From an uncultured delta proteobacterium (GTDB taxonomy: Bacteria; Desulfobacterota; Binatia; UBA9968), in assembly GCA_963804165.1 (NCBI GenBank), contig CAWDPO010000034.1, positions 1 through 64,000 on the forward strand: a stretch of DNA of 64,000 nt, given 5' to 3'. Positions 1 to 64,000 of this stretch are shown in pieces; the stretch's first letter is position 1; each line of letters opens with the position of its first letter. The position numbers and the translations under genes are program-made. Below the pieces are notes generated by a model, which was given only the letters and a program-made list of their open reading frames with translations, made no database searches and was not told the origin of the DNA.

Positions 1-1334
1 ATATCGGCGGCCGGATTCTTTCCGCCGAGGCGCGCGAAGTCTTCGAGGAAGGGCTGCGCATTCCGATCATGAAACTCTTCGACCGCGGCGAACCGAATCG
101 AGTTCTCATGCAGATCGTGCGCGTCAACGTGCGTCAGCCGGACGAGGTGATCGGCGACTTCTACGCCCAGACCGCGTGCAACGAAACCGGCGGGCGGGCG
201 CTGTTGGAAATGATGGACGAATTCGCGCTCGATTCGATCGATCCGGTCGCCGAGGAAATTATTCGCCGCTCCGAAGCGGCGGTGCGCGCGGAGATTCGCA
301 AGCTGCCGAGCGGCGAATGGAAAAACGAAACCTGGAGCGACGGCTTCGAAGAGCCGATCGTGGTGGATGCACGGTGAAAGTGGCGGGCGATGAAATTTTT
401 ATCGACTTCACCGGCTCGTCGCCGCAGAGCACGCGCGGCATCAACGTCGTGCTCAATTACACGCATGCGTATGCCAGCTTCGCGATCAAGGCAGCGATCT
501 GTCCGGACGTGCCGCACAATGAAGGCAGCTTTCGCCCTGTGCATGTGAGCGCGCCGCCGGGGAGTATTCTCAACGCGCTCGAACCGGCGCCGGTGGCAGC
601 CACCAAGTGATCGGCCACTTTATTCCCAGCGCGATTTTCGCGGCATTGTCCGGCGCCATGCCCGGTCGTCTGATGGCGCCGGGCGCCGATCCGATCTGGC
701 TAAGCGTATGGCGCGGGCAAAATCCATCCTTCACGTTGACCCTGTTTCAAGTCGGCGGCACGGGCGCGCGGCCGACCAAAGACGGCTTGAACGCAGTCGG
801 CTTCCCCAGTGGCGTCGCCGGCGTGCCGGCGGAAGTGATCGAGAGCTTGTCTCCGGTGGTGATGAAACGGCGCGAGCTTCGGTCCAACTCCGGTGGCGCG
901 GGTAAAATGGCGTGGCGGCTCCGGGACAGCTCACCGAATTTACGCGCAGGGGCGCGGGGAGATGGAGCGTGAGCTCGATTGCGGATCGCACGGCGTATCC
1001 GGCGCGGGGGCTGCTCGGCGGCGAGCCTGGCGCGACCGGCGAAGTCATGCTCGGCGATGGCACACGACTGAACGCCAAGGCATTGAAGGATCTCAGCAGC
1101 GGCGAAATCGTTCACGTCAATTTACCCGGCGGCGGCGGTTACGGTGAGGCGTTCAGTCGCGACGTCGAGAAAGTTCGCTGGGATGTGATCGAAGGTTACA
1201 TTACGCCGGAAGAAGCGCAAGAAAAGTACGGCGTCGCGGTAAAATATTCCGGCAAAGCCGATGACTTGGTTAGGCTGCCGAATAAGTGGTTTGTCGATCA
1301 AAAAAAGACCGCCGAACTGCGCGGGGGAGGATAA
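1..1334 (+). CDS. Hydantoinase B/oxoprolinase family protein, 5'-truncated by window edge, split by about 3 frameshifts
   Basis: Consecutive ORFs 69-377, 176-610, 607-972 and 912-1334 carry HyuB motifs (EEGLRIP, DFTGSSPQ, NEGSFRP, GGTGARPTKDG, PGGGGYG). Confidence 0.85.
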
Positions 1335-1363
1335 TGCATCAGTCCGTTTTCAAGGGGCCAAAA

Positions 1364-1420
1364 TGTAGGGGCACGCCCTGCGCGGTCCTCAGTCGGGCGA
1401 CCACAGGGGGTCGCCCTACA
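1364..1420. repeat. GTAG-type REP-like palindrome pair
   Basis: TGTAGGGGCACGCCCTGCG...GGGCGACCACAGGGGGTCGCCCTACA; GTAG/CTAC ends with internal hairpins. Confidence 0.65.
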
Positions 1421-1463
1421 AGCAATGAGCGCGTAACCGACTATTAGGGGAATTGGTGGGCAC

Positions 1464-2230
1464 ATGGAGCTGCAAGGTCGAGTCGCATTGATTACAGGCG
1501 GCGCAGGCGGGATCGGTGGCGCTGTGGTGCGGAGTTTGGCGAAAGCCGGCATAAGCGGCGTTGCCATCAACTATCGCAAATCAGGCAAAGAAGCAGCGGA
1601 TCTCGCCGCCGAAATTGAGCGCGGCGGCGTAAAAGCGGCGGCGATTCAAGCCGATGTGCAGAACGACGCCCAGGTCCGCGCGATGATCGCCAAGATCGGC
1701 GCGGAGTTCGGCCGCTTGGATATCTTAGTCAACAATGCCGGCGTAACCCACTGGGTGAAAGTCTCCGACCTCGAAGCGTTGACCGATGCGATCTGGGACG
1801 AGATTCTCGACGTCAACGTCAAAGGCGCGTTTCGCTGCGCGCGGGCGGCGGCCAAGCTGCTCGAAGCGAGCCAGGGCATGATCGTCAACATTTCGTCGAT
1901 CTCCGGCGTGTTGTCACCATCGAGCATGTCATCGCTCGCCTACGGCACGGCCAAGGCGGCGCTCATCCACTTGACGAAAGGTCTGGCCGTCGCGCTCGCG
2001 CCGAAAGTCCGCGTGAACTGCGTCGCTCCGGCATTTACCGACACGCCGTGGATGAGCGGACACTACGGCAAGACTTATCAGCAGGTGATTCACAGGCATC
2101 CGCAGGATATCCTCTGCAGCGCATCGCGACCCCCGATGAAGTCGCGGGGGCGATACTCGGCTTGATCACGGGCGGCGATTTTGTCACCGGCCAGACATTG
2201 ATCGTCGACGGCGGGTTGAGCTTGAGTTAG
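1464..2230 (+). CDS. SDR family oxidoreductase (frameshift near 2090)
   Basis: TGGAGGIG, NNAG and YGTAK motifs; C-terminus (VTGQTLIVDGG) lies in ORF 2048-2230. Confidence 0.9.
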
Positions 2231-2283
2231 CCAATGAGGTTGAAATAAGCTCGACTTCAGGGGACGAGCAATTATCCCAAAGT

Positions 2284-2358
2284 CGTCACCCCCGGTTAAT
2301 CGGGCATCCAATTCCTGTTCACTTCAAACAAACCCGCCTGGATTCCGCCGGAATGACG
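2284..2358. repeat. CGTC-type REP-like palindromic element (degenerate)
   Basis: CGTCACCCCCG...CGGGCATCCA ... TGGATTCCGCCGGAATGACG between convergent genes. Confidence 0.55.
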
Positions 2359-2491
2359 CACGTGGAGTCAATTTCCTCGGCTCCGCCAGAATCCCTCGGC
2401 TTGAAGCTGAGTGTCGTATACTTTTTGGCCGGTAACTGTTGAAGCTTTCATTACGATTGCAGTGTCAAGGTCGCGCGGCTGGGCAAAGGAT

Positions 2492-3750
<1,259 letters not shown>

Positions 3751-3855
3751 GCACTTGAAATCCTTCCGTGATTGTTTTCTAAAGGTAACAACGAGCCGAA
3801 AGCGAGTCAACGTTGAATTCTATTGACTGTTTGTGGACGCTGAGGATGCGTAAGT

Positions 3856-4605
3856 ATGAAACTTAAAGGGAAAGTCGCGTTTATCACGGGATTCGGATCG
3901 GGACTGGGGCAAGCTATTGCCGTCATGTTCGCCAAGGAAGGCGCCGCGGTGGCGGGCACGTCGCTGACCGAGTCGAAAGGTCGGGAGACGCTAACGCTGG
4001 TCGAGAAAGTCGGCGGCAGGGCGATGTTTTGGCCCGGCGATGTTTCGAACTCGGCGCAGATGAAAACCCTGATCGACGAAACCGTTCGCCAATTTGGCGG
4101 CATCGATATTGTCGTCAACAGCGGCGGCGTGCGCACCAATGGCAGCATCACGGAGATCACGGAAGATGATTGGGACCGGACACTGGATGTTAATCTCAAG
4201 GGCGCGTTCATTGTTTCGCGCTTGGCAATTCCCGAAATGAAAAGGCGCGGCGGCGGCGTGATTCTGCACATCGCCGCGCGCTCGGGCATGCTCGGGCAAT
4301 CCGGGCGCGCCGCATATTGCGCTTCGAAAGGCGGCATGGTTCGCTTGACTGAAGCGATGGCGATGGATCATGCGAAGGATAAAATACGGGTCAATTGTAT
4401 TTGTCCGGGACCGACACGCACGCCGATGGTGGATACGTCGACGCCCGAGAAACTCGCGCGCTACAAAACCAGAGTGCCGATCGGCCGCATCGGCGAGCCT
4501 GAAGACGTCGCTTACGCGGCGTTGTATCTCGCGTCGGATGAAGCGTCGATGGTGACCGCGGCGATCTTGCCGGTGGACGGTGGCATGCGACTGACCGGAC
4601 CCTAA
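3856..4605 (+). CDS. SDR family oxidoreductase
   Basis: TGFGSGLG, YCASK and PVDGG motifs. Confidence 0.9.
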   Translation: MKLKGKVAFITGFGSGLGQAIAVMFAKEGAAVAGTSLTESKGRETLTLVEKVGGRAMFWPGDVSNSAQMKTLIDETVRQFGGIDIVVNSGGVRTNGSITEITEDDWDRTLDVNLKGAFIVSRLAIPEMKRRGGGVILHIAARSGMLGQSGRAAYCASKGGMVRLTEAMAMDHAKDKIRVNCICPGPTRTPMVDTSTPEKLARYKTRVPIGRIGEPEDVAYAALYLASDEASMVTAAILPVDGGMRLTGP

Positions 4606-4774
4606 TTACCATAGATGCAGCACTGACCACGAACATAACCATGAAAGATATTTCACGACTAAGGTTACGAAGTTTGAAAGTAAGGAGTACCCGAATCCTT
4701 AGTGACCGTCGCGCGCTTCGTAATGCAAATGATATTCACTTATAAAAGAAACTACTTCGATCAAGGATGGAGAA

Positions 4775-5410
4775 ATGCTCGACGTACGGCCAATAGGGAT
4801 TGAGGATTACACGGAACGCTGCAGCAAGCCGTTATCAGAATTACATGACAAACTTTGGGTCGAAACCTATGCGAAGACCCACAGTCCCGGCATGATGGTT
4901 GGGCCCGTCGAGGGACAATTTCTGAAAATGCTCGCCACGATCACGGGCGCGCGGCGCATCCTCGAGATCGGCATGTTCACGGGTTATAGCACGCTGGCCT
5001 GGGCCGAGGCGCTGCCGAAGGACGGGCGCGTCGTTACCTGCGAGATCAATCCGCAGACCACGGAGATCGCCAAGCGCTATTTTGCCGAAAGCACGCACGG
5101 TCACAAGATCGAAATCAAACTCGGTCCCGCGCTCAATTCACTTAAACTGCTGGACGGTATTTTCGATCTCTGTTTCATCGACGCCGACAAAGAAAACTAC
5201 GGCGGCTACTACGACCGCTGCATGGACCTGGTTCGTCCGCGGGGACTGATCATTTTAGACAACATGCTGCGCGGCGGCCGTGTGCTGGATCCCCAAGACA
5301 GAAGCAGCAAAGCTATCGACGAGCTCAACAAGCGCATCCGCAACGATCCGCGAGTGGAGAATGTGCTGTTGCCAATGCGAGATGGGATTATGCTCGTGCG
5401 AAAATTATAA
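4775..5410 (+). CDS. O-methyltransferase (CCoAOMT-like)
   Basis: LEIGMFTGYS, FIDADKENY and DNML motifs. Confidence 0.9.
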   Translation: MLDVRPIGIEDYTERCSKPLSELHDKLWVETYAKTHSPGMMVGPVEGQFLKMLATITGARRILEIGMFTGYSTLAWAEALPKDGRVVTCEINPQTTEIAKRYFAESTHGHKIEIKLGPALNSLKLLDGIFDLCFIDADKENYGGYYDRCMDLVRPRGLIILDNMLRGGRVLDPQDRSSKAIDELNKRIRNDPRVENVLLPMRDGIMLVRKL

Positions 5411-5509
5411 AAGAGTCGTCGTCAAGGTTGGATTCAGCCAATTTCGCGCGCTAGCAACTGTAAGGTTCGAGCCAAGTCTGTCGCCAGCGGTGCCTGCCAT
5501 TCTCGCGGC

Positions 5510-6329
5510 TTACCGGCATAGTTCAGTTTCAATTTTTCGCGCGTGGAGAAACTGGCGCTTCAAGCCGAACTCCCTGCGAAAGCGTTTGTTGAAGCCAAAG
5601 TCGCCGTGCTGATCGTCCATGACCACCGGATGGCCGAGCTTGGCGAAGTGGAGACGTATTTGGTGCAGCCGGCCGGTCTCGATTGAAACCCGCGCGAGGG
5701 TGACTTCTGCAAATTTCTTGACGACTCGGTAGCGCGTGAGCGCGCGCACCGGGTCGCCCTGGCGGCCGGGTAAGGGGAAGTCGATCCTCCCTTCATGATT
5801 CGGCAGCCGGCCGACGACGAGACACAGATATTCTTTCTCCACTGCACCGGTCTCGAAGCAGCTTTGCAATTCTGTGGCGGTGTGGCGGCTTTTAGCGATT
5901 AACAGCAACCCCGAGGTGTCTCTGTCGATGCGATGAACGAGCTGTGGTTTGATGCCGCGGTCACGATACGTCGTTTCTAAAATGCCCAACACCGAGTCTC
6001 TTTTGCTGACGGATTTGCCTTCCTGCACGGCGATGCCGGCGGACTTATTGAGTACGAGTAACGCCTCTGTCTTCGTATACGGTATCGAGTTTCGTAACGG
6101 CTTTGAGCGGCTTGACTGATTCGGCTTGCCTTTCGAAACCGATATATAGCTGGATGCGGTCGCCGCCGCGGATCAGGTCGTCCGCTTTGGCGCGCCGCCC
6201 GTTAACTCGCACGCCATTTTTGTGAAAGAGTTTTCGGACGTAGCCGATGGCGAATTTTTTTTTCAAAAAACTCTCGAGCTTTTTGATTGCCTCATTGTCC
6301 GGCAAGACGATTTCACGCATGACCTGCAC
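5510..6329 (-). CDS. RluA-family pseudouridine synthase (frameshift about 6050)
   Basis: S4-like N-terminus in 6045-6329; HRIDRDTSG and TGRLHQIRLH in 5510-6028. Confidence 0.9.
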
Positions 6330-6465
6330 GAGCTAACGGCAGAATTCGCGAGTAGTCAAGACAGGGCCGTGGCAATATTTGCAATTGTGTAGTTATTAAG
6401 CTAGCTTACGTGGATGGCGCCGGGGCAATCAGCCCTCCTTGGTTTGCGCCGGGCGAGGTAGTCAT

Positions 6466-7542
6466 TTGAGTCGTAATGAGTCGGTCGATGGTTTAAGAAA
6501 AAAGATCGATCAAATTGATGCTAAAATCGTTAACCTGCTGAATGATCGGGCTTCTCTGGCGCAAAGGATCGGCCAAACCAAGAGCCTAAGTAGTCAAAAG
6601 GTTTACGTCCCCCATCGGGAGAAGGAAATCCTTCAACGGGTCTGCGCATTAAATCGCGGACCGCTCTCCACTCGGGCCATCAGCGCGGTTTTTCGGGAAA
6701 TCATCTCGGGTTGCCGTTCGCTTGAAGGGCCATTAACGGTGGCTTTCTTCGGGGCTGAGGCGACTTACACTCATCTCGCGGCTCGCGAGAAATTTGGCTC
6801 CTCGACAACTCTACAACCGACGGCCAGCATCGCCGAAGTTTTTCAGGAAGTCGGCCAGGGAAGAGCGGCTTTCGGCGTGGTGCCGATCGAAAACTCCACC
6901 GAAGGCGCAGTCACGCATACGTTTGACTCACTGGTGGATTCCGATTTGCAGATTTGCGCGGAGATTTACCTGGATATTCATCACAATCTGCTGTCGCGCT
7001 CCGGCAAAGTGGCCGACGTGCGGCGAATCATTTCACATCCCCAAGCGTTGGCTCAGTGTCGTGGCTGGTTGGCGCGCCGTTTCCCAGCGGTTCCGGTCGA
7101 CGAGGTCGCCAGCACCGCGCATGCAGCCATGAAGGCGGCGAGCGACGGCTCGTTAGCGGCCATTTCCAGCGCGATGGCAAAGGAAGTTTACGATCTGCAA
7201 CTCGTTGCCAGCAACATCGAGGACCAGAGCAATAACATTACGAGGTTCGTGGTGGTGGGGAAAATGCCGACGCGACCGAGCGGCGATGACAAAACCTCAT
7301 TGGTATTTTCCGTGCAGGATAAACCGGGAGTGCTGCATCGGATGCTGCAACCTTTCGCGCGTCGCCGCATCAATCTGAACAAGATCGAATCGCGGCCGAT
7401 AAAGAACAAACCCTGGGAATATTTGTTTTTTCTCGACCTGCGCGGCCATCGGGAGCAGAGCGCGGTAAAAAAAGCGATCGCCGGGCTGGAGAAAAATTGT
7501 CTTTATCTGAAAATTTTGGGTTCTTATCCGAGCGGCAGATGA
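6466..7542 (+). CDS. pheA: Chorismate mutase/prephenate dehydratase
   Basis: CM domain, PIENSTEG, SHPQALAQC, TRF and ACT-domain IESRP motifs. Confidence 0.95.
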   Translation: MSRNESVDGLRKKIDQIDAKIVNLLNDRASLAQRIGQTKSLSSQKVYVPHREKEILQRVCALNRGPLSTRAISAVFREIISGCRSLEGPLTVAFFGAEATYTHLAAREKFGSSTTLQPTASIAEVFQEVGQGRAAFGVVPIENSTEGAVTHTFDSLVDSDLQICAEIYLDIHHNLLSRSGKVADVRRIISHPQALAQCRGWLARRFPAVPVDEVASTAHAAMKAASDGSLAAISSAMAKEVYDLQLVASNIEDQSNNITRFVVVGKMPTRPSGDDKTSLVFSVQDKPGVLHRMLQPFARRRINLNKIESRPIKNKPWEYLFFLDLRGHREQSAVKKAIAGLEKNCLYLKILGSYPSGR

Positions 7543-8636
7543 AGATCGTCGAACAGGTGCCTGAATATATCCGCTCGTTGATCCCCTACGAGCCGGGCAA
7601 GCCGATCGAAGAAGTGGAGCGCGAATACGGCATCTCCGACTCGGTCAAGCTCGCGTCGAACGAGAATCCACTGGGCCCGTCGCCGAAGGCGGTGGCCGCG
7701 ATCCGTCAGAAACTGGATCAGCTCAACCTTTATCCGGACGGGGATTGTTTTTATTTGAAGCAGGGTTTGTCGAAAAAACTCGGTGTGGCGCCGGAGAATC
7801 TCATTTTCGGCAACGGCTCCAATGAAATCATCGAATTGGCCGTGCGCACGTTCATGCGTCCCGGCGACGAGGCGGTGATGGCGCGGCAGGCCTTCGTGGT
7901 TTATAACCTCGTCGTCCAGGCAGTCGGTGGCAAGGCCAAGGCCGTTCCGTTGCGAGACTATACCCACGATTTATCGGCCATCGGCGCCGCGGTCACGCCG
8001 CAAACCCGAGTGGTGCTTTTGGCCAATCCAAACAATCCGACGGGAACGATTTTCCGCCGCGAAGAATGGGAACGCTTTCTCGACAAGGTTTCGCGCGACG
8101 TGCTGCTGCTGGTTGACGAGGCTTATTTCGAGTACGTCGAAGACGCCGGCTATCCGAACTCGCTTGCGTATCACGCGGCGGATCGCGCGATTTTGACCTT
8201 GCGCACGTTTTCGAAATTGTACGGTTTAGCGGGCCTTCGCATTGGTTACGGCGTCGGCCCCAAGGAGATGATCGCTTTGATGCAGCGCGTGCGCCAGCCG
8301 TTCAACGTCAACGCACCCGCCCAGTGGGCGGCACTGGCCGCCCTGGATGACGCCGAACACGTGCAACGCAGCCTGGACGTGAATAGGCAAGGCATCGACT
8401 ATTTGCAGAAGGAGTTTGCCAGACTTGGATTGGGGTTCGTGCCGACCTGCGCCAACTTTATTTTTGTGCGCGTCGGCAAGGGACAAGACGTATTTCAAGG
8501 ATTGCTCAGCCAGGGTGTCATCGTTCGGCCCATGGGCGGTTATCAATTTCCCGAGCATGTACGGGTGACGGTTGGGACAATGGTGGAAAACCGGAAGTTT
8601 ATTTCGGCTCTGGAAAAAGTCATTAAAACTTTTTAG
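7539..8636 (+). CDS. hisC: Histidinol-phosphate aminotransferase
   Basis: KLASNENPLG, NPNNPTG, DEAY and RTFSKLYGLAGLRIGY motifs. Confidence 0.95.
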   Translation: MKIVEQVPEYIRSLIPYEPGKPIEEVEREYGISDSVKLASNENPLGPSPKAVAAIRQKLDQLNLYPDGDCFYLKQGLSKKLGVAPENLIFGNGSNEIIELAVRTFMRPGDEAVMARQAFVVYNLVVQAVGGKAKAVPLRDYTHDLSAIGAAVTPQTRVVLLANPNNPTGTIFRREEWERFLDKVSRDVLLLVDEAYFEYVEDAGYPNSLAYHAADRAILTLRTFSKLYGLAGLRIGYGVGPKEMIALMQRVRQPFNVNAPAQWAALAALDDAEHVQRSLDVNRQGIDYLQKEFARLGLGFVPTCANFIFVRVGKGQDVFQGLLSQGVIVRPMGGYQFPEHVRVTVGTMVENRKFISALEKVIKTF

Positions 8637-8662
8637 GCGAACTGGCTCTAGCAGGGAACTAC

Positions 8663-9526
8663 ATGGCGTTGATGTTTCAAAAAATGGTTATCGCCGGTGT
8701 CGGCTTGATCTGTGGATCGCTCGCCTTGGACATGCGCCGTCGCAAGCTCGTCGGCGAGATTGTCGGTTATGGCCGCAGTGAAAGTAATCTTCGGCTCGCC
8801 AAGAAAAACGGCATCATCGACGGCTATTTCCTACGCGAAGACGAGTTCCCAGCCAGCGTCGATTTCCTCATGATGGGAACGCCGGTGCAAGCCATCGTGC
8901 CGCTGACTCAAGCGTTTCTGCCTAAGCTCGAACCTGGTTGCATCGTCAGCGACGTGGGCAGCGTCAAGGCTGAGATCGTTCGCGGCATGGAGCGTCTGTT
9001 GCCTGGAGACATTCATTTTGTTGGCGGCCATCCGATCGCCGGCAGTGAACAATGGGGCGCCCAGGCGGCACGGCGCGATCTCTTCGTCCGCCATCGATGT
9101 ATTCTGACTCCGACCAAGCGGACCGATCCGCAGGCGTTAAAAAAAGTCGCCGCTTTGTGGCGTAAAGCCGGAGCGGAAGTGGAAATTATGGATCCGAAGA
9201 TTCACGATCGGCTGCTCGGAGTGATCAGTCATTTGCCCCACGTTTTGGTTTATGCTTTGGTCAACGCGCTCGAGCGCACGCCGTTGCGCGGTGTAGAGTT
9301 AAAGGGGTACTGCGCCGGCGGCTTCAAAGACTTCACGCGGATCGCGTCGAGCCGCCCCGAGTTGTGGCGCGATATCTGTTTGATGAACCGCCACGCGCTG
9401 GGACAATCCCTGGGCGATTACATCAGCTATCTGGAGCGGCTCCGTCGGTGGATCGAGGACGGCAAAGGCGCGTTGCTGGAAAAAGAGTTTGCCCACGCCT
9501 ACGAGACAAGGAGTCAAATCCCGTAA
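8663..9526 (+). CDS. tyrA: Prephenate dehydrogenase
   Basis: GVGLICGS, DVGSVK, HPIAGSE, SHLPH and DFTRIA motifs. Confidence 0.93.
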   Translation: MALMFQKMVIAGVGLICGSLALDMRRRKLVGEIVGYGRSESNLRLAKKNGIIDGYFLREDEFPASVDFLMMGTPVQAIVPLTQAFLPKLEPGCIVSDVGSVKAEIVRGMERLLPGDIHFVGGHPIAGSEQWGAQAARRDLFVRHRCILTPTKRTDPQALKKVAALWRKAGAEVEIMDPKIHDRLLGVISHLPHVLVYALVNALERTPLRGVELKGYCAGGFKDFTRIASSRPELWRDICLMNRHALGQSLGDYISYLERLRRWIEDGKGALLEKEFAHAYETRSQIP

Positions 9527-9534
9527 CGGTCGAA

Positions 9535-10822
9535 ATGAAACGCATCGAACCCCTTAAACATCCGCTACGCGGAGACATTACCGTGCCGGGCGACAAATCG
9601 ATCGCGCATCGCGCAGTGATTCTCGGCAGCGTGGCCAAAGGACGCAGCCGGATCTTTAATCTTTCCGGCGGCGACGATAACTCGCGTACGGTGCGAGCGT
9701 TTCGCCAGATGGGCATAGAGATTTTTCGCGACGGCGACTCGTTATGCGTGGAAGGCAAGGGCTGGGACGGGCTCTGCGCGCCGGATGCACCCATCGATTG
9801 TGGTAATTCCGGCACGACCATGCGCTTGCTCTCGGGCCTTTTGGCGGGGCGACCATTTACGAGTGAATTGGACGGCGATTCATCGCTGCGCCAGCGTCCG
9901 ATGCAGCGCATCATCGACCCATTGACCTCGATGGGAGCGCGGGATCAGCAGTAAGGGCGGCAACGGTCTCGCGCCTTTGAAAATCGACGGCGGTAATCTG
10001 CACGGAATAGATTACCGTATGCCGATCGCCAGCGCTCAGGTGAAATCGGCGATCTTGTTGGCGGCGCTGCAGGCGCGCGGCGCGACCACTTTGGCAGAGC
10101 CGCAAAAATCGCGCGATCATACCGAAGTGATGCTGCGCGGCTTCGGCGCTGAAGTCACGGTCCAAGGGGCAGCAGTGACCGTACGCGGCGGACAGAATCT
10201 TTACGGTCAAGACGTGCGGATACCGGGAGACATTTCTTCGGCGGCGTTTTTTCTCGTCGCCGCGGCGATGATTCCGGGATCGGAGCTGACGATCCGCAAC
10301 GTCGGCTGCAATCCGACGCGCGATGGCGTCGTCGAAGTGTTGCGGCGCATGGGCGCAGCGCTTGAATGTTTCAACGAACGCACTGAAGCCGGCGAGCGGG
10401 TCGCTGACATTCGCGTCGCCGGGGGAGCGTTGAGAGGCGTCGAGATCGGCGCGGAAATGGTCGCCCGGACGATTGACGAGTATCCGATTCTTTCGATCGC
10501 CGCCGCGGTCGCCGATGGGGTGACGACCTTTTCGGACATCAAAGAGTTGCGTTTTAAAGAGTCGGATCGGATCGCCGCCATGACGGCGGGACTACGCGGG
10601 CTCGGCATTGAAGTCGAAGAGCGCGAGGACGGCATGACGATCCGGGGCGGGCGGCGTTTTCGCGGCGGCGAGGTCAGCAGTTTAGGTGATCATCGGATCG
10701 CGATGTCATTCGCTGTCGCCGCGTTAAGCGGCACGGGCGCAGTCGTGATTGACGATGCGGCTTGCGTGGATATATCGTTCCCTAATTTCTTTGATTTACT
10801 CGGGAAAATTTGTTTGCATTAG
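9535..10822 (+). CDS. aroA: EPSP synthase (frameshift about 9940)
   Basis: PGDKSIAHR, GNSGTTMR, SAQVKSA, KESDRI and DHRIAM motifs. Confidence 0.95.
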
Positions 10823-11532
10823 AGCATGAGACAGGGGATAGTCGGCGCGATAAGGGGGGACGGTTGATTGTCGCAATTGACGGACCGTCCGGCGCCGGCA
10901 AGAGCACGTTGGCGAAACGATTAGCGAAAGAGCTTGGCTTTATCTACATGGATACGGGAGCGATGTATCGGGCATTGGCGGTGAAGGTCTTGCGTCAAGG
11001 AGTTGATTTGACGGATGATATCAAGGTGGCGGATCTCGTCAACTCGACCGAGATCGACTTGCAGGAGCAGATGGGCGCGCTCAAGGTTCTTTTGGATGGC
11101 ATAGACGTGGCGGCGGATATTCGCACTCCCGAAGTGAGTCAGATGGCGTCGAAAGTTTCGGCGTTGAAGGCGGTGCGCGCGCGCATGCTCGATCTACAGC
11201 GCGACATGGGACGGCGCGGTAGCGTCGTCGCCGAAGGTCGCGATATCGGCACGGTCGTGTTTCCCCAAGCCGAAGTCAAAATCTTTCTGGAAGCCTCCGT
11301 CGAGGAGCGCGCTCGTCGGCGCTGCGCCGAGCTTCGGGCCACCGGCCAAAGAGTCGACCTGGACGAGACGCTGCGTGAAATCGCCGAACGCGACAAACGC
11401 GACAGCGAAAGAGATTTGGCGCCGCTGCGCAAAGCCGATGACGCGTTGGTGATCGATTCATCGGCTGCGACCGCCGATGCGGTCGCGGCGCGGGCCTTGG
11501 CGTACATTCGAACGAAAACAAGAGAAAACTAA
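10810..11532 (+). CDS. cmk: Cytidylate kinase
   Basis: IDGPSGAGKST, DTGAMYR and EGRDIGTVVFP motifs. Confidence 0.95.
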   Translation: MFALEHETGDSRRDKGGRLIVAIDGPSGAGKSTLAKRLAKELGFIYMDTGAMYRALAVKVLRQGVDLTDDIKVADLVNSTEIDLQEQMGALKVLLDGIDVAADIRTPEVSQMASKVSALKAVRARMLDLQRDMGRRGSVVAEGRDIGTVVFPQAEVKIFLEASVEERARRRCAELRATGQRVDLDETLREIAERDKRDSERDLAPLRKADDALVIDSSAATADAVAARALAYIRTKTREN

Positions 11533-11552
11533 ACAGATCGGAGTTGGTTTGC

Positions 11553-13298
11553 ATGGCAGAACAGGATGAACAAAAGCAGGGCGCAGCGGCAGGCGGCGCC
11601 AGCGAATTTGAAACGATGTTCGAGGAGAGCCTGCGTACCGTCAAGCCCGGCGGCGTCGTTAAAGGCAGGGTCGTCGGCGTTACGGCGACTCATGTACTGA
11701 TCGACGTCGGCTACAAATCCGAAGGACAAATTCCCATCCAGGAATTCACCGACCGTCAGGGCAACGTCCAAGTCAAAGTGGGCGACGATGTCGACGTCTA
11801 CTTCGACTCCTCCGAGAGCGAGGGCGGCGGTATCGTGCTGTCGCGGCAACGGGCGGAAAATCTGAAAATATGGGAAGATCTGGAAAAAGCGTTTAACGAA
11901 GAGCTCGGAGTCGAAGGCCATATCACTGGCAAAGTCAAAGGTGGTTTTAAGGTCGATGTCGGTGTGCCGGCTTTTCTTCCCGGTTCCCACGTGGATATTC
12001 GGCCGAGCCGCAACCTCGATCGGTTTATCGGCACGACCGACCGCTTTGCCATCCTCAAGTTCAACCGCGCACGGGGCAACGTGGTGGTTTCGCGCCGTGC
12101 CTTGCTTGAAAAAGAACGGGAAACCCTCAAGAAGGATATTTTAAAAGTTCTCGAAGAAGGTGTCATTCTCGAAGGAACGGTGAAAAACATTACCGGCTAC
12201 GGCGCCTTCGTCGACCTGGGCGGCATCGACGGGATTCTCCATATCAGCGATATGTCATGGGGGCGCATCAACCATCCGTCCGAGATCGTCGAGGTGGGCG
12301 AAAAAATTAAAGTCGTCGTGCTCAAATTCGATACCGAGAAGGAGCGCATCTCGCTCGGGATGAAGCAGCTTACTCCCGATCCCTGGCACACCGTGGCGGA
12401 AAAGTATCCTGTCGGTTCGCGTGTGCAGGGTAAGGTGATCAGTCTGATGGATTACGGCGCCTTCGTGGAATTGGAAAGCGGTATTGAAGGACTGGTGCAT
12501 ATTTCGGAAATGTCGTGGACGCGCAAGGTGACCCACCCGTCGAAGATCCTTCAAGTCGGCCAGCCGGTCGAGGTCGTGGTGTTAAACGTCGATGCAGGGC
12601 ACCGCAGAATCTCCCTCGGACTTAAACAAATCATGGCGAATCCCTGGGAGGCTGCGAAGGAAAAGTATCCGGTCGGCAGCATCGTCAAGGGGCCGGTGCG
12701 CAATATTACCGACTTCGGCATCTTCGTCGGCATCGAAGAAGGGATCGACGGTCTTGTCCACATCTCGGACTTGCACTGGACCAAGAAGCTGAAGCATCCG
12801 TCCGAACTCTATAAGAAGGGCGATGTCATCGAAGCCAAAGTGCTCGGAGTCAACGTTGAAAATGAGCGTTTCTCTCTCGGCATCAAACAACTCGCGCCGG
12901 ACCCGTGGAAAGTCGTGGCGGACCGCCACCCCGTCGGCTCCAAAATCAAAGGTCAGGTGACGAGCGTTCCCGACTTCGGGGTTTTTGTGCGGATCGAAGA
13001 AGGCGTCGAAGGATTGATTCACGTTTCTCAACTCAGTTCGGAACGGGTCGAAAAACCGGCGACCTTATACAAGCCCGGCGACGAAGTCGAAGCCGAAGTC
13101 GTCAGCATCGATCCTGCGGATCGCAAGATCGGTCTGAGCGTACGGGCGTTGCGCCGTACGGAAGAGCGCCTGGAAATGGAAAGTTATCTGAAACGGGAAA
13201 AAGAGGGCGCCCGCTTCTCATTTGAGTCGCTCCTGAGTGACGAGTTGCGTCTCGATAAGGATGACGATACTCAAAGCGGGCGCAAAGGGCGCGGCTAG
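11553..13298 (+). CDS. rpsA: 30S ribosomal protein S1
   Basis: Six S1 repeats (YGAFV/FGIFV...GLVHIS); follows cmk. Confidence 0.97.
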   Translation: MAEQDEQKQGAAAGGASEFETMFEESLRTVKPGGVVKGRVVGVTATHVLIDVGYKSEGQIPIQEFTDRQGNVQVKVGDDVDVYFDSSESEGGGIVLSRQRAENLKIWEDLEKAFNEELGVEGHITGKVKGGFKVDVGVPAFLPGSHVDIRPSRNLDRFIGTTDRFAILKFNRARGNVVVSRRALLEKERETLKKDILKVLEEGVILEGTVKNITGYGAFVDLGGIDGILHISDMSWGRINHPSEIVEVGEKIKVVVLKFDTEKERISLGMKQLTPDPWHTVAEKYPVGSRVQGKVISLMDYGAFVELESGIEGLVHISEMSWTRKVTHPSKILQVGQPVEVVVLNVDAGHRRISLGLKQIMANPWEAAKEKYPVGSIVKGPVRNITDFGIFVGIEEGIDGLVHISDLHWTKKLKHPSELYKKGDVIEAKVLGVNVENERFSLGIKQLAPDPWKVVADRHPVGSKIKGQVTSVPDFGVFVRIEEGVEGLIHVSQLSSERVEKPATLYKPGDEVEAEVVSIDPADRKIGLSVRALRRTEERLEMESYLKREKEGARFSFESLLSDELRLDKDDDTQSGRKGRG

Positions 13299-13329
13299 AT
13301 GCCGGTTTAGATAGCGTGGACATAACTTT

Positions 13330-14232
13330 ATGACTCCGAAGTACTCCATATTGCGCGGCCTCGGGCTCTTGTTTGTACTCATCTTGGTGGTCTTCACCGG
13401 GGTGTTTTTCTACGCCTATCTCACGGGCGGCGATTCCAAAGCGCTTTCGTTGTTCTCGGGTGACGGTGTCGGCGTTTTACAGATCGACGGCGCCATCGAT
13501 GACTCGCAGAGCGTTCTAAGCGAGCTGAAACGTCTGAAAGAAATGCCGTGGGTGAAAGCGATCGTCGTGCGGATCGACTCGCCGGGTGGCGCCGTGGCGC
13601 CGACGCAGGAGATCTTTGAAGAAATTCAGAGATCGAAAAAGCAGCAAAAACCGTTTATTGCGTCGATGGGCGGGATGGCGACCTCGGGCGGATATTACAT
13701 CGCTGCGGCCTGCGACAAGATCGTCGCCAACCCGGGCACATTGACGGGCTCGATCGGCGTGATCATGCAACTCACCAACGTTGAAGATCTGATGAAAAAA
13801 ATCGGCGTCAAAGGGATCAATGTCAAAAGCGGCGTGAATAAGGATATCGGCTCACCCTTTCAAGCCTTGTCTCCCGAAGGACGTGAAATTCTTCAATCGC
13901 TGGTAGATAACGTGCACAGCCAGTTCGTCACTGCCGTGGCGAAAGGCAGAAGCATGAATGAAACGCAGGTGCGCAAGCTTGCCGACGGACGGGTTTATTC
14001 CGGCGCGCAAGCCAAGGAATTGGGGCTGATCGATCAGTTCGGGACATTGGAAGATGCCATCGAATTGGCCGCCAAACGCGCTGGGCTTGAGGCCGAACCC
14101 GCCGTCTATTACTCGCGTCCAGATCAAGAACGCTGGTGGGAGCGCATGTTCATGGGCGTGTTCGGACGTCGGTTGCCCGGAATCGACCGCGGCTGGCTCC
14201 GTTACGAGTGGTCGCCGGCGTTACTCCAGTAG
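13330..14232 (+). CDS. sppA: Signal peptide peptidase SppA
   Basis: IDSPGG, ATSGGYY, TGSIGV and DGRVYSG motifs. Confidence 0.93.
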   Translation: MTPKYSILRGLGLLFVLILVVFTGVFFYAYLTGGDSKALSLFSGDGVGVLQIDGAIDDSQSVLSELKRLKEMPWVKAIVVRIDSPGGAVAPTQEIFEEIQRSKKQQKPFIASMGGMATSGGYYIAAACDKIVANPGTLTGSIGVIMQLTNVEDLMKKIGVKGINVKSGVNKDIGSPFQALSPEGREILQSLVDNVHSQFVTAVAKGRSMNETQVRKLADGRVYSGAQAKELGLIDQFGTLEDAIELAAKRAGLEAEPAVYYSRPDQERWWERMFMGVFGRRLPGIDRGWLRYEWSPALLQ

Positions 14233-14299
14233 CGGCCGGTGTTGTCATCAATATCCAAATCATTTTGCAACTATTTTCTTGTGTGGAGAGGGCAATGAT

Positions 14300-14614
14300 A
14301 TGACGAAAAGGGATTTAATCGATGAGGTCAATAAAAGATTTCCTCATCTATCGCGGCGCGATTCGGAGGTCATTATAAATGCCATATTCGATTCGATGGT
14401 CGACGCGCTCGCTACGGGAGACCGCATCGAAATTCGCGGGTTTGGGAGCTTCGTCGTCAAACACCGGCGAGCGCGCCAGGGGCGCAATCCGAAAAGCGGC
14501 GCTCTGGTTTCCGTCGCCGCCAAAAAAGTGCCCTTCTTTAAAGTAGGCAAAGAATTGCGCTTGCGCGTGGACGGGAAGCCGTACGATCCGACCGTAGACG
14601 GAGATGATGAGTGA
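14300..14614 (+). CDS. ihfB: Integration host factor beta subunit
   Basis: RIEIRGFGSF, GRNPKSG and PFFKVGKELR motifs; follows rpsA-sppA. Confidence 0.9.
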   Translation: MTKRDLIDEVNKRFPHLSRRDSEVIINAIFDSMVDALATGDRIEIRGFGSFVVKHRRARQGRNPKSGALVSVAAKKVPFFKVGKELRLRVDGKPYDPTVDGDDE

Positions 14615-15102
14615 AACAGCTTTGGGCTCCATGGCGGATGGCCTATATCGGTCAGGGCGCCACGGAGGAAGGCTGTGTCTTTTGCACCAAGTATCGGCAG
14701 GATGACCTCAGAGCGGCGCTGGTTTTGGCGCAAACCGAACACTCCGTCGTCATGATGAACAAGTACCCGTACAACAACGGGCATCTGCTGCTTGCTCCCA
14801 AACGTCACGAGAGCGATCCCGCCAAACTGCCAAACGAGGAATTTGTCGATCTCAATGACGCGCTGCGCCGCTCCATCGAGATCGTTCGCGATGCGTTCAA
14901 TCCCGGCGGAATTAATTTGGGTATGAATCTCGGCCAGTGCGCCGGCGCCGGCATCAAGGATCATTTGCATTGGCACATCGTGCCGCGCTGGGAAGGCGAC
15001 ACAAACTTTATGCCGGTGATCGCCGAAACCCGTGTCATGCCGCAACATCTGTTCGATAGCTATGATCGTTTGCAGTCTAAGTTTCATGATTTTATCGGTT
15101 AA
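14611..15102 (+). CDS. HIT family hydrolase (Ap4A phosphorylase-like)
   Basis: LWAPWR, NKYPYNNGH and HLHWHIVPRW motifs. Confidence 0.9.
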   Translation: MKQLWAPWRMAYIGQGATEEGCVFCTKYRQDDLRAALVLAQTEHSVVMMNKYPYNNGHLLLAPKRHESDPAKLPNEEFVDLNDALRRSIEIVRDAFNPGGINLGMNLGQCAGAGIKDHLHWHIVPRWEGDTNFMPVIAETRVMPQHLFDSYDRLQSKFHDFIG

Positions 15103-15206
15103 TGCAGTAGCTGTAAGATGGTAATCTGGTGTAAAATAGTTACGAGAACCGGCGCAAATCAAAAGTCGCGCCCGAAAGCAAAACTTCGAAGGGGAGGCCA
15201 TAGCAC

Positions 15207-16604
15207 GTGAGCGAGGCAAAAACTTTAGGTGAACTCAAAAAGAGCGGTGTGGCGGTTTTACCGGTGCGCGATGAAATGCGCAAGAATCTCGTGCGCCACC
15301 TAGAAAGCGGCGAACGGATCTTGCCGGGCATCATCGGCTACGACGATACCGTCATTCCGGAAATCGAAAACGCGATTCTCTCCGGCCATCATATGGTCTT
15401 TCTCGGCGAGCGCGGCCAAGGCAAGTCGCGAATCATTCGCGGGCTGCTCAGTCTGCTCGACGAACGCATACCGATCGTCCATGGATGCGAGATCAACGAT
15501 AATCCTTTCAGTCCGATCTGCCGCCCCTGCCGCAAGAAGGCGGCCGAGCTCGGCGACGCGCTGCCGCTCCAATGGATCGAGCGCGATCACCGCTACGGCG
15601 AAAAGCTGGCGACGCCGGATGTCTCGATCGCGGACCTGGTCGGTGAAATCGATCCCATCAAAGTCGCCGAGGGGCGCTATCTCGCCGACGAAGAAACCAT
15701 TCACTACGGACTGGTGCCGCGCACCAATCGAGGCGTGTTCGCCATCAACGAGCTTCCCGATCTGACTGAAAAAGTGCAAGTCGGTTTGTTCAACCTGATG
15801 GAGGAGAAGGACGTTCAAATCAAGGGTTATAAAATTCGCCTGCCCCTCGATGTGATCATCGTCGCCAGCGCCAACCCGGAGGATTACACCAGCCGCGGGC
15901 GGATCATCACGCCGCTCAAAGACCGCTTCGACGTGCAGATCCGCACGCATTATCCGAAAAAGATCGAGGATGAGCTCGACATCATGGAACAGGAGTCGGC
16001 GCCGACGGACAACCGCAGCCGAAAAGTCGAAGTGCCCCGTTTCATGAAGGAAGTCCTCGGCCATCTGACCTTTGAAGCGCGCAAGTCGAACGAGATCAAC
16101 CAGGCTTCCGGCGTCAGCGTGCGCGTCACGATCAACAACTACGAAAGCCTGATCAGCAACGCGGAAAAGCGCGCCCTGCGCTGCAAGGAGAACGAAATCG
16201 TGCCGCGCATCAGCGATTTGCACGCGCTCATGGCTTCGACCAATGGAAAAATCGAGATGGAGTACGTCGGCGAAGACAAGAAAGAAGATGAGCTGGTCGA
16301 AAAGCTGCTGAATCGATCGCTGATCAAAGTTTTCGATCAATACTTCAGCCTCAACTCGCTGCAGAAGGTCGTCGAATATTTCAACTCCGGTTGGGGCGTC
16401 GAGGTTTCCGATCAGATGGCATCGCAAGACTATCTGGAAGGCATCAAGGAGATCCCCGGCTTGAAAGAAGCGATCAAATCGCTCGGTGTAGGAGAATCCC
16501 CGACGTTGATGGCTTCGGCGACCGAGTTTGTCCTCGAAGGACTGCACCTGCACCAAAAGCTCAACAAGGAGATGGAGGGCGGCCGGGTCACCTACGGCAA
16601 GTAA
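15207..16604 (+). CDS. AAA+ ATPase, Mg-chelatase ChlI-like
   Basis: Walker A GERGQGKS, INELPDL and ASANPEDYT motifs. Confidence 0.85.
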   Translation: MSEAKTLGELKKSGVAVLPVRDEMRKNLVRHLESGERILPGIIGYDDTVIPEIENAILSGHHMVFLGERGQGKSRIIRGLLSLLDERIPIVHGCEINDNPFSPICRPCRKKAAELGDALPLQWIERDHRYGEKLATPDVSIADLVGEIDPIKVAEGRYLADEETIHYGLVPRTNRGVFAINELPDLTEKVQVGLFNLMEEKDVQIKGYKIRLPLDVIIVASANPEDYTSRGRIITPLKDRFDVQIRTHYPKKIEDELDIMEQESAPTDNRSRKVEVPRFMKEVLGHLTFEARKSNEINQASGVSVRVTINNYESLISNAEKRALRCKENEIVPRISDLHALMASTNGKIEMEYVGEDKKEDELVEKLLNRSLIKVFDQYFSLNSLQKVVEYFNSGWGVEVSDQMASQDYLEGIKEIPGLKEAIKSLGVGESPTLMASATEFVLEGLHLHQKLNKEMEGGRVTYGK

Positions 16605-16650
16605 ACATTCTTCCGACTACACCGAAGACGACCTCTTAGCCGCACCCTTC

Positions 16651-18243
16651 ATGGTCCATATCCGTTACAGCCGCTGGGACGGTCGAGCGCGCGATTCCCT
16701 CGATTCGGACTCCGTGTTCGACCAACTCAACGACTACATGAACGACACCGGCGACCTGCAACAGGCGATGCGCCGGCTGATGCAGAAAGGCATCAAGCAG
16801 GGCGAGAAGCAGACCAAAGGCATCGAAGACCTCCTGTCGCAAGTGGCGCGCGAAATGCGCAAGCTCTACGACGAGTACCGCTTGCAGTCGGCGATGGATG
16901 AGGTGCAGGAGCAGCTCGACTCGGTCGTCGACCAGGAGCAGCAGACTCTTCAGGAGATGGATCAAGCCGGCAAGGACGTCCAGGACAAGAAGCAATTTCT
17001 CAACGATCTGCCGGGCAAAACCAGCGAAGCGATCGAGAAGCTCACTTCCTACCGATTCGAAAACCCTCAGGCCGAAAAAGATTTTCAACAGTTGGTGATG
17101 CAGCTCGATCAGATCCGCAAGCTGGAAAACTGGCTGCGCCGCGAGGGCAGCTTGTTTCGCGGCCAGACGCCGGTGGAGTTCCAGCAATCGCAGGAGCTGA
17201 TGGAGCGCATGGAGGATCTGCGCAAGCTGGAGTCGCAGCTTTCCAGCATGCAGCTCAAAGACGTCGACAAGGATCTCCTGGAAAAACTTCTCGGCGGCGA
17301 TCCCAAGCAGGACTTCGAAGGGGTCATGCGCATGCAGTCACTGCTGGAAGAGGGCGGCTACGTGCTCGAGCAGGGCGAGCGCTTCGAATTGACGCCCAAG
17401 GGCGTGCGGCGCGTCGGCCATCTGGCGTTGCGGGATATTTATCGGCAGTTGCGCCGCGACGGCATGGGGCGGCACACGACGCGCAATCGCGGCAGCCAGG
17501 AACTGGTTCTCGAAACCAGCCGCCCCTACGTGCAAGGCGACCCCATGCACATCAACATGATTCAGACGCTCAAGAACGCGTTGCTGCACGGCGGCGGCGT
17601 GCCGGTGCGGATCAGCCCCACGGACTTTGCGGTTTACGAATCGGAGTACAATACGCGCGCCGCGACCGTGCTGCTTTTGGACATGAGTTGGTCGATGAGT
17701 TGGGAAGGGCGGTTCGCCGCGGCGAAGAAAGTCGCGCTGGCGATGGAGAGCCTGGTGCGCTCGCTTCATCCGCGCGATTATTTCGGCATCGTCGGTTTCT
17801 TCACCCGCGCCGTCGAGCTCAAAGCCAAAGATTTGCCGCAGGCGACCTGGAACATGGGCGATCCGTTTACCAACTTGCAGGATGGTTTGCACCTGGCGAC
17901 GGAAATGCTCGGCAAAAAACCCAGCGCCAACCAGCAGATGATCGTCATCACCGACGGCCAGCCGACGGCGTATTGCCGGCAGGGAAGACTTTACTGCGAA
18001 TGGCCGTTGAGCTTCGGCGGCATCAGCCAGCGCGCCGCCGAGGAAACTTTAAAAGAAGTCGAGCGCATCACGCGCAAAGGGATCACCATCAACACTTTCA
18101 TGCTCGACGACAGCCCGGTGCTGCGCGGCTTCGTCGACGATCTCACCCGCATCAACCGAGGCCGCGCTTTTTACACCCGCCCCGATCGGCTCGGAGAATA
18201 TCTCCTGGTCGATTATCTTTCGCATCAAAGAAAGAAAGTGTAA
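16651..18243 (+). CDS. vWA domain protein, partner of the AAA+ ATPase
   Basis: MIDAS DMSWSM, TNLQDGL and ITDGQPT motifs. Confidence 0.88.
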   Translation: MVHIRYSRWDGRARDSLDSDSVFDQLNDYMNDTGDLQQAMRRLMQKGIKQGEKQTKGIEDLLSQVAREMRKLYDEYRLQSAMDEVQEQLDSVVDQEQQTLQEMDQAGKDVQDKKQFLNDLPGKTSEAIEKLTSYRFENPQAEKDFQQLVMQLDQIRKLENWLRREGSLFRGQTPVEFQQSQELMERMEDLRKLESQLSSMQLKDVDKDLLEKLLGGDPKQDFEGVMRMQSLLEEGGYVLEQGERFELTPKGVRRVGHLALRDIYRQLRRDGMGRHTTRNRGSQELVLETSRPYVQGDPMHINMIQTLKNALLHGGGVPVRISPTDFAVYESEYNTRAATVLLLDMSWSMSWEGRFAAAKKVALAMESLVRSLHPRDYFGIVGFFTRAVELKAKDLPQATWNMGDPFTNLQDGLHLATEMLGKKPSANQQMIVITDGQPTAYCRQGRLYCEWPLSFGGISQRAAEETLKEVERITRKGITINTFMLDDSPVLRGFVDDLTRINRGRAFYTRPDRLGEYLLVDYLSHQRKKV

Positions 18244-18263
18244 CGCGCGCCGCGCGTTACACC

Positions 18264-18374
18264 GTTCAAAGTTCAATCGTTCAAGGTTCAAGGTCGGACT
18301 TTGGGTTCAACTGACAACCGCAAGTCAACGGTGCGGTTTTAGTCCTTGAACTTTTGAACCTTGAACCCTTGAAC
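18264..18374. repeat. ORF-less inverted GTTCAA/TTGAAC tandem-repeat element
   Basis: GTTCAAA GTTCAATC GTTCAAG GTTCAAG GTCGGACT ... AGTCCTTGAAC TTTTGAAC CTTGAAC CCTTGAAC. Confidence 0.85.
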
Positions 18375-18395
18375 TGCCGCGCGCTTTGCGCGCGG

Positions 18396-18424
18396 TTGAC
18401 TACTGAAAATAATTTCAGTATACC
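18396..18424 (+). promoter_or_regulatory. lexA promoter with overlapping palindromic LexA box
   Basis: -35 TTGACT, 17-nt spacer, -10 TATACC; palindrome TACTGAAAATAATTTCAGTA at 18401-18420. Confidence 0.7.
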
Positions 18425-18431
18425 GGATATC

Positions 18432-19040
18432 ATGCTTCCATCGCTCACCGACCGGCAAAAAGCGATCTATGATTTTCTGCTCAAGACCATTCGGGAGAAG
18501 GGTTTTGCGCCGTCGATCCACGAGATCGGCAAGCAATTCAAAATCGCCTCGACCAACGGCGTCTCCGATCATCTGAAAGCGCTGGAGAAAAAAGGCTATA
18601 TCCGCCGGGTCGGCAAGCGCGCGATCGAGATCGTCAATGCTCTGGGCAAAACGGCTTTGATCGCTACTCGCGAGGTGCCGGTTCTCGGAAAAGTGGCGGC
18701 GGGCAAACCCTTGCTCAGCGAAGAAAATATCGAAGGTGTCATTACTATTCCCGACGATATGGGCAGCGGAAAAACGTTTGCCCTCCAGGTCAGAGGCGAC
18801 AGCATGATCGACGCCGGTATCTTGGACGGCGACAAAGTGATTGTAAAACAGCAAGGCACTGCGGAGAACGGCGAGATCGTCTGCGCGGTGATCAACGGCG
18901 AGGCGACCTTAAAGCGATTCTTTAAGAAAGACGGCGTCGTTACGCTTAAAGCAGAGAATGAAAAATACGCGCCGATCATCGTTTCGGAAGGAGAGTTTCG
19001 CATCGCCGGAAGGATCGTTGGGTTGTTAAGAAAGTTTTAA
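18432..19040 (+). CDS. lexA: SOS repressor LexA
   Basis: LTDRQ and PSIHEIG winged helix; VAAG cleavage site, GDSM serine and ATLKR lysine. Confidence 0.96.
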   Translation: MLPSLTDRQKAIYDFLLKTIREKGFAPSIHEIGKQFKIASTNGVSDHLKALEKKGYIRRVGKRAIEIVNALGKTALIATREVPVLGKVAAGKPLLSEENIEGVITIPDDMGSGKTFALQVRGDSMIDAGILDGDKVIVKQQGTAENGEIVCAVINGEATLKRFFKKDGVVTLKAENEKYAPIIVSEGEFRIAGRIVGLLRKF

Positions 19041-19044
19041 AACG

Positions 19045-19584
19045 GTTCAAGGTTCAACGTTCAAAGTTCAAGGTGAAGAGAGGTCTAGCAGACTTTGAAC
19101 CTTAAACTCTGAACGTATTTGGAGGCCTTATGCACATAGAGCATTTTGAGGATCTTGAGATCTGGAAAGAGGCGCGCCAGTTAACGAAAGAAATCTATCG
19201 TGTGACTGCAGAGCCAAAATTCTCCCGCGATTTTCGCCTTCGCGACCAGATCCGAAGCGCTGCGGTTTCTGTCGTATCGAACATCGCTGAAGGATTCGAG
19301 CGAAGTGGAAATCAAGAATTCGTCCAATTTCTTTACGTTGCCAAGGGATCCTGCGGCGAAGTCCGGTCACAACTCTATGTGGCGGTTGACCAAGGATATT
19401 TCTCAGCAAACGAATTGGAGGAGTTGTTCGTTGTCGCTCAAGCGATTGTCTAGCATGATCGGCAGTTTGATCAATTACCTGAAGCGCAGCGGAATGAAGG
19501 CGGGCTCGAAACTATCCGACGATCGCAAACGGCTCAATGGACGCTCATCGGAAGACCTTGAACTTTGAACGTTGAACCTTGAAC
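19045..19584. mobile_element. Putative insertion element: four-helix-bundle gene bracketed by a perfect 30-bp inverted repeat of heptamers
   Basis: 19045-19074 GTTCAAGGTTCAACGTTCAAAGTTCAAGGT is the exact reverse complement of 19555-19584. Confidence 0.65.
19130..19568 (+). CDS. Four helix bundle protein (23S rRNA IVP/TIGR02436 family), frameshift about 19430
   Basis: FEDLEIWK, DQIRSAAVSVVSNIAEGFER and AKGSCGEVRSQL motifs; C-terminal helix in ORF 19305-19568. Confidence 0.92.
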
Positions 19585-19599
19585 GGCTCATGGTTAGTC

Positions 19600-20199
19600 A
19601 TGACTTTTGCCGCACAAAAATTTCCTGTCGCTGTTCCTTCGCAAACACCCTGGACGCTGAGCGAAGTCGCGGGGCGGCTGGTGGAGATCTCCGGCTCGAC
19701 GGCTTCCGCCGCGCTGACGCTCACTTTCGTTTTGGTCAGGGAAGCGCAGGAGCGCGGCGAGCCGGTGGGTTGGGTGACCTCGGCGGAAAGGTTTTTCTAT
19801 CCGCCCGATGCGGCTCAAAACGGTACGGATTTAACGACGCTGGTCGTGGTGCGTTTAAGTCATGCTGAAAGTATCGCGCGGGCCGGTGAAAAGCTTCTGC
19901 GCTCCGGCGGCTTCGGCGTCGTCGTGCTCGATCTCGGCGCCGCCGATATTCCCATGCCGCTGCAGACGCGCTTGACCGGTCTTGCCCATCGTCACCACAC
20001 GGCGCTCGTCTGCCTCACGGAAAAAGAGAGCAGGGCTTTTTCCTTAGGCTCGCTGGTTTCGCTGCGCAGCCCACGCTGAAAAGAAACGCGCTGACGGATA
20101 ACCGCTTCGCCTGCGCTTTGCGCGTTCTTAAAGACAAACGGCGCGGCCCCACCTGGCATTATGAAGAGACTCTACACCGGGCCGGCTGGCTTGTGTTGA
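19600..20199 (+). CDS. imuA: ImuA-like RecA-family protein (frameshifted)
   Basis: GRLVEISG, FYPPD, LLRSGGFGVVVLDL and RVLKDKRRGP motifs; lies between lexA and imuB. Confidence 0.75.
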
Positions 20200-21681
20200 T
20201 CTGCCGGCTTTTCCACTGCAGCTCTTGCTTCGGCGCCATCCCGATTGGGGCGGCTTATCCGGTGGCGGTGGTGGCCGAAGACAAGCCGCAGGGTTTGCTG
20301 CTCTGGGTCAATGAAAAAGCCCGCCGGCAGGGCGTGCTTCCCGGTTTGCGCTATGCCGCGGCGTTTTCTCTAGCGTCGGCGCTGCGCGCCGGCGAAGTCG
20401 CGCCGGGTGAAAGTAAAAAAGCCATTACCGACTTGGCTCATCATCTCATGCGCTTTACTCCCGAAGTCGAACCATCGATTGAGGAGCCCGGCGTTTTCTG
20501 GCTCAACGGCGCCGGTTTGCAACATCTCTACGCTTCGCCGCAGCAATGGGCCTACGCTATTCACAAGGATTTGCGCGCCCGAGGCTTCACCGCAAGCTTG
20601 GTGGTCGGTTTCACGCGCTTCGGCACTTATGCCGTCGCCAAGGCGAAAGAGGGTATCACGATTTTTCGCGATCCCGTTGAAGAGCGCAGCGCCGCGCGTG
20701 AAGTGCCACTCAATCGATTGAATATCGAGCCCGCGTTTCGCGATGTGCTTTTCAAGCTCGGCATTAAAACCGTCGGCGGTTTGCTCACGTTGCCGCCGGG
20801 CGGGCTGCGCGAGCGCTTCGGCAAGGAAGCGCATCGGCTCTACCGCATGGCCGCCGGCGATCTCTGGACGCCGCTCGAGCCGCGCGCGCCGGACGAGCCG
20901 GCTCGGCAAAAATATATTCTCGACGATCCGGAAGACGACACCACACGGCTGCTGTTTTTAATTAAACAATTACTTCATCCGCTGCTGGCAACGCTGGCGC
21001 AGCGTCATCAAGCGCTGGTCGCGCTCTGGTTTTCTTTATTGATTTATCGCAACGACTGGCTCAAAGAGCCGCTCCGTCCCGCGGCGCCGACGCTCGACGC
21101 GGCGCAGATATTAGATCTTATCCGCCTGCGCCTGGAGTCGCTGCGGCTTCCTGCCGGCGTGGTGGAAATCGAATTACGCGCCGAAGCCTGCGCCGCCACT
21201 AGCGAGCAGCTGCGCCTGTTTGCCGAGCAACCGACGCGCGATCTCGACGCAGCCAATCGCGCTCTGGCGCGTTTGCGCGCCGAATTCGGCGACGAGTCTG
21301 TCGTCTATGCCAAGCTCACCGACGGACATTTGCCTGAAGCTAGATTTACCTGGGAGCCTTTGAGCCGCGTCAAGCTGCCCCGAAACGATTTGAACGACTT
21401 GAACGGCTCGACTCGCCAAAGTGTTGGTGCGCCGCGTCGCCGCCAGGCCGATCCGCCTCGCCGGCGGACCCTATCACTCGCACGAAGACGGCTGGCTGAT
21501 TCTCGGTCCTAAACACGGCACCATCGATAAGCTCACCGGCCCCTACGTCTTCGCCGGCGGCTGGTGGAATAGAGAAATCCAGCGCGAATACTACTACGCC
21601 GAAACCCGCCGCGGCGATCTGCTCTGGCTTTATTATGACCGGGTGAGAAGAAGGTGGTTTTGGCAAGGCGCCGTCGAATGA
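20161..21681 (+). CDS. imuB: ImuB-like inactive Y-family polymerase (frameshifted)
   Basis: ARRQGVLPGL, FTPEVE, LGIKT, ERFG and HLPEA motifs; C-terminal GPYVFAGGWW...REYYY...WFWQG. Confidence 0.85.
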
Positions 21682-21688
21682 CGGCGAC

Positions 21689-22221
21689 GTTCAAAGGTTC
21701 AACGGTTCAAACGTTCAACGTATTTCGGACCAGAGTGCTAAAACTAACTAAGTGGAGGTTTGTATGGCCGTGAAAGTGTTCGAAGACCTGGAGGTCTGGA
21801 AAGAAGCTCGCCGGTTAACTCAAAGAATCTATCAATTAACAAAGAATGAAAATTTCTTAAAAGATTTTGCTCTAAGAGATCAAATCCGGCGGGCCGCCGT
21901 CTCAGTTATGTCCAACATCGCCGAAGGCTTCGAGCGCGGCGGCAATCAAGAATTCGTTCAATTTCTTTACGTTGCCAAGGCTTCATGTGGCGAAGTGAGA
22001 TCCCAGGTTTATGTGGCTCTCGACCAGAGTTATGTGGCGAGCACAGAAGTCGACGAGCTTACAAACTCTTTCAAACGACTATCGAGCATGATCAGCAACT
22101 TCATAACCTACCTCAGGAAAAGTGGAATGAAAGGCGAGAAATTCAGAAAACCTGAATCGTCATCAAGGCGCCAATGATTCCGATTCTGTCGTTGAACTAT
22201 TGAACCTTGAACGTTTGAACG
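21689..22221. mobile_element. Second repeat-bracketed four-helix-bundle element
   Basis: Left arm GTTCAAAG GTTCAACG GTTCAAAC GTTCAACG (21689-21720); right arm CGTTGAAC TATTGAAC CTTGAAC GTTTGAAC (22190-22220). Confidence 0.6.
21764..22177 (+). CDS. Four helix bundle protein (IVP/TIGR02436 family)
   Basis: FEDLEVWK and DQIRRAAVSVMSNIAEGFERGG motifs; RBS GGAGG. Confidence 0.93.
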   Translation: MAVKVFEDLEVWKEARRLTQRIYQLTKNENFLKDFALRDQIRRAAVSVMSNIAEGFERGGNQEFVQFLYVAKASCGEVRSQVYVALDQSYVASTEVDELTNSFKRLSSMISNFITYLRKSGMKGEKFRKPESSSRRQ

Positions 22222-22242
22222 AACACTTTTAAGGAGCCTCCT

Positions 22243-22542
22243 ATGACCACGCAAAGTAACAAGAAGATCCACCCGGGCAGGGTATTGTTAGAAGACTTCC
22301 TCGCCCCAAGAGGCGTCAGCGTCTGGCATCTAGCCAGAGACATCGATGTTCCCGCGCGACGCATCTACGAGATCGTCCAGGGACAACGCCCGATCACCGC
22401 CGACATCGCCCACCGGCTTGCGCATTACCTCGGCATGTCGGAGCGCTACTGGCTCGATTTGCAGGCGCGGTACGATGGGAAACGAGATGAGAGATTGCCG
22501 AAGGAGTTTTCGAGGAAACAGTCGCTTCGGTACGCCGGATAA
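22243..22542 (+). CDS. higA: HigA-family antitoxin (no adjacent toxin)
   Basis: HPGRVLLEDFL, RPITADIAHRLA and YWLDLQARYD motifs. Confidence 0.85.
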   Translation: MTTQSNKKIHPGRVLLEDFLAPRGVSVWHLARDIDVPARRIYEIVQGQRPITADIAHRLAHYLGMSERYWLDLQARYDGKRDERLPKEFSRKQSLRYAG

Positions 22543-22605
22543 GACCGGGTCCGCTTCTATTGGTGCCGCGCGATACAGCAATATAGAGTCGCATGACCAG
22601 GGAGA

Positions 22606-23472
22606 ATGTTTGTGGCGAGTATCGAACCGCTAAAGTCGCTGGATGATGACGGATTGCCGACCCCAGAGATTGGAGCTTGGGGTGAAGAGAAATACCGCCA
22701 TGTCCAACTCTGTGCTTCGCTCTTCATAAAATCTATGCGTAGCAAGTGGGATGCTCTCGTTTACTTGGACTTATTCGCTGGTCCTGGACGATCTCAAATT
22801 CGCGCAACAAGAAGGATCGTTAGTGCGTCACCTCTTCTGGTCCTTGGAATGCCTGAAGCATACGACAAATATATCTTCTGTGAACAAGATAAGAATTGTG
22901 CTGAAGCACTCGAAACGAGGTGCCGGCGAGACTTTCCCAACAGAAACGTGAAGATTGTCACCAGGAATGCCAACGCATCGGCGGATAAAATTATTGCGGA
23001 GATGCCACGCCCCGGATGGAATCAGAAAGTCCTAGGATTTTGTTTTCTCGATCCATTTCAATTGCAGAACTTGCATTTTTCAACAATAAAAACTTTGTCG
23101 CAACGATTTATGGATTTTCTGGTACTTATTCCTTCTAGCATGGATGCTAATCGCAACGAACAGAATTACATCCAGCCTCGGAACAAGACGCTGGAGAATT
23201 TTGTCGGCAACCCGGATTGGCGTACTCGTTGGAACAAGGAAAAGGTGTCCGGTAAATCATTTGAACACTTTGTCGTTGAAGAATTTGGTCGCTCGATGCA
23301 GACACTTGATTACATCGATACTGGGCTAAAAGAAGCGATTATGATTCGATCGGATGATAAGAACCTGCCGCTATATCGACTTGCGCTGTACAGCAAAAAT
23401 AAATTGGGTTCCAAATTTTGGAAAGAAACAAGGAAATATTCAGACCCGCAAGTAGGCTTCGAATTCAAGTGA
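22606..23472 (+). CDS. tcmP: Three-Cys-motif partner protein (SAM-methyltransferase-like fold)
   Basis: [19 protein letters not shown] and FLDPF motifs; directly upstream of DUF5131. Confidence 0.8.
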
Positions 23473-23479
23473 GGTAAGT

Positions 23480-24221
23480 ATGGCTCAAGACTCCGCGATT
23501 GAATGGACTGACGCAACCTGGAACCCGGTAACCGGATGTACGAAGATCAGTCCCGGATGTAAGAACTGCTACGCGCACCGGATGGCGCGGCGGTTACATG
23601 CGATGGGGCAAGTGAGGTACAGGAACAATTTTGCCGTCACTCTACAACCCGATGTACTTGACCAGCCGTTACGGTGGAATCAGCCGCGGAAGATCTTTGT
23701 CAATTCGATGAGCGATCTATTCCATCCTGATGTGCCACTCGAATTCATTCAGTCCGATTTTTGATGTTATGGGAAAAGCTCATTGGCATACGTTCCAGAT
23801 TTTAACCAAGCGATCGGAGAGGCTTGTCGAGATCGCGGGGAGACTGCCCTGGCACGACAATGTTTGGGTGGGCGTGAGCGTTGAGAACGCGGACTATACT
23901 TATCGCATCGAGCATTTGCGGAAAGTGCCTGCGTCCGTTCGATTCCTATCAGTCGAACCGTTGTTGGGACCTATTTCTCGATTGCCGCTTCAGGGAATCC
24001 ACTGGGTCATTGTCGGCGGAGAGTCCGGCCCTGGAGCGCGCAATATGGATCCACGATGGGTGAGGAAAATTAGAGATCGGTGCATCGCTCAAGGTGTTCC
24101 ATTTTTCTTCAAACAGTGGGGAGGAACAAGAAAGAAACTAACCGGTCGCGAACTGGACGGCAGAACATGGGATGAAATGCCGGAGATAAATTCGAATAGC
24201 TCAGAACGAGTTTTGGGTTAA
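23480..24221 (+). CDS. DUF5131 (phage Gp37/Gp68) radical-SAM-like protein, frameshift about 23755
   Basis: [45 protein letters not shown] and FFFKQWGG motifs. Confidence 0.92.
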
Positions 24222-24301
24222 TGTTTGAATTGGAGTTTTTCTTCGGCACGGCTTGAACGATTGAAACGACTGGAACGTTTGGAACAAATCCTCTCACTTG
24301 C

Positions 24302-24418
24302 GTTGGGCACAGGGATGTCAGCACGACGATGGTTTACACCCATGTATTAAATCGAGGGAGACGAGGAGTGCGCAGCCCCGCTGACAGCTTGGGTTCGGCA
24401 ACTGCCTCGTCGCTGTGA
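24302..24418 (+). pseudogene. intI: 3' stub of integron integrase
   Basis: Translates [30 protein letters not shown]..., the IntI C-terminal signature with catalytic Tyr; everything upstream is missing. Confidence 0.88.
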
Positions 24419-24558
24419 TGAGTCTCAATATACGGAAGTAACTTTCAGCCTTTGACGGATTGGGTCGTCTAGGAAGGCTTTACAAATCATTGTCCTCATT
24501 ATAAAAGCGGTCAAAGTGACAGCGAGGCAAATCGTAATATAGAGAAGTAAGGCAGTTC

Positions 24559-24587
24559 TATACGGAACTAGATAATCTTGGTTAGGC
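24559..24587 (+). other. Candidate attI site
   Basis: TATACGGAACTAGATAATCTTGGTTAGGC; ends in a GTTRRRY core before the first cassette and has no attC hairpin. Confidence 0.55.
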
Positions 24588-24662
24588 AAGCTGGTGGACC
24601 TCTCAATTTTCAAAGAAACACACGAGCAATTGGAAATTAAGGGAAGCTAGGAGCAAGAACGT

Positions 24663-25772
24663 ATGCCGTCTGTGGAACAGAACAAGCTCAAACGCGCTGG
24701 TACTGGTTTACGGGCGTTAGATCCGCGCGAGCTGGCCTGGGTTTACCCTATTCGCTCTCTACCAAAGCGCAGGAAGCACGGTGTATCTGATCGACATTGA
24801 GGGCAACGTCGTCCACACCTGGCAGATGCCTTACCCTGCTCAATATGGCTGGCTCACCGAGCGGGGCACGCTCTTCTACAATGGCAAGACACCGGAAACA
24901 TCAGACCGCTTTATCTCGGGTAAACCTTATAAAATAGGCGCCGTAATGGAAGTCGATTGGAACGGCCGCGTGATGTGGGAGGTGCAGCATCCAGACCACC
25001 ATCACGACGGTATACGTCTACGGAATGGCAACGTGCTGCTTCTCTGCCTGGCTCAACTCCCACGTGAGCTGGTTCCGAAAATCAAAGGGGGGATGCCAGG
25101 GACTGAGCATAACGGGGAAATGTACGGAGATTATCTGGTCGAGATGACGACTGACGGGCGAATTGTCTGGGAGTATCGTACCTGGGAGCATCTGGATCCG
25201 GAAACGGATCGCATCACTGCAATCCAGGAGCCGCGGGACGAGTGGACGCATGGAAACGGCCTGGCGGAATTGCCAAACGGCGACATCGTTGTGAGCTTTC
25301 GCACGATCTCGACTGTCATCATTATCGAGCGAAAGACCGGCACGATTATCTGGAAGCTCGGCGCGCCGCCGCTGTGTGGTCAACATGCTCCGACGCCTCT
25401 GCCGAATGGTAACCTGCTCATCTTCGACAACGGGCCGCACCGGTTGGACCATTCGTATGCCTTTTTCACGGGTAATCGAGGTCGAGCCGGCAACCAAGAA
25501 AATCATCTGGGAGTATCGGGAGAAAAGAGAAAGCGATTTCTTCAGTCCTAGGATTTCAAATGCTCAGCGGTTACCGAACGGTAACACGATGATATGCGAA
25601 GGGGATTTCGGCCGCCTATTTGAGGTTACGGCCGGTGGGGAAATGGTCTGGGAGTACGTCAATCCCTATTTTGGCGGGACCGCCAAACGCGCAAAACAAT
25701 CGAGTATTCCGCGCCTACAGATACAGCGCAGAGGAGATCGCGAGAGCAAAAGCGACGGTAGGTGCTGTGTGA
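24663..25772 (+). CDS. Aryl-sulfate sulfotransferase (ASST)-like protein, frameshifted; cassette
   Basis: HHHDGIRLRNGN, WTHGN, GQH, FDNG and SNAQRLPNGNTMICEG motifs. Confidence 0.8.
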
Positions 25773-25834
25773 AACCGTTTTACCGGAGAAAGAAATAAAA
25801 GAAGAACGGGATAAATTCAATTATTGAAACGGTT

Positions 25835-25894
25835 GCCTAACCATTGGGTTGAGAAAGACGTGGCGGACCGCGCCTCTCACCCAAAACGTTAGGT
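25835..25894 (+). other. attC site
   Basis: GCCTAAC-CAT-TGGGTTGAGA...TCTCACCCA-AAAC-GTTAGGT with one extrahelical base. Confidence 0.9.
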
Positions 25895-25986
25895 TGACGT
25901 TGGCGATTCTTTCACATGGAATTTTTCACATCAGAGGTGCTACATTTTGTACACTTACCTTTGAGCCAAAAAGGAGGCCAAAATCA

Positions 25987-26314
25987 ATGCCAACACGTGT
26001 CATTATGATTGAGTTCAATCCGGAAGCGACTTCGGGGCAAATGGAAGTGTTTCAGCAAGAGCTCAAGGCAGTGGCGGACAAGATTCCATACAAAAAGAGT
26101 TTTTGTTGCGGGTTCAATCGAGCACTGGAGACCGGAGCCCGTATTAGAAACGGTAGCGCCGGATAAATTAGTTCATGGGCCGCAATTCGTCGTCATATGG
26201 GAGTTCGGCTCATATGACGATTTGACACGCTTCGTGGGAGAATCGATTCACCAAAAGTTTGCGAGAGAAATTGCAAAGGCAGTGGTTCGGCGCCGATGGG
26301 TTGTGAATATCTGA
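25987..26314 (+). CDS. Dabb-like stress-responsive alpha/beta barrel protein (frameshift); cassette
   Basis: MPTRVIMIEF...GFNR...EFGSYDDLTRFVGESIHQKF pattern. Confidence 0.6.
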
Positions 26315-26316
26315 GA

Positions 26317-26362
26317 TAATAACAGCTTTGGCGGACCGCGCCTCTCACCCAAAACGTTAGGC
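26317..26362 (+). other. attC site (left arm shortened)
   Basis: TAATAAC...CTCACCCAAAACGTTAGGC; 33 bp identical to the previous attC. Confidence 0.7.
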
Positions 26363-26379
26363 CTCCAGAGCAACCCAAC

Positions 26380-27182
26380 ATGAGTGCAACAATCAGGGTA
26401 CCAGCTCAGCGGCGATGCCGCGAAGCTGCGCGAGCGTTACTCCGTCCAATACTTCATAGGGCCTTGGGCACCAGGGCTTGTCGCGCTGGCTGCCCTACAG
26501 CCGGGCGAGCGCGTACTGGATCTGGCCTGCGGCACCGGGGTGGTAACTTGCCTTGTAGCCCCGGAGGTGGGGCCAACGGGCGAAGTCACGGGTCTGGATA
26601 TCAACGCGGGAACGCTGGCCGTCGCCCGTTCACTGCCGCCCCCATCTGGTGCGTCCATCATGTGGTGGAGGAAAACGCGTGGCTATGGACTTTCCACGCT
26701 TCGTTCGAAGTCATCTTGTGCCAGCAAGGCCTCCAGTTCTTTCCCGACAAGCCTGCGGCACTGCGGATGTATCGGGCGCCCGTACCCGGCGGACGGGTGC
26801 TCCTCAGCGTCTTGGAAATCGGCAGGTCCATATAATCTCGCCGTAGGAAAAGCCCTTGAGCGCCACGTGGGTGTGGAGACAGCGACGAAGTTTCGCGCCT
26901 CTCGGGTAGTGCTGTACGGCGAGGCAGGCGGCACCGTCTCCTCGTCGAAGCAGGGTTCCGTGCGGTAGAAATTCGTGCAAGCGCTATGACGATACGCTTG
27001 CCGTCATTGGAAACGTTTGTGCTTGGGCATTGTCTGGGATGCGCGTGGCTGGTGCAGTTGCTGCCTTGAGCGAGGACCAGCGCGTGGCAATGGCCAGACA
27101 GATGACGGCGTTGCAACCCTATGCCGATGGTGATGGGGTGGCCGTGCCCGATGAAATCAATATTGCGATGGCGCACACGTAG
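26380..27182 (+). CDS. Class I SAM methyltransferase (frameshifted); cassette
   Basis: ERVLDLACGTG, GLDIN and CQQGLQFFPD motifs. Confidence 0.8.
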
Positions 27183-27218
27183 CGTCTCACGAGAGTCTGC
27201 ATATTGCACGTGCGCTGA

Positions 27219-27305
27219 GCCTAACTCCAGGTGGAACGGACGGGCCAGAGGCGCCGTGCCATATCGACCGGGAGTGCTGGCGCGCCGTTCACCAACACGT
27301 TAGGC
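27219..27305 (+). other. attC site
   Basis: GCCTAAC..GGTGGAACGG...CCGTTCACC..GTTAGGC. Confidence 0.9.
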
Positions 27306-27309
27306 ATCT

Positions 27310-27605
27310 ATGAGCCTCAGAAAGTTTTCAATGAAATCCATCGTGTCATAGCAGCCGGAATGGGCGTTTTTCTCGCGCTGGTTGGATTTGTCTTACGCGC
27401 TGTTGAGAAGATTCATAGCGGCCACGGTCTTGATTATTATTTCACCGGGTTTGGCGTAAAATTCAATTACATTGGAGCGCTGGTTCTTCTTATTTGTATC
27501 CCAGTTGCGTTGCTGTTCGGTTGGGCGCTGAATCATTGGTTGTCGCGTGATGAGCGAAATTTTAAAGAGCGATTCGGCAAAAGGGACTCCAACAAAATAG
27601 AGTAG
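27310..27605 (+). CDS. Hypothetical two-TM membrane protein; cassette
   Basis: Two hydrophobic segments between attC sites; start uncertain. Confidence 0.55.
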
Positions 27606-27609
27606 GATT

Positions 27610-27692
27610 GCCTAACCCGCCGCCGGAGCCGATTGATTGCTGTGGCACCATGATCACATTTTTGATAGCGCCTGAGCGGCATAACGTTAGGC
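27610..27692 (+). other. attC site (degenerate)
   Basis: GCCTAAC..GCCGC...GCGGC..GTTAGGC. Confidence 0.75.
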
Positions 27693-27708
27693 ACCACAGC
27701 CACGGCCC

Positions 27709-28288
27709 ATGAAGCTCACCGTGCTTCCGGTCACGCCGGATCGATGGCCGACCTCGAAGCGGTCTTCGCCGCCATAGGGCTGCTCCGTTGCTCGTGGCTG
27801 CTGGTGCATGGCCTACCGCCGAAGCGGAGCCCAGGAACCATTACCGGCGGGGACGAGCCGCGCCGAAGCCAACCGCGCCGACCTCAAGGCCCTAGTCGAT
27901 GCCGGCAAGTTACCTGGCCTCATCGCGTATCACGGCAAGGTCCCGGTCGGCTGGGTTTCGCTCGCGCCGCGCGACGAGTTCGCCAGGTTGAAGCGATCGC
28001 AGGTGATGAAGCCTGTCGACGACAAGCCGGTCTGGTCCGTCATCTGCTTCCTCGTCCCATCCACGCATCGCGGCCAGGGGGTGGCCCATGCTCTGCTTCA
28101 CGGCGCAATCGCTTATGCCCGCAAGCATGGCGCGACTCTCATCGAGGCCTATCCCGTAGACAAGTCAGGCCGGTCCAGCGACAATGCCATGTGGTTTGGA
28201 GCCAAGTCCATGTACGACCGCGCGGGTTTCGAGGAAGTGGCACGACGCAAACCTGATGCGGCCTGTCGTTAGGCTCAAGGTGCAATGA
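27709..28288 (+). CDS. GNAT family acetyltransferase (frameshifted); cassette
   Basis: PVGWVSLAPR, WSVICF, RGQGVA, EAYP and AGF motifs. Confidence 0.85.
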
Positions 28289-28308
28289 GGGTGCGAAAAG
28301 AAAGTGGT

Positions 28309-28381
28309 GCCTAACTTCTTCGCTCCAGCCGAGGCGCTACTGCCTGCGGCCTTCGCGCTCGGTTAAGCGCAAACGTTATGC
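28309..28381 (+). other. attC site
   Basis: GCCTAAC..CGCT..CCGAG...CTCGG..AGCG..GTTATGC. Confidence 0.85.
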
Positions 28382-28412
28382 GGACTGAACTAAACGACGT
28401 TCAGACTGCAAT

Positions 28413-29169
28413 ATGGACTACGACCTGACTGATATCCCATCAGGCTACGACCGCAGTCGGCGATCATGGCCCAGAGTTCCTCGCTCTTTGGACGCGCGCG
28501 CTCGCAACCGCATCACCTCCGTCCGGCCGTCAAGAGAATTCTCGACTTGGGTTGTGGCACGGGCCGCTTCTCGGAAGCGCTCGCGCATCATTTCAATGCG
28601 GATGTCGTGGGCATCGACCCGTCGGTGAAGATGTTGGAACGAGCACGCCAAAAAGCGTCTGGGGGCCACGTTCAATACCAGGTTGGTTCCGCTCAGCGGC
28701 CATTTCGCTTCCACCCTCCTCAATCGATGTAATCTTCATGTCGATGAGTTTCCATCACTTCTTGGACCGAGCGTTGGCCGCTCGGGAATGCCGTCGAGTG
28801 CTTCGCAGCGATGAGTGGTGTGTGTGAGAACTGGAACTCGGGAACAGATTCAATCGTACCCCTACGTTCCATTCTTCCCATCCACTCCTTCAAAACTCTG
28901 TCGAAGTCCTACCGGATCGCGCTGCACTACGTGAACCGTTCGAAGCAGCTGGGTTTCGCTTGTGTGCTTCAGAGGTCATCACGCAGACAATCTCCGCGCC
29001 TAGTCGGAGCGCGTATGCTGATAAACTTGCGGCTGGAGGAGACTCAGTCCTTGCCACTTTGAGTGAACAAGAGTTTGAGAGCGGTCTGGCAGCCTTGCGT
29101 CGTTACGGCGTAGACGCGGCGAGTCAACACGTCGTCGAGCCTATTGATTTATTAGTGTTTAACTCGTAG
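28413..29169 (+). CDS. Class I SAM methyltransferase (several frameshifts); cassette
   Basis: ILDLGCGTGRF, GIDPS and FHHF..RRVL motifs. Confidence 0.75.
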
Positions 29170-29177
29170 AAAACACA

Positions 29178-29254
29178 GCATAACATCCAAATGGAGCCGA
29201 TGCACCTGACGGTCCATGCCGTTATGGCACGCGGCTTATTTGGGAATGTTTGGC
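29178..29254 (+). other. attC site (degenerate)
   Basis: GCATAACATCCAAATGGAGCCG...CGGCTTATTTGGGAATGTTTGGC. Confidence 0.75.
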
Positions 29255-29489
29255 TCCATCCTCATAGCCTTGCATTTTCCGCCACACGCGCGTGTGGAAC
29301 GAAATTGCGGAGCAAAGCTTTGCCGGAATCGGTGCCTGGATTCTTGCTCCAGAGCAGCGTGAAATGCCTTCCGTGACAAAGCAAGTATCCTCGTCTGGGT
29401 CGATTTCCGTATGGTTGCATCGACCTGCTGCACAAGGGAAAGCGACGACTTAAGGGGCGATAATATGCCTTAGGGCCTGAACTGCTCAT

Positions 29490-29774
29490 ATGCCCGGCAT
29501 AACGGTTCGCTACTTGGGAGTTCCTAGATTATTACCGACCGAAGAAATCGACGAGGCGCTTTTAGCCAATTTCACAGGTGACTGGCGTAAGGTGGCAAAG
29601 GTTGTCGGCTCGTCTATGAATGAGCTTGGGAATAGGCGCGCCGGGCGTAACGACTTGTACTTCGCCGAAAGAGTGGCGCAGTTGGCCAAAAGGGGGCTAA
29701 TCGAATATGAAGGCGATTTAGCTAAAATGGGTCGCTGTGAAATTCGATTGGCGCAAGGAAGAAATGATGCCTAA
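29490..29774 (+). CDS. DUF3658-like protein; cassette
   Basis: IDEALL...WRKVAKVVG...DLYFAERV..L...GLIE..GDL..M..CEIRL. Confidence 0.7.
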   Translation: MPGITVRYLGVPRLLPTEEIDEALLANFTGDWRKVAKVVGSSMNELGNRRAGRNDLYFAERVAQLAKRGLIEYEGDLAKMGRCEIRLAQGRNDA

Positions 29775-29816
29775 CAAACAGCTCGAGCCAATTCCGGCTC
29801 AGCCTTCGCGTTAGCT
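29769..29816 (+). other. Short attC site
   Basis: GCCTAAC..GCTCGAGCC...GGCTCAGC..GTTAGCT. Confidence 0.75.
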
Positions 29817-29909
29817 ATTTTATGATATTGCAGCAGTGGTTGTCCTGTTTGGTCTACTTGGACGGCAAGTCAGAAAGAGAGCGAGTTCGCTCATCATTAG
29901 AAGAGGAGA

Positions 29910-30408
29910 ATGAAAATGCGCGGAATCACTTGGGCGATGTGCTGGTTGATCCTCGGAGCTTCGCTCGTTCCCTCCTTCGCGCAGCCGGCCGAGGAAGCTC
30001 AGAAGAAACTGCAAGGGACCTGGACTGCAACAACGGCGGAACGCGACGGCAAAACAGCCGATGACGTTGTCGGCCATCGGCTCTCCTTTACCGGCAACCG
30101 CTTCCAGATCCAGTCTAAGGACGACAAGCCGCTCTACGCGGGAACCTTCCGGGTGGACCCGAGGGCGAAGCCAGCCGCCATTGACTTCGAGCATACGGAA
30201 GGGACTTTGAAGGGAAAGCGTGGAAGGGGATCTATGCCTGGACGGTGACACGCTGACGTGTGCGACAATGCCCGAACCCGACAAGGGCCGGCCCGCCGCG
30301 TTCGAGGCAAAGAGTGGCTCCGGGTATGTCCTCATCACGTTCGGCGCGCGAAGCCCTGAACGGAAATTGCTTGGGTTGGGTATCGCACTTTGTTTTGCTC
30401 TGGAATGA
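29910..30408 (+). CDS. TIGR03067-domain secreted protein (frameshift); cassette
   Basis: Signal peptide; KKLQGTW, KPAAID, DGDTL and RPAAF motifs. Confidence 0.75.
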
Positions 30409-30426
30409 AGAAAGCAGGAGAGAGTG

Positions 30427-30507
30427 ATCTAACATCCGGCTTTAGTCAGATCTTCGGACCTTTTCACAAAATTCCCAGACCTCGGCTGCTCAGCCTTTGC
30501 GTTAGAC
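30427..30507 (+). other. attC site (degenerate)
   Basis: ATCTAAC..GGCT...CAGCC..GTTAGAC. Confidence 0.65.
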
Positions 30508-30562
30508 TACTCCACCGTGGAAACAGAGCGACCATCTTGGGAGCTTCGCAGCGAGCGGGCAC

Positions 30563-30806
30563 TTGCTGTGCCGGACAGGGCGAGTTGATTTTCTCGACCT
30601 GCCCGACGTGCGGGACAGTTGTGCTCACCTGCGCAGAAGTCGGCATGGTTTGCGATTCGTGATAGACACGCAGGTTCAGTGCTTAGCGAGTCCGGCGCCG
30701 CTGAGGGTGTTTGCCCCAAGTGCGGAAGCAGCAAGTTTGAGCCTTTGGCAGCGCCACAGCCGCTGAGATACTTGCTCTCGGATTCCGGCTAGGAGATTAC
30801 AGGTGA
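30563..30806 (+). CDS. Small Cys-rich (zinc-ribbon-like) hypothetical protein, degraded; cassette
   Basis: Fragments read CCAGQGELIFSTCPTCG..TCAE and VCPKCG across frameshifts. Confidence 0.4.
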
Positions 30807-30818
30807 TGACGATATGGT

Positions 30819-32313
30819 CTAGCAGTCCGTGGTGAAAGTCCGTGTTGGCTTCAACAAATAACAGAAAATGGTTTGGATCATAGGTTCCCCCCGCCTAAGC
30901 CAAAGACCGGCCAGGTCCATGGCAATGGGAAACCGAAGCCAAAGGTTAAGCAAATCGCCAAAATGGACCCCCCCAAGCAACCTCCCAACAACGCCCCAAA
31001 ATCCATCCAATAGGCGAACCAATAGAATTTTGAAAAAACCCGGGTCCAATCCGAATGTGAAAAAGTGTTCCCCGCCGTTTAAGGCCAGGGGATAGGCCGG
31101 CCGAGTCTGGCACCGGGTCGCTATTTTCGCCTGCTCGTTGTCGGGTACTTTGAAGGGCTCGATTCCGAGCGCGCGATAGCCTGGCGCGCCGCAGATTCGT
31201 TTGCGTTGCGCCAATTTTTCGGATTTGGAGTTCCCGAAGCAACCGCCCGACAATCCAACGATTCCCCCCCACCTCCGGTTAACCGACTTGAAAACCCCCC
31301 GGAAGGTTCACCTTAGACTCAATCTGCTCTCTCTAGAGCGCGCTTTCTCAAGCACAACGATCGCCGCAGACACGCCCACACTCTCGGACCAAACGCCGCG
31401 CTGCAGAATAGCGTGCCACGAGACACGGGAGAAATATATGAGGTGTTTTTAACCCGCCTGCCCAAGAACGCCTCCACAATACGACCACAACCCGGGAGGT
31501 CGTCGCACGCCATCCCCGCAAGCACGAACACAAGCTCTCCCGCAACTCTAGACCTATCCCCAAGACCCACACCCCGAGATCCCCGATAAAAAATAGACAC
31601 ACGCGCACGTCGCACACAACCCCGAGCACGCTCTCGCTCGAGACGCGGGGGCGGGGGTGCGCGACCCCGCACCACGCCCCGCTCGGGGAACCCACCACGA
31701 GTATCAAGACGCTGATTGAGGCCGCCGAGCAGATCGAGGCGGTCATCCCTCGGAGCCGAGGGCCCAAAGGAGGTCGTCCCCACAAAGGGGAACCATAGCA
31801 ATCAACCCCTGTGGGCCTTGGAAGCGGGGGGGCCCCAGGCTAAATTCCGAACCCCAACCCCGGGCGGGGAACCTGAAAGAAAAACCCCAGGCCCCCCAAG
31901 ACCGATAACACCGCCGCCCGCCGACTAACTACCGACGCAGCCAGCAGGCGCCCCCTCAGTCAGCGACGCGAACTCCCCCGAGCCGCCGCTTGACCAAACT
32001 TATGCGACTAGAGCCATACTCCCTGTCTGCCTGCTCAGTCATACAAACATCATCACATACTTATTGCTACCTCGGGCGGCAATCAATGATGGATTATTCA
32101 TACGATCTTCGTTCTGTGCACGCCCCCCACCCTGCCGGCCCGCCTGCCTGGGCGCTCTGCAGGCAGATGTACAGTCACTTCCTCGAAACTCATTAAGGGC
32201 TTAGGTGAGTCTTCTAAGCTCCTATCGCCCGACGACAGGCCTAGCCCTTTTCTCCCATAGACCAACATATAGCATATCCCATTCCTGATCTCTATTTCCA
32301 CTGCCACGGCTAG
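30819..32313 (+). mobile_element. IS5/IS1182-like IS with heavily corrupted transposase
   Basis: Left end CTAGCAGTCCGTGGTGAAAGT, degenerate right end ...CCACGGCTAG; DUF772-like stretch RPSLAPGRYFRLL..GYFEGLDSERAIAWRAADS at about 31095-31200. Confidence 0.7.
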
Positions 32314-32357
32314 AGCTATGTTCTACGGAGTCGTTCAATAGTAGAGAATAAGCTTAA

Positions 32358-32735
32358 ATGAGCACCAATACCGTGACCCGATTTTCAAACCAGAGATACC
32401 TCAACATGGAAACCTACAGGAAAACAGGCAAGCCCGTGGCGACTCCGGTATGGTTTGCCGAAGAAAACGGCACGGTGTACATATACTCGCTCGCTAACGC
32501 AGGCAAGGTGAAAAGGATACGTAATAATCCAAAGGTCCGAATAGTGCCCTGCGATATGCTTGGCAAACCAAAGGGTGAATGGGTCGAAGCGAAGGCGCGG
32601 ATACTCGATGAAGGAGGAGCCACGCTGGGGCATAAGCTTTTGAATAAGAGGTATGGCTGGATGAAAAGAATAGGAGATGCCTTCAGTAAGCTGAGGCGAA
32701 GACAGAAAGTGGTAATCGCAATGGATATTATCTGA
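32358..32735 (+). CDS. PPOX-class F420-dependent oxidoreductase; cassette
   Basis: TYRKTGKPVATPVWF and GKVKRIRNNPKVRIVPCD motifs. Confidence 0.88.
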   Translation: MSTNTVTRFSNQRYLNMETYRKTGKPVATPVWFAEENGTVYIYSLANAGKVKRIRNNPKVRIVPCDMLGKPKGEWVEAKARILDEGGATLGHKLLNKRYGWMKRIGDAFSKLRRRQKVVIAMDII

Positions 32736-32769
32736 GAAGTTCTTGGGCGAAATAGCCTGCTCGAACTGT

Positions 32770-32842
32770 GCTTAACAGATCGTTGCACGCGAGCGGTTCA
32801 TCGCAGCACTCTTCGCCGCCGCGTGAACTCTGGTTGTTAGAC
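32770..32842 (+). other. attC site
   Basis: GCTTAAC..GTTGCACGCG...CGCGTGAAC..GTTAGAC. Confidence 0.85.
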
Positions 32843-32868
32843 GGTCGAAAGTCAGGAGGATGCCGAGG

Positions 32869-33729
32869 ATGGATCCGATCAGACGCAAAATACTGAAAAC
32901 GAGCGCCGCAGCAACGGTGACAGCCGCAGCGCGGCGAGTGTTTGGTCAGCAGACTGGACAAGGAGGAGCTGCCATGTCGTTCTACGAAAAAGGCCCCGTT
33001 CGCATCCAATATCAGGAGGCTGGTTCCGGCTTCCCGTTGTTGCTTATCCCCGGTGGGGGATTAAACTCAACGATCGCCGGCTTGAAACGCGGCGGACCGT
33101 TTAATGCAATCGAGGAGTTCAAGGGAGAGTACCGCTGCATCTTCTCGGACATGCGCAACGCCAATAGCGGCCAGTCCTCCGGCCCGCTCGAGATCGATCG
33201 GCCCTGGGATGCCTATACCGATGACCATATCGGTGTGATGGATCACTTGGCAATCGACAAGTTCATGGTGATGGGCTTCTGCATCGGTGGTCCCTTGATT
33301 TGGAACCTTCTGAAGCGGGCGCCCGATCGTATCGTCGCAGCCGTGCTGGCGCAGCCCAGCGGATTCCGGCCGGAGTTGCCCAACCACTCGTACGAGAACA
33401 ACATCAAGGGCTGGGGCCCCGATCTGGTAAAGCGCCGGCCCGACATCACAATGGAGATGGTCGACAAATTTCTGAACAAGATGTACCGCACCAAGCCCGA
33501 CTTCGTCTGGACCGTAACACGCGATTTCGTGCGCAATTGCCGGACGCCCGTACTGATCCTACCGGATGATATCCCGCCGCATCCGTACGCCGTCGCCATG
33601 GAGGCCGCGATGCTCGCGCCCAAGGCGGAAGTGAGCATGTTCCCGTGGAAGGAACCGAAGGAGCGGATTCCCCTGGCGGTGCGCCAGATACGTTCCTTCC
33701 TCCGAGCGCATCGGCCCGGTTCTGTTTAG
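32869..33729 (+). CDS. Alpha/beta hydrolase with GFCIG nucleophile elbow; cassette
   Basis: PLLLIPGGG and GFCIGG motifs; Tat-like RRKILKTSAAA leader, alternative start at 32974. Confidence 0.85.
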   Translation: MDPIRRKILKTSAAATVTAAARRVFGQQTGQGGAAMSFYEKGPVRIQYQEAGSGFPLLLIPGGGLNSTIAGLKRGGPFNAIEEFKGEYRCIFSDMRNANSGQSSGPLEIDRPWDAYTDDHIGVMDHLAIDKFMVMGFCIGGPLIWNLLKRAPDRIVAAVLAQPSGFRPELPNHSYENNIKGWGPDLVKRRPDITMEMVDKFLNKMYRTKPDFVWTVTRDFVRNCRTPVLILPDDIPPHPYAVAMEAAMLAPKAEVSMFPWKEPKERIPLAVRQIRSFLRAHRPGSV

Positions 33730-33790
33730 ACGGCGGTGTCAATACCACAAGGCCGTTGATCCTGGTGACCGCGTGAAACATTGCTTAGAT

Positions 33791-33865
33791 GCCTAACACC
33801 ACGTTCGAGCGGACCGTAAGCATCGTTGGCCGTACCTGTTCGGCCACGAACGCGGTCGTTTAGGC
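33791..33865 (+). other. attC site (degenerate)
   Basis: GCCTAACACCACGTTCGAGCGGACC...GTTTAGGC. Confidence 0.65.
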
Positions 33866-33970
33866 ACCGAAAACAATCAGCGCGAGACTAGAGTGGGGGA
33901 TTCAAAACTGAAATGAGATTTGCAATGCGCGGCGTAATCGGGCGTTTAGGCGGAGAGGAGGTAGTTTAGA

Positions 33971-34255
33971 ATGCACCGGGTTATTCTTCCGTTATTCGTC
34001 ATCATGGCCCTTCTTGGGATCGTTATCGCCGTGTGGGCGGGACTCGGAGATTCATCCGTGATCGCCGGAACAGGAGGCATCCACGAAGTCCTGCGGGCTC
34101 ATGGCATAGCCGAGAACGTTGCGCTCCGTAACGATTTGTACGACGCGATGCTTCGTCTGAAATGGCCATGGGCGGTTGCTCAGTGGTTGGGCATTGGGGT
34201 GGTTGTTGTATCGGTAATCGGAATAGCAGTCGTGTGGCGGCGTCGCCCAGCCTAA
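33971..34255 (+). CDS. Hypothetical two-TM protein; cassette
   Basis: RBS GAGGAGG; the stop codon lies in a GCCTAAC R'' box whose remaining attC is deleted. Confidence 0.6.
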   Translation: MHRVILPLFVIMALLGIVIAVWAGLGDSSVIAGTGGIHEVLRAHGIAENVALRNDLYDAMLRLKWPWAVAQWLGIGVVVVSVIGIAVVWRRRPA

Positions 34256-34266
34256 CAAGGGCAAAA

Positions 34267-34667
34267 ATGAAAAAACAAATAGTGGTCCTATGCTTGCTGA
34301 ATATGATCTTCTCTGTTTGTGCCTATTCGCAATCTGAACCGTCTAAGCCCAAGTCAGAGAAATGGTTCAGACTCGAACCAAACAATGTTTATGTTGAGGA
34401 TCTTTTACTGAAACCGAGTGAGACAAAAGAGATTGAGATTTCTACGGAGGAGCCTCTTTCGGTGGGCTTACGGACAGATGTGAGTTTGGATCTGAAAAAA
34501 GGAAAAAATATGTTTGGCTTACACAAAAGGGGACGGAGTATTCAATTGGAACTTTGATAGGGGCTTCAAGGGTCTTCAACCCTACCGGTGGAAAATTAAC
34601 CCTTGTGGTAAAAAATGAAACGGATACCGCCCTCCGAGTTGTCATCTTCAAAAAACCCAAGAAATGA
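34267..34667 (+). CDS. Hypothetical secreted protein (frameshift); cassette
   Basis: Signal peptide MKKQIVVLCLL...AYS; lower GC. Confidence 0.5.
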
Positions 34668-34746
34668 ATCTAACCCCAATTGATAAATCTTCGGGTTGAC
34701 GGCCCTCGATAAAGCGGTCTTGCGTCTACTCACCCAAACGTTATTG
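34668..34746 (+). other. attC site (degenerate)
   Basis: ATCTAAC...GGGTTGA...TCACCCAAACGTTATTG. Confidence 0.6.
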
Positions 34747-34761
34747 TCCTGACCACTTCGC

Positions 34762-35793
34762 ATGAGCATACTTTCACCAAACGCCAACGAGATAGCAGCG
34801 CTCGCCCAAGAGGAGAGGGCAAAGGAGATCCAATTTGCCGAACCTCCGTCCCGAGCTGCACTTGAAACGTTGGAGCGTGATATATTACGTCACCGTTCTG
34901 ACTTTGAAGTTCGCTTCTACGGTTTTTACAAGACGACGTGCGATCTCCGAATGCTGCAGTATATTCCATCAGTGAAGAGGCTTGTTGTGAACTGCTTGAG
35001 TGGAGAGGTCGACGGGGTCGATGAGATTGGACGGCTTAAAAACCTTCTAAACTTAACGATTGGAATCCAATGTTTGAACAATTTTACTTTCCTCGAAGGA
35101 CTGCCTCCTTCGTTAAAGGTTCTCTACCTCGAAGAGGCTAAAAGTAAGACTTTGAGTTTAAAACCCCTCCGACGTTTTCAGAAACTTCGGCGACTTTATA
35201 TTGAGCGACATCATAAAGACCTCAACGTGGTAAGTGAACTTGGGAATCTTGAGGAGCTGGTACTCCGATCTATTACGGTACCTTCTCTGTCGTTCTTGAG
35301 CAGTCTTCAGAAGCTGCGCCTCTTGGACCTAAAGTTGGGCGGTACAAAGAATCTCGATGTTCTCGGAGACTTAGCCAACCTGAAGCAACTTGAAATTTGG
35401 CAGGTCAGCAAATTAACCAATCTCGACGATGTCGTAGAGGCAAAGAATTTGCGTGTTCTCTACTTGCAAGATCTTCCGAATGTGACCCAGCTCCCTTCGT
35501 TTGCGCCCATGAAAGAACTGAGAGAGGTACATTTTAATCATCTTAAGGGCCTCAAAAATATTGTCCCCGTCACCGAAGCTCCTCGGCTCGAGTGGCTCAC
35601 GCTAACCTCCGCTCCCCACTGCTCAGCAGAAATATTTAAACCGTTTCTTAGGCACCCGACTCTCAAGCGAGTAAGCGTCGGGCTTGGGAATTTCCGTAAG
35701 AACCGAGACGTGCGAGCACTCTTTGCCGGATCTAAGGTGTCTGTTGACGGCGGGTTCGGGGAGAATAAGCTTGGCTCAGAAGATAACCAATGA
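34762..35793 (+). CDS. Leucine-rich repeat protein; cassette
   Basis: Repeated LxxLxxLxL units (LKNLLNLTI, LGNLEELVL, LQKLRLLDL, LANLKQLEI). Confidence 0.88.
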   Translation: MSILSPNANEIAALAQEERAKEIQFAEPPSRAALETLERDILRHRSDFEVRFYGFYKTTCDLRMLQYIPSVKRLVVNCLSGEVDGVDEIGRLKNLLNLTIGIQCLNNFTFLEGLPPSLKVLYLEEAKSKTLSLKPLRRFQKLRRLYIERHHKDLNVVSELGNLEELVLRSITVPSLSFLSSLQKLRLLDLKLGGTKNLDVLGDLANLKQLEIWQVSKLTNLDDVVEAKNLRVLYLQDLPNVTQLPSFAPMKELREVHFNHLKGLKNIVPVTEAPRLEWLTLTSAPHCSAEIFKPFLRHPTLKRVSVGLGNFRKNRDVRALFAGSKVSVDGGFGENKLGSEDNQ

Positions 35794-35874
35794 TTGCACG
35801 AGATTTCGCGCCTTGGACGGTTCGGGTTGATTGAGGTCCATCGTAGCACGAAACTCGTGATCCAAGCGTTAGGC
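35781..35874 (+). other. attC site
   Basis: AGATAAC..GATTGCACGAGATTTCG...CGAAACTCGTGATC..GTTAGGC. Confidence 0.85.
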
Positions 35875-35988
35875 CGCATCTGTACGCCATGACAACCGAC
35901 GACGCCATCAAATTCCTGCAAGCGCACCCGCAGATTCCTGCGGAGCGCCGGAGCGATAGAGTATCTTCGCGAGCGCGCCGCGCGCGAG

Positions 35989-36050
35989 ACAGACCTTCGG
36001 ACCCGCTCGCAAAGCTCGCGGGCCATGGCTTCTCAGCCTAAACGTTAGGC
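35989..36050 (+). other. Right part of an attC site
   Basis: Internal hairpin CCCGC..GCGGG, ending GCCTAAACGTTAGGC; R'' box lost. Confidence 0.6.
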
Positions 36051-36103
36051 GCTACGGGAGTCACGCAACAACGTATCCTTAATAGCTAGCGAGAGAACTA
36101 TCT

Positions 36104-36514
36104 ATGGCAATGAAAACCTACCAAGGCAGTTGTCATTGCGGAGCAGTTCGGTTTGAAGCGATCTTTGACATGAGAGACGGCACCAGCAAGTGTAACTGCA
36201 CTTTGTGTACCAAACAGCGTGCATGGTTCGTTTTCGTCAAACCTCCGAACTTTCGCTTGCTCTCAGATGAAGCAGGTTTGGCTGACTACCAATTCGGTGA
36301 ACGCATTCTCCATCACCAATTCTGCCGAACCTGCGGTGTGCGAGCCTTCGGTTGGGGCGATCACGAAATAATGGGTGGCCTCTGGCATTACGTGAACGTC
36401 GCATCGTTGGACAATGCCGACACGACCGAACTTGCCGAGGCCCCGGTCAAATATGTTGATGGACGGCATGACGACTACGACGGCCCGCCGCCAACTGAGA
36501 CCCGGCATCTGTAG
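36104..36514 (+). CDS. GFA/CENP-V family protein; cassette
   Basis: GSCHCG, CNCTLC and FCRTCG motifs. Confidence 0.9.
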   Translation: MAMKTYQGSCHCGAVRFEAIFDMRDGTSKCNCTLCTKQRAWFVFVKPPNFRLLSDEAGLADYQFGERILHHQFCRTCGVRAFGWGDHEIMGGLWHYVNVASLDNADTTELAEAPVKYVDGRHDDYDGPPPTETRHL

Positions 36515-36535
36515 CTTGGCGCGTACGCAGTCCGC

Positions 36536-36596
36536 GCCTAACCGTTCATTCAAGCTGAAGCCGCTTCGCGGCTCCGCTTAGGTTCAGGCGTTAGAC
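36536..36596 (+). other. attC site, Xanthomonas-like short type
   Basis: GCCTAACCGTTCATTCAAGCTGAAGCCGCTTCGCGGCTCCGCTTAGGTTCAGGCGTTAGAC. Confidence 0.88.
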
Positions 36597-36950
36597 GACG
36601 AAATGAGATTCTACTGATGGGTGCCACAACTGCCGAACCAGATCATCCCATAATTAGAGGCCCTATGAATATCGACTGACGGAGCTGCGCTGTGTTATCG
36701 AAGCTCCCTACGACGGAGAGCCCTTCATCGACATGGCCAAGGGATCCGCAACACGCCTCCTTCATTTCTGGTCTCCACGCGATTTTCACGTGCAAGAAGG
36801 CTTTTCTCCTGACACCTATCTTGGCCGTAAAATCCTAGATATATCACGAGACAGCTTGAGAATAGCGCAATCGAGGTCTCGTGTTTCTAGAATACACCGG
36901 GACTCATTTTCTACGCGCGTATTGTCGAGGAGATCCCAGTTTAAAATGTC

Positions 36951-37033
36951 GTCTAAGCCGCGCCGGAGCCGATAGCGTGATTCAGTGGTGGATGCTTCAT
37001 TTCCAACAACGGCTCGGCGGCATAGCGATAGAT
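36951..37033 (+). other. attC-like site with mutated core boxes
   Basis: GTCTAAG..CGCCGGAGCCG...CGGCTCGGCG..GATAGAT. Confidence 0.6.
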
Positions 37034-37050
37034 TGCCGCAAGTGGCCAGA

Positions 37051-37520
37051 ATGAACGACTACGAATTACGTTCGGCTACGAATGTCGATTGCGACGCGAT
37101 CAAGGAAGTCGTCTTCGCAGTGTTGCGAGAGTATCGACTTCAGCCTGATCCGGACGGAACGGACGCTGATCTAAACGATATCGAAACTAGCTATCTGTGC
37201 TCGGGTGGGTGCTTCGACGTACTGGTGGACTCGCGCGGAGCCATTGTTGGTTCCGTTGGGCTCTACCCGATCGACTCGGACACGTGCGAACTTCAAAGAT
37301 GTACTTGTTACAGCAAGCTCGCGGCCAAGGTCAGGGTAGGCGTCTTCTGGAACATGCGCTCGCGCGGGCTAAGGAGATCGGATTTCGACGCATGGTGCTC
37401 GAGACAGCATCCGTGCTCAAAGAAGCAATCGCCCTCTACAGACGATACGGGTTTCGGCCTTATCAACCCGCTCATCTATCCCCGCGGTGCGACGGTGCGT
37501 ACGTCCTCGATCTCTTCTGA
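37051..37520 (+). CDS. GNAT acetyltransferase (frameshift); cassette
   Basis: IVGSVGL, KMYL..ARGQGQGRRLL, LET and AIALYRRYGF motifs. Confidence 0.85.
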
Positions 37521-37796
37521 AAATGCCAGGAATATGCAGGTTATGTTTTTTAGACTTGGTCCGTTGTCGAATTTGAGATTCGCCAAACGACTAACCGGTG
37601 TAGGCAGCAAAAAGGGAAATTCACTCTCCGACTAAGGAATGGAGGGGCAGAACGTCGCCTCAGGTCACCGAAAGGCCGGAAAGAATCGGACAGTAAAGGG
37701 CAAGATAAAAAACGTAATGATTTGACCGCGCAAATCCATTGTCCATCGAAAATGAACTCAGTGTAACATGCATGCAATAGACACAAGGAAAATGAC

Positions 37797-38168
37797 ATGA
37801 AGTACCTTTGCCTGGCTTACGAGGAGGAGAGCAAGCTGAATGCCCTCTCCAAGAGCGAGTGGGACAGTTTGAGAGACGAGACACTGGGCTACGTTGATGA
37901 GCTCAGAAGCAGCGGTCGCCTTATTTCGACAGAACCCCTCCAGAGCGTCCGTACTGCTGCCACAGTGCGGGTTCGCGGTGGCAAAATATCCGTTACTGAC
38001 GGCCCGTTTGCCGAGACCAAAGAGACGCTGGGCGGGTTTTTTCTGATCAATGCGAGCGATCTGAACGATGCAATTCAAATGGCCTCAAAATGGCCATCGG
38101 CACGCCTGGGAAGTATCGAGGTGCGGCCGATTGAGGCGGGATTACCGACGGCTCGCCGCTACGTGTGA
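37797..38168 (+). CDS. YciI/DGPF family protein
   Basis: TDGPFAETKETLGGF and IEVRP motifs. Confidence 0.9.
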   Translation: MKYLCLAYEEESKLNALSKSEWDSLRDETLGYVDELRSSGRLISTEPLQSVRTAATVRVRGGKISVTDGPFAETKETLGGFFLINASDLNDAIQMASKWPSARLGSIEVRPIEAGLPTARRYV

Positions 38169-38178
38169 AGGAGAATGA

Positions 38179-38774
38179 ATGAAAATTGACTTGTTATATG
38201 AAAAGATTGCCGCCCCTGCACAAAGGGCACTTCAGGCGTTAAACATGACTGCTACTGAAGATTTATCGAATATACAAGAAAGATGATTTCAGAGTTACAC
38301 GGAGTTGGACCAAACGCATTAAAAGTGATTGAAAGAGAAATGATTTCATTGAATATTACTTTCCTTGATGTAAATGAAGATAAAGAAATAGAAGAATCGG
38401 CCATTTTATTAGTCGATCAGTACATAAAGAGATTTCCTCAACAGACGCAATCAAAATTGAGTGAAATAAGAAAGATAATAAGGGCAGCAGCGCCGGACGC
38501 TACCGAGAAAATCTCATATCAAATACCAACATTTTATTTGTACGGCAATTTAGTTCATTTTGCTGGATATGAAAGACATATTGGTTTTTATCCAGGAGCA
38601 AGTGGTATCTCAACATACAAAAATAAATTGAAGAAATATAAGAGTGCAAAAGGGTCAGTTCAATTTCCCCTTGAAAGACCATTACCAGGAGAATTGATAA
38701 AGCGAATAGTGAAATTTCGAGTTGAAGAGAATAGGATGAAGGCATCAAAAGGAAAGAAACAATCCGGAATCTAA
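38179..38774 (+). CDS. DUF1801 (YdhG-like) protein with N-terminal HhH-like domain (frameshift); AT-rich cassette
   Basis: APAQRAL..LHGVGPNA; APDATEKISYQIPTF, HIGFYP and KGSVQFP motifs. Confidence 0.8.
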
Positions 38775-38862
38775 CAATTCGCTTCAAACGGATTCGCGAG
38801 ATTCACGGCTAAGCTTGTCTTGGGCATTAATTTTCGACGAACCGAGCGAAAGAGAGTTAGAT
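38769..38862 (+). other. attC site
   Basis: ATCTAACAATTCGCTTC..GGATTCG...CGAACCGAGCGAA..GTTAGAT. Confidence 0.8.
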
Positions 38863-38863
38863 G

Positions 38864-39774
38864 ATGAGTCAAGCACTGAAGGGCAAAGTGGCGTTGGTCG
38901 CAGGGGCAACGCGCGGCGCGGGCCGCGGCATCGCTGTCGAACTGGGCACGGCTGGAGCAACGGTGTACGTCACTGGGCGAACGAGTGGGTCCGAGCGATC
39001 GGAAATGAACCGGCCGGAGACGATCGAAGAGACCGCGGCTCTTGTTGATGACGCCGGCGGCCGCGGGATCGCGGTGCAGGTAGACCATCTCGTGCCGGAC
39101 GAGGTGCGCGCGCTGGTGACCCGCATCGATAGGGAACAGGGCGGCCTGCACATCCTGGTGAACGACATTTGGGGCGCCACCAGGATGGAATGGAACAAAT
39201 CGGTCTGGGAATCCTCGTTGGACTATGGGCTTCGCACCCTGCGCCTGGCCGTGGATACGCATGCGATCACCAGTCACTTTGCGCTACCCCTGCTTATCAA
39301 GACACCAGGCGGTCTGGTTGTCGAGGTGACTGACGGAACCGCCGAGTACAACGCGACCCATTACCGAGTCTCCTTCTTCTACGATCTGGCTAAGGCGTCC
39401 AACCTCCGAATGGCGTTCGCGCTGGCGCACGAGTTGCGGCCGTATCGTTGCACCGCCGTTGCCGTGACTCCCGGCTGGCTGCGTTCCGAGATGATGCTGG
39501 ATGTCTACGGTGTCAGCGAAGCCAACTGGCGTGATGCCACCGCGAAGCAACCGCACTTCGTCATCACCGAAACGCCACGTTACGTCGGCCGTGCCGTCGC
39601 GCACCTTGCTGGAGATCCTGACGTTGAGCGCTGGAGCGGTCAGTCGCTATCGAGCGGCCAACTCGCAAAGGTCTATGGCTTCACTGATCTGGATGGTCCC
39701 AGCCCGATGCTTGGCGCTACGTTGTCGAGGTCCAGGATCCCGGCAAACCAGCCGATGCGACTGGATACAGGTAA
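38864..39774 (+). CDS. SDR family oxidoreductase (fused to the next ORF by a frameshift in the track)
   Basis: AGATRGAGRG, VNDIWG, YDLAK and TPGWLRSE motifs. Confidence 0.88.
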
Positions 39775-39856
39775 CCTAGCCAGCCCGAAAGCGTCTTGCA
39801 GCCGACGCGGCACGTCGCGCCGCTCTGGGCGAAGGACAAAATCGCGGAGAAGTTCA

Positions 39857-40624
39857 ATGCGCATTGCAGTGATTGGTGGCACGGGCGTCGTCGGTCGCCA
39901 CACCGTCGACTCCCTGCGGCGGGCAGGGCATGACACGGTTGTGGTTGCTCGCTCCCATGGCGTCAATGTGGCTACCGGCGAAGGTCTGAACGATGCCTTC
40001 ATCGGGGTCGAGGTGGTGATCGACGTCACCAACATCCAGGGCTCTGACGCCGAGGCGACCCGGAACTTGTTCGGTGCTGCCATGACGAACCTCTTAGCCG
40101 CCGAGCAAAAAGCGCGGGTGCGACACCACGTGCTGCTCTCCATAGTCGGCGTGGACCGCATCGAGGGCAACGCGCATTACGCCGGCAAGCGCCTTCAGGA
40201 GAAGCTCCTTTCCTCAGGTTCTGTTCCGTACACGATCCAGCGCGCTACCCAGTTCCACGAGTTCGCTGCCACGGTGGTCGGGTGGACGCGCAAGGGCGAT
40301 GTTGCCACCGTGCCGCCGCTGCTCGTGCAGCCGGTCGCAGCCAGTGATGTCGCCGACGTTCTTGCGGAGATCGCGGTGGAGGACCCGCAGGGTCGAGCCA
40401 CCGATCTTGCTGGACCGGAGCCCCAGGATCTGGTCGACATGGCCCGGCGCACGCTGTCGTCACGGGGCGAGTCGATCCGGCTGGTCCCGAGCTGGCGGAC
40501 CGGGCTCTTTGGTGTAGAGGCGGCCGGCGAGGCACTTCTGCCAGGTCCGGAGGCTCGGCTTGCACCGACTACCTTCGACGCATGGCTCAGGACGCGGAGC
40601 GCGATTGCACCGTCATCCTCATAG
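39857..40624 (+). CDS. NmrA-like/atypical SDR NAD(P)H-binding protein
   Basis: MRIAVIGGTGVVG, LSIVG, RATQFHEF and QPVA motifs; own RBS GGAG. Confidence 0.85.
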   Translation: MRIAVIGGTGVVGRHTVDSLRRAGHDTVVVARSHGVNVATGEGLNDAFIGVEVVIDVTNIQGSDAEATRNLFGAAMTNLLAAEQKARVRHHVLLSIVGVDRIEGNAHYAGKRLQEKLLSSGSVPYTIQRATQFHEFAATVVGWTRKGDVATVPPLLVQPVAASDVADVLAEIAVEDPQGRATDLAGPEPQDLVDMARRTLSSRGESIRLVPSWRTGLFGVEAAGEALLPGPEARLAPTTFDAWLRTRSAIAPSSS

Positions 40625-40851
40625 GGAAGAATCGCGTTTGGGTTCCCTGATAACGTGCTGGCACACTGTGGTGGCGAACTTCCTTATCGAGAGCTCGAGT
40701 GACTGTCCGGGTTTGCCTCACTCGGACGGTCATTCGAGTCTCGACGGCGCGGATGGAACGCCAAGTGATCACCGCGAGTTCCAAGCGAGTGCAGCTCGCG
40801 CGTCCGACAGCCTTTGAATTGTGTCGCGCAATGATGAATGGAGAAAGAGAA

Positions 40852-41160
40852 ATGCCGGAAAACTCAATAAGAATAGTTGCTAGAGTAATTGCCAACCCGG
40901 ATAGCGTGGGCCAAGTCCGCACCATCCTCAGTGGTCTGGTTGAACCAACCCGCAAAGAGGCGGGCTGTATCAGCTATGAGCTGCTGCAGAATCGAACTGA
41001 GCAAACCGATTTTACCTTTGTCGAGGAATGGGAAAGTGATGCAGCAATAGATGCCCACTTGTCGACAAAACACATACAGGATGCACTGGCAAAGCTTGCG
41101 GGGTTGGTTTCAGTTGAGCCGGATATAAGGAGATATAGTGTGGTGAAGAAGGAGAATTAG
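40852..41160 (+). CDS. Putative quinol monooxygenase (ABM family)
   Basis: TRKEAGCISYEL and FVEEWESDAAIDAH motifs. Confidence 0.88.
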   Translation: MPENSIRIVARVIANPDSVGQVRTILSGLVEPTRKEAGCISYELLQNRTEQTDFTFVEEWESDAAIDAHLSTKHIQDALAKLAGLVSVEPDIRRYSVVKKEN

Positions 41161-41424
41161 GGGACGGGCAGGACCGCATTCGAATAGTTCGGAAAATCGT
41201 TGTGGACCTAGATGGGGAGACAATTAATGAAGAGCGCGCTGTCAGTTCTCCGGATGGCTGTAAGGTTGAAGCTTAGCGGGATGAGTTTAGGGCTGACCGT
41301 TGTTTTGCTGACTACTGCGCTGGCTGGATGTTCCTCGGTGATCAGCAACAGCGAAGGTTTCTATAAGGACATTCCTCGCCGCCCGATAAATTGGCGGGAG
41401 TATATGACAGATTGAGCACGCGGC

Positions 41425-41781
41425 TCACGCCGCGCGGCGGTTCGGTCTCTTGGTGTACTTCTTGGGACCGCCGTTGCGGGCCGCATCCCTCCAGCGTATG
41501 AATCCTTGGCGCATATAGCTGGGGTCTAGTTGCAGGTGCTCACAAATGCTCTCAAAGGAGAAAAACGAAGGATCATCGGCATTCAAAATCCACGCTTCGG
41601 CTTCATCGAACAATTCTTTGCCGCGCTTATCGTTTGCCAGGACGTGCTTCTGAAAGTCTTCGGTGGCGTTTTCAAGGACTGCCAGCATGAGCCTTTTCTC
41701 ACCGTCGCGGATGATCTCTTTAGATAGGTTCTCTAGAACGCCGACGTCTGTAGGTTCGATGAAAGCTAATGCTGTGTTCAT
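41425..41781 (-). CDS. Conserved hypothetical protein
   Basis: GEKRLMLAVLE...EAEAW...FSFESICEHL.LDP pattern; upstream sigma-54 motif. Confidence 0.7.
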   Translation of the reverse strand: MNTALAFIEPTDVGVLENLSKEIIRDGEKRLMLAVLENATEDFQKHVLANDKRGKELFDEAEAWILNADDPSFFSFESICEHLQLDPSYMRQGFIRWRDAARNGGPKKYTKRPNRRAA

Positions 41782-41850
41782 ATGAGGTGTCCCCTAAATT
41801 CTCGTGATTTTGTGGCCGCAGTTTTAGCGATGCGCTGGCGGATCGGAAAC

Positions 41851-41865
41851 GCAAAGCGCAAGCCA
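41851..41865 (-). promoter_or_regulatory. Sigma-54 promoter
   Basis: TGGCTTG-CGCT-TTGC on the minus strand. Confidence 0.6.
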
Positions 41866-42258
41866 GCGGAGACCAGACGAAAGGACGGGAGTCTTGGGAA
41901 CTAGCACGGAAGGGTCATGTCAATTGAAGAGGGTATGGATGCCCGGTGATCAAATGGTGTTGGTCCGCCGGGGCAGAGATGCTAGCGCTGACGACATGAC
42001 TCCGGAGTCGCTAGCGGAGTTCGCCATCGAGAGCGTGTCCAAAAGTCCGGCGCGCAACGCAGCAGATATCTGGCGCACAACATCGAAGAGGGGATCGTCA
42101 CCCCGCTCGCGTATGTCTACCGCGACGCCATTTTGCGCAGGGCCGGAGCGACTAGTTGGACGGAAGCCGAGCAAATCGTTTTCCGCTCAGTATCGGAACA
42201 ATAGCAGGGAGAGAATTATTGGAAATATTCCTGGGACCTGTCTATAATCCAGACCACT

Positions 42259-42477
42259 ATGGCTAATCTGTACTACAACGAGCGGCTGATCATCGCTTTC
42301 ACATCGCTAAACCAAAGCGACAAGCAATGGAGCGCGGGGGCGGAGATCACGTGGAAAAGTGAGGGCGGCCGCTGCTCGCATAGCATTGCTGGCTTGGCTG
42401 ACCGATTCAAAACAAGCGAGGACGCGGAGAAGTTCGTCATTCATCTCGCCAAGGCGTGGATCGATGCGAATCCGTGA
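42259..42477 (+). CDS. Hypothetical protein
   Basis: 72-aa ORF ending FKTSEDAE...AKAWID. Confidence 0.55.
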   Translation: MANLYYNERLIIAFTSLNQSDKQWSAGAEITWKSEGGRCSHSIAGLADRFKTSEDAEKFVIHLAKAWIDANP

Positions 42478-42709
42478 GGGTTGAGGCAAGAGGCTTGAGG
42501 AATAAAGAGCAAAGATTGTCCTATCCCTATGTTAAAAATTTGTCGGCCAGACTTATTTGTCTGCCCGTGCCAGTTACCTGCATTGGAGGAATTCGCCCAA
42601 GCAGGCATAATTGGAAGCTATTGTAACGCATTCAATCCGGTTGTTGATGAAGTTGGGGAGTGGGATTTGATTTCGATATTTGCCGCATGTTCACAGAAGG
42701 TCTTTGCCC

Positions 42710-44056
42710 ATGAGCTATAACGCCTGGTTTCAGTGCATAAACGGTTGCCCCGGCCAGTACAGTCTTCTCGAGATCATTTATCGCTGCCCGACGTGTGGCG
42801 ATTTGCTCGAAGTGCGCCATGACATGGACGCTCTGAAAACCAGGGCGGCGGGGGCGTGGATTAAACTGTTCGACGACCGTGTCGGCCAGAACGTTTATCC
42901 CTACGGTTCCGGTGTATGGGCGAAAAAAGAATGGGTTCTGCCGTTTCTTGACAACGAGAACGTGGTTTCGACCTGCGAAGGCCACACCAATCTCTTTTGG
43001 GCGAATCGCTACGGCAAGCAGCTCCACGTTGAAGATCTCTGGGTCAAGCAATGCGGTAACTCGCACACCGGTTCTTTTAAAGACCTCGGCATGACCGTGT
43101 TGGTTTCTGTGGTGAATCAGATGATCGCCAACGGCGAACCGATCGACGCGGTGGCGTGCGCATCGACGGGCGATACATCCGCCGCGCTAGCCGCCTATGG
43201 CGCGGCGGCGGGAATTCCGACCGTCGTATTTTTGCCGCGCGACAAAGTTTCGCCCGCGCAATTGGTCCAACCGCTCGCCAACGGCGCGCTGGTACTATCG
43301 CTCGACACCGATTTCGACGGTTGTATGGCCGCCGTCCAGGAAGTGACCAAGCACAAGCATATTTACCTCGCCAATTCGATGAACAGTCTGCGTATCGAAG
43401 GCCAAAAGACGATCTCTATCGAGATCGTCCAGCAATTCGATTGGGAGGTGCCGGATTGGGTAATCTTGCCGGGCGGCAACCTCGGCAACGTCAGCGCCTT
43501 CGGCAAAGGCTTCTTGATGATGTACGATCTCGGCTTGATTTCGAAACTGCCGCGCATCTGCGTTGCGCAAGCCGAAAACGCCAATCCGCTTTATCTTTCT
43601 TATCTGACAAATTTCGAGCACTTCGAAGCCGTGACGGCGCGCAAGACTCTGGCGAGCGCGATTCAGATCGGCAATCCGGTGAGTATCCGCAAAGCGATTG
43701 CGACGTTGCAGCGCTTCAACGGCGTCGTCGAGCAAGCCTCGGAGTCGGAGCTGGCCGAGGAAGTCGCGCGCGCCGACCGCACCGGCATGTTCAATTGCCC
43801 GCATACCGGCGTGGCGTTGGCAGCGCTCAGAAAGCTCGTCGAGAAAAAAGTGATTCGCGGACACGAGCGAGTCGTAGTCATCTCGACGGCCAATGGCCTG
43901 AAATTCGCCGATCAAAAGATCGCCTATCATTCCGGCGCGCTCCCCGGTATCCAAGGAACGTTACCAAACCGGCCCGTTGAAGTTATCGCCGACCCCAAGC
44001 ATATCAGCGACGCGATTGCGCGTTACGTCGAGCGCGTGCGCTTGTTAGACGGCTGA
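42710..44056 (+). CDS. thrC: Threonine synthase (plant-like)
   Basis: [38 protein letters not shown] and PGGNLGN motifs. Confidence 0.95.
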
Positions 44057-45312
44057 TGAGCGACCGACAGAGCAAGAGCGCCGGCGCGACATCAGAGCGC
44101 GCGGCAGATGCAGCTAAACGCTTATCCGGTCCTGACGGCAAAGCCTTTGGCTTCAGCACTCTGGCAGTGCACGGCGGCGAGCCACGCCCTAAGCTCGGCA
44201 ACTCTCTCGCCACACCGATCGTTCAAACGGCAACTTACACCTTTGCCGATACCCAGGAACTGCACGACCACTTTCAGCGCCGCATCGAGCGCGATGAGTA
44301 TGGGCGTTATGGCAATCCGACCCAGCGCATCGCGGAGCAGAAGCTCGCGGCGCTCGAAGGCGCCGAAGACTGTTTGCTCTTTTCCAGCGGCATGGCGGCG
44401 GTCACCACCGCGATGTATGCGGTACTTTCGCACAACGCCCACGTGGTCGTGACCGACGACTCGTACCGGCGCACGCGCCAGTTCTTGACGCAAACTTTGC
44501 ATCGATTTGGTATCGAAGTTTCGGTAGTGCCCGCCGGCGACTACCAGGCGATCGCGGAGGCGATCCGGCCGACGACGCGTCTGTTGGTCAGCGAGTCGCC
44601 GACCAATCCTTACAACCGCATCGTCGACATGGAGCGTTTCGCCGGCATCGGCCGGCGCCATCGGGTGAAGACTCTCATCGATGCGACTTTCGCAACACCC
44701 TACAACCAGCGTCCGCTGGAGTTCGGCATCGATCTCGTGCTCCACTCCGCGACGAAATATCTGGGCGGACACAACGATTTGCTCGCGGGCGCGGTGTTGG
44801 GCTGTGCCGAGCTCGTCGATGGGATTCGCTCCCTGCAGCATGTGACCGGCGCGATCATCGATCCGCTGGCCGCTTATCTTTTGGTGCGCGGATTAAAAAC
44901 TTTCGCGCTGCGTATCCAACGGCAGAATGCCAACGCGCAAGGGCTGGCGGAGTTTTTGGCATCCCATCCGAAAGTCACGGCAGTCCATTACGCCGGCCTG
45001 CCGAGCCATCCACAGCATGAAGTGGCGTGCCGTCAAATGCGCGGTTTCGGCGGCGTGGTGTCATTCGAAATCGCAGGCAACCTGGAGGCGACCTCGCGCG
45101 TCGTCGATGCCTGTCGCATCCCGCAGATCGCGCCCTCGCTTGGCGGGGTCGAAAGCCTGATTGAACAACCGGCGCTGATGAGCTTCTATGAGCTAACTAC
45201 CGAAGAACGCTTGATGGTCGGGATCAAAGACAATCTCATCCGCTATTCTGTCGGCATCGAAGACGCCGACGATCTCATTGCTGATCTCGCCGCGGCGCTG
45301 GAGCGGGCATAG
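44056..45312 (+). CDS. metB: Cystathionine gamma-synthase (plant-like)
   Basis: YGRYGNPT, ESPTNP, HSATKYLGGHND and IAPSLGG motifs; TGATG overlap with thrC. Confidence 0.88.
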   Translation: MSDRQSKSAGATSERAADAAKRLSGPDGKAFGFSTLAVHGGEPRPKLGNSLATPIVQTATYTFADTQELHDHFQRRIERDEYGRYGNPTQRIAEQKLAALEGAEDCLLFSSGMAAVTTAMYAVLSHNAHVVVTDDSYRRTRQFLTQTLHRFGIEVSVVPAGDYQAIAEAIRPTTRLLVSESPTNPYNRIVDMERFAGIGRRHRVKTLIDATFATPYNQRPLEFGIDLVLHSATKYLGGHNDLLAGAVLGCAELVDGIRSLQHVTGAIIDPLAAYLLVRGLKTFALRIQRQNANAQGLAEFLASHPKVTAVHYAGLPSHPQHEVACRQMRGFGGVVSFEIAGNLEATSRVVDACRIPQIAPSLGGVESLIEQPALMSFYELTTEERLMVGIKDNLIRYSVGIEDADDLIADLAAALERA

Positions 45313-45499
45313 TATCGCAGGTAGGCGGTTTGATTATTCTGATCAATTCTCCTTGCCCGCTTTGCGGAGAGGGTTAGGGTGATTCGTCGCGGTTCTCATC
45401 ATCTCAGTCCGCTCCGAGGAGGAGCGAACCGGTGCAGTTAGATGCGTGCTTCGGTACTTGCGATTTTCTTGATCTTTGTTGTGATCCGCCAAATTTGAT

Positions 45500-46090
45500 C
45501 TAGCCGGTGATCTCGAACGGAATATTTGTCGGACCATCGATCCGACGCACGGCGTTGTTCTCTATGCTGTAACTACCTTGCAGCACTTTGCCTGAGACGC
45601 GTTCGGAACGGAGAATTACGGCGACCGATCTCGTCGGTCCGCCTTGTTCGGCGTGAGCGTCGAAAGGGGGGACCAAATCGACGTTGCCAGGTTTCCCTTG
45701 CGTGACACTCTCCAACTCTAGCTTCGCGTAACCTTCTTTTGACCCGTCGTCGAGACGACGATAGCGCTCGAGACTTTCCGTCCCGTCGAGTAGTCCATAG
45801 GCCGTCCATGAGTGGGCGTGGTCATGGATGCTACCCTTGCGCCCGGGCACACGCACGACGCCGTTGATTGCAAAGCCATAGTCGGGGTCTTCGTAGAAAA
45901 GCAGATTCTTTCGGCCTTCGGTGGACGGCCAATTCTTCGACGCTTCACGCAACGCCGAATCTTTGACCAGTTCTTCGAGCAGCTTTTGGCCTTTCTTCAT
46001 TCGTGCTTCCATTTCCGGCAGTTCTGACCAGGTGGAGCGCAGATCTTGGATAAACCTTTCGAAGGCGGGGAGTCGGGTGGTGTCTGACAT
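45500..46090 (-). CDS. Cysteine dioxygenase-like cupin
   Basis: IHDHAHSW..YG motif and distal His (DAHAE). Confidence 0.7.
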   Translation of the reverse strand: MSDTTRLPAFERFIQDLRSTWSELPEMEARMKKGQKLLEELVKDSALREASKNWPSTEGRKNLLFYEDPDYGFAINGVVRVPGRKGSIHDHAHSWTAYGLLDGTESLERYRRLDDGSKEGYAKLELESVTQGKPGNVDLVPPFDAHAEQGGPTRSVAVILRSERVSGKVLQGSYSIENNAVRRIDGPTNIPFEITG

Positions 46091-46112
46091 CGATCCCTCC
46101 GTTAAATTTTTC

Positions 46113-47057
46113 TTATTTAAGCATCTCACGACCGATTTCTTCAAGCAATCTGAAGTCGACAACTTTGCTTAGCGAAATTTCGCCTGCGCCCTTATCCATG
46201 TTTTGCATTTGTTGCATGTGAAACTTGATCCCCGCCTCACTCGCCGTGCCGTCGCGGCTGAACGACTTGGCCAGTGACGCATAGGATTCGCGCGCCACGG
46301 CGTTATCAACTTTCCATTCGCGCTCGATGATTTGTATCGAATCGTCGGGCCGTTCTCTGGCGAAGGTGAGGCCTCGGTAGAGCGCGCGCAGCATCCGTTT
46401 GGTCAAGTCCCGCTTGTCGGTCAATTGACGGTCGGTGGTGGCGAAGCCGTTGCTCGGGAATTCCACTGCGTCGCCCAAGAACAGTAATTCGCGAAAACCT
46501 TTTTGGCGCAGCAGGACATTATCCGGCGGTACGGCGATGGTGGCGTCGATGGAGCCCGCGGCCAGGGCGGCCACTCGGGTCGCCGGCAGACCGATCATGA
46601 TTGGGATCGCGTCTTTTTGTGGATCGAGACCGTCGCGGTTGAGCGCGATGCGGGTGGCGAGCTCAACCGTGTCGCCGAAGCGAACCATGCCGATATATTT
46701 ACCGCGCAGATCTGAGACCGATTTCACCTGGGGTTTGGCCATCAAAAAATAATTGGGTCGCATGGCGCCGAAAAAGATCGCCTTGAGCGGCGCGCCCCGG
46801 GCGGCCAAGCGCAATGCCGAGTCGGCGGCGCCGTGATAATCGACCTCGCCGGACATCAGCGCGTTGTGCGCGAGCTGGGGCAACATCATCGGAATTTCGA
46901 TATCGATGGCTTCGGCTTTGAAGAAGCCGCGGTGCACGGCGATAAAAAGGGGAAGGTAGCCCATCGATTTGGCGGGCAGCGCTAACTTGACGCGGTCGGC
47001 TGCGATCGCTGCGGGGAGCGAGCCGGCGGCGAATATCAGAAGAATCAAAATGAGCAT
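46113..47057 (-). CDS. ABC transporter substrate-binding protein (NMT1/THI5-like)
   Basis: Signal peptide; RGFF..E, DLRGK.IG and RVAALAAGSIDA motifs. Confidence 0.85.
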   Translation of the reverse strand: MLILILLIFAAGSLPAAIAADRVKLALPAKSMGYLPLFIAVHRGFFKAEAIDIEIPMMLPQLAHNALMSGEVDYHGAADSALRLAARGAPLKAIFFGAMRPNYFLMAKPQVKSVSDLRGKYIGMVRFGDTVELATRIALNRDGLDPQKDAIPIMIGLPATRVAALAAGSIDATIAVPPDNVLLRQKGFRELLFLGDAVEFPSNGFATTDRQLTDKRDLTKRMLRALYRGLTFARERPDDSIQIIEREWKVDNAVARESYASLAKSFSRDGTASEAGIKFHMQQMQNMDKGAGEISLSKVVDFRLLEEIGREMLK

Positions 47058-47073
47058 CTTGACGATGCTGCCG

Positions 47074-47511
47074 TCAAGATTCAGCCCGGGCTCTGGCTTT
47101 CTTGTCGTCGGGCGCATTGATCTTGTCCAAATTGTTCTTGGCAAAATCGCCGTGGCCAACTTCTCTATCAGTCGCGCTAAATCTTGGATTACCGGCCGGT
47201 TCCGCGCGCGCGCCAAGCAGAATCATGTACTCGCTGCCGGTGTTGTCGAGCTGATAAAGTTGCCCCGCGGGTATCGTTACCAGCATGCCGGGATTGAGCT
47301 CGCGCGAGGGCGCGTCAGGAAAATGGAACGTGCATTGCCCTTGGACACAATAAAACTGTTGATCGGCGGTGTGCTTATGCATGGGGCCCTTGGTGCCCGG
47401 ATAATCGCCGTGTACCCAGGTGTGAAAGTGATCCGAGGTGAATAGAACTTTCTTGCTGTGGCCGATGTCGAGTTCCGGCTCTTTTAGAATGTCGATAAAT
47501 TCTGCCGCCAT
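47074..47511 (-). CDS. Cupin domain protein
   Basis: MHKH..DQQFYCVQG and IPAG motifs. Confidence 0.8.
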   Translation of the reverse strand: MAAEFIDILKEPELDIGHSKKVLFTSDHFHTWVHGDYPGTKGPMHKHTADQQFYCVQGQCTFHFPDAPSRELNPGMLVTIPAGQLYQLDNTGSEYMILLGARAEPAGNPRFSATDREVGHGDFAKNNLDKINAPDDKKARARAES

Positions 47512-47571
47512 ATTTTGTCCTCCTCGTGACATTTTAGATCCCTTTCAAATTATTTGTTCGTCGTGAGAGTG

Positions 47572-48150
47572 TCAGCGTTTGCTTTGGCGATATTTCTCCC
47601 AGGCTGAAATGCCGGCTTTGACCGCGCGCACGTCGCCGTCGCCGCGGTGGCCGGCACTGCCAACCGCGCCAACGATAACATTGTCGACGATCAGCGGGAA
47701 GCCCCCGGGTATGAGAATGATCTGGCCTTCCATCAAGCTCAGCGCGCTATGAAAGCGCTGGGGGTTGGTTTTTAATTGATCGGCGGATTCAGCGGTGCTC
47801 TGTTGCAGCGTCGCTGCGCCCGTTGCTTTACCGATGGCAAACTTCACCCAAAATCCGGAGGTGCCATCCATCGAGTCGAGCGATACCAAGTTGCCGTTGA
47901 AGTCAACGACGGCGATGGCGGCGCGGCCGTTGTCAGCTTTGACGACGTCTTTGGCCGCTTCGATGATGATCCGCGCTTCTTCCAACGTTAAAGCTGTCGG
48001 TACGCGAATCAGCGGACGCGATGCGCGATCAGCGGGGGCCGGCTTGTCTTGCGCGATGGCAACGCCATCGTGGTCGCCACTGGTGGTAAGTAGTCGGACA
48101 ACGATCAATATCGCGATGACGCTTGGGAGCGCAGGTATTGGGTGTCGCAT
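47572..48150 (-). CDS. GlcG/HbpS heme-binding protein
   Basis: IAVVD..GNL, AIGKA and GGFPL..VGAVG motifs. Confidence 0.85.
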   Translation of the reverse strand: MRHPIPALPSVIAILIVVRLLTTSGDHDGVAIAQDKPAPADRASRPLIRVPTALTLEEARIIIEAAKDVVKADNGRAAIAVVDFNGNLVSLDSMDGTSGFWVKFAIGKATGAATLQQSTAESADQLKTNPQRFHSALSLMEGQIILIPGGFPLIVDNVIVGAVGSAGHRGDGDVRAVKAGISAWEKYRQSKR

Positions 48151-48200
48151 ACGTCTATTCCTTTCTTGACCCGGTTCGACTCGATACTACGACGATCGCC

Positions 48201-49748
48201 TTAGCGCGCTCCGCCTTGGGCCGCCGCACGCACAGCCTGGATCGGCGCGCTGTCACCGTGAATGCCGACGATGGTGGCGACATCGATGCCCAATTTGTCC
48301 AGGCCGGCGACGAACTCCTTGACCAGCGGCGCCGGACGGACTTGGCCGCCACGCGGGCTGATATGGTCCGCCTCGATGACTATCTTGTCCGTCGGCAGGT
48401 AGACCACGACAATATCCTCGGCGTGGGAGGTCGGCATTGGATGAACTTCAACCCGGCGGCTGCCGTCGGTCAAAACCCGCGCTGCGCCGCCGAACGCCTC
48501 GATCACGACGGCTCGTCTGTTTCGTTCCAGACTGTCCGGCTGTCGCGTGTGGGGGGCCTTGGCCACACGTGTATAAAAATCCTTGGCAGTAAAAGGCACA
48601 ACCATGATCGCACCCTCGGCCATGAGCGCGCGAATGCCGCCGGAGTGGTCGAGATGGTGGTGAGTCGGAATTGCGTAGCGAAGCGGTTTTCCAGGAAAAC
48701 GCTCTACGATCGATTTCACCACCGGCGCGGTGCGCGCCTCGTAGAGCGGTCCTTCGACGGCGACAAGATGATCGCGCATCTCGATCACGATGGTGGCGTG
48801 CGATCCGCCGGCCACTTTATGCACGCCGTCGGCGAGCTTGATCCATTCGATGTTCGGCGCCCGGCCGAAGTCCTGGTAGCTCACATTCCCCGCGATGCGA
48901 CGCAGGATCCATTGTGACGCGATCGCCATGGCGTCCGGTTTTTGGTTGCGAATCGACTCGGGAATTGAAAACCCGTCAGGGGCAGGCGCCGCGTTGTGGC
49001 GAATTGATTTTATCTGTTCTTCCTGGAGCGGCCGGCCGTTGATCTGATAGCGCAAGCTGAACGGCATCATGACGGCGCCCACTCTGCGCCAATCGCCGTA
49101 GCGCAACAAGTAGCTGGTGTCGCCTTCGAGAGGATCGCCGTCAAGGATGTCGGTTTGCGTCGGCAGCGAGGTTTTGGCGTCCAGGTAGATGCGGAACTCG
49201 TCGGCGCCGTCTTTGTAAGAAAGCACGCGATTCTTTATGCCGTCGACATCGAGATCCGGCAATCGCCGCAGCGACTTGTGCGCCGCCGCGGCTAAAATCA
49301 GTTTGGCGGCGGAGCGCTTTTCGTCGCGCATGCGCGTTGCGAGCCGGCCAGGATGTAGGCGGCTTTGCTTGGCCTCAGAACCGGATCCTTCTTGGAGCAG
49401 ACCGGCCGTGCCGTCTATGACCTCAACGAAGCGAATGTCTTCGTTGCGAGTCAGGTGGCGGGCTTCCCATTCGAATTTTATGCGCGGCTGCAACAAGTCG
49501 CGCGTCAAAGTGTAGCGAAAAGATGAAATTTGCCGGCCCGGCTTGAACTGCAAGGGAAGCACCGCATCGAACTGCTTGCCTTCGGCTTCGACGATCTCAC
49601 TTTTCAGAGCGCGCAAGTTGGCCATACCTCCCAGCGCCGTCGCGGCGTCATGGATCAGCGTTTGCGCCGATTGGGCGCGGGCGAAACTTTGCGGGGAAAA
49701 TGCGACCCCAAGGATGAATGCGAGAACGTAACGGTTGATCGTGCTCAT
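48201..49748 (-). CDS. Secreted MBL-fold metallo-hydrolase
   Basis: Signal peptide; THHHLDHSGG motif. Confidence 0.85.
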   Translation of the reverse strand: MSTINRYVLAFILGVAFSPQSFARAQSAQTLIHDAATALGGMANLRALKSEIVEAEGKQFDAVLPLQFKPGRQISSFRYTLTRDLLQPRIKFEWEARHLTRNEDIRFVEVIDGTAGLLQEGSGSEAKQSRLHPGRLATRMRDEKRSAAKLILAAAAHKSLRRLPDLDVDGIKNRVLSYKDGADEFRIYLDAKTSLPTQTDILDGDPLEGDTSYLLRYGDWRRVGAVMMPFSLRYQINGRPLQEEQIKSIRHNAAPAPDGFSIPESIRNQKPDAMAIASQWILRRIAGNVSYQDFGRAPNIEWIKLADGVHKVAGGSHATIVIEMRDHLVAVEGPLYEARTAPVVKSIVERFPGKPLRYAIPTHHHLDHSGGIRALMAEGAIMVVPFTAKDFYTRVAKAPHTRQPDSLERNRRAVVIEAFGGAARVLTDGSRRVEVHPMPTSHAEDIVVVYLPTDKIVIEADHISPRGGQVRPAPLVKEFVAGLDKLGIDVATIVGIHGDSAPIQAVRAAAQGGAR

Positions 49749-49839
49749 GGAAGACCTCCGTGGCGCGAAAATTTAAACTTCAGCCAGAAGGGAAATAGCC
49801 AAAAGGGCAGGGTAATGCAACTAAAAAACCGGACCAAGA

Positions 49840-50919
49840 TCAAGCGGCGCCGTAAGCGCCCGAGCGCCGTTCAAGCTCGGGAATGATTTCTTGACAGATG
49901 AGATCGATCGCTTCGTCCCAGTCGGGGCCGAGCGGCGAAGCGATATCGACAATATCGAAGCTGTGTGGTTTCGCCGCACGCAGCATTTCATCGATGCCGG
50001 CGATGCATTCGACCGGAGTGCCGGCGATGACCGTGCCGACCTCGGCGAGCAGATCATCGCTGATCAGCTCGACCATGTCGTCCACGGTTCTTCGCTGAGC
50101 ATGAGCGGCCAAGATCGCGTTGGCCGTGTTATCGGGGACGGGCAGCTTGAGCATGCGCTGCTTCAACAAATGACCCTGGATAAGCGCGCCGGCGCCCATG
50201 CGCTTGGCGCAGCGTTTTGCAGCGGCGCCGTCGCGCGAGACCGAAACGTGCAAGTGGAGCACCTTGGTAAAAAGACGTGTATCATCGCGCGCGCGGCGGG
50301 CGGCTGCGAGTTTCGCCATAGCCAGATCGAGGGCGCCTTCACGCACCAAGGCGGTCGGAAAGGAAAGATTGCTGACGATCAGTCCGTCGCCGACATCCCA
50401 CGCCAGTTCGAGCATTTTGGGACCGGCCGCGGCGACGTAAATCTCCGGTGGCTTCGACGGCGGGAGGCGAAGGAAGGCTTCGGCCTCGCTGTCCAGCCGA
50501 AAAAAGTCCGCGAGCGCAGGGAAGCCGGCAAACGTGGTGCGCCGCCCGGCGAACATTTCGCGCAGAAATAATATCATCTCGCGGGTCATGCCGACCCGGT
50601 TGCGTTTTCGAATCATATTGGACGACGGCGAACCCGCGCCGATGCCCACGGTGATGCCTCGTTCTCCCGCCAGATGCGACAGAGAGGTGAAGCTCGAAGC
50701 CAGATCGACGGGAGTGCGGCTAAACGGCTGGACTACGGATGTGCCGACGTGGGCACCGGTGCGGGCGATGATCGCCGCCAGGATGACAAAAACATTCTCG
50801 TAGGTTAGGTGATCGGGCACCCAAACTTTATCGAAGGCATATTGCGACATCGCTCTTGCGGCAAAGTCTGCCATCTGCGGCGCCATGCAGGGCGGATAAA
50901 GTTGAATGCCGAAACGCAT
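49840..50919 (-). CDS. LLM-class flavin/F420-dependent oxidoreductase
   Basis: MRFGI, WVPDH, GIGAG, IYVAAAGPKML and GTP motifs. Confidence 0.85.
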   Translation of the reverse strand: MRFGIQLYPPCMAPQMADFAARAMSQYAFDKVWVPDHLTYENVFVILAAIIARTGAHVGTSVVQPFSRTPVDLASSFTSLSHLAGERGITVGIGAGSPSSNMIRKRNRVGMTREMILFLREMFAGRRTTFAGFPALADFFRLDSEAEAFLRLPPSKPPEIYVAAAGPKMLELAWDVGDGLIVSNLSFPTALVREGALDLAMAKLAAARRARDDTRLFTKVLHLHVSVSRDGAAAKRCAKRMGAGALIQGHLLKQRMLKLPVPDNTANAILAAHAQRRTVDDMVELISDDLLAEVGTVIAGTPVECIAGIDEMLRAAKPHSFDIVDIASPLGPDWDEAIDLICQEIIPELERRSGAYGAA

Positions 50920-50953
50920 GAGGAATTCCTCGCCTTCGGATTGATAACCTCAA

Positions 50954-51454
50954 CTACGGCGCGCTCAGCGTCGTTTCGAATTTGCGTTTTTGATTGGACA
51001 ACGTTGGGAAACCGGCGCCCTGATCTATTTTCAAGACTTTATAGTCGGTGTCTGCCGTGCCTTCGAGCGTGACGCGGTAATTGACTTGTTCGTCGCCATT
51101 CTGTGCCCTGAGGAAAATATAGATCGCTTTTTCGCCTGCCATCGGTTCGTACTCTGTCGCGATAACTCTGCTCGGAGAGCCTCGCGTACTCATGGACTCG
51201 ATGGTTTGCTTGAACTTGTCGAAGGGAACATGGCGTTTACCGCTTTCGGACAGGAGCTGGTAAGCTTTCTGAAGGTCCTTGTCGATCAAAGCGGCCCGGG
51301 AGAATTCGACGGCGCGCTTGCCGGCTATGGTCTCGTCATGTTTTACCGACTCGGTGCAACCGGATACGGATACCAATAGCACGCACAGCAGCGCGCAACG
51401 CGATAGAGGACAATTGGAGCTTTTGAGTACTCGCTCTAGTGCCCGTCGCATCAT
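50954..51454 (-). CDS. Hypothetical lipoprotein
   Basis: Lipobox VSGC. Confidence 0.6.
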   Translation of the reverse strand: MMRRALERVLKSSNCPLSRCALLCVLLVSVSGCTESVKHDETIAGKRAVEFSRAALIDKDLQKAYQLLSESGKRHVPFDKFKQTIESMSTRGSPSRVIATEYEPMAGEKAIYIFLRAQNGDEQVNYRVTLEGTADTDYKVLKIDQGAGFPTLSNQKRKFETTLSAP

Positions 51455-51649
51455 GTCAAATGCCTCTTCAGCGCGCTCGGAGTAAGCGTCAAATTTGACC
51501 TAAAACTTCTTAACAAGATCATTACGTTTACACCAAGAACCGGATAATTCCTAGGTTTACCGAACAAGTCTGTACTTCACCGGACGTTGGTTTGCGCAGG
51601 CGGCACAGGCAAATTGATGCATTCGAGGGCAATTGTCCCATTAAGGTAA

Positions 51650-51664
51650 CGGCATATCACTTGC
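51650..51664 (+). promoter_or_regulatory. Sigma-54 promoter
   Basis: CGGCATA-TCAC-TTGC. Confidence 0.6.
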
Positions 51665-51691
51665 TATTTAAACCACCGCGAGAATCGAAAG

Positions 51692-52573
51692 GTGGTCGTC
51701 GTGAATAAAGCCAAATTGTTGGTTCCCCTGTGCGCTTTTATATTGTCTGGATGCGCACTCTTCGAAACCTCCGAAAGAGATCCGCAGAACATCCCGGTCG
51801 CTGCGCCTGTCGAGGAAAGTGAACGCCCGCCCGTTGCAGTGGTTGCGGATGCACCAGAACAAGAATTGCCCCGGAGGCCGCCGCGAGTCTTCACCCGCGA
51901 CGAAGTGCGCCAAATTCAGCTACGCTTGAAAACCGCTGGCTTCGATCCTGGCCCGGTGGACGGCGTCACCGGCGCCAGAACAAAAACGGCGGTCAACCGT
52001 TATCATGCGGGATGCGCCAAAGTGAAGCTGATGCTTAACGATTTCGAAGATACCGGCTCGCTAGGGACGGGCGAAAACGCTATGAGCAAAAAAACTCTCA
52101 CTCGCCAAGAGATCCGAGCGATTCAACTTCAACTGCGCGACGCCGGCTTCGACTCGGGTCCGGCGGACGGTATTTTTGGCGCCAGAACTAAAACAATGCT
52201 TGCCCACCTTAAGGCCAACTGCTCGACAGTGAATGAGTTTGCAGCCGCATTAAACGAATCAGCACACGGTGCAGATATCAAGAGCGTCGCGGCCCGAGTC
52301 TTGGTGCCGGGCGATCGAACAACCAAATCCGGCCCCACCGCCACGTCGGTTTCGAGCATCGCGACTCAGGGCACGGCGACCGTAACGCCCGTGCGGGTCT
52401 CAGAAGAGACCAGAGTCCTTCAGCTTAGGTTGCGCGACGCGGGATTTGACCCCGGCGCCTTCGATGGCGTGATGGGACCGAAGACGAAATCAGCGTTGCA
52501 ACAATACGAGGCGAGCCAACGCGGCAAAAAAATCAAAACTGGTTTAAGGACGGAGATTAACGGCCAGTACTGA
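51692..52573 (+). CDS. Lipoprotein with three peptidoglycan-binding domains
   Basis: LSGC lipobox; three Q..L..AGFD.G..DG..G..T repeats. Confidence 0.88.
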   Translation: MVVVNKAKLLVPLCAFILSGCALFETSERDPQNIPVAAPVEESERPPVAVVADAPEQELPRRPPRVFTRDEVRQIQLRLKTAGFDPGPVDGVTGARTKTAVNRYHAGCAKVKLMLNDFEDTGSLGTGENAMSKKTLTRQEIRAIQLQLRDAGFDSGPADGIFGARTKTMLAHLKANCSTVNEFAAALNESAHGADIKSVAARVLVPGDRTTKSGPTATSVSSIATQGTATVTPVRVSEETRVLQLRLRDAGFDPGAFDGVMGPKTKSALQQYEASQRGKKIKTGLRTEINGQY

Positions 52574-52591
52574 ATCGAAACATGCAGAAAT

Positions 52592-52631
52592 AAAAAGAGG
52601 ATTCAGAATACATCTGAATCCTCTTTTTTTT
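52592..52631. terminator. Bidirectional intrinsic terminator
   Basis: AAAAAGAGGATTCAGA-ATACA-TCTGAATCCTCTTTTTTTT between convergent genes. Confidence 0.9.
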
Positions 52632-52650
52632 GTTTTGGGCGACCTCGCGG

Positions 52651-52995
52651 TTAATATTCGGTTTGCCGCGAACGCTGGATTTGTTGGTTGTTGCGGTTGA
52701 TGGTGGTCTGATTCTGCTGAATCTGCTGTTGATTAGCCTGATACTGCTGCTGTTCCTGACCTTGCATGTAATCACCGACAAGTGCGCCCGCCCCGAGTCC
52801 GAGGGCCCCACCGATTGCCGCGCCAGCTCCCGGGTGACCCATCGTTGCGCCGATGATACCGCCGGCGGCAGCGCCGCCTACAGCGCCGATCCCAGCGCCC
52901 TTTTCCCGCGTGGTCATCGGCCCGCCGGAACAGCCGGCGAAAACCGCAGCCGCGAGAACGAGCGCCACCAGCTGCAATGAAATTCCGTTCGTCAT
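52651..52995 (-). CDS. Glycine-zipper lipoprotein
   Basis: FAGC lipobox, GAGIGAVGGAAAG, Gln-rich tail. Confidence 0.85.
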   Translation of the reverse strand: MTNGISLQLVALVLAAAVFAGCSGGPMTTREKGAGIGAVGGAAAGGIIGATMGHPGAGAAIGGALGLGAGALVGDYMQGQEQQQYQANQQQIQQNQTTINRNNQQIQRSRQTEY

Positions 52996-53052
52996 TTTCT
53001 GCCTCCTTTAGATTTCTTTGAAATCTACTGTTTTAGTGAGGCGAGTACATGC

Positions 53053-53067
53053 GCAATGGCCGTGCCA
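53053..53067 (-). promoter_or_regulatory. Sigma-54 promoter
   Basis: TGGCACG-GCCA-TTGC, a full consensus match. Confidence 0.75.
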
Positions 53068-53191
53068 AATAAAACGACATCGGCAAATGACTGATTGTGC
53101 CACAATCTACATTTAAGTGGTAAAAACCAAATGCACAGTTTCTGATGTCCGAGCGAAAATTCGGCGACTATTATGTCTCTAGCTTAGTAAG

Positions 53192-54678
53192 CTAGTTCTC
53201 ACTGAAAAAGTAGAGTTTGAGAGTTTCGATAATTGGCTGAAGTATAGAGGTTTTGTTTCAAATGGGTTTAAGTCGATCTTCGGTGTAGTCGCATATCAAG
53301 TCTTTGCCACAGATTGTAGGAAAAGATTGCCCAACCGGTCCAAATGGCGGTGGCCGGCGAGCCTTTGGCCAGCACTTTACCCAAACCGAATTGGCGTTTA
53401 AGCATGCTGATGGAGGCTTCGATCCCGCAGCGAAACCGTTGCAGTTGCTCTAAACCACTGGGTGCGTTGATGTTGGCGTTTCGCTGCGGCGTCAAGCGAC
53501 CGATTTTCGGGATGCCGATCGGCACACCATACGGCCGTCGAAGCTTAGCCAAATTATCTGCGCTGTAGAATCCTCGATCCGCGGCAATTGCCTGGGGCGA
53601 TTGATGAGAATCTTTTTGGTTTGTGCGGACCAAAGAAAGCAGATGAATCTTATCGCTGGGATTGCCGTGATGGACTTCGTCATGAACGATCACCCCAGAG
53701 TCATCCTGCACCAACTCCAGCGTACGACCAAATTCGACAGGCTTATCGAGTTTTCCCTTCACGATGGCCCGGGCATGAGGATCAAAGAACGAAACGATGC
53801 GCTCGGGAATCGAGCGTTGCCCGGCGAGTTTGCTTTTGGTCTGTTCAAGCAGTTCTTTGGCCACCCCGATTTGCGCCAAAAACTTCTCTTTGAGTTGGGT
53901 GGGCGCCGTCCTCAACAGTTGCTCCATAGCTTGGCGGCTTTGTGCCAGGGTGTCGGTGGCCAGTTGGGCTACTTTCTTGAGCATTTTTTTGCCTTGGATT
54001 TTACGTTGTTTAGGTTTGGCTTTGGCGCTCTGGCCCCAACGGGCCAGGGCTCTCTTAGTGGCCCTCACGTGGCGGGTGATCTTTTGGCCCAAAGAGTTGG
54101 CTGTATGGGTCAGCGTTCTCACTGCTTGATGCAAGCATCCCGATGTCATTGGGATAGCTGATGTGGGCTTCAAAGTTGTCGAATCGATGCGAATCCGGCG
54201 CGGCTTAATCGAGCGGGTCTTGACCAGCGATTTGATAAGCTGGCTGGTTAAGCTCGGCCATCCGGGCTTCGCCAAATCGCTGGTTGAGTTTAATCAACGT
54301 GGTAGCATCGGGCACCGAGTCCATCAGCGAAAGATGGCAGAAGTAGCGCCACGGCAGTCTTTCCCGAACTTCAATCTCGACTTCTTCGTAACTCAAGCCC
54401 CCAGCGAAACTTCAGATACATCATCCGAAGATAGATCCCGACCGGTGTGCCGGGGCGCCCTTGGCTCTCGTCGTAGACCTCTTCAAAGGACTTCAGCAAT
54501 GCCGCACTCGACAAAAGCTCGTCAACTTCCTTAAGCTCTTCGTCCAGCTCGTACAGCGAAGCATCGATAAATCCGTCACCAAAACTCATCTGTTGAGAGA
54601 TCAGTTTGCGCATGCTCTCTTGTACAACAATCCTATAATCAGACCCAAGAAAATTGTGACTTTTTCAGTGAGAACTAG
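53192..54678 (-). mobile_element. IS5-family-like insertion sequence
   Basis: Perfect terminal IR CTAGTTCTCACTGAAAAAGT (53192-53211 and 54659-54678), which includes the probable CTAG target. Confidence 0.9.
53268..54613 (-). CDS. DDE transposase (frameshifted)
   Basis: GRPG, PDATTL, IDST, KGK..KPVEFG, ADRGF and RCGIEASISMLKR motifs. Confidence 0.9.
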
Positions 54679-54999
54679 CTAGTCGACTTTGGCCATGTTT
54701 TCTACGTCCGTGACCGACGGACCGTTCAAGCGAAACGCGCGGTGCACGCGCCATTCAAGCACCTCCATCGCGCGGATGCCTCGCGCGTGATGGGGATCCT
54801 GAGCGGCGATGGATTTGGCTTCATCCAAGTCCGCGGCCAACATGACGTAAACGCCGTAGCGGCCATCCGTCGTAGGTCCGGAAAAAAGCAAGCGGCCGGC
54901 GCGATGTTGATCGTCGAGCCATTGGCGGTGCTCTTCATAATTACGCTGCTTCTCTTCATCTTTTTCCGGTAACGAACGCGACATGACGATATACCACAT
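54679..54999 (-). CDS. YciI family protein
   Basis: EHRQWL, LFSGP and DPH motifs. Confidence 0.8.
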   Translation of the reverse strand: MWYIVMSRSLPEKDEEKQRNYEEHRQWLDDQHRAGRLLFSGPTTDGRYGVYVMLAADLDEAKSIAAQDPHHARGIRAMEVLEWRVHRAFRLNGPSVTDVENMAKVD

Positions 55000-55177
55000 G
55001 AAGTTATCTCCTTTGTCTTGAGCGATCGGCGATGCTTCGGTTATATCGTAACGACAGAAAAATTAAATTGCCACTTGCTTTGCCTGCGCGGCAGGAGTTA
55101 CAAGCGAGAGCAAGTGAAGCGTAACTTCGGAACCAATTTACAATTAGGACCGGCAGGAAAGATATTGCGCTGTAAAT

Positions 55178-56425
55178 ATGCTCGGCCGTGAAGAGAACGA
55201 ACTTTTGACCCGCGTCGGCCCGCGCACGGCGATGGGCGAGCTTATGCGGCGCTATTGGATTCCTGCGCTGTTGTCGGAAGAAATAGCTGAGCCGGACTGT
55301 GCGCCGGTGCGGGTAAAACTCCTCGGTGAAGATTTGGTCGCGTTCCGCGATTCGAACGGCAAGATCGGTTTGCTCGGCGAGCACTGCGCCCATCGCGGCA
55401 CGTCGCTTTTCTTCGGACGCAACGAAGAATGCGGCTTGCGCTGTATTTATCATGGTTGGAAATACGACGCCGACGGGCGCGTTGTCGAGACACCGGCGGA
55501 ACCGTCGGACAGTGATTTCAGAAGCAAACTTCGCCACGTCGCTTATCCGTGCCAGGAAGCGGCGGGCATGATCTTCACTTATATGGGACCGACGAATCGT
55601 ACGCCGCTTTTGCCGCGTTACGAGTGGCTTGAACTGAGCGATGCTCACGTCTGTCCGGTAAAATCATTGCTGGAATGCAATTACCTCCAGGGTATCGAAG
55701 GCGATTTCGATTCTTCCCATACGTCGTTTCTGCACAACAATAACATTCTGGATTCGGCGCGCTTGAAGCGCGACGGCGCGCCGCTGCTGGATGCGGAGGA
55801 GACGGCTTACGGTATGCGCGCGATCTCGATTCGGAAAGTCGGCGCGGATCAGATCTATGTTCGAACCAGTCCTTACATCATGCCGTCGTTCAGCATTGTG
55901 CCAGGGCCGCCGACGTCGAAGTTCGAGGAAGACGACATCCGCGGTTTCAGATTTTGGGTGCCGATCGACGACAACACAACATGGTTATACATCCTGAACA
56001 TGCGCAAGAAGGCGTTCACAGCGGAGGAACGAAAAAGCTTGCGCAGTTGGATCGGCGCCGACTATCGAAGAGTTCGCAATGCGGCAAACAATTATCTGCG
56101 GAACCCCGAGCTGCAAAGAACGACGACTTATACCGGTATCGAGGCGGTCAACCCGGCGGAGCAGGACGGTTGCGCAACGGAGAGCATGGGCGTGATTTGC
56201 GATCGCAGTAAAGAGCATCTCGGTTACAGCGACAAGACAATCATCGCGCTACGTAAGATGCTTTTGGCTGCGGTAAACGATTTGCAACAGGGGAAGGAAC
56301 CGCGGCACATCGTGCGCGATCCGGCGATAAATGATTTTTCCCGTTTGCGCTCGATCAAAGGCGTCTTACCGGCGGGAGCGGACTGGCGGAAGGTCATGGA
56401 AGGGTTGGGGCCGAATGATGGATAA
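55178..56425 (+). CDS. Rieske oxygenase, phthalate 4,5-dioxygenase-like alpha subunit
   Basis: CAHRG, CIYHGW and DSSH.SFLH motifs. Confidence 0.9.
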   Translation: MLGREENELLTRVGPRTAMGELMRRYWIPALLSEEIAEPDCAPVRVKLLGEDLVAFRDSNGKIGLLGEHCAHRGTSLFFGRNEECGLRCIYHGWKYDADGRVVETPAEPSDSDFRSKLRHVAYPCQEAAGMIFTYMGPTNRTPLLPRYEWLELSDAHVCPVKSLLECNYLQGIEGDFDSSHTSFLHNNNILDSARLKRDGAPLLDAEETAYGMRAISIRKVGADQIYVRTSPYIMPSFSIVPGPPTSKFEEDDIRGFRFWVPIDDNTTWLYILNMRKKAFTAEERKSLRSWIGADYRRVRNAANNYLRNPELQRTTTYTGIEAVNPAEQDGCATESMGVICDRSKEHLGYSDKTIIALRKMLLAAVNDLQQGKEPRHIVRDPAINDFSRLRSIKGVLPAGADWRKVMEGLGPNDG

Positions 56426-56436
56426 TCGGAACGGGA

Positions 56437-56475
56437 GTTCAAGCCGTTCAAAACGTTCAAGTAGTTCAAATCGTT
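56437..56475 (+). repeat. Solo 9-bp-period GTTCAA array
   Basis: GTTCAAGCC GTTCAAAAC GTTCAAGTA GTTCAAATC GTT. Confidence 0.8.
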
Positions 56476-56517
56476 GTGCGGAAATTGCCCATTAATGGGA
56501 AGAAGTTCGTTGATATT

Positions 56518-57573
56518 GTGAAACAAGGAAAGACGGAGCTTCGTAGTGCATTCATCATTGTGGCCTTTGTGGCGCAGTTCAGTAGCAGCGCGCCTTCGGT
56601 GACCGCCCAGCCGCTGCAGAAAACGGTGGCGATGATCGGGGCGCGAAGTGGTGCATCGTGGCCGCTGTGGATCGCCAAGGACGCGCGTCTGTACGCCAAG
56701 TACGGTCTCGACGTCGAGCTGGTTTACGCGGTTCATCCGGCGCCGATCGCGGCTGTTATTACCGGCCAGGCGGCGATGACTTCATCCGGCAGCGATCCGG
56801 CTTTGCTCGCTGCCGCCAAAGATCCTTCTCTCGTCGTACTCGGCGGTTTCATGAACAAAGGCTCCTTCGCCATGATTGGTTCGAAAACCGCCACGGATAT
56901 GAAACAATTGGCGGGCAAAAAGATTGGCATCGGCCGGGTCGGCGATCCACCCTATCATATGGCGGTCAGTTTGCTGCGAAAGCACGGCTACACGGCTCGC
57001 GATGTACAGTGGGTATCCGTCGGCGTCGACGCGGCGACACGTGCTGCGGCGCTGCAAAGCGGACAGATTGACGCGGCATTGATCACCGCGCCGGCCTATT
57101 TTCGTCTCCAGGCCGTGGGATTGCCGGTGTTGGCCGCGTTGATGGATTACGACGACATCTACGTCTCGACGTATTATCTGTTCCGACGCGACGCCCTGAC
57201 CAAAGAGCGCCCGACCGCGATCGGGTTTATCAAAGCTCACACCGAGGCGATCAAAAGATTCTACAACGACCGAGCTTTCGCGACCGAGACCATGATCAAA
57301 TACGGCGGTACTCGTAACACTGACGATGCCAATCGAGTATACGAACTCTTTCGCAAGGCGCGCGTGCTGGAGCCGATCCCGTATGCGCTCAAAGGCTCTG
57401 TGGACGCCGTTGTCGAGCGGCAGGGCCAGGAACTCAAAGGGGGCGATTTCAGTAAAATGATCGACAACAGTTTGGTCGACCAGCTGGTCAAAGAAAAATA
57501 TTTCGAAACTGTTTTCGGACCGTCGATACGCGACGAGCAGCTGCGCAAACAGGCTCAGGCATTCGGCAAGTAA
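56518..57573 (+). CDS. ABC substrate-binding protein (NMT1/THI5-like)
   Basis: PLWIA..KYGLDVE, GKKIGI and ALQSGQIDA motifs; start approximate. Confidence 0.85.
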   Translation: MKQGKTELRSAFIIVAFVAQFSSSAPSVTAQPLQKTVAMIGARSGASWPLWIAKDARLYAKYGLDVELVYAVHPAPIAAVITGQAAMTSSGSDPALLAAAKDPSLVVLGGFMNKGSFAMIGSKTATDMKQLAGKKIGIGRVGDPPYHMAVSLLRKHGYTARDVQWVSVGVDAATRAAALQSGQIDAALITAPAYFRLQAVGLPVLAALMDYDDIYVSTYYLFRRDALTKERPTAIGFIKAHTEAIKRFYNDRAFATETMIKYGGTRNTDDANRVYELFRKARVLEPIPYALKGSVDAVVERQGQELKGGDFSKMIDNSLVDQLVKEKYFETVFGPSIRDEQLRKQAQAFGK

Positions 57574-57625
57574 TCGTAAATTGCCGGCGGCCGAAACAGC
57601 GGCGGCTCGGCGAATCTCGCTGATT

Positions 57626-58623
57626 CTACCCTTTACTTTTTCTGCAGCGACATGAAGAATCCCTGCTTATCCAGCTCGCGCAGGATATCTTCATTGACGA
57701 ACTCCTGGGCCTTTTTTCCTCTCGCGTCGGCGCGATTGTTCGCCAGGTCATCGACAGCGACTTGGACGCCGGACAGCTCGGTATAGGGCGGAAACGAAAT
57801 CCGCGGCGCGTAACTCCGATAAGCGCTTTCGAGCAGAGCTTTGTCCTGGGTGCGCATCCACTTCGACAGACTCTTTTGTCCGAGCACGGGATCGTTTTTG
57901 AAACTATAGATCGCCTCGCCGATCCCCTGGAGAAACCCACGCACAACCCCGCGTTTGATGTTTTGCAAGGTCTTGGACGTCATCAAGCTCACCGTCGCAA
58001 ATGAATCCTCCAGATCGCCAAGGTCGAGCAAGACCGGCATGCCCGCCCGCTTTCGCCCGGTCAACGAAAGCACCGGTGAGCACCGTCGCGTCGATCAGGC
58101 CGTTTTGCAGCGCGGTGAAGCGATCGCGGCTACCGCCGGCGCGCACAAGCGTGACGCTTTTCTCATCGATGCCCCAATGCTTGAGCGCTGTGGCGACGAC
58201 AATCTGATTCAATCCGACCACGGACAGCACGCCAATCTTTTTACCGCGCAATTCTTGCGGCGAGCGGATACCGGATTTGGCGACGACGCTGTAAGTGTGT
58301 TTGTTGAAATAAGTGCCGATAATGATGATGTCGGCGCCGGAAAGATCGGCAGCGATATGCGGCTGCGGCGCGACGACGTCGAACTGTGTTTCGCCGCCGG
58401 TCAGCGCGTTGGCCGATTCCGCACCGCCCCGGAAAAGAATCGGTTCTAAATTCAGACCGTATTTCTTGAACAAACCGAGATCGACGCCGAGCCAGAGAGG
58501 CACTTGATAACCGGAAATACCGCTATACTCGGCGCGCACGCGTTCCTGTGCATGAACCGGCGTGGCGCTGTAGAACACGGCGATTGCCAACAAGGTCGCC
58601 AATCTGAATCTCAAGGTTAGCAA
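57626..58623 (-). CDS. ABC substrate-binding protein (frameshift about 58065)
   Basis: GLFKKYGL, LRGKKIG and ALQNGLIDA motifs. Confidence 0.82.
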
Positions 58624-58683
58624 TTGAATATCTTCGATCGCGAATCCGAGGTTTACTGCCGCTTCCTGCCCAATACCGCGAGC

Positions 58684-59523
58684 TTATTCAGCCAGCGGCC
58701 AGCGCAGCCAGTGCGCGAGAGCTCGGCCCATGATCCACTCTTTGTCTTGAGCGGAAAGAAAGCCCAACTCATCGGTAAACAATGTCACGGCTTGACGGTA
58801 GCTGCAGGGCATCTGCGACAGGTCGGTGCCCCAGAAAATTCTTTGCGGACCGAACGCGTCCACGACGCGACGGATCTGCGGATGCAGTGTTGGAAACGGA
58901 TAAGGCTCGGCAACGTAGCAGGGCAGGCAAGAAGCTTTGACTCCGACATTTTTCATGCGTGCGAATTTGAGCAAGACATCGATGCCGGGGGCCAAGTCTT
59001 TGCCCCTCCACTGTACGTTCAGTCCCATGTGGTCGACGATCACGCGCAGGCCGGGATGGTGCTCGGCAATCGCCCCGATCTTTGCCACCGCGAATGGCGC
59101 GAAGATCATGACCGGAATATCGTAGCGCTCGCAGTCGGCCCAAAACCAATCCGCCGTGCCGTCGTCGAGAAACGAGTGCGTGCCGCTGTGGCGAAAGCTG
59201 ATGCGGAAGCCGAGCATGCCCGGCTGTTCCAGCCATGTTGGGAGTTTGCTTTTGCTCGCCGGATCGTTGAGCGGGACTTTGCCCATGACCGCAAAACGAT
59301 CCGGATATTTTCGCGCGGCTTCGAGCGCGTAATCGTTGCGATAGCCTTCCCATGAAGGCGGCACAAGGATGACGCGATCGATGCCGGCGGCAGACATCTC
59401 GCGCAGTAAAGAATCGTAAGTCAGCGGAATCGGCCGGTGGGGCTTGGAAGCGTCTTCTTTGATGTACGGCCGCTCGGCTGTCTCCGCCCGCCAGATGTGC
59501 ACCTGTGCGTCAATGATGGTCAT
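58684..59523 (-). CDS. Amidohydrolase_2 family protein
   Basis: IDAQVHIW, VDHMG and RIFWGTD motifs. Confidence 0.88.
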   Translation of the reverse strand: MTIIDAQVHIWRAETAERPYIKEDASKPHRPIPLTYDSLLREMSAAGIDRVILVPPSWEGYRNDYALEAARKYPDRFAVMGKVPLNDPASKSKLPTWLEQPGMLGFRISFRHSGTHSFLDDGTADWFWADCERYDIPVMIFAPFAVAKIGAIAEHHPGLRVIVDHMGLNVQWRGKDLAPGIDVLLKFARMKNVGVKASCLPCYVAEPYPFPTLHPQIRRVVDAFGPQRIFWGTDLSQMPCSYRQAVTLFTDELGFLSAQDKEWIMGRALAHWLRWPLAE

Positions 59524-59572
59524 GGGAAGGCATCAGGCAATAGTCCGAGATTTCGAAGAAATTATCTGCTTG

Positions 59573-60577
59573 TTATTTGCCGCTGTTCACTTGTCGCACA
59601 AAACGGTCGTCGAAGAACTGCGATGGCTTGGCGGTTTTGGCTTCCGGAATCGATTCAGAGAGAAAGTCCAAAATACCTTGAAGCCCCGGTTCGGAGGTGA
59701 CGAACTCGCGACGGAAGCCGGCTTTCTTATAAAATTCGTAACTGCGCTCGAGAACTTCCTGATCGTTTTCTTTAGTGTATTTGCCGATCACTTTCATGGC
59801 GAATGGTTTGTCGCCGTAATAACGCTCGATGCCCGATCTCACGGCGCGCAGCAGCGGGACGAGGCGAGATCCGAGTTCATCCATTCGACCTCGTCGGACG
59901 ACGAGGCCGACGTTCTGATAGGGCACATCGAGCAGACTCACAAGTGAGTGAAAGCCAGAGCGTTCGAGTTGAAAGCTCGCAGGCGGCGAACCTACACCGC
60001 CGGCGATTTGGCCCGCATAGAACGCGGCGACGATTTGCGGGCTGCTACCGAGCGGGCGGAGCTGGACATCCTTTGGAGTAAGCCCCATTTTCTTCAATGC
60101 GACGAGTGTTCCGTAAGCGACGGGCGTCGCGGGACGATCGGTGCCAATGATCTTGCCTTTGAGCTGTTCAATGTTCTTGATTTCGGGACGGGCGTAAAAA
60201 TCCCAGATCATTGTGTTTAATAAACCGGCGATGAAGACAACATCAATGCCGCGCAGCGATGCCGTAAGCACCGGCGCCGCGGAAACCTGGACAACGTCGA
60301 TCTCGTTGGCAATCAATGCGGGGATCGCGCTGCTCGAGGACATGGAAAGAACCTCGGTATCCAAACCTTCTTTGACAAACGCGCCCATGTCTTTCGCCAT
60401 CCAGACCGACGCCATCGTGGCGGAAGTACTCAGATAGGCGACGCGCAGGGGCCGCGCCGAGCGCGCGGCAGTTTGCGCGTGATTTGCGCATGGGGCGCTT
60501 AGGAAAGCTAGCGTAACGACCAAGCTTGCAAGAAACCAAGCGGCGCCGGGGAAGTTGTCGGACGCGTTAGGCCGCAT
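59573..60577 (-). CDS. ABC substrate-binding protein (NMT1/THI5-like)
   Basis: Signal peptide; KEGLD, LKGK.IG and FFDDRFV motifs. Confidence 0.85.
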   Translation of the reverse strand: MRPNASDNFPGAAWFLASLVVTLAFLSAPCANHAQTAARSARPLRVAYLSTSATMASVWMAKDMGAFVKEGLDTEVLSMSSSSAIPALIANEIDVVQVSAAPVLTASLRGIDVVFIAGLLNTMIWDFYARPEIKNIEQLKGKIIGTDRPATPVAYGTLVALKKMGLTPKDVQLRPLGSSPQIVAAFYAGQIAGGVGSPPASFQLERSGFHSLVSLLDVPYQNVGLVVRRGRMDELGSRLVPLLRAVRSGIERYYGDKPFAMKVIGKYTKENDQEVLERSYEFYKKAGFRREFVTSEPGLQGILDFLSESIPEAKTAKPSQFFDDRFVRQVNSGK

Positions 60578-60811
60578 TGGAGCACCTCGCGATAAAGAAA
60601 AAGCCGGAATTGCTCATTTCGATTGTCGGTAAAATAGGGCAGGTCGTTCGGTAGCGTCAAGGCAAAACCCAGGACCGACCGCGAGCAGGTCGGTTTCTTG
60701 GGTTGAACGCTTGGGGGTAGCTACCGCACAATAATGTGCGTATACTCGGAAGCATCCCGTCAGAATATCGCAGAAAAGCGCTTCCGCCGCTGGGTTTTCC
60801 CGGGTGCCGAA

Positions 60812-60826
60812 GGGCACGCAACTTGC
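60812..60826 (+). promoter_or_regulatory. Sigma-54 promoter
   Basis: GGGCACG-CAAC-TTGC. Confidence 0.6.
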
Positions 60827-60951
60827 TCAATCACCTTGATGGAAACGATAATGTCGATCCAGGGTAGTGAATAAACGATTGTAAACGAACCCGCGTTTCA
60901 TACGTCTATGCATCATGACTGCCGCAGCAAGTGAAACTTAGGAGGCGGCTT

Positions 60952-61113
60952 ATGAAGGGTCTACCATTTACAATACTAGCTTTGGTTTTCGCGTTCTTTT
61001 CGTTGATCTCACTGCTCATGGTGCCAAAGGATTCGGACAACAGAATAGCGGTCTCATCGGACAGCTCCGACAGAGTCTCGGAGGCCGGCCTCCGTTTCAC
61101 GTTTCGGCGGTAA
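60952..61113 (+). CDS. Small single-TM protein
   Basis: RBS AGGAGG before ATG; one hydrophobic helix; downstream of a sigma-54 motif. Confidence 0.5.
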   Translation: MKGLPFTILALVFAFFSLISLLMVPKDSDNRIAVSSDSSDRVSEAGLRFTFRR

Positions 61114-61199
61114 CCCTAACTGCTCGCTTCGACGCCGCGCTATCGTTTGGTCCTATTCTTCAGCCGCCGCGCCAACCCAACGTTGTTCTTACTATCTTT

Positions 61200-61760
61200 T
61201 CACGGCGTCGCCCGCACTACCGGTCGGTCGAGCAGCCGCTGCATCCAAGCTTTCACGTGCGGCAGGTCGTTGCCGATCGTGGTCTGATATCGTTGTAAGC
61301 GACAAAAAAATGGGATGTACGTGATATCCGCCAGCGAATACTCGCCGGCGATGTAATCCCTATCGCGCATTTCTTGATTCAGCGTCGCCAGATAGCCGCG
61401 CACTCTCTCTTTTGATTTTTCGACCTCGTGTTCGTGGGCGATATTTCCCGCTGCTGCCTGGAGTCGCGTGTTGCAGTAGTCGATCCAGATGCGCGCGCGT
61501 GACCGCTGCAATAGATCCTTGGGCATGAGCGGAATACCGGGATATTTTTCTTCGAGGTATTCGTCAATGATCGCCGACTCGTAAATCACGCCGTCGCCGT
61601 CCACCAGTACGGGCACTTTGCCGTAGGGATTGAGCTCTAACAGGTCCTTCGGTTTGTTCGAGAGATCGCATTCGATAAGCTCGTGGGAGAGTTTCTTTTC
61701 GGCCAGGACAATCCTTGTCCTGTGAGCGTAGGGTCAAGGCTGGTAGGAATAGAGTTTCAT
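61200..61760 (-). CDS. Glutathione S-transferase family protein, probable selenoprotein (UGA at codon 9)
   Basis: MKLYSYQP-UGA-PYAHRTRIVLAEK...NPYGKVPVL...ESAII, in frame with ORF 61200-61616; RBS AAAGGGG. Confidence 0.85.
61704..61722 (-). promoter_or_regulatory. Candidate bacterial SECIS hairpin
   Basis: CAGGACAA-GGA-TTGTCCTG, starting 11 nt after the UGA. Confidence 0.7.
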
Positions 61761-61780
61761 AACAATCCCCTTTCTATGTT

Positions 61781-62155
61781 TTAGGAGGCGCCGCCGAAAC
61801 GTTCGGTATTGACAATCGCCCGGCGATGCGTTCCTTCGCCAATTTTCACGCCCTGATCGTTCGTAGCCGACACCGTGTAGCGGAGCTTATGATCCTTTAC
61901 TTCCAGAAGGGAGGCCGTTACGGTTACGCTTTGGCCGATCTTCGTCGGCGCCATATGGCGCACGTCGACGTGCGTCCCAACCGTTTGTTCGTCTTCGTCT
62001 AGATACGGTTCCGTTAAATCGACACAGGTTCTTTCCATCAGACCGATCATGGCCGGCGTCGAGAAAACATCCGCTTTCAATTGTCGTGCGCGCATTTCCA
62101 AGGTCGTCACGTAACTTCGCGTGCGAGCTATTCCCGGTGTCAGCTCGTTCTTCAT
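61781..62155 (-). CDS. FlK-like hotdog thioesterase
   Basis: VFSTPAMIGLME, TVG..V.V.H.APT and GEG.H.R motifs. Confidence 0.88.
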   Translation of the reverse strand: MKNELTPGIARTRSYVTTLEMRARQLKADVFSTPAMIGLMERTCVDLTEPYLDEDEQTVGTHVDVRHMAPTKIGQSVTVTASLLEVKDHKLRYTVSATNDQGVKIGEGTHRRAIVNTERFGGAS

Positions 62156-62288
62156 ATCCGGAATATACGGGAGGTAGCGGTCGGTGCGCAATAGCTCGGC
62201 CGTAACAGGCGAGTGATGACGCAAACCCTTGTGACGTCAGATTCGATTCGTGCTATGAGGAAGAAGAATCTCTCAGGAGTTCGACAAT

Positions 62289-63329
62289 ATGCTGTTACCA
62301 TTTCGCGAGCATCTGGATTTCGGCCCAACCCCATACGACCTGCTGCAGGCCAAAGAGGGCATCCCGATCGTCAAAGGAAACGTCGTCAGCGACGTGACGA
62401 CCCTCGAGCTTAAACCATGGGAGCGTATGGGCACCCTCGGTTGTTATCTCAATCTTTCCAATCAGCAGCAGACGGACGCCTACGTTTGCGAGATCGCGCC
62501 GGGCGGCGAGACGTTGCCGCAGCGCCATCTCTTCGAGGAAATCCTCTATGTCGCCAGGGGACGCGGCGCGACGTCGGTTTGGCAGGAGGGTACGTCAAAG
62601 GTGACGTTTGAGTGGGGCGCGGGGGCGATTTTCGCTATACCGCTGAATTCCTCCTACGTTCACTACAATGGCTCGCGGGACGAGCCGGTGCGCTTGTTCG
62701 CAGGCACCACATGCCCGCGCATGATCAATATATTTCACAACGAGGAATTTATTTTTCGTAATCCGTTTAACTTTCGCGACCGTTTCCACGACGGCGAAGA
62801 GTTCTTGCGCTACAACAAACACAAGGCGGAGCGTTACTGGGAAACCAATTTGGTGCCGGACGTCAATCAGTTTGCACTCGACGATTTCCCCATGAAGGGC
62901 AAAGGCGTGAAGCACATGCGCTTCACCTTGGCCGATACGACTTACGGTTGTCACGTGTCGGAGTTCCCGCCGGGATGCCGCAGCACGTTTCATCGCCATG
63001 GTCCGGGTGCGGTGATTATTATTACCCAGGGTGAAGGGTACGTTGTCCTGTGGAAAGACGGCGAGGAGCGACGGCGCCATGACTTCAAAGTCGGCACCGT
63101 CTACTCACCCGACGACCTGATGTGGCACGGCCATTTTAATACCGGCAAAGGTACCATGCGCCATTTCGCGATCCGCGGCGACAGTCCGAAATACAGCCAC
63201 GATCGCTTCCGCAATCCGCTGTGGACGATGATCCCGATGGAAGACGAGCCGCCGGAGATTCACCGAGAATACGTGCAGATTCTGCGTGAAAAGGGCGTGC
63301 AAGCCGCGGTGTCGGTCGTCGAAGATTAA
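62289..63329 (+). CDS. Bicupin protein (gentisate dioxygenase-like)
   Basis: QRHLFEE...H and HRHGPG...WHGHFN motifs. Confidence 0.78.
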   Translation: MLLPFREHLDFGPTPYDLLQAKEGIPIVKGNVVSDVTTLELKPWERMGTLGCYLNLSNQQQTDAYVCEIAPGGETLPQRHLFEEILYVARGRGATSVWQEGTSKVTFEWGAGAIFAIPLNSSYVHYNGSRDEPVRLFAGTTCPRMINIFHNEEFIFRNPFNFRDRFHDGEEFLRYNKHKAERYWETNLVPDVNQFALDDFPMKGKGVKHMRFTLADTTYGCHVSEFPPGCRSTFHRHGPGAVIIITQGEGYVVLWKDGEERRRHDFKVGTVYSPDDLMWHGHFNTGKGTMRHFAIRGDSPKYSHDRFRNPLWTMIPMEDEPPEIHREYVQILREKGVQAAVSVVED

Positions 63330-63360
63330 AAAACCTACAGGGCAAGGCAGGAGGTTGTTA

Positions 63361-64000
63361 TGATGAACGGTCCGGTCATTGACGCCGATGGCCATGTGTT
63401 GGAGAAAGAGCGATACATTCGCAAGTATCTTGAAGCGCCCTGGGATAAGCGATCGACGTCGCTGCGCACCCGGGATCAACCCTGGGATGCCAATCTCTTC
63501 GACAGCTTCGAGATGGCGGTGCGCTGGGAAGATCTCAGCCCTAAGGAACAGATCGACGAATGGCACGCGGTGATGGAGCGCGAGGGGATGGTTCATGCGA
63601 TTTGTTTTCCCACCGGGTCGGGCAATGTCTCGAAAATCCAAGAGTTGGATTTCGCTCTTGCGGTGGCGCGCGCGTGCAACACCCATTTCGCCAAAGAATT
63701 TAACGCGCTGTCGGATCGAGTAAGTTGCGTCGGGGTTTTACCGTTGCGCGATCCCAAGGCCGCCGCTGAAGAGCTGCGCCGCGGCGTGACGGAGTTGGGC
63801 TTGAAGGGATTCGAGATCTTGCCGATGGGTTTGCCGATGGCGTTGGGCAGCACTTTTTACGACCCGGTCTACGCTGAAGCGGAAAAATTGGGCGCGGTGA
63901 TCGGTATCCACGGGTCGCGCAGCAACTCCCATGAGATCGGCGCGGCCAACTTGTCGACCTTCGCCGAAGTCCATTCGTACGCCTTCACGGTTGGTTTGCT
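63361..64000 (+). CDS. Amidohydrolase_2 family protein, partial (frameshift; runs off window)
   Basis: IDADGHV, FPT, AAAEELRR and IGIHG motifs. Confidence 0.8.

Follow-up and report, generated by a model that had tools for sequence, protein, structure and literature searches.

Inverted tandem-repeat arrays frame an IVP gene at the lexA-imuA junction of a Binatia genome and recur around IVP genes of many phyla

The window, by which we mean the whole 64,000-nucleotide stretch of contig CAWDPO010000034.1 that was analysed, comes from the genome assembly of an uncultured Binatia bacterium (7.5 Mb, 46 contigs, 81% complete). It contains an SOS operon of the order lexA-[IVP]-imuA-imuB-[IVP], with two cassettes, one at the lexA-imuA junction and one after imuB, each consisting of a gene for an rRNA intervening-sequence protein (IVP) enclosed by arms of tandem GTTCAA units. 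The features concerned are listed below, with positions counted from the first letter of the window.

18264-18291, plus strand: 5' arm of a gene-less hairpin, four GTTCAA units, between a vWA gene and lexA
18346-18374, minus strand: 3' arm of the gene-less hairpin, pairing with 18264-18291
18402-18419, no strand: palindrome ACTGAAAATAATTTCAGT, between a -35-like and a -10-like hexamer
18432-19040, plus strand: lexA (Peptidase_S24, 2.8e-32; LexA_DNA_bind, 5.1e-20)
19045-19074, plus strand: left arm of cassette 1, GTTCAAG GTTCAAC GTTCAAA GTTCAAG GT, 100% complementary to the right arm
19092-19114, minus strand: degenerate internal arm, 83% complementary to the left arm
19121-19125, plus strand: GGAGG ribosome-binding site of cassette 1, 4 nt 5' of the ATG at 19130
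19130-19568, plus strand: IVP gene 1 (PF05635/TIGR02436, by profile matches), frame broken near 19431
19555-19584, minus strand: right arm of cassette 1, a perfect inverted repeat of the left arm
19600-20079, plus strand: imuA (RecA-like; PF00154, 7e-08; orthologues)
20118-21681, plus strand: imuB (IMS family; PF00817; tblastn), in at least two frames in the assembly
21689-21718, plus strand: left arm of cassette 2, four GTTCAA units of period 8, 7 nt past the imuB stop
21764-22177, plus strand: IVP gene 2, intact, with ATG at 21764 and GGAGG at 21754-21758
22192-22220, minus strand: right arm of cassette 2, imperfect, from the inverted-repeat search
56437-56469, plus strand: solo GTTCAA array of 9-nt period, elsewhere in the window

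An inverted-repeat search of positions 18000-22600 returned the two 30-nt arms of cassette 1 as 100% complementary and 480 nt apart, each made of four GTTCAA cores with single variable bases as spacers. An earlier note on this DNA had described a perfect 30-nt inverted repeat enclosing only a ribosome-binding site and an IVP gene, beginning 4 nt past the lexA stop (ORF end 19040) and ending 15 nt ahead of the imuA ATG (19600), and both the repeat and its placement were confirmed. The weaker internal arm that it had mentioned is also present: positions 19092-19114 pair with 19045-19067 at 83%, giving a short hairpin with a 24-nt loop. The ATG at 19600 was taken as the imuA start because congeners open there with a similar N-terminus. 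The GTTCAANGTTCAA pattern has 10 matches in the window, compared to none in each of 100 shuffles. The only ORF within cassette 1 is that of the IVP protein, and the flanks AACG and GGCT do not form a target duplication; an insertion sequence or MITE was rejected, since the cassette has neither a transposase gene nor a target-site duplication.

The product of IVP gene 1 (IVP1) matches PF05635 (E = 7.5e-34, 116.6 bits, cut-off 33.8) and TIGR02436 (E = 1.8e-29, 102 bits, cut-off 24). In the assembly its frame is split by one extra base near 19431, the C-terminus resuming in another frame with a stop (19566-19568) that falls within the right arm. Exactly one base is missing at 19431 in two short-read metagenome contigs of close relatives, and the orthologue at locus L012 is intact (147 aa); the break is thus likely to stem from faulty assembly or from a very recent change. 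Several further genes of the window show similar breaks, which makes an assembly error the likeliest cause, and the 3' part of imuA and the start of imuB are in shifted frames, imuB being read from ORFs 20118-21512 and 21421-21681. Cassette 2 follows imuB and spans 21689-22220, and its intact product (IVP2) matches PF05635 (4.1e-36, 123.9 bits, cut-off 33.8) and TIGR02436 (3.1e-34, 117 bits, cut-off 24). The PF05635/TIGR02436 family is very large and found in many phyla, and we know of no function for it since its discovery in rRNA intervening sequences (IVS).

The flanks of IVP genes were compared in two samples. The first held 79 loci with relatives of IVP2 from public genomes of many phyla (labelled Binatia, Acidobacteriota, Verrucomicrobiota, Planctomycetota, Nitrospirota, Ignavibacteria, Chloroflexota, Kiritimatiellia and others), and 73 of the 78 testable loci had a flanking inverted repeat at z ≥ 4 relative to shuffles. 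For the second, 22 related genomes (19 from the window's genus and 3 from a sister family) contributed 60 IVP loci, and the window's own genome four strong IVP matches. When all were re-run uniformly, an inverted repeat at z ≥ 4 was found in 123 of 142 cassettes, or 120 of 138 distinct loci after merging four loci common to both samples. As a control, 4 of 300 random small ORFs of the genome reached z ≥ 4, and none of those scored at least 30. Tandem Repeats Finder detected arrays with periods of 5-12 on both sides of 119 of the 142 cassettes. The period of the cassette arrays (n = 258) is 7 in 168, 9 in 50 and 8 in 30, and their median copy number is 4.3 (quartiles 3.6 and 4.9).

The genome-wide link between arrays and IVP genes proposed in the earlier note is borne out for the genome of the window, where all five PF05635 matches are framed by inverted tandem arrays of four unit types (GTTCAA twice, AGGCNNG at C45, TGGAGT at C2 and GATTTT at a decayed copy at C37). 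The inverted-array frame is the norm for the IVP protein family. No account of inverted tandem arrays flanking IVP genes in settings other than rRNA turned up in a search of the open-access literature, and cassette 1 is an instance of a family-wide and essentially undescribed architecture. As to base composition, G exceeds C in the upstream arms of 87 cassettes, with the reverse in 25 and ties in 11.

Within the genus, arms of many kinds occur (AGGCANT, GGGGTNA, CGTGNT, GAGGATN, ATGGCNN and TGGAGTN among others). Each kind goes with a single IVP subclade, and G014 alone has seven kinds or more. The sharing of 6-mers between arms is 0.31-0.52 for cassettes with at least 60% protein identity and about 0.015 below that. 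Cassette pairs from different genomes with at least 55% identity share 0.336 (81 pairs), and those from the same genome with less than 40% identity share 0.014 (71 pairs). The correlation between arm and protein was reached by none of 2000 permutations, a test that kinship inflates. Judging from these comparisons, repeat type tracks the protein clade, independent of the host genome, and such co-variation of arm and gene would arise from simple linkage too.

Conservation was also compared within the arms. The post-imuB cassettes of the window genome and of G003 are orthologues with a coding dS of about 1.0; just 1 of 48 core positions differs between them, compared to 5 of 11 spacer positions (Fisher p = 5e-4), so that the cores are held by selection and the spacers drift. 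The clade of IVP1 and IVP2 keeps an identical core at periods 7, 8 and 9, and 13 of its 19 upstream arms have exactly four cores. The IVP protein is under strong purifying selection, four pairs having a dN/dS of 0.05-0.06 and the closest pair one of 0.21. IVP2 is homologous to XCC0516 (PDB 2GSC, E = 1e-13), an entry with five chains; the protein is described as a homopentameric toroid in the available text of PMC4990558. Arms usually have four cores and not five, a point against the reading favoured below.

The GTTCAA arrays extend far beyond the cassettes. Genome-wide there are 233 arrays of at least three units, mostly gene-less, so that arrays exceed IVP genes (five matches) by about 50 to 1. 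Although crude ORFs cover 85% of the sequence, 177 of the 233 arrays lie outside them. The arrays fall into a 7-8-nt and a 9-nt period class, each with a consensus extending beyond the cores, and the 3' arm of many short hairpins carries one TGGAAC unit. The largest array families with periods of 7-9 nt are GTTCAA (226), TGGAGT (75), GTTCCA (38) and GATTTT (20), and each of these units also builds the arms of IVP cassettes in the window genome or its congeners. Two candidates for cassettes with a long gap were rejected: at C17:109095-109624 the gene between two separate array elements is small and unrelated, and the nested arrays of C34:138886-139223 include no IVP gene.

Arrays and IVP genes were also surveyed in related genomes. 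In the window's genus, IVP (PF05635) is present in 23 of 24 genomes (G005 included), and GTTCAA arrays are present in all nine genomes searched, with 7 to 297 pattern matches each. In the sister family f3, IVP is found in 0 of 11 genomes and GTTCAA arrays in 0 of the 4 searched. Two congeners, G004 (92% complete) and G022 (86% complete), have 293 and 165 pattern matches, respectively, and in both of them no IVP2-like match exceeds 39% identity, so that the persistence of arrays does not require a cognate gene. The association of arrays with IVP genes expected in the earlier note needs qualifying in view of the 233 arrays for five IVP matches and the congeners that lack a cognate IVP.

The orientation of solo arrays, defined as those with no strict partner within 700 nt (n = 176), was compared to the local GC skew. 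The GTTCAA strand matches the sign of the skew in 141 of 176 arrays (84 of 107 in the 7-8-nt class and 57 of 69 in the 9-nt class), compared to 2650 of 4511 long ORFs. Where the flanking genes and the skew are in conflict, 18 arrays side with the skew and 5 with the genes, as judged, like all of these orientation tests, from crude longest-ORF gene calls in an assembly with frameshifts. TGGAGT arrays agree with the skew in 36 of 53 cases. The corresponding figure for a second genome, G015, is 28 of 30 solo arrays, counted in 20 sampled 20-kb segments picked by array position while the skew was still unseen. Array orientation follows replication rather than transcription, and this polarity speaks for a single-stranded stage, at the level of DNA, at which the arrays spread or are selected, a stage that the earlier note did not foresee. 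G exceeds C on the leading strand by the usual convention, which places GTTCAA on the strand that is exposed as template for lagging-strand synthesis. Relative to genes, solo arrays are more often downstream than upstream of a co-oriented gene.

An IVP gene is located directly 3' of lexA at 11 distinct loci. At two of these, L012 and L016, the protein is 77% and 73% identical to IVP1 (LexA, 78.7%), and the arms are of the 7-nt GTTCAA type, like those of cassette 1; since this divergence is about that of LexA and the arms are alike, vertical descent fits. In the closer relatives G020 and G024, LexA is 96.5% and 91% identical, yet the junction IVP is only 61-66% identical to IVP1 and is framed by 9-nt GTTCCA arrays, a replacement by another cassette lineage. 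Clean or gene-less alleles of the junction, implied by the view in the earlier note that the element inserts between cistrons, do occur: all seven lexA-imuA junctions inspected in f3 are clean, with the genes 0-90 nt apart and no arrays, and in three congeners (G023, G001 and G012) the junction holds just a short array hairpin or remnant. The cassette is not a recent insertion, having been inherited with lexA, as judged from the 11 lexA-IVP loci and the LexA-like divergence of L012. By these comparisons, the post-lexA cassette is an old, vertically inherited resident; in some congeners a hairpin is all that is left of it, or another cassette has taken its place.

The cassette after imuB is found in nine further congeners (G005 not counted). 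G005, which is unpublished, enters only these presence tallies, and none of the conclusions rests on it. The arms of the L012 cassette are imperfect, unlike the perfect arms of cassette 1, whose perfection suggests that one arm was recently made to match the other. Locus L017, which is labelled "Verrucomicrobiia" and has arms identical to those of G024, was considered as a case of horizontal transfer; this was rejected because L017 matches L092 at 100% over 2664 nt and is thus one and the same contig, labelled differently. The gene-less hairpin site 5' of lexA is occupied in congeners by hairpins of other array types.

The earlier note had the gene of cassette 1 looped out on a long dsRNA stem. 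In predicted RNA folds, both minimum-energy and centroid, a terminal stem closes both cassettes, with energies of -199.2 and -166.1 kcal/mol for cassettes 1 and 2 (z = -5.0 and -3.4 relative to shuffles). The predicted closure stood, but a wobble signature did not appear: mismatches in the arms that would allow G-U pairing are not in excess on the sense strand (154, versus 137 antisense), and the RNA stem is therefore not singled out by the data. In cassette 2 the spacers of one arm do not complement those of the other, so that continuous pairing is not maintained there. Apparent joints across cassette 1, skipping 478-492 nt, were found in four sets of soil and rhizosphere metagenome contigs and considered as excision products. 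They were rejected because their sides are just 22-29 nt long and other letters lie between them; they are gene-less hairpins from other loci or organisms.

The closest known parallel is the IVS of 23S rRNA. The available text of PMC4990558 describes the IVS of Coxiella burnetii, in helix 45 of 23S rRNA, as closed by a terminal stem of 28 bp, which RNase III cuts, and as carrying an S23p ORF and, 5' of the ORF, GACAGAT heptamers whose copy number varies among strains; the ORF is described as decaying and probably untranslated, and an older idea that IVS are mobile is relayed there. The cassettes resemble the ORF-bearing IVS so described (Coxiella, Leptospira) in having an S23p/PF05635 ORF within an element of about 430-540 nt, in having terminal inverted repeats that form a 28-30-bp stem (predicted here) and no transposase, and, for Coxiella, in having tandem heptamers in the 5' terminal region (GTTCAAN x4 in cassette 1). 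They differ from the 23S rRNA IVS in being hosted by an mRNA operon, at the lexA-imuA junction rather than in 23S helix 25 or 45, and from the Coxiella ORF as described in that IVP2 has a ribosome-binding site and a dN/dS of about 0.05. The IVS-like layout recognised in the earlier note, with an IVP gene and its own ribosome-binding site between terminal inverted heptamer arrays, is upheld and recurs at 120 of 138 loci. The layout justifies the term "IVS-like"; strict membership of the IVS fails on location.

IVP genes have been noted in other settings. The available part of PMC3936711 reports 18 IVP genes within cas loci, for example between cmr3 and cmr2, where, as in the SOS operon, a 23S_rRNA_IVP gene sits between cistrons of an unrelated operon; that part treats them as a possible Cas-associated function and does not mention flanking arrays. 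IVP ORFs are also reported in rRNA insertions of CPR bacteria, according to the accessible text of 10.1101/2024.02.27.582315.

We favour, with moderate confidence, the reading that cassette 1 is an IVS-type four-helix-bundle cassette, the arms of which are the cognate arrays of a ring protein, within an array family oriented by replication. In the operon transcript, base-pairing of the arms would close off the cassette with a stem of about 30 bp, and this stem would be a substrate for RNase III, as in the rRNA IVS, making it harmless for the cassette to lodge between cistrons. The conserved cores, about four per arm, may be what the encoded protein, a pentameric ring, recognises, and core recognition would make each cassette lineage a cognate pair of protein and repeat. 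Spread, turnover and arm homogenisation would take place at the DNA level, with a single-stranded stage at the replication fork. A bolder proposal, possible but rather unlikely in our view, is that IVP rings and clade-specific heptamer arrays together make up unrecognised transposase-free propagating elements: about four cores would be bound on single-stranded DNA at the fork, the gene-less arrays would be non-autonomous, and the rRNA IVS would be one special landing site.

There is a small but real chance that the GTTCAA arrays are instead independent host repeats of the REP or MITE kind, moved by some other enzyme, with IVP as a passenger and no recognition between protein and repeat. Like REP/REPIN-RAYT systems and MITEs, the family consists of hundreds of short intergenic hairpins and few gene-bearing copies; unlike them, the enclosed gene does not encode an HUH or DDE enzyme, and the arms are tandem 6-nt cores with free spacers and no target duplication. 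The genome has 18 Y1_Tnp matches, a point in favour, but 16 of the 18 have no GTTCAA array within 300 nt, and a REP/REPIN-RAYT system was rejected for this reason. Independence of the repeats would readily accommodate the 233 arrays for five IVP matches, the consensus with one TGGAAC unit in the 3' arm of many short hairpins, the plentiful arrays of G004 and G022, and the turnover of gene-less array hairpins at fixed intergenic sites. It is at odds with the framing of IVP genes by arrays in many phyla with a unit type that follows the protein clade, with the seven or more unit types in G014 alone, with the identity of the four commonest array families as IVP cassette arm types, and with the joint lack of IVP and arrays in f3.

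A regulatory role, which we consider improbable, would make IVP a trans-acting nucleic-acid-binding protein and the arrays its sites at gene ends, with autoregulation and nothing mobile. Strong purifying selection on the protein, conserved cores with free spacers and about four units per arm for a ring oligomer are all consistent with such sites, as are the position of 177 of 233 arrays outside ORFs, the excess of solo arrays downstream of co-oriented genes and the long residence of cassettes after lexA and after imuB. The orientation of the arrays, however, follows replication where it conflicts with genes (18 versus 5), and arrays abound in G004 and G022, where the cognate IVP is lacking. 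Different cassette lineages moreover occupy one junction in close relatives, and the family lodges also in rRNA helices and cas operons, as the available parts of the sources describe.

Avd, the accessory protein of diversity-generating retroelements, is a pentameric ring that binds nucleic acid; structural work on it is reportedly due to Alayyoubi in 2013. The IVP proteins have a homologous four-helix-bundle fold, and the accessible text of PMC10053308 states that PF05635 resembles Avd, citing the Avd structure PDB 4DWL, but it is highly improbable that the gene is an Avd accessory gene of such a retroelement or a remnant of one, since there is no adjacent reverse transcriptase, none of the three RVT_1 matches of the genome (C9, C12 and C17) is on the contig of the window or on other IVP contigs, and the repeat scan of 18000-22600 revealed no template/variable repeat pair.

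Under the favoured reading of a cassette with cognate arrays, IVP genes in cas, SOS or hydrogenase operons would be lodgers and not pathway components, which is a warning for annotation. The 233-copy GTTCAA array family, mostly gene-less and with a strand that follows the GC skew, is new, and the results turn the "function unknown" of the IVP family into concrete tests. Other intergenic tandem heptamers include the STRR repeats of cyanobacteria. The available text of PMC4679880 describes intergenic direct repeats of the heptamer TAACTGA in Beggiatoaceae, cyanobacteria and Bacteroidetes, which, like the arrays studied here, are tandem, number 2-6 copies per set and are patchily distributed; unlike the cassette arms they are direct rather than inverted, and no link to IVP is made in that text. 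The cassette architecture may explain some of these puzzling intergenic heptamer repeats in several bacterial groups.

A scan of 18000-22700 for promoters and terminators found nothing above chance within either cassette. The palindrome ACTGAAAATAATTTCAGT is kept just 5' of lexA in 12 related loci and is probably the LexA operator.

Many genes of the window are broken across reading frames, including the four-helix-bundle (IVP, PF05635/TIGR02436) gene of cassette 1, which follows lexA, and the genes imuA and imuB further along the SOS operon:

19431, frame break in the IVP gene of cassette 1
20079-20190, frame break imuA/imuB
21421-21512, frame break within imuB
23730-23764, frame break in the DUF5131 gene, the halves of which match profile positions 2-93 and 91-243
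25376-25551, frame break in the arylsulfotransferase gene

Since independent short-read contigs lack one base at 19431, assembly indel errors are the likely cause of the split genes. The DUF5131 gene belongs to a group found 3' of cassette 2 (22243-24221), together with a small HTH_3 gene and a 288-aa ORF for which no Pfam match was found. The 288-aa ORF and the DUF5131 gene presumably resemble a known partner pair.

Immediately 5' of lexA, a promoter-like stretch contains the palindrome ACTGAAAATAATTTCAGT (18402-18419), probably the LexA box of this lineage; 12 related loci have kept it. In some congeners (L006, L011; G014, G019), lexA and its IVP cassette lie 16-20 kb from imuA-imuB and the cassette of the latter, each half of the split operon having retained its cassette. 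In another related genome (G018:C13:1773837-1796930; L190, L191), more than 10 IVP matches, several of them decayed, occur within 23 kb, intermingled with toxin-antitoxin-like genes and reverse-transcriptase-like gene fragments. Among the compared loci, a public contig labelled Verrucomicrobiia (L017) is 100% identical over 2664 nt to L092, a contig from a genome congeneric with that of the window; one of the two is wrongly labelled or wrongly binned.

In four soil and rhizosphere metagenome contig sets, the cassette arms (intervals 18985-19121, 19533-19669 and 21588-21724) had a summed depth several-fold above that of the genes; in one set (X2), for example, the values were 407 and 0-151, respectively. 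Samples of this kind therefore commonly contain GTTCAA array hairpins.

Within the window's own genome, a module of ~40 nt recurs after solo GTTCAA arrays (C2:254067-262900 and C12:8210-46900). The module includes a CGTTTCGGGAATTCTCGAAACG-type palindrome and looks like a promoter/operator shared by the members of a multi-copy gene family. Within the C2 region, the arrays linked to the module are those opposed to GC skew. Elsewhere (C17:317994-331427), a series of ~1.1 kb repeats carries a GTTCAA hairpin after each repeat, with a loop of ~29 nt. The same genome has 18 Y1_Tnp matches, about half of which (~9) lie in ORFs of 299-324 aa, much exceeding the typical length of an IS200 transposase. 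Different tandem arrays border the Y1_Tnp match at C6:100235 (GGGTCGG-like and TAAACTCT-like).
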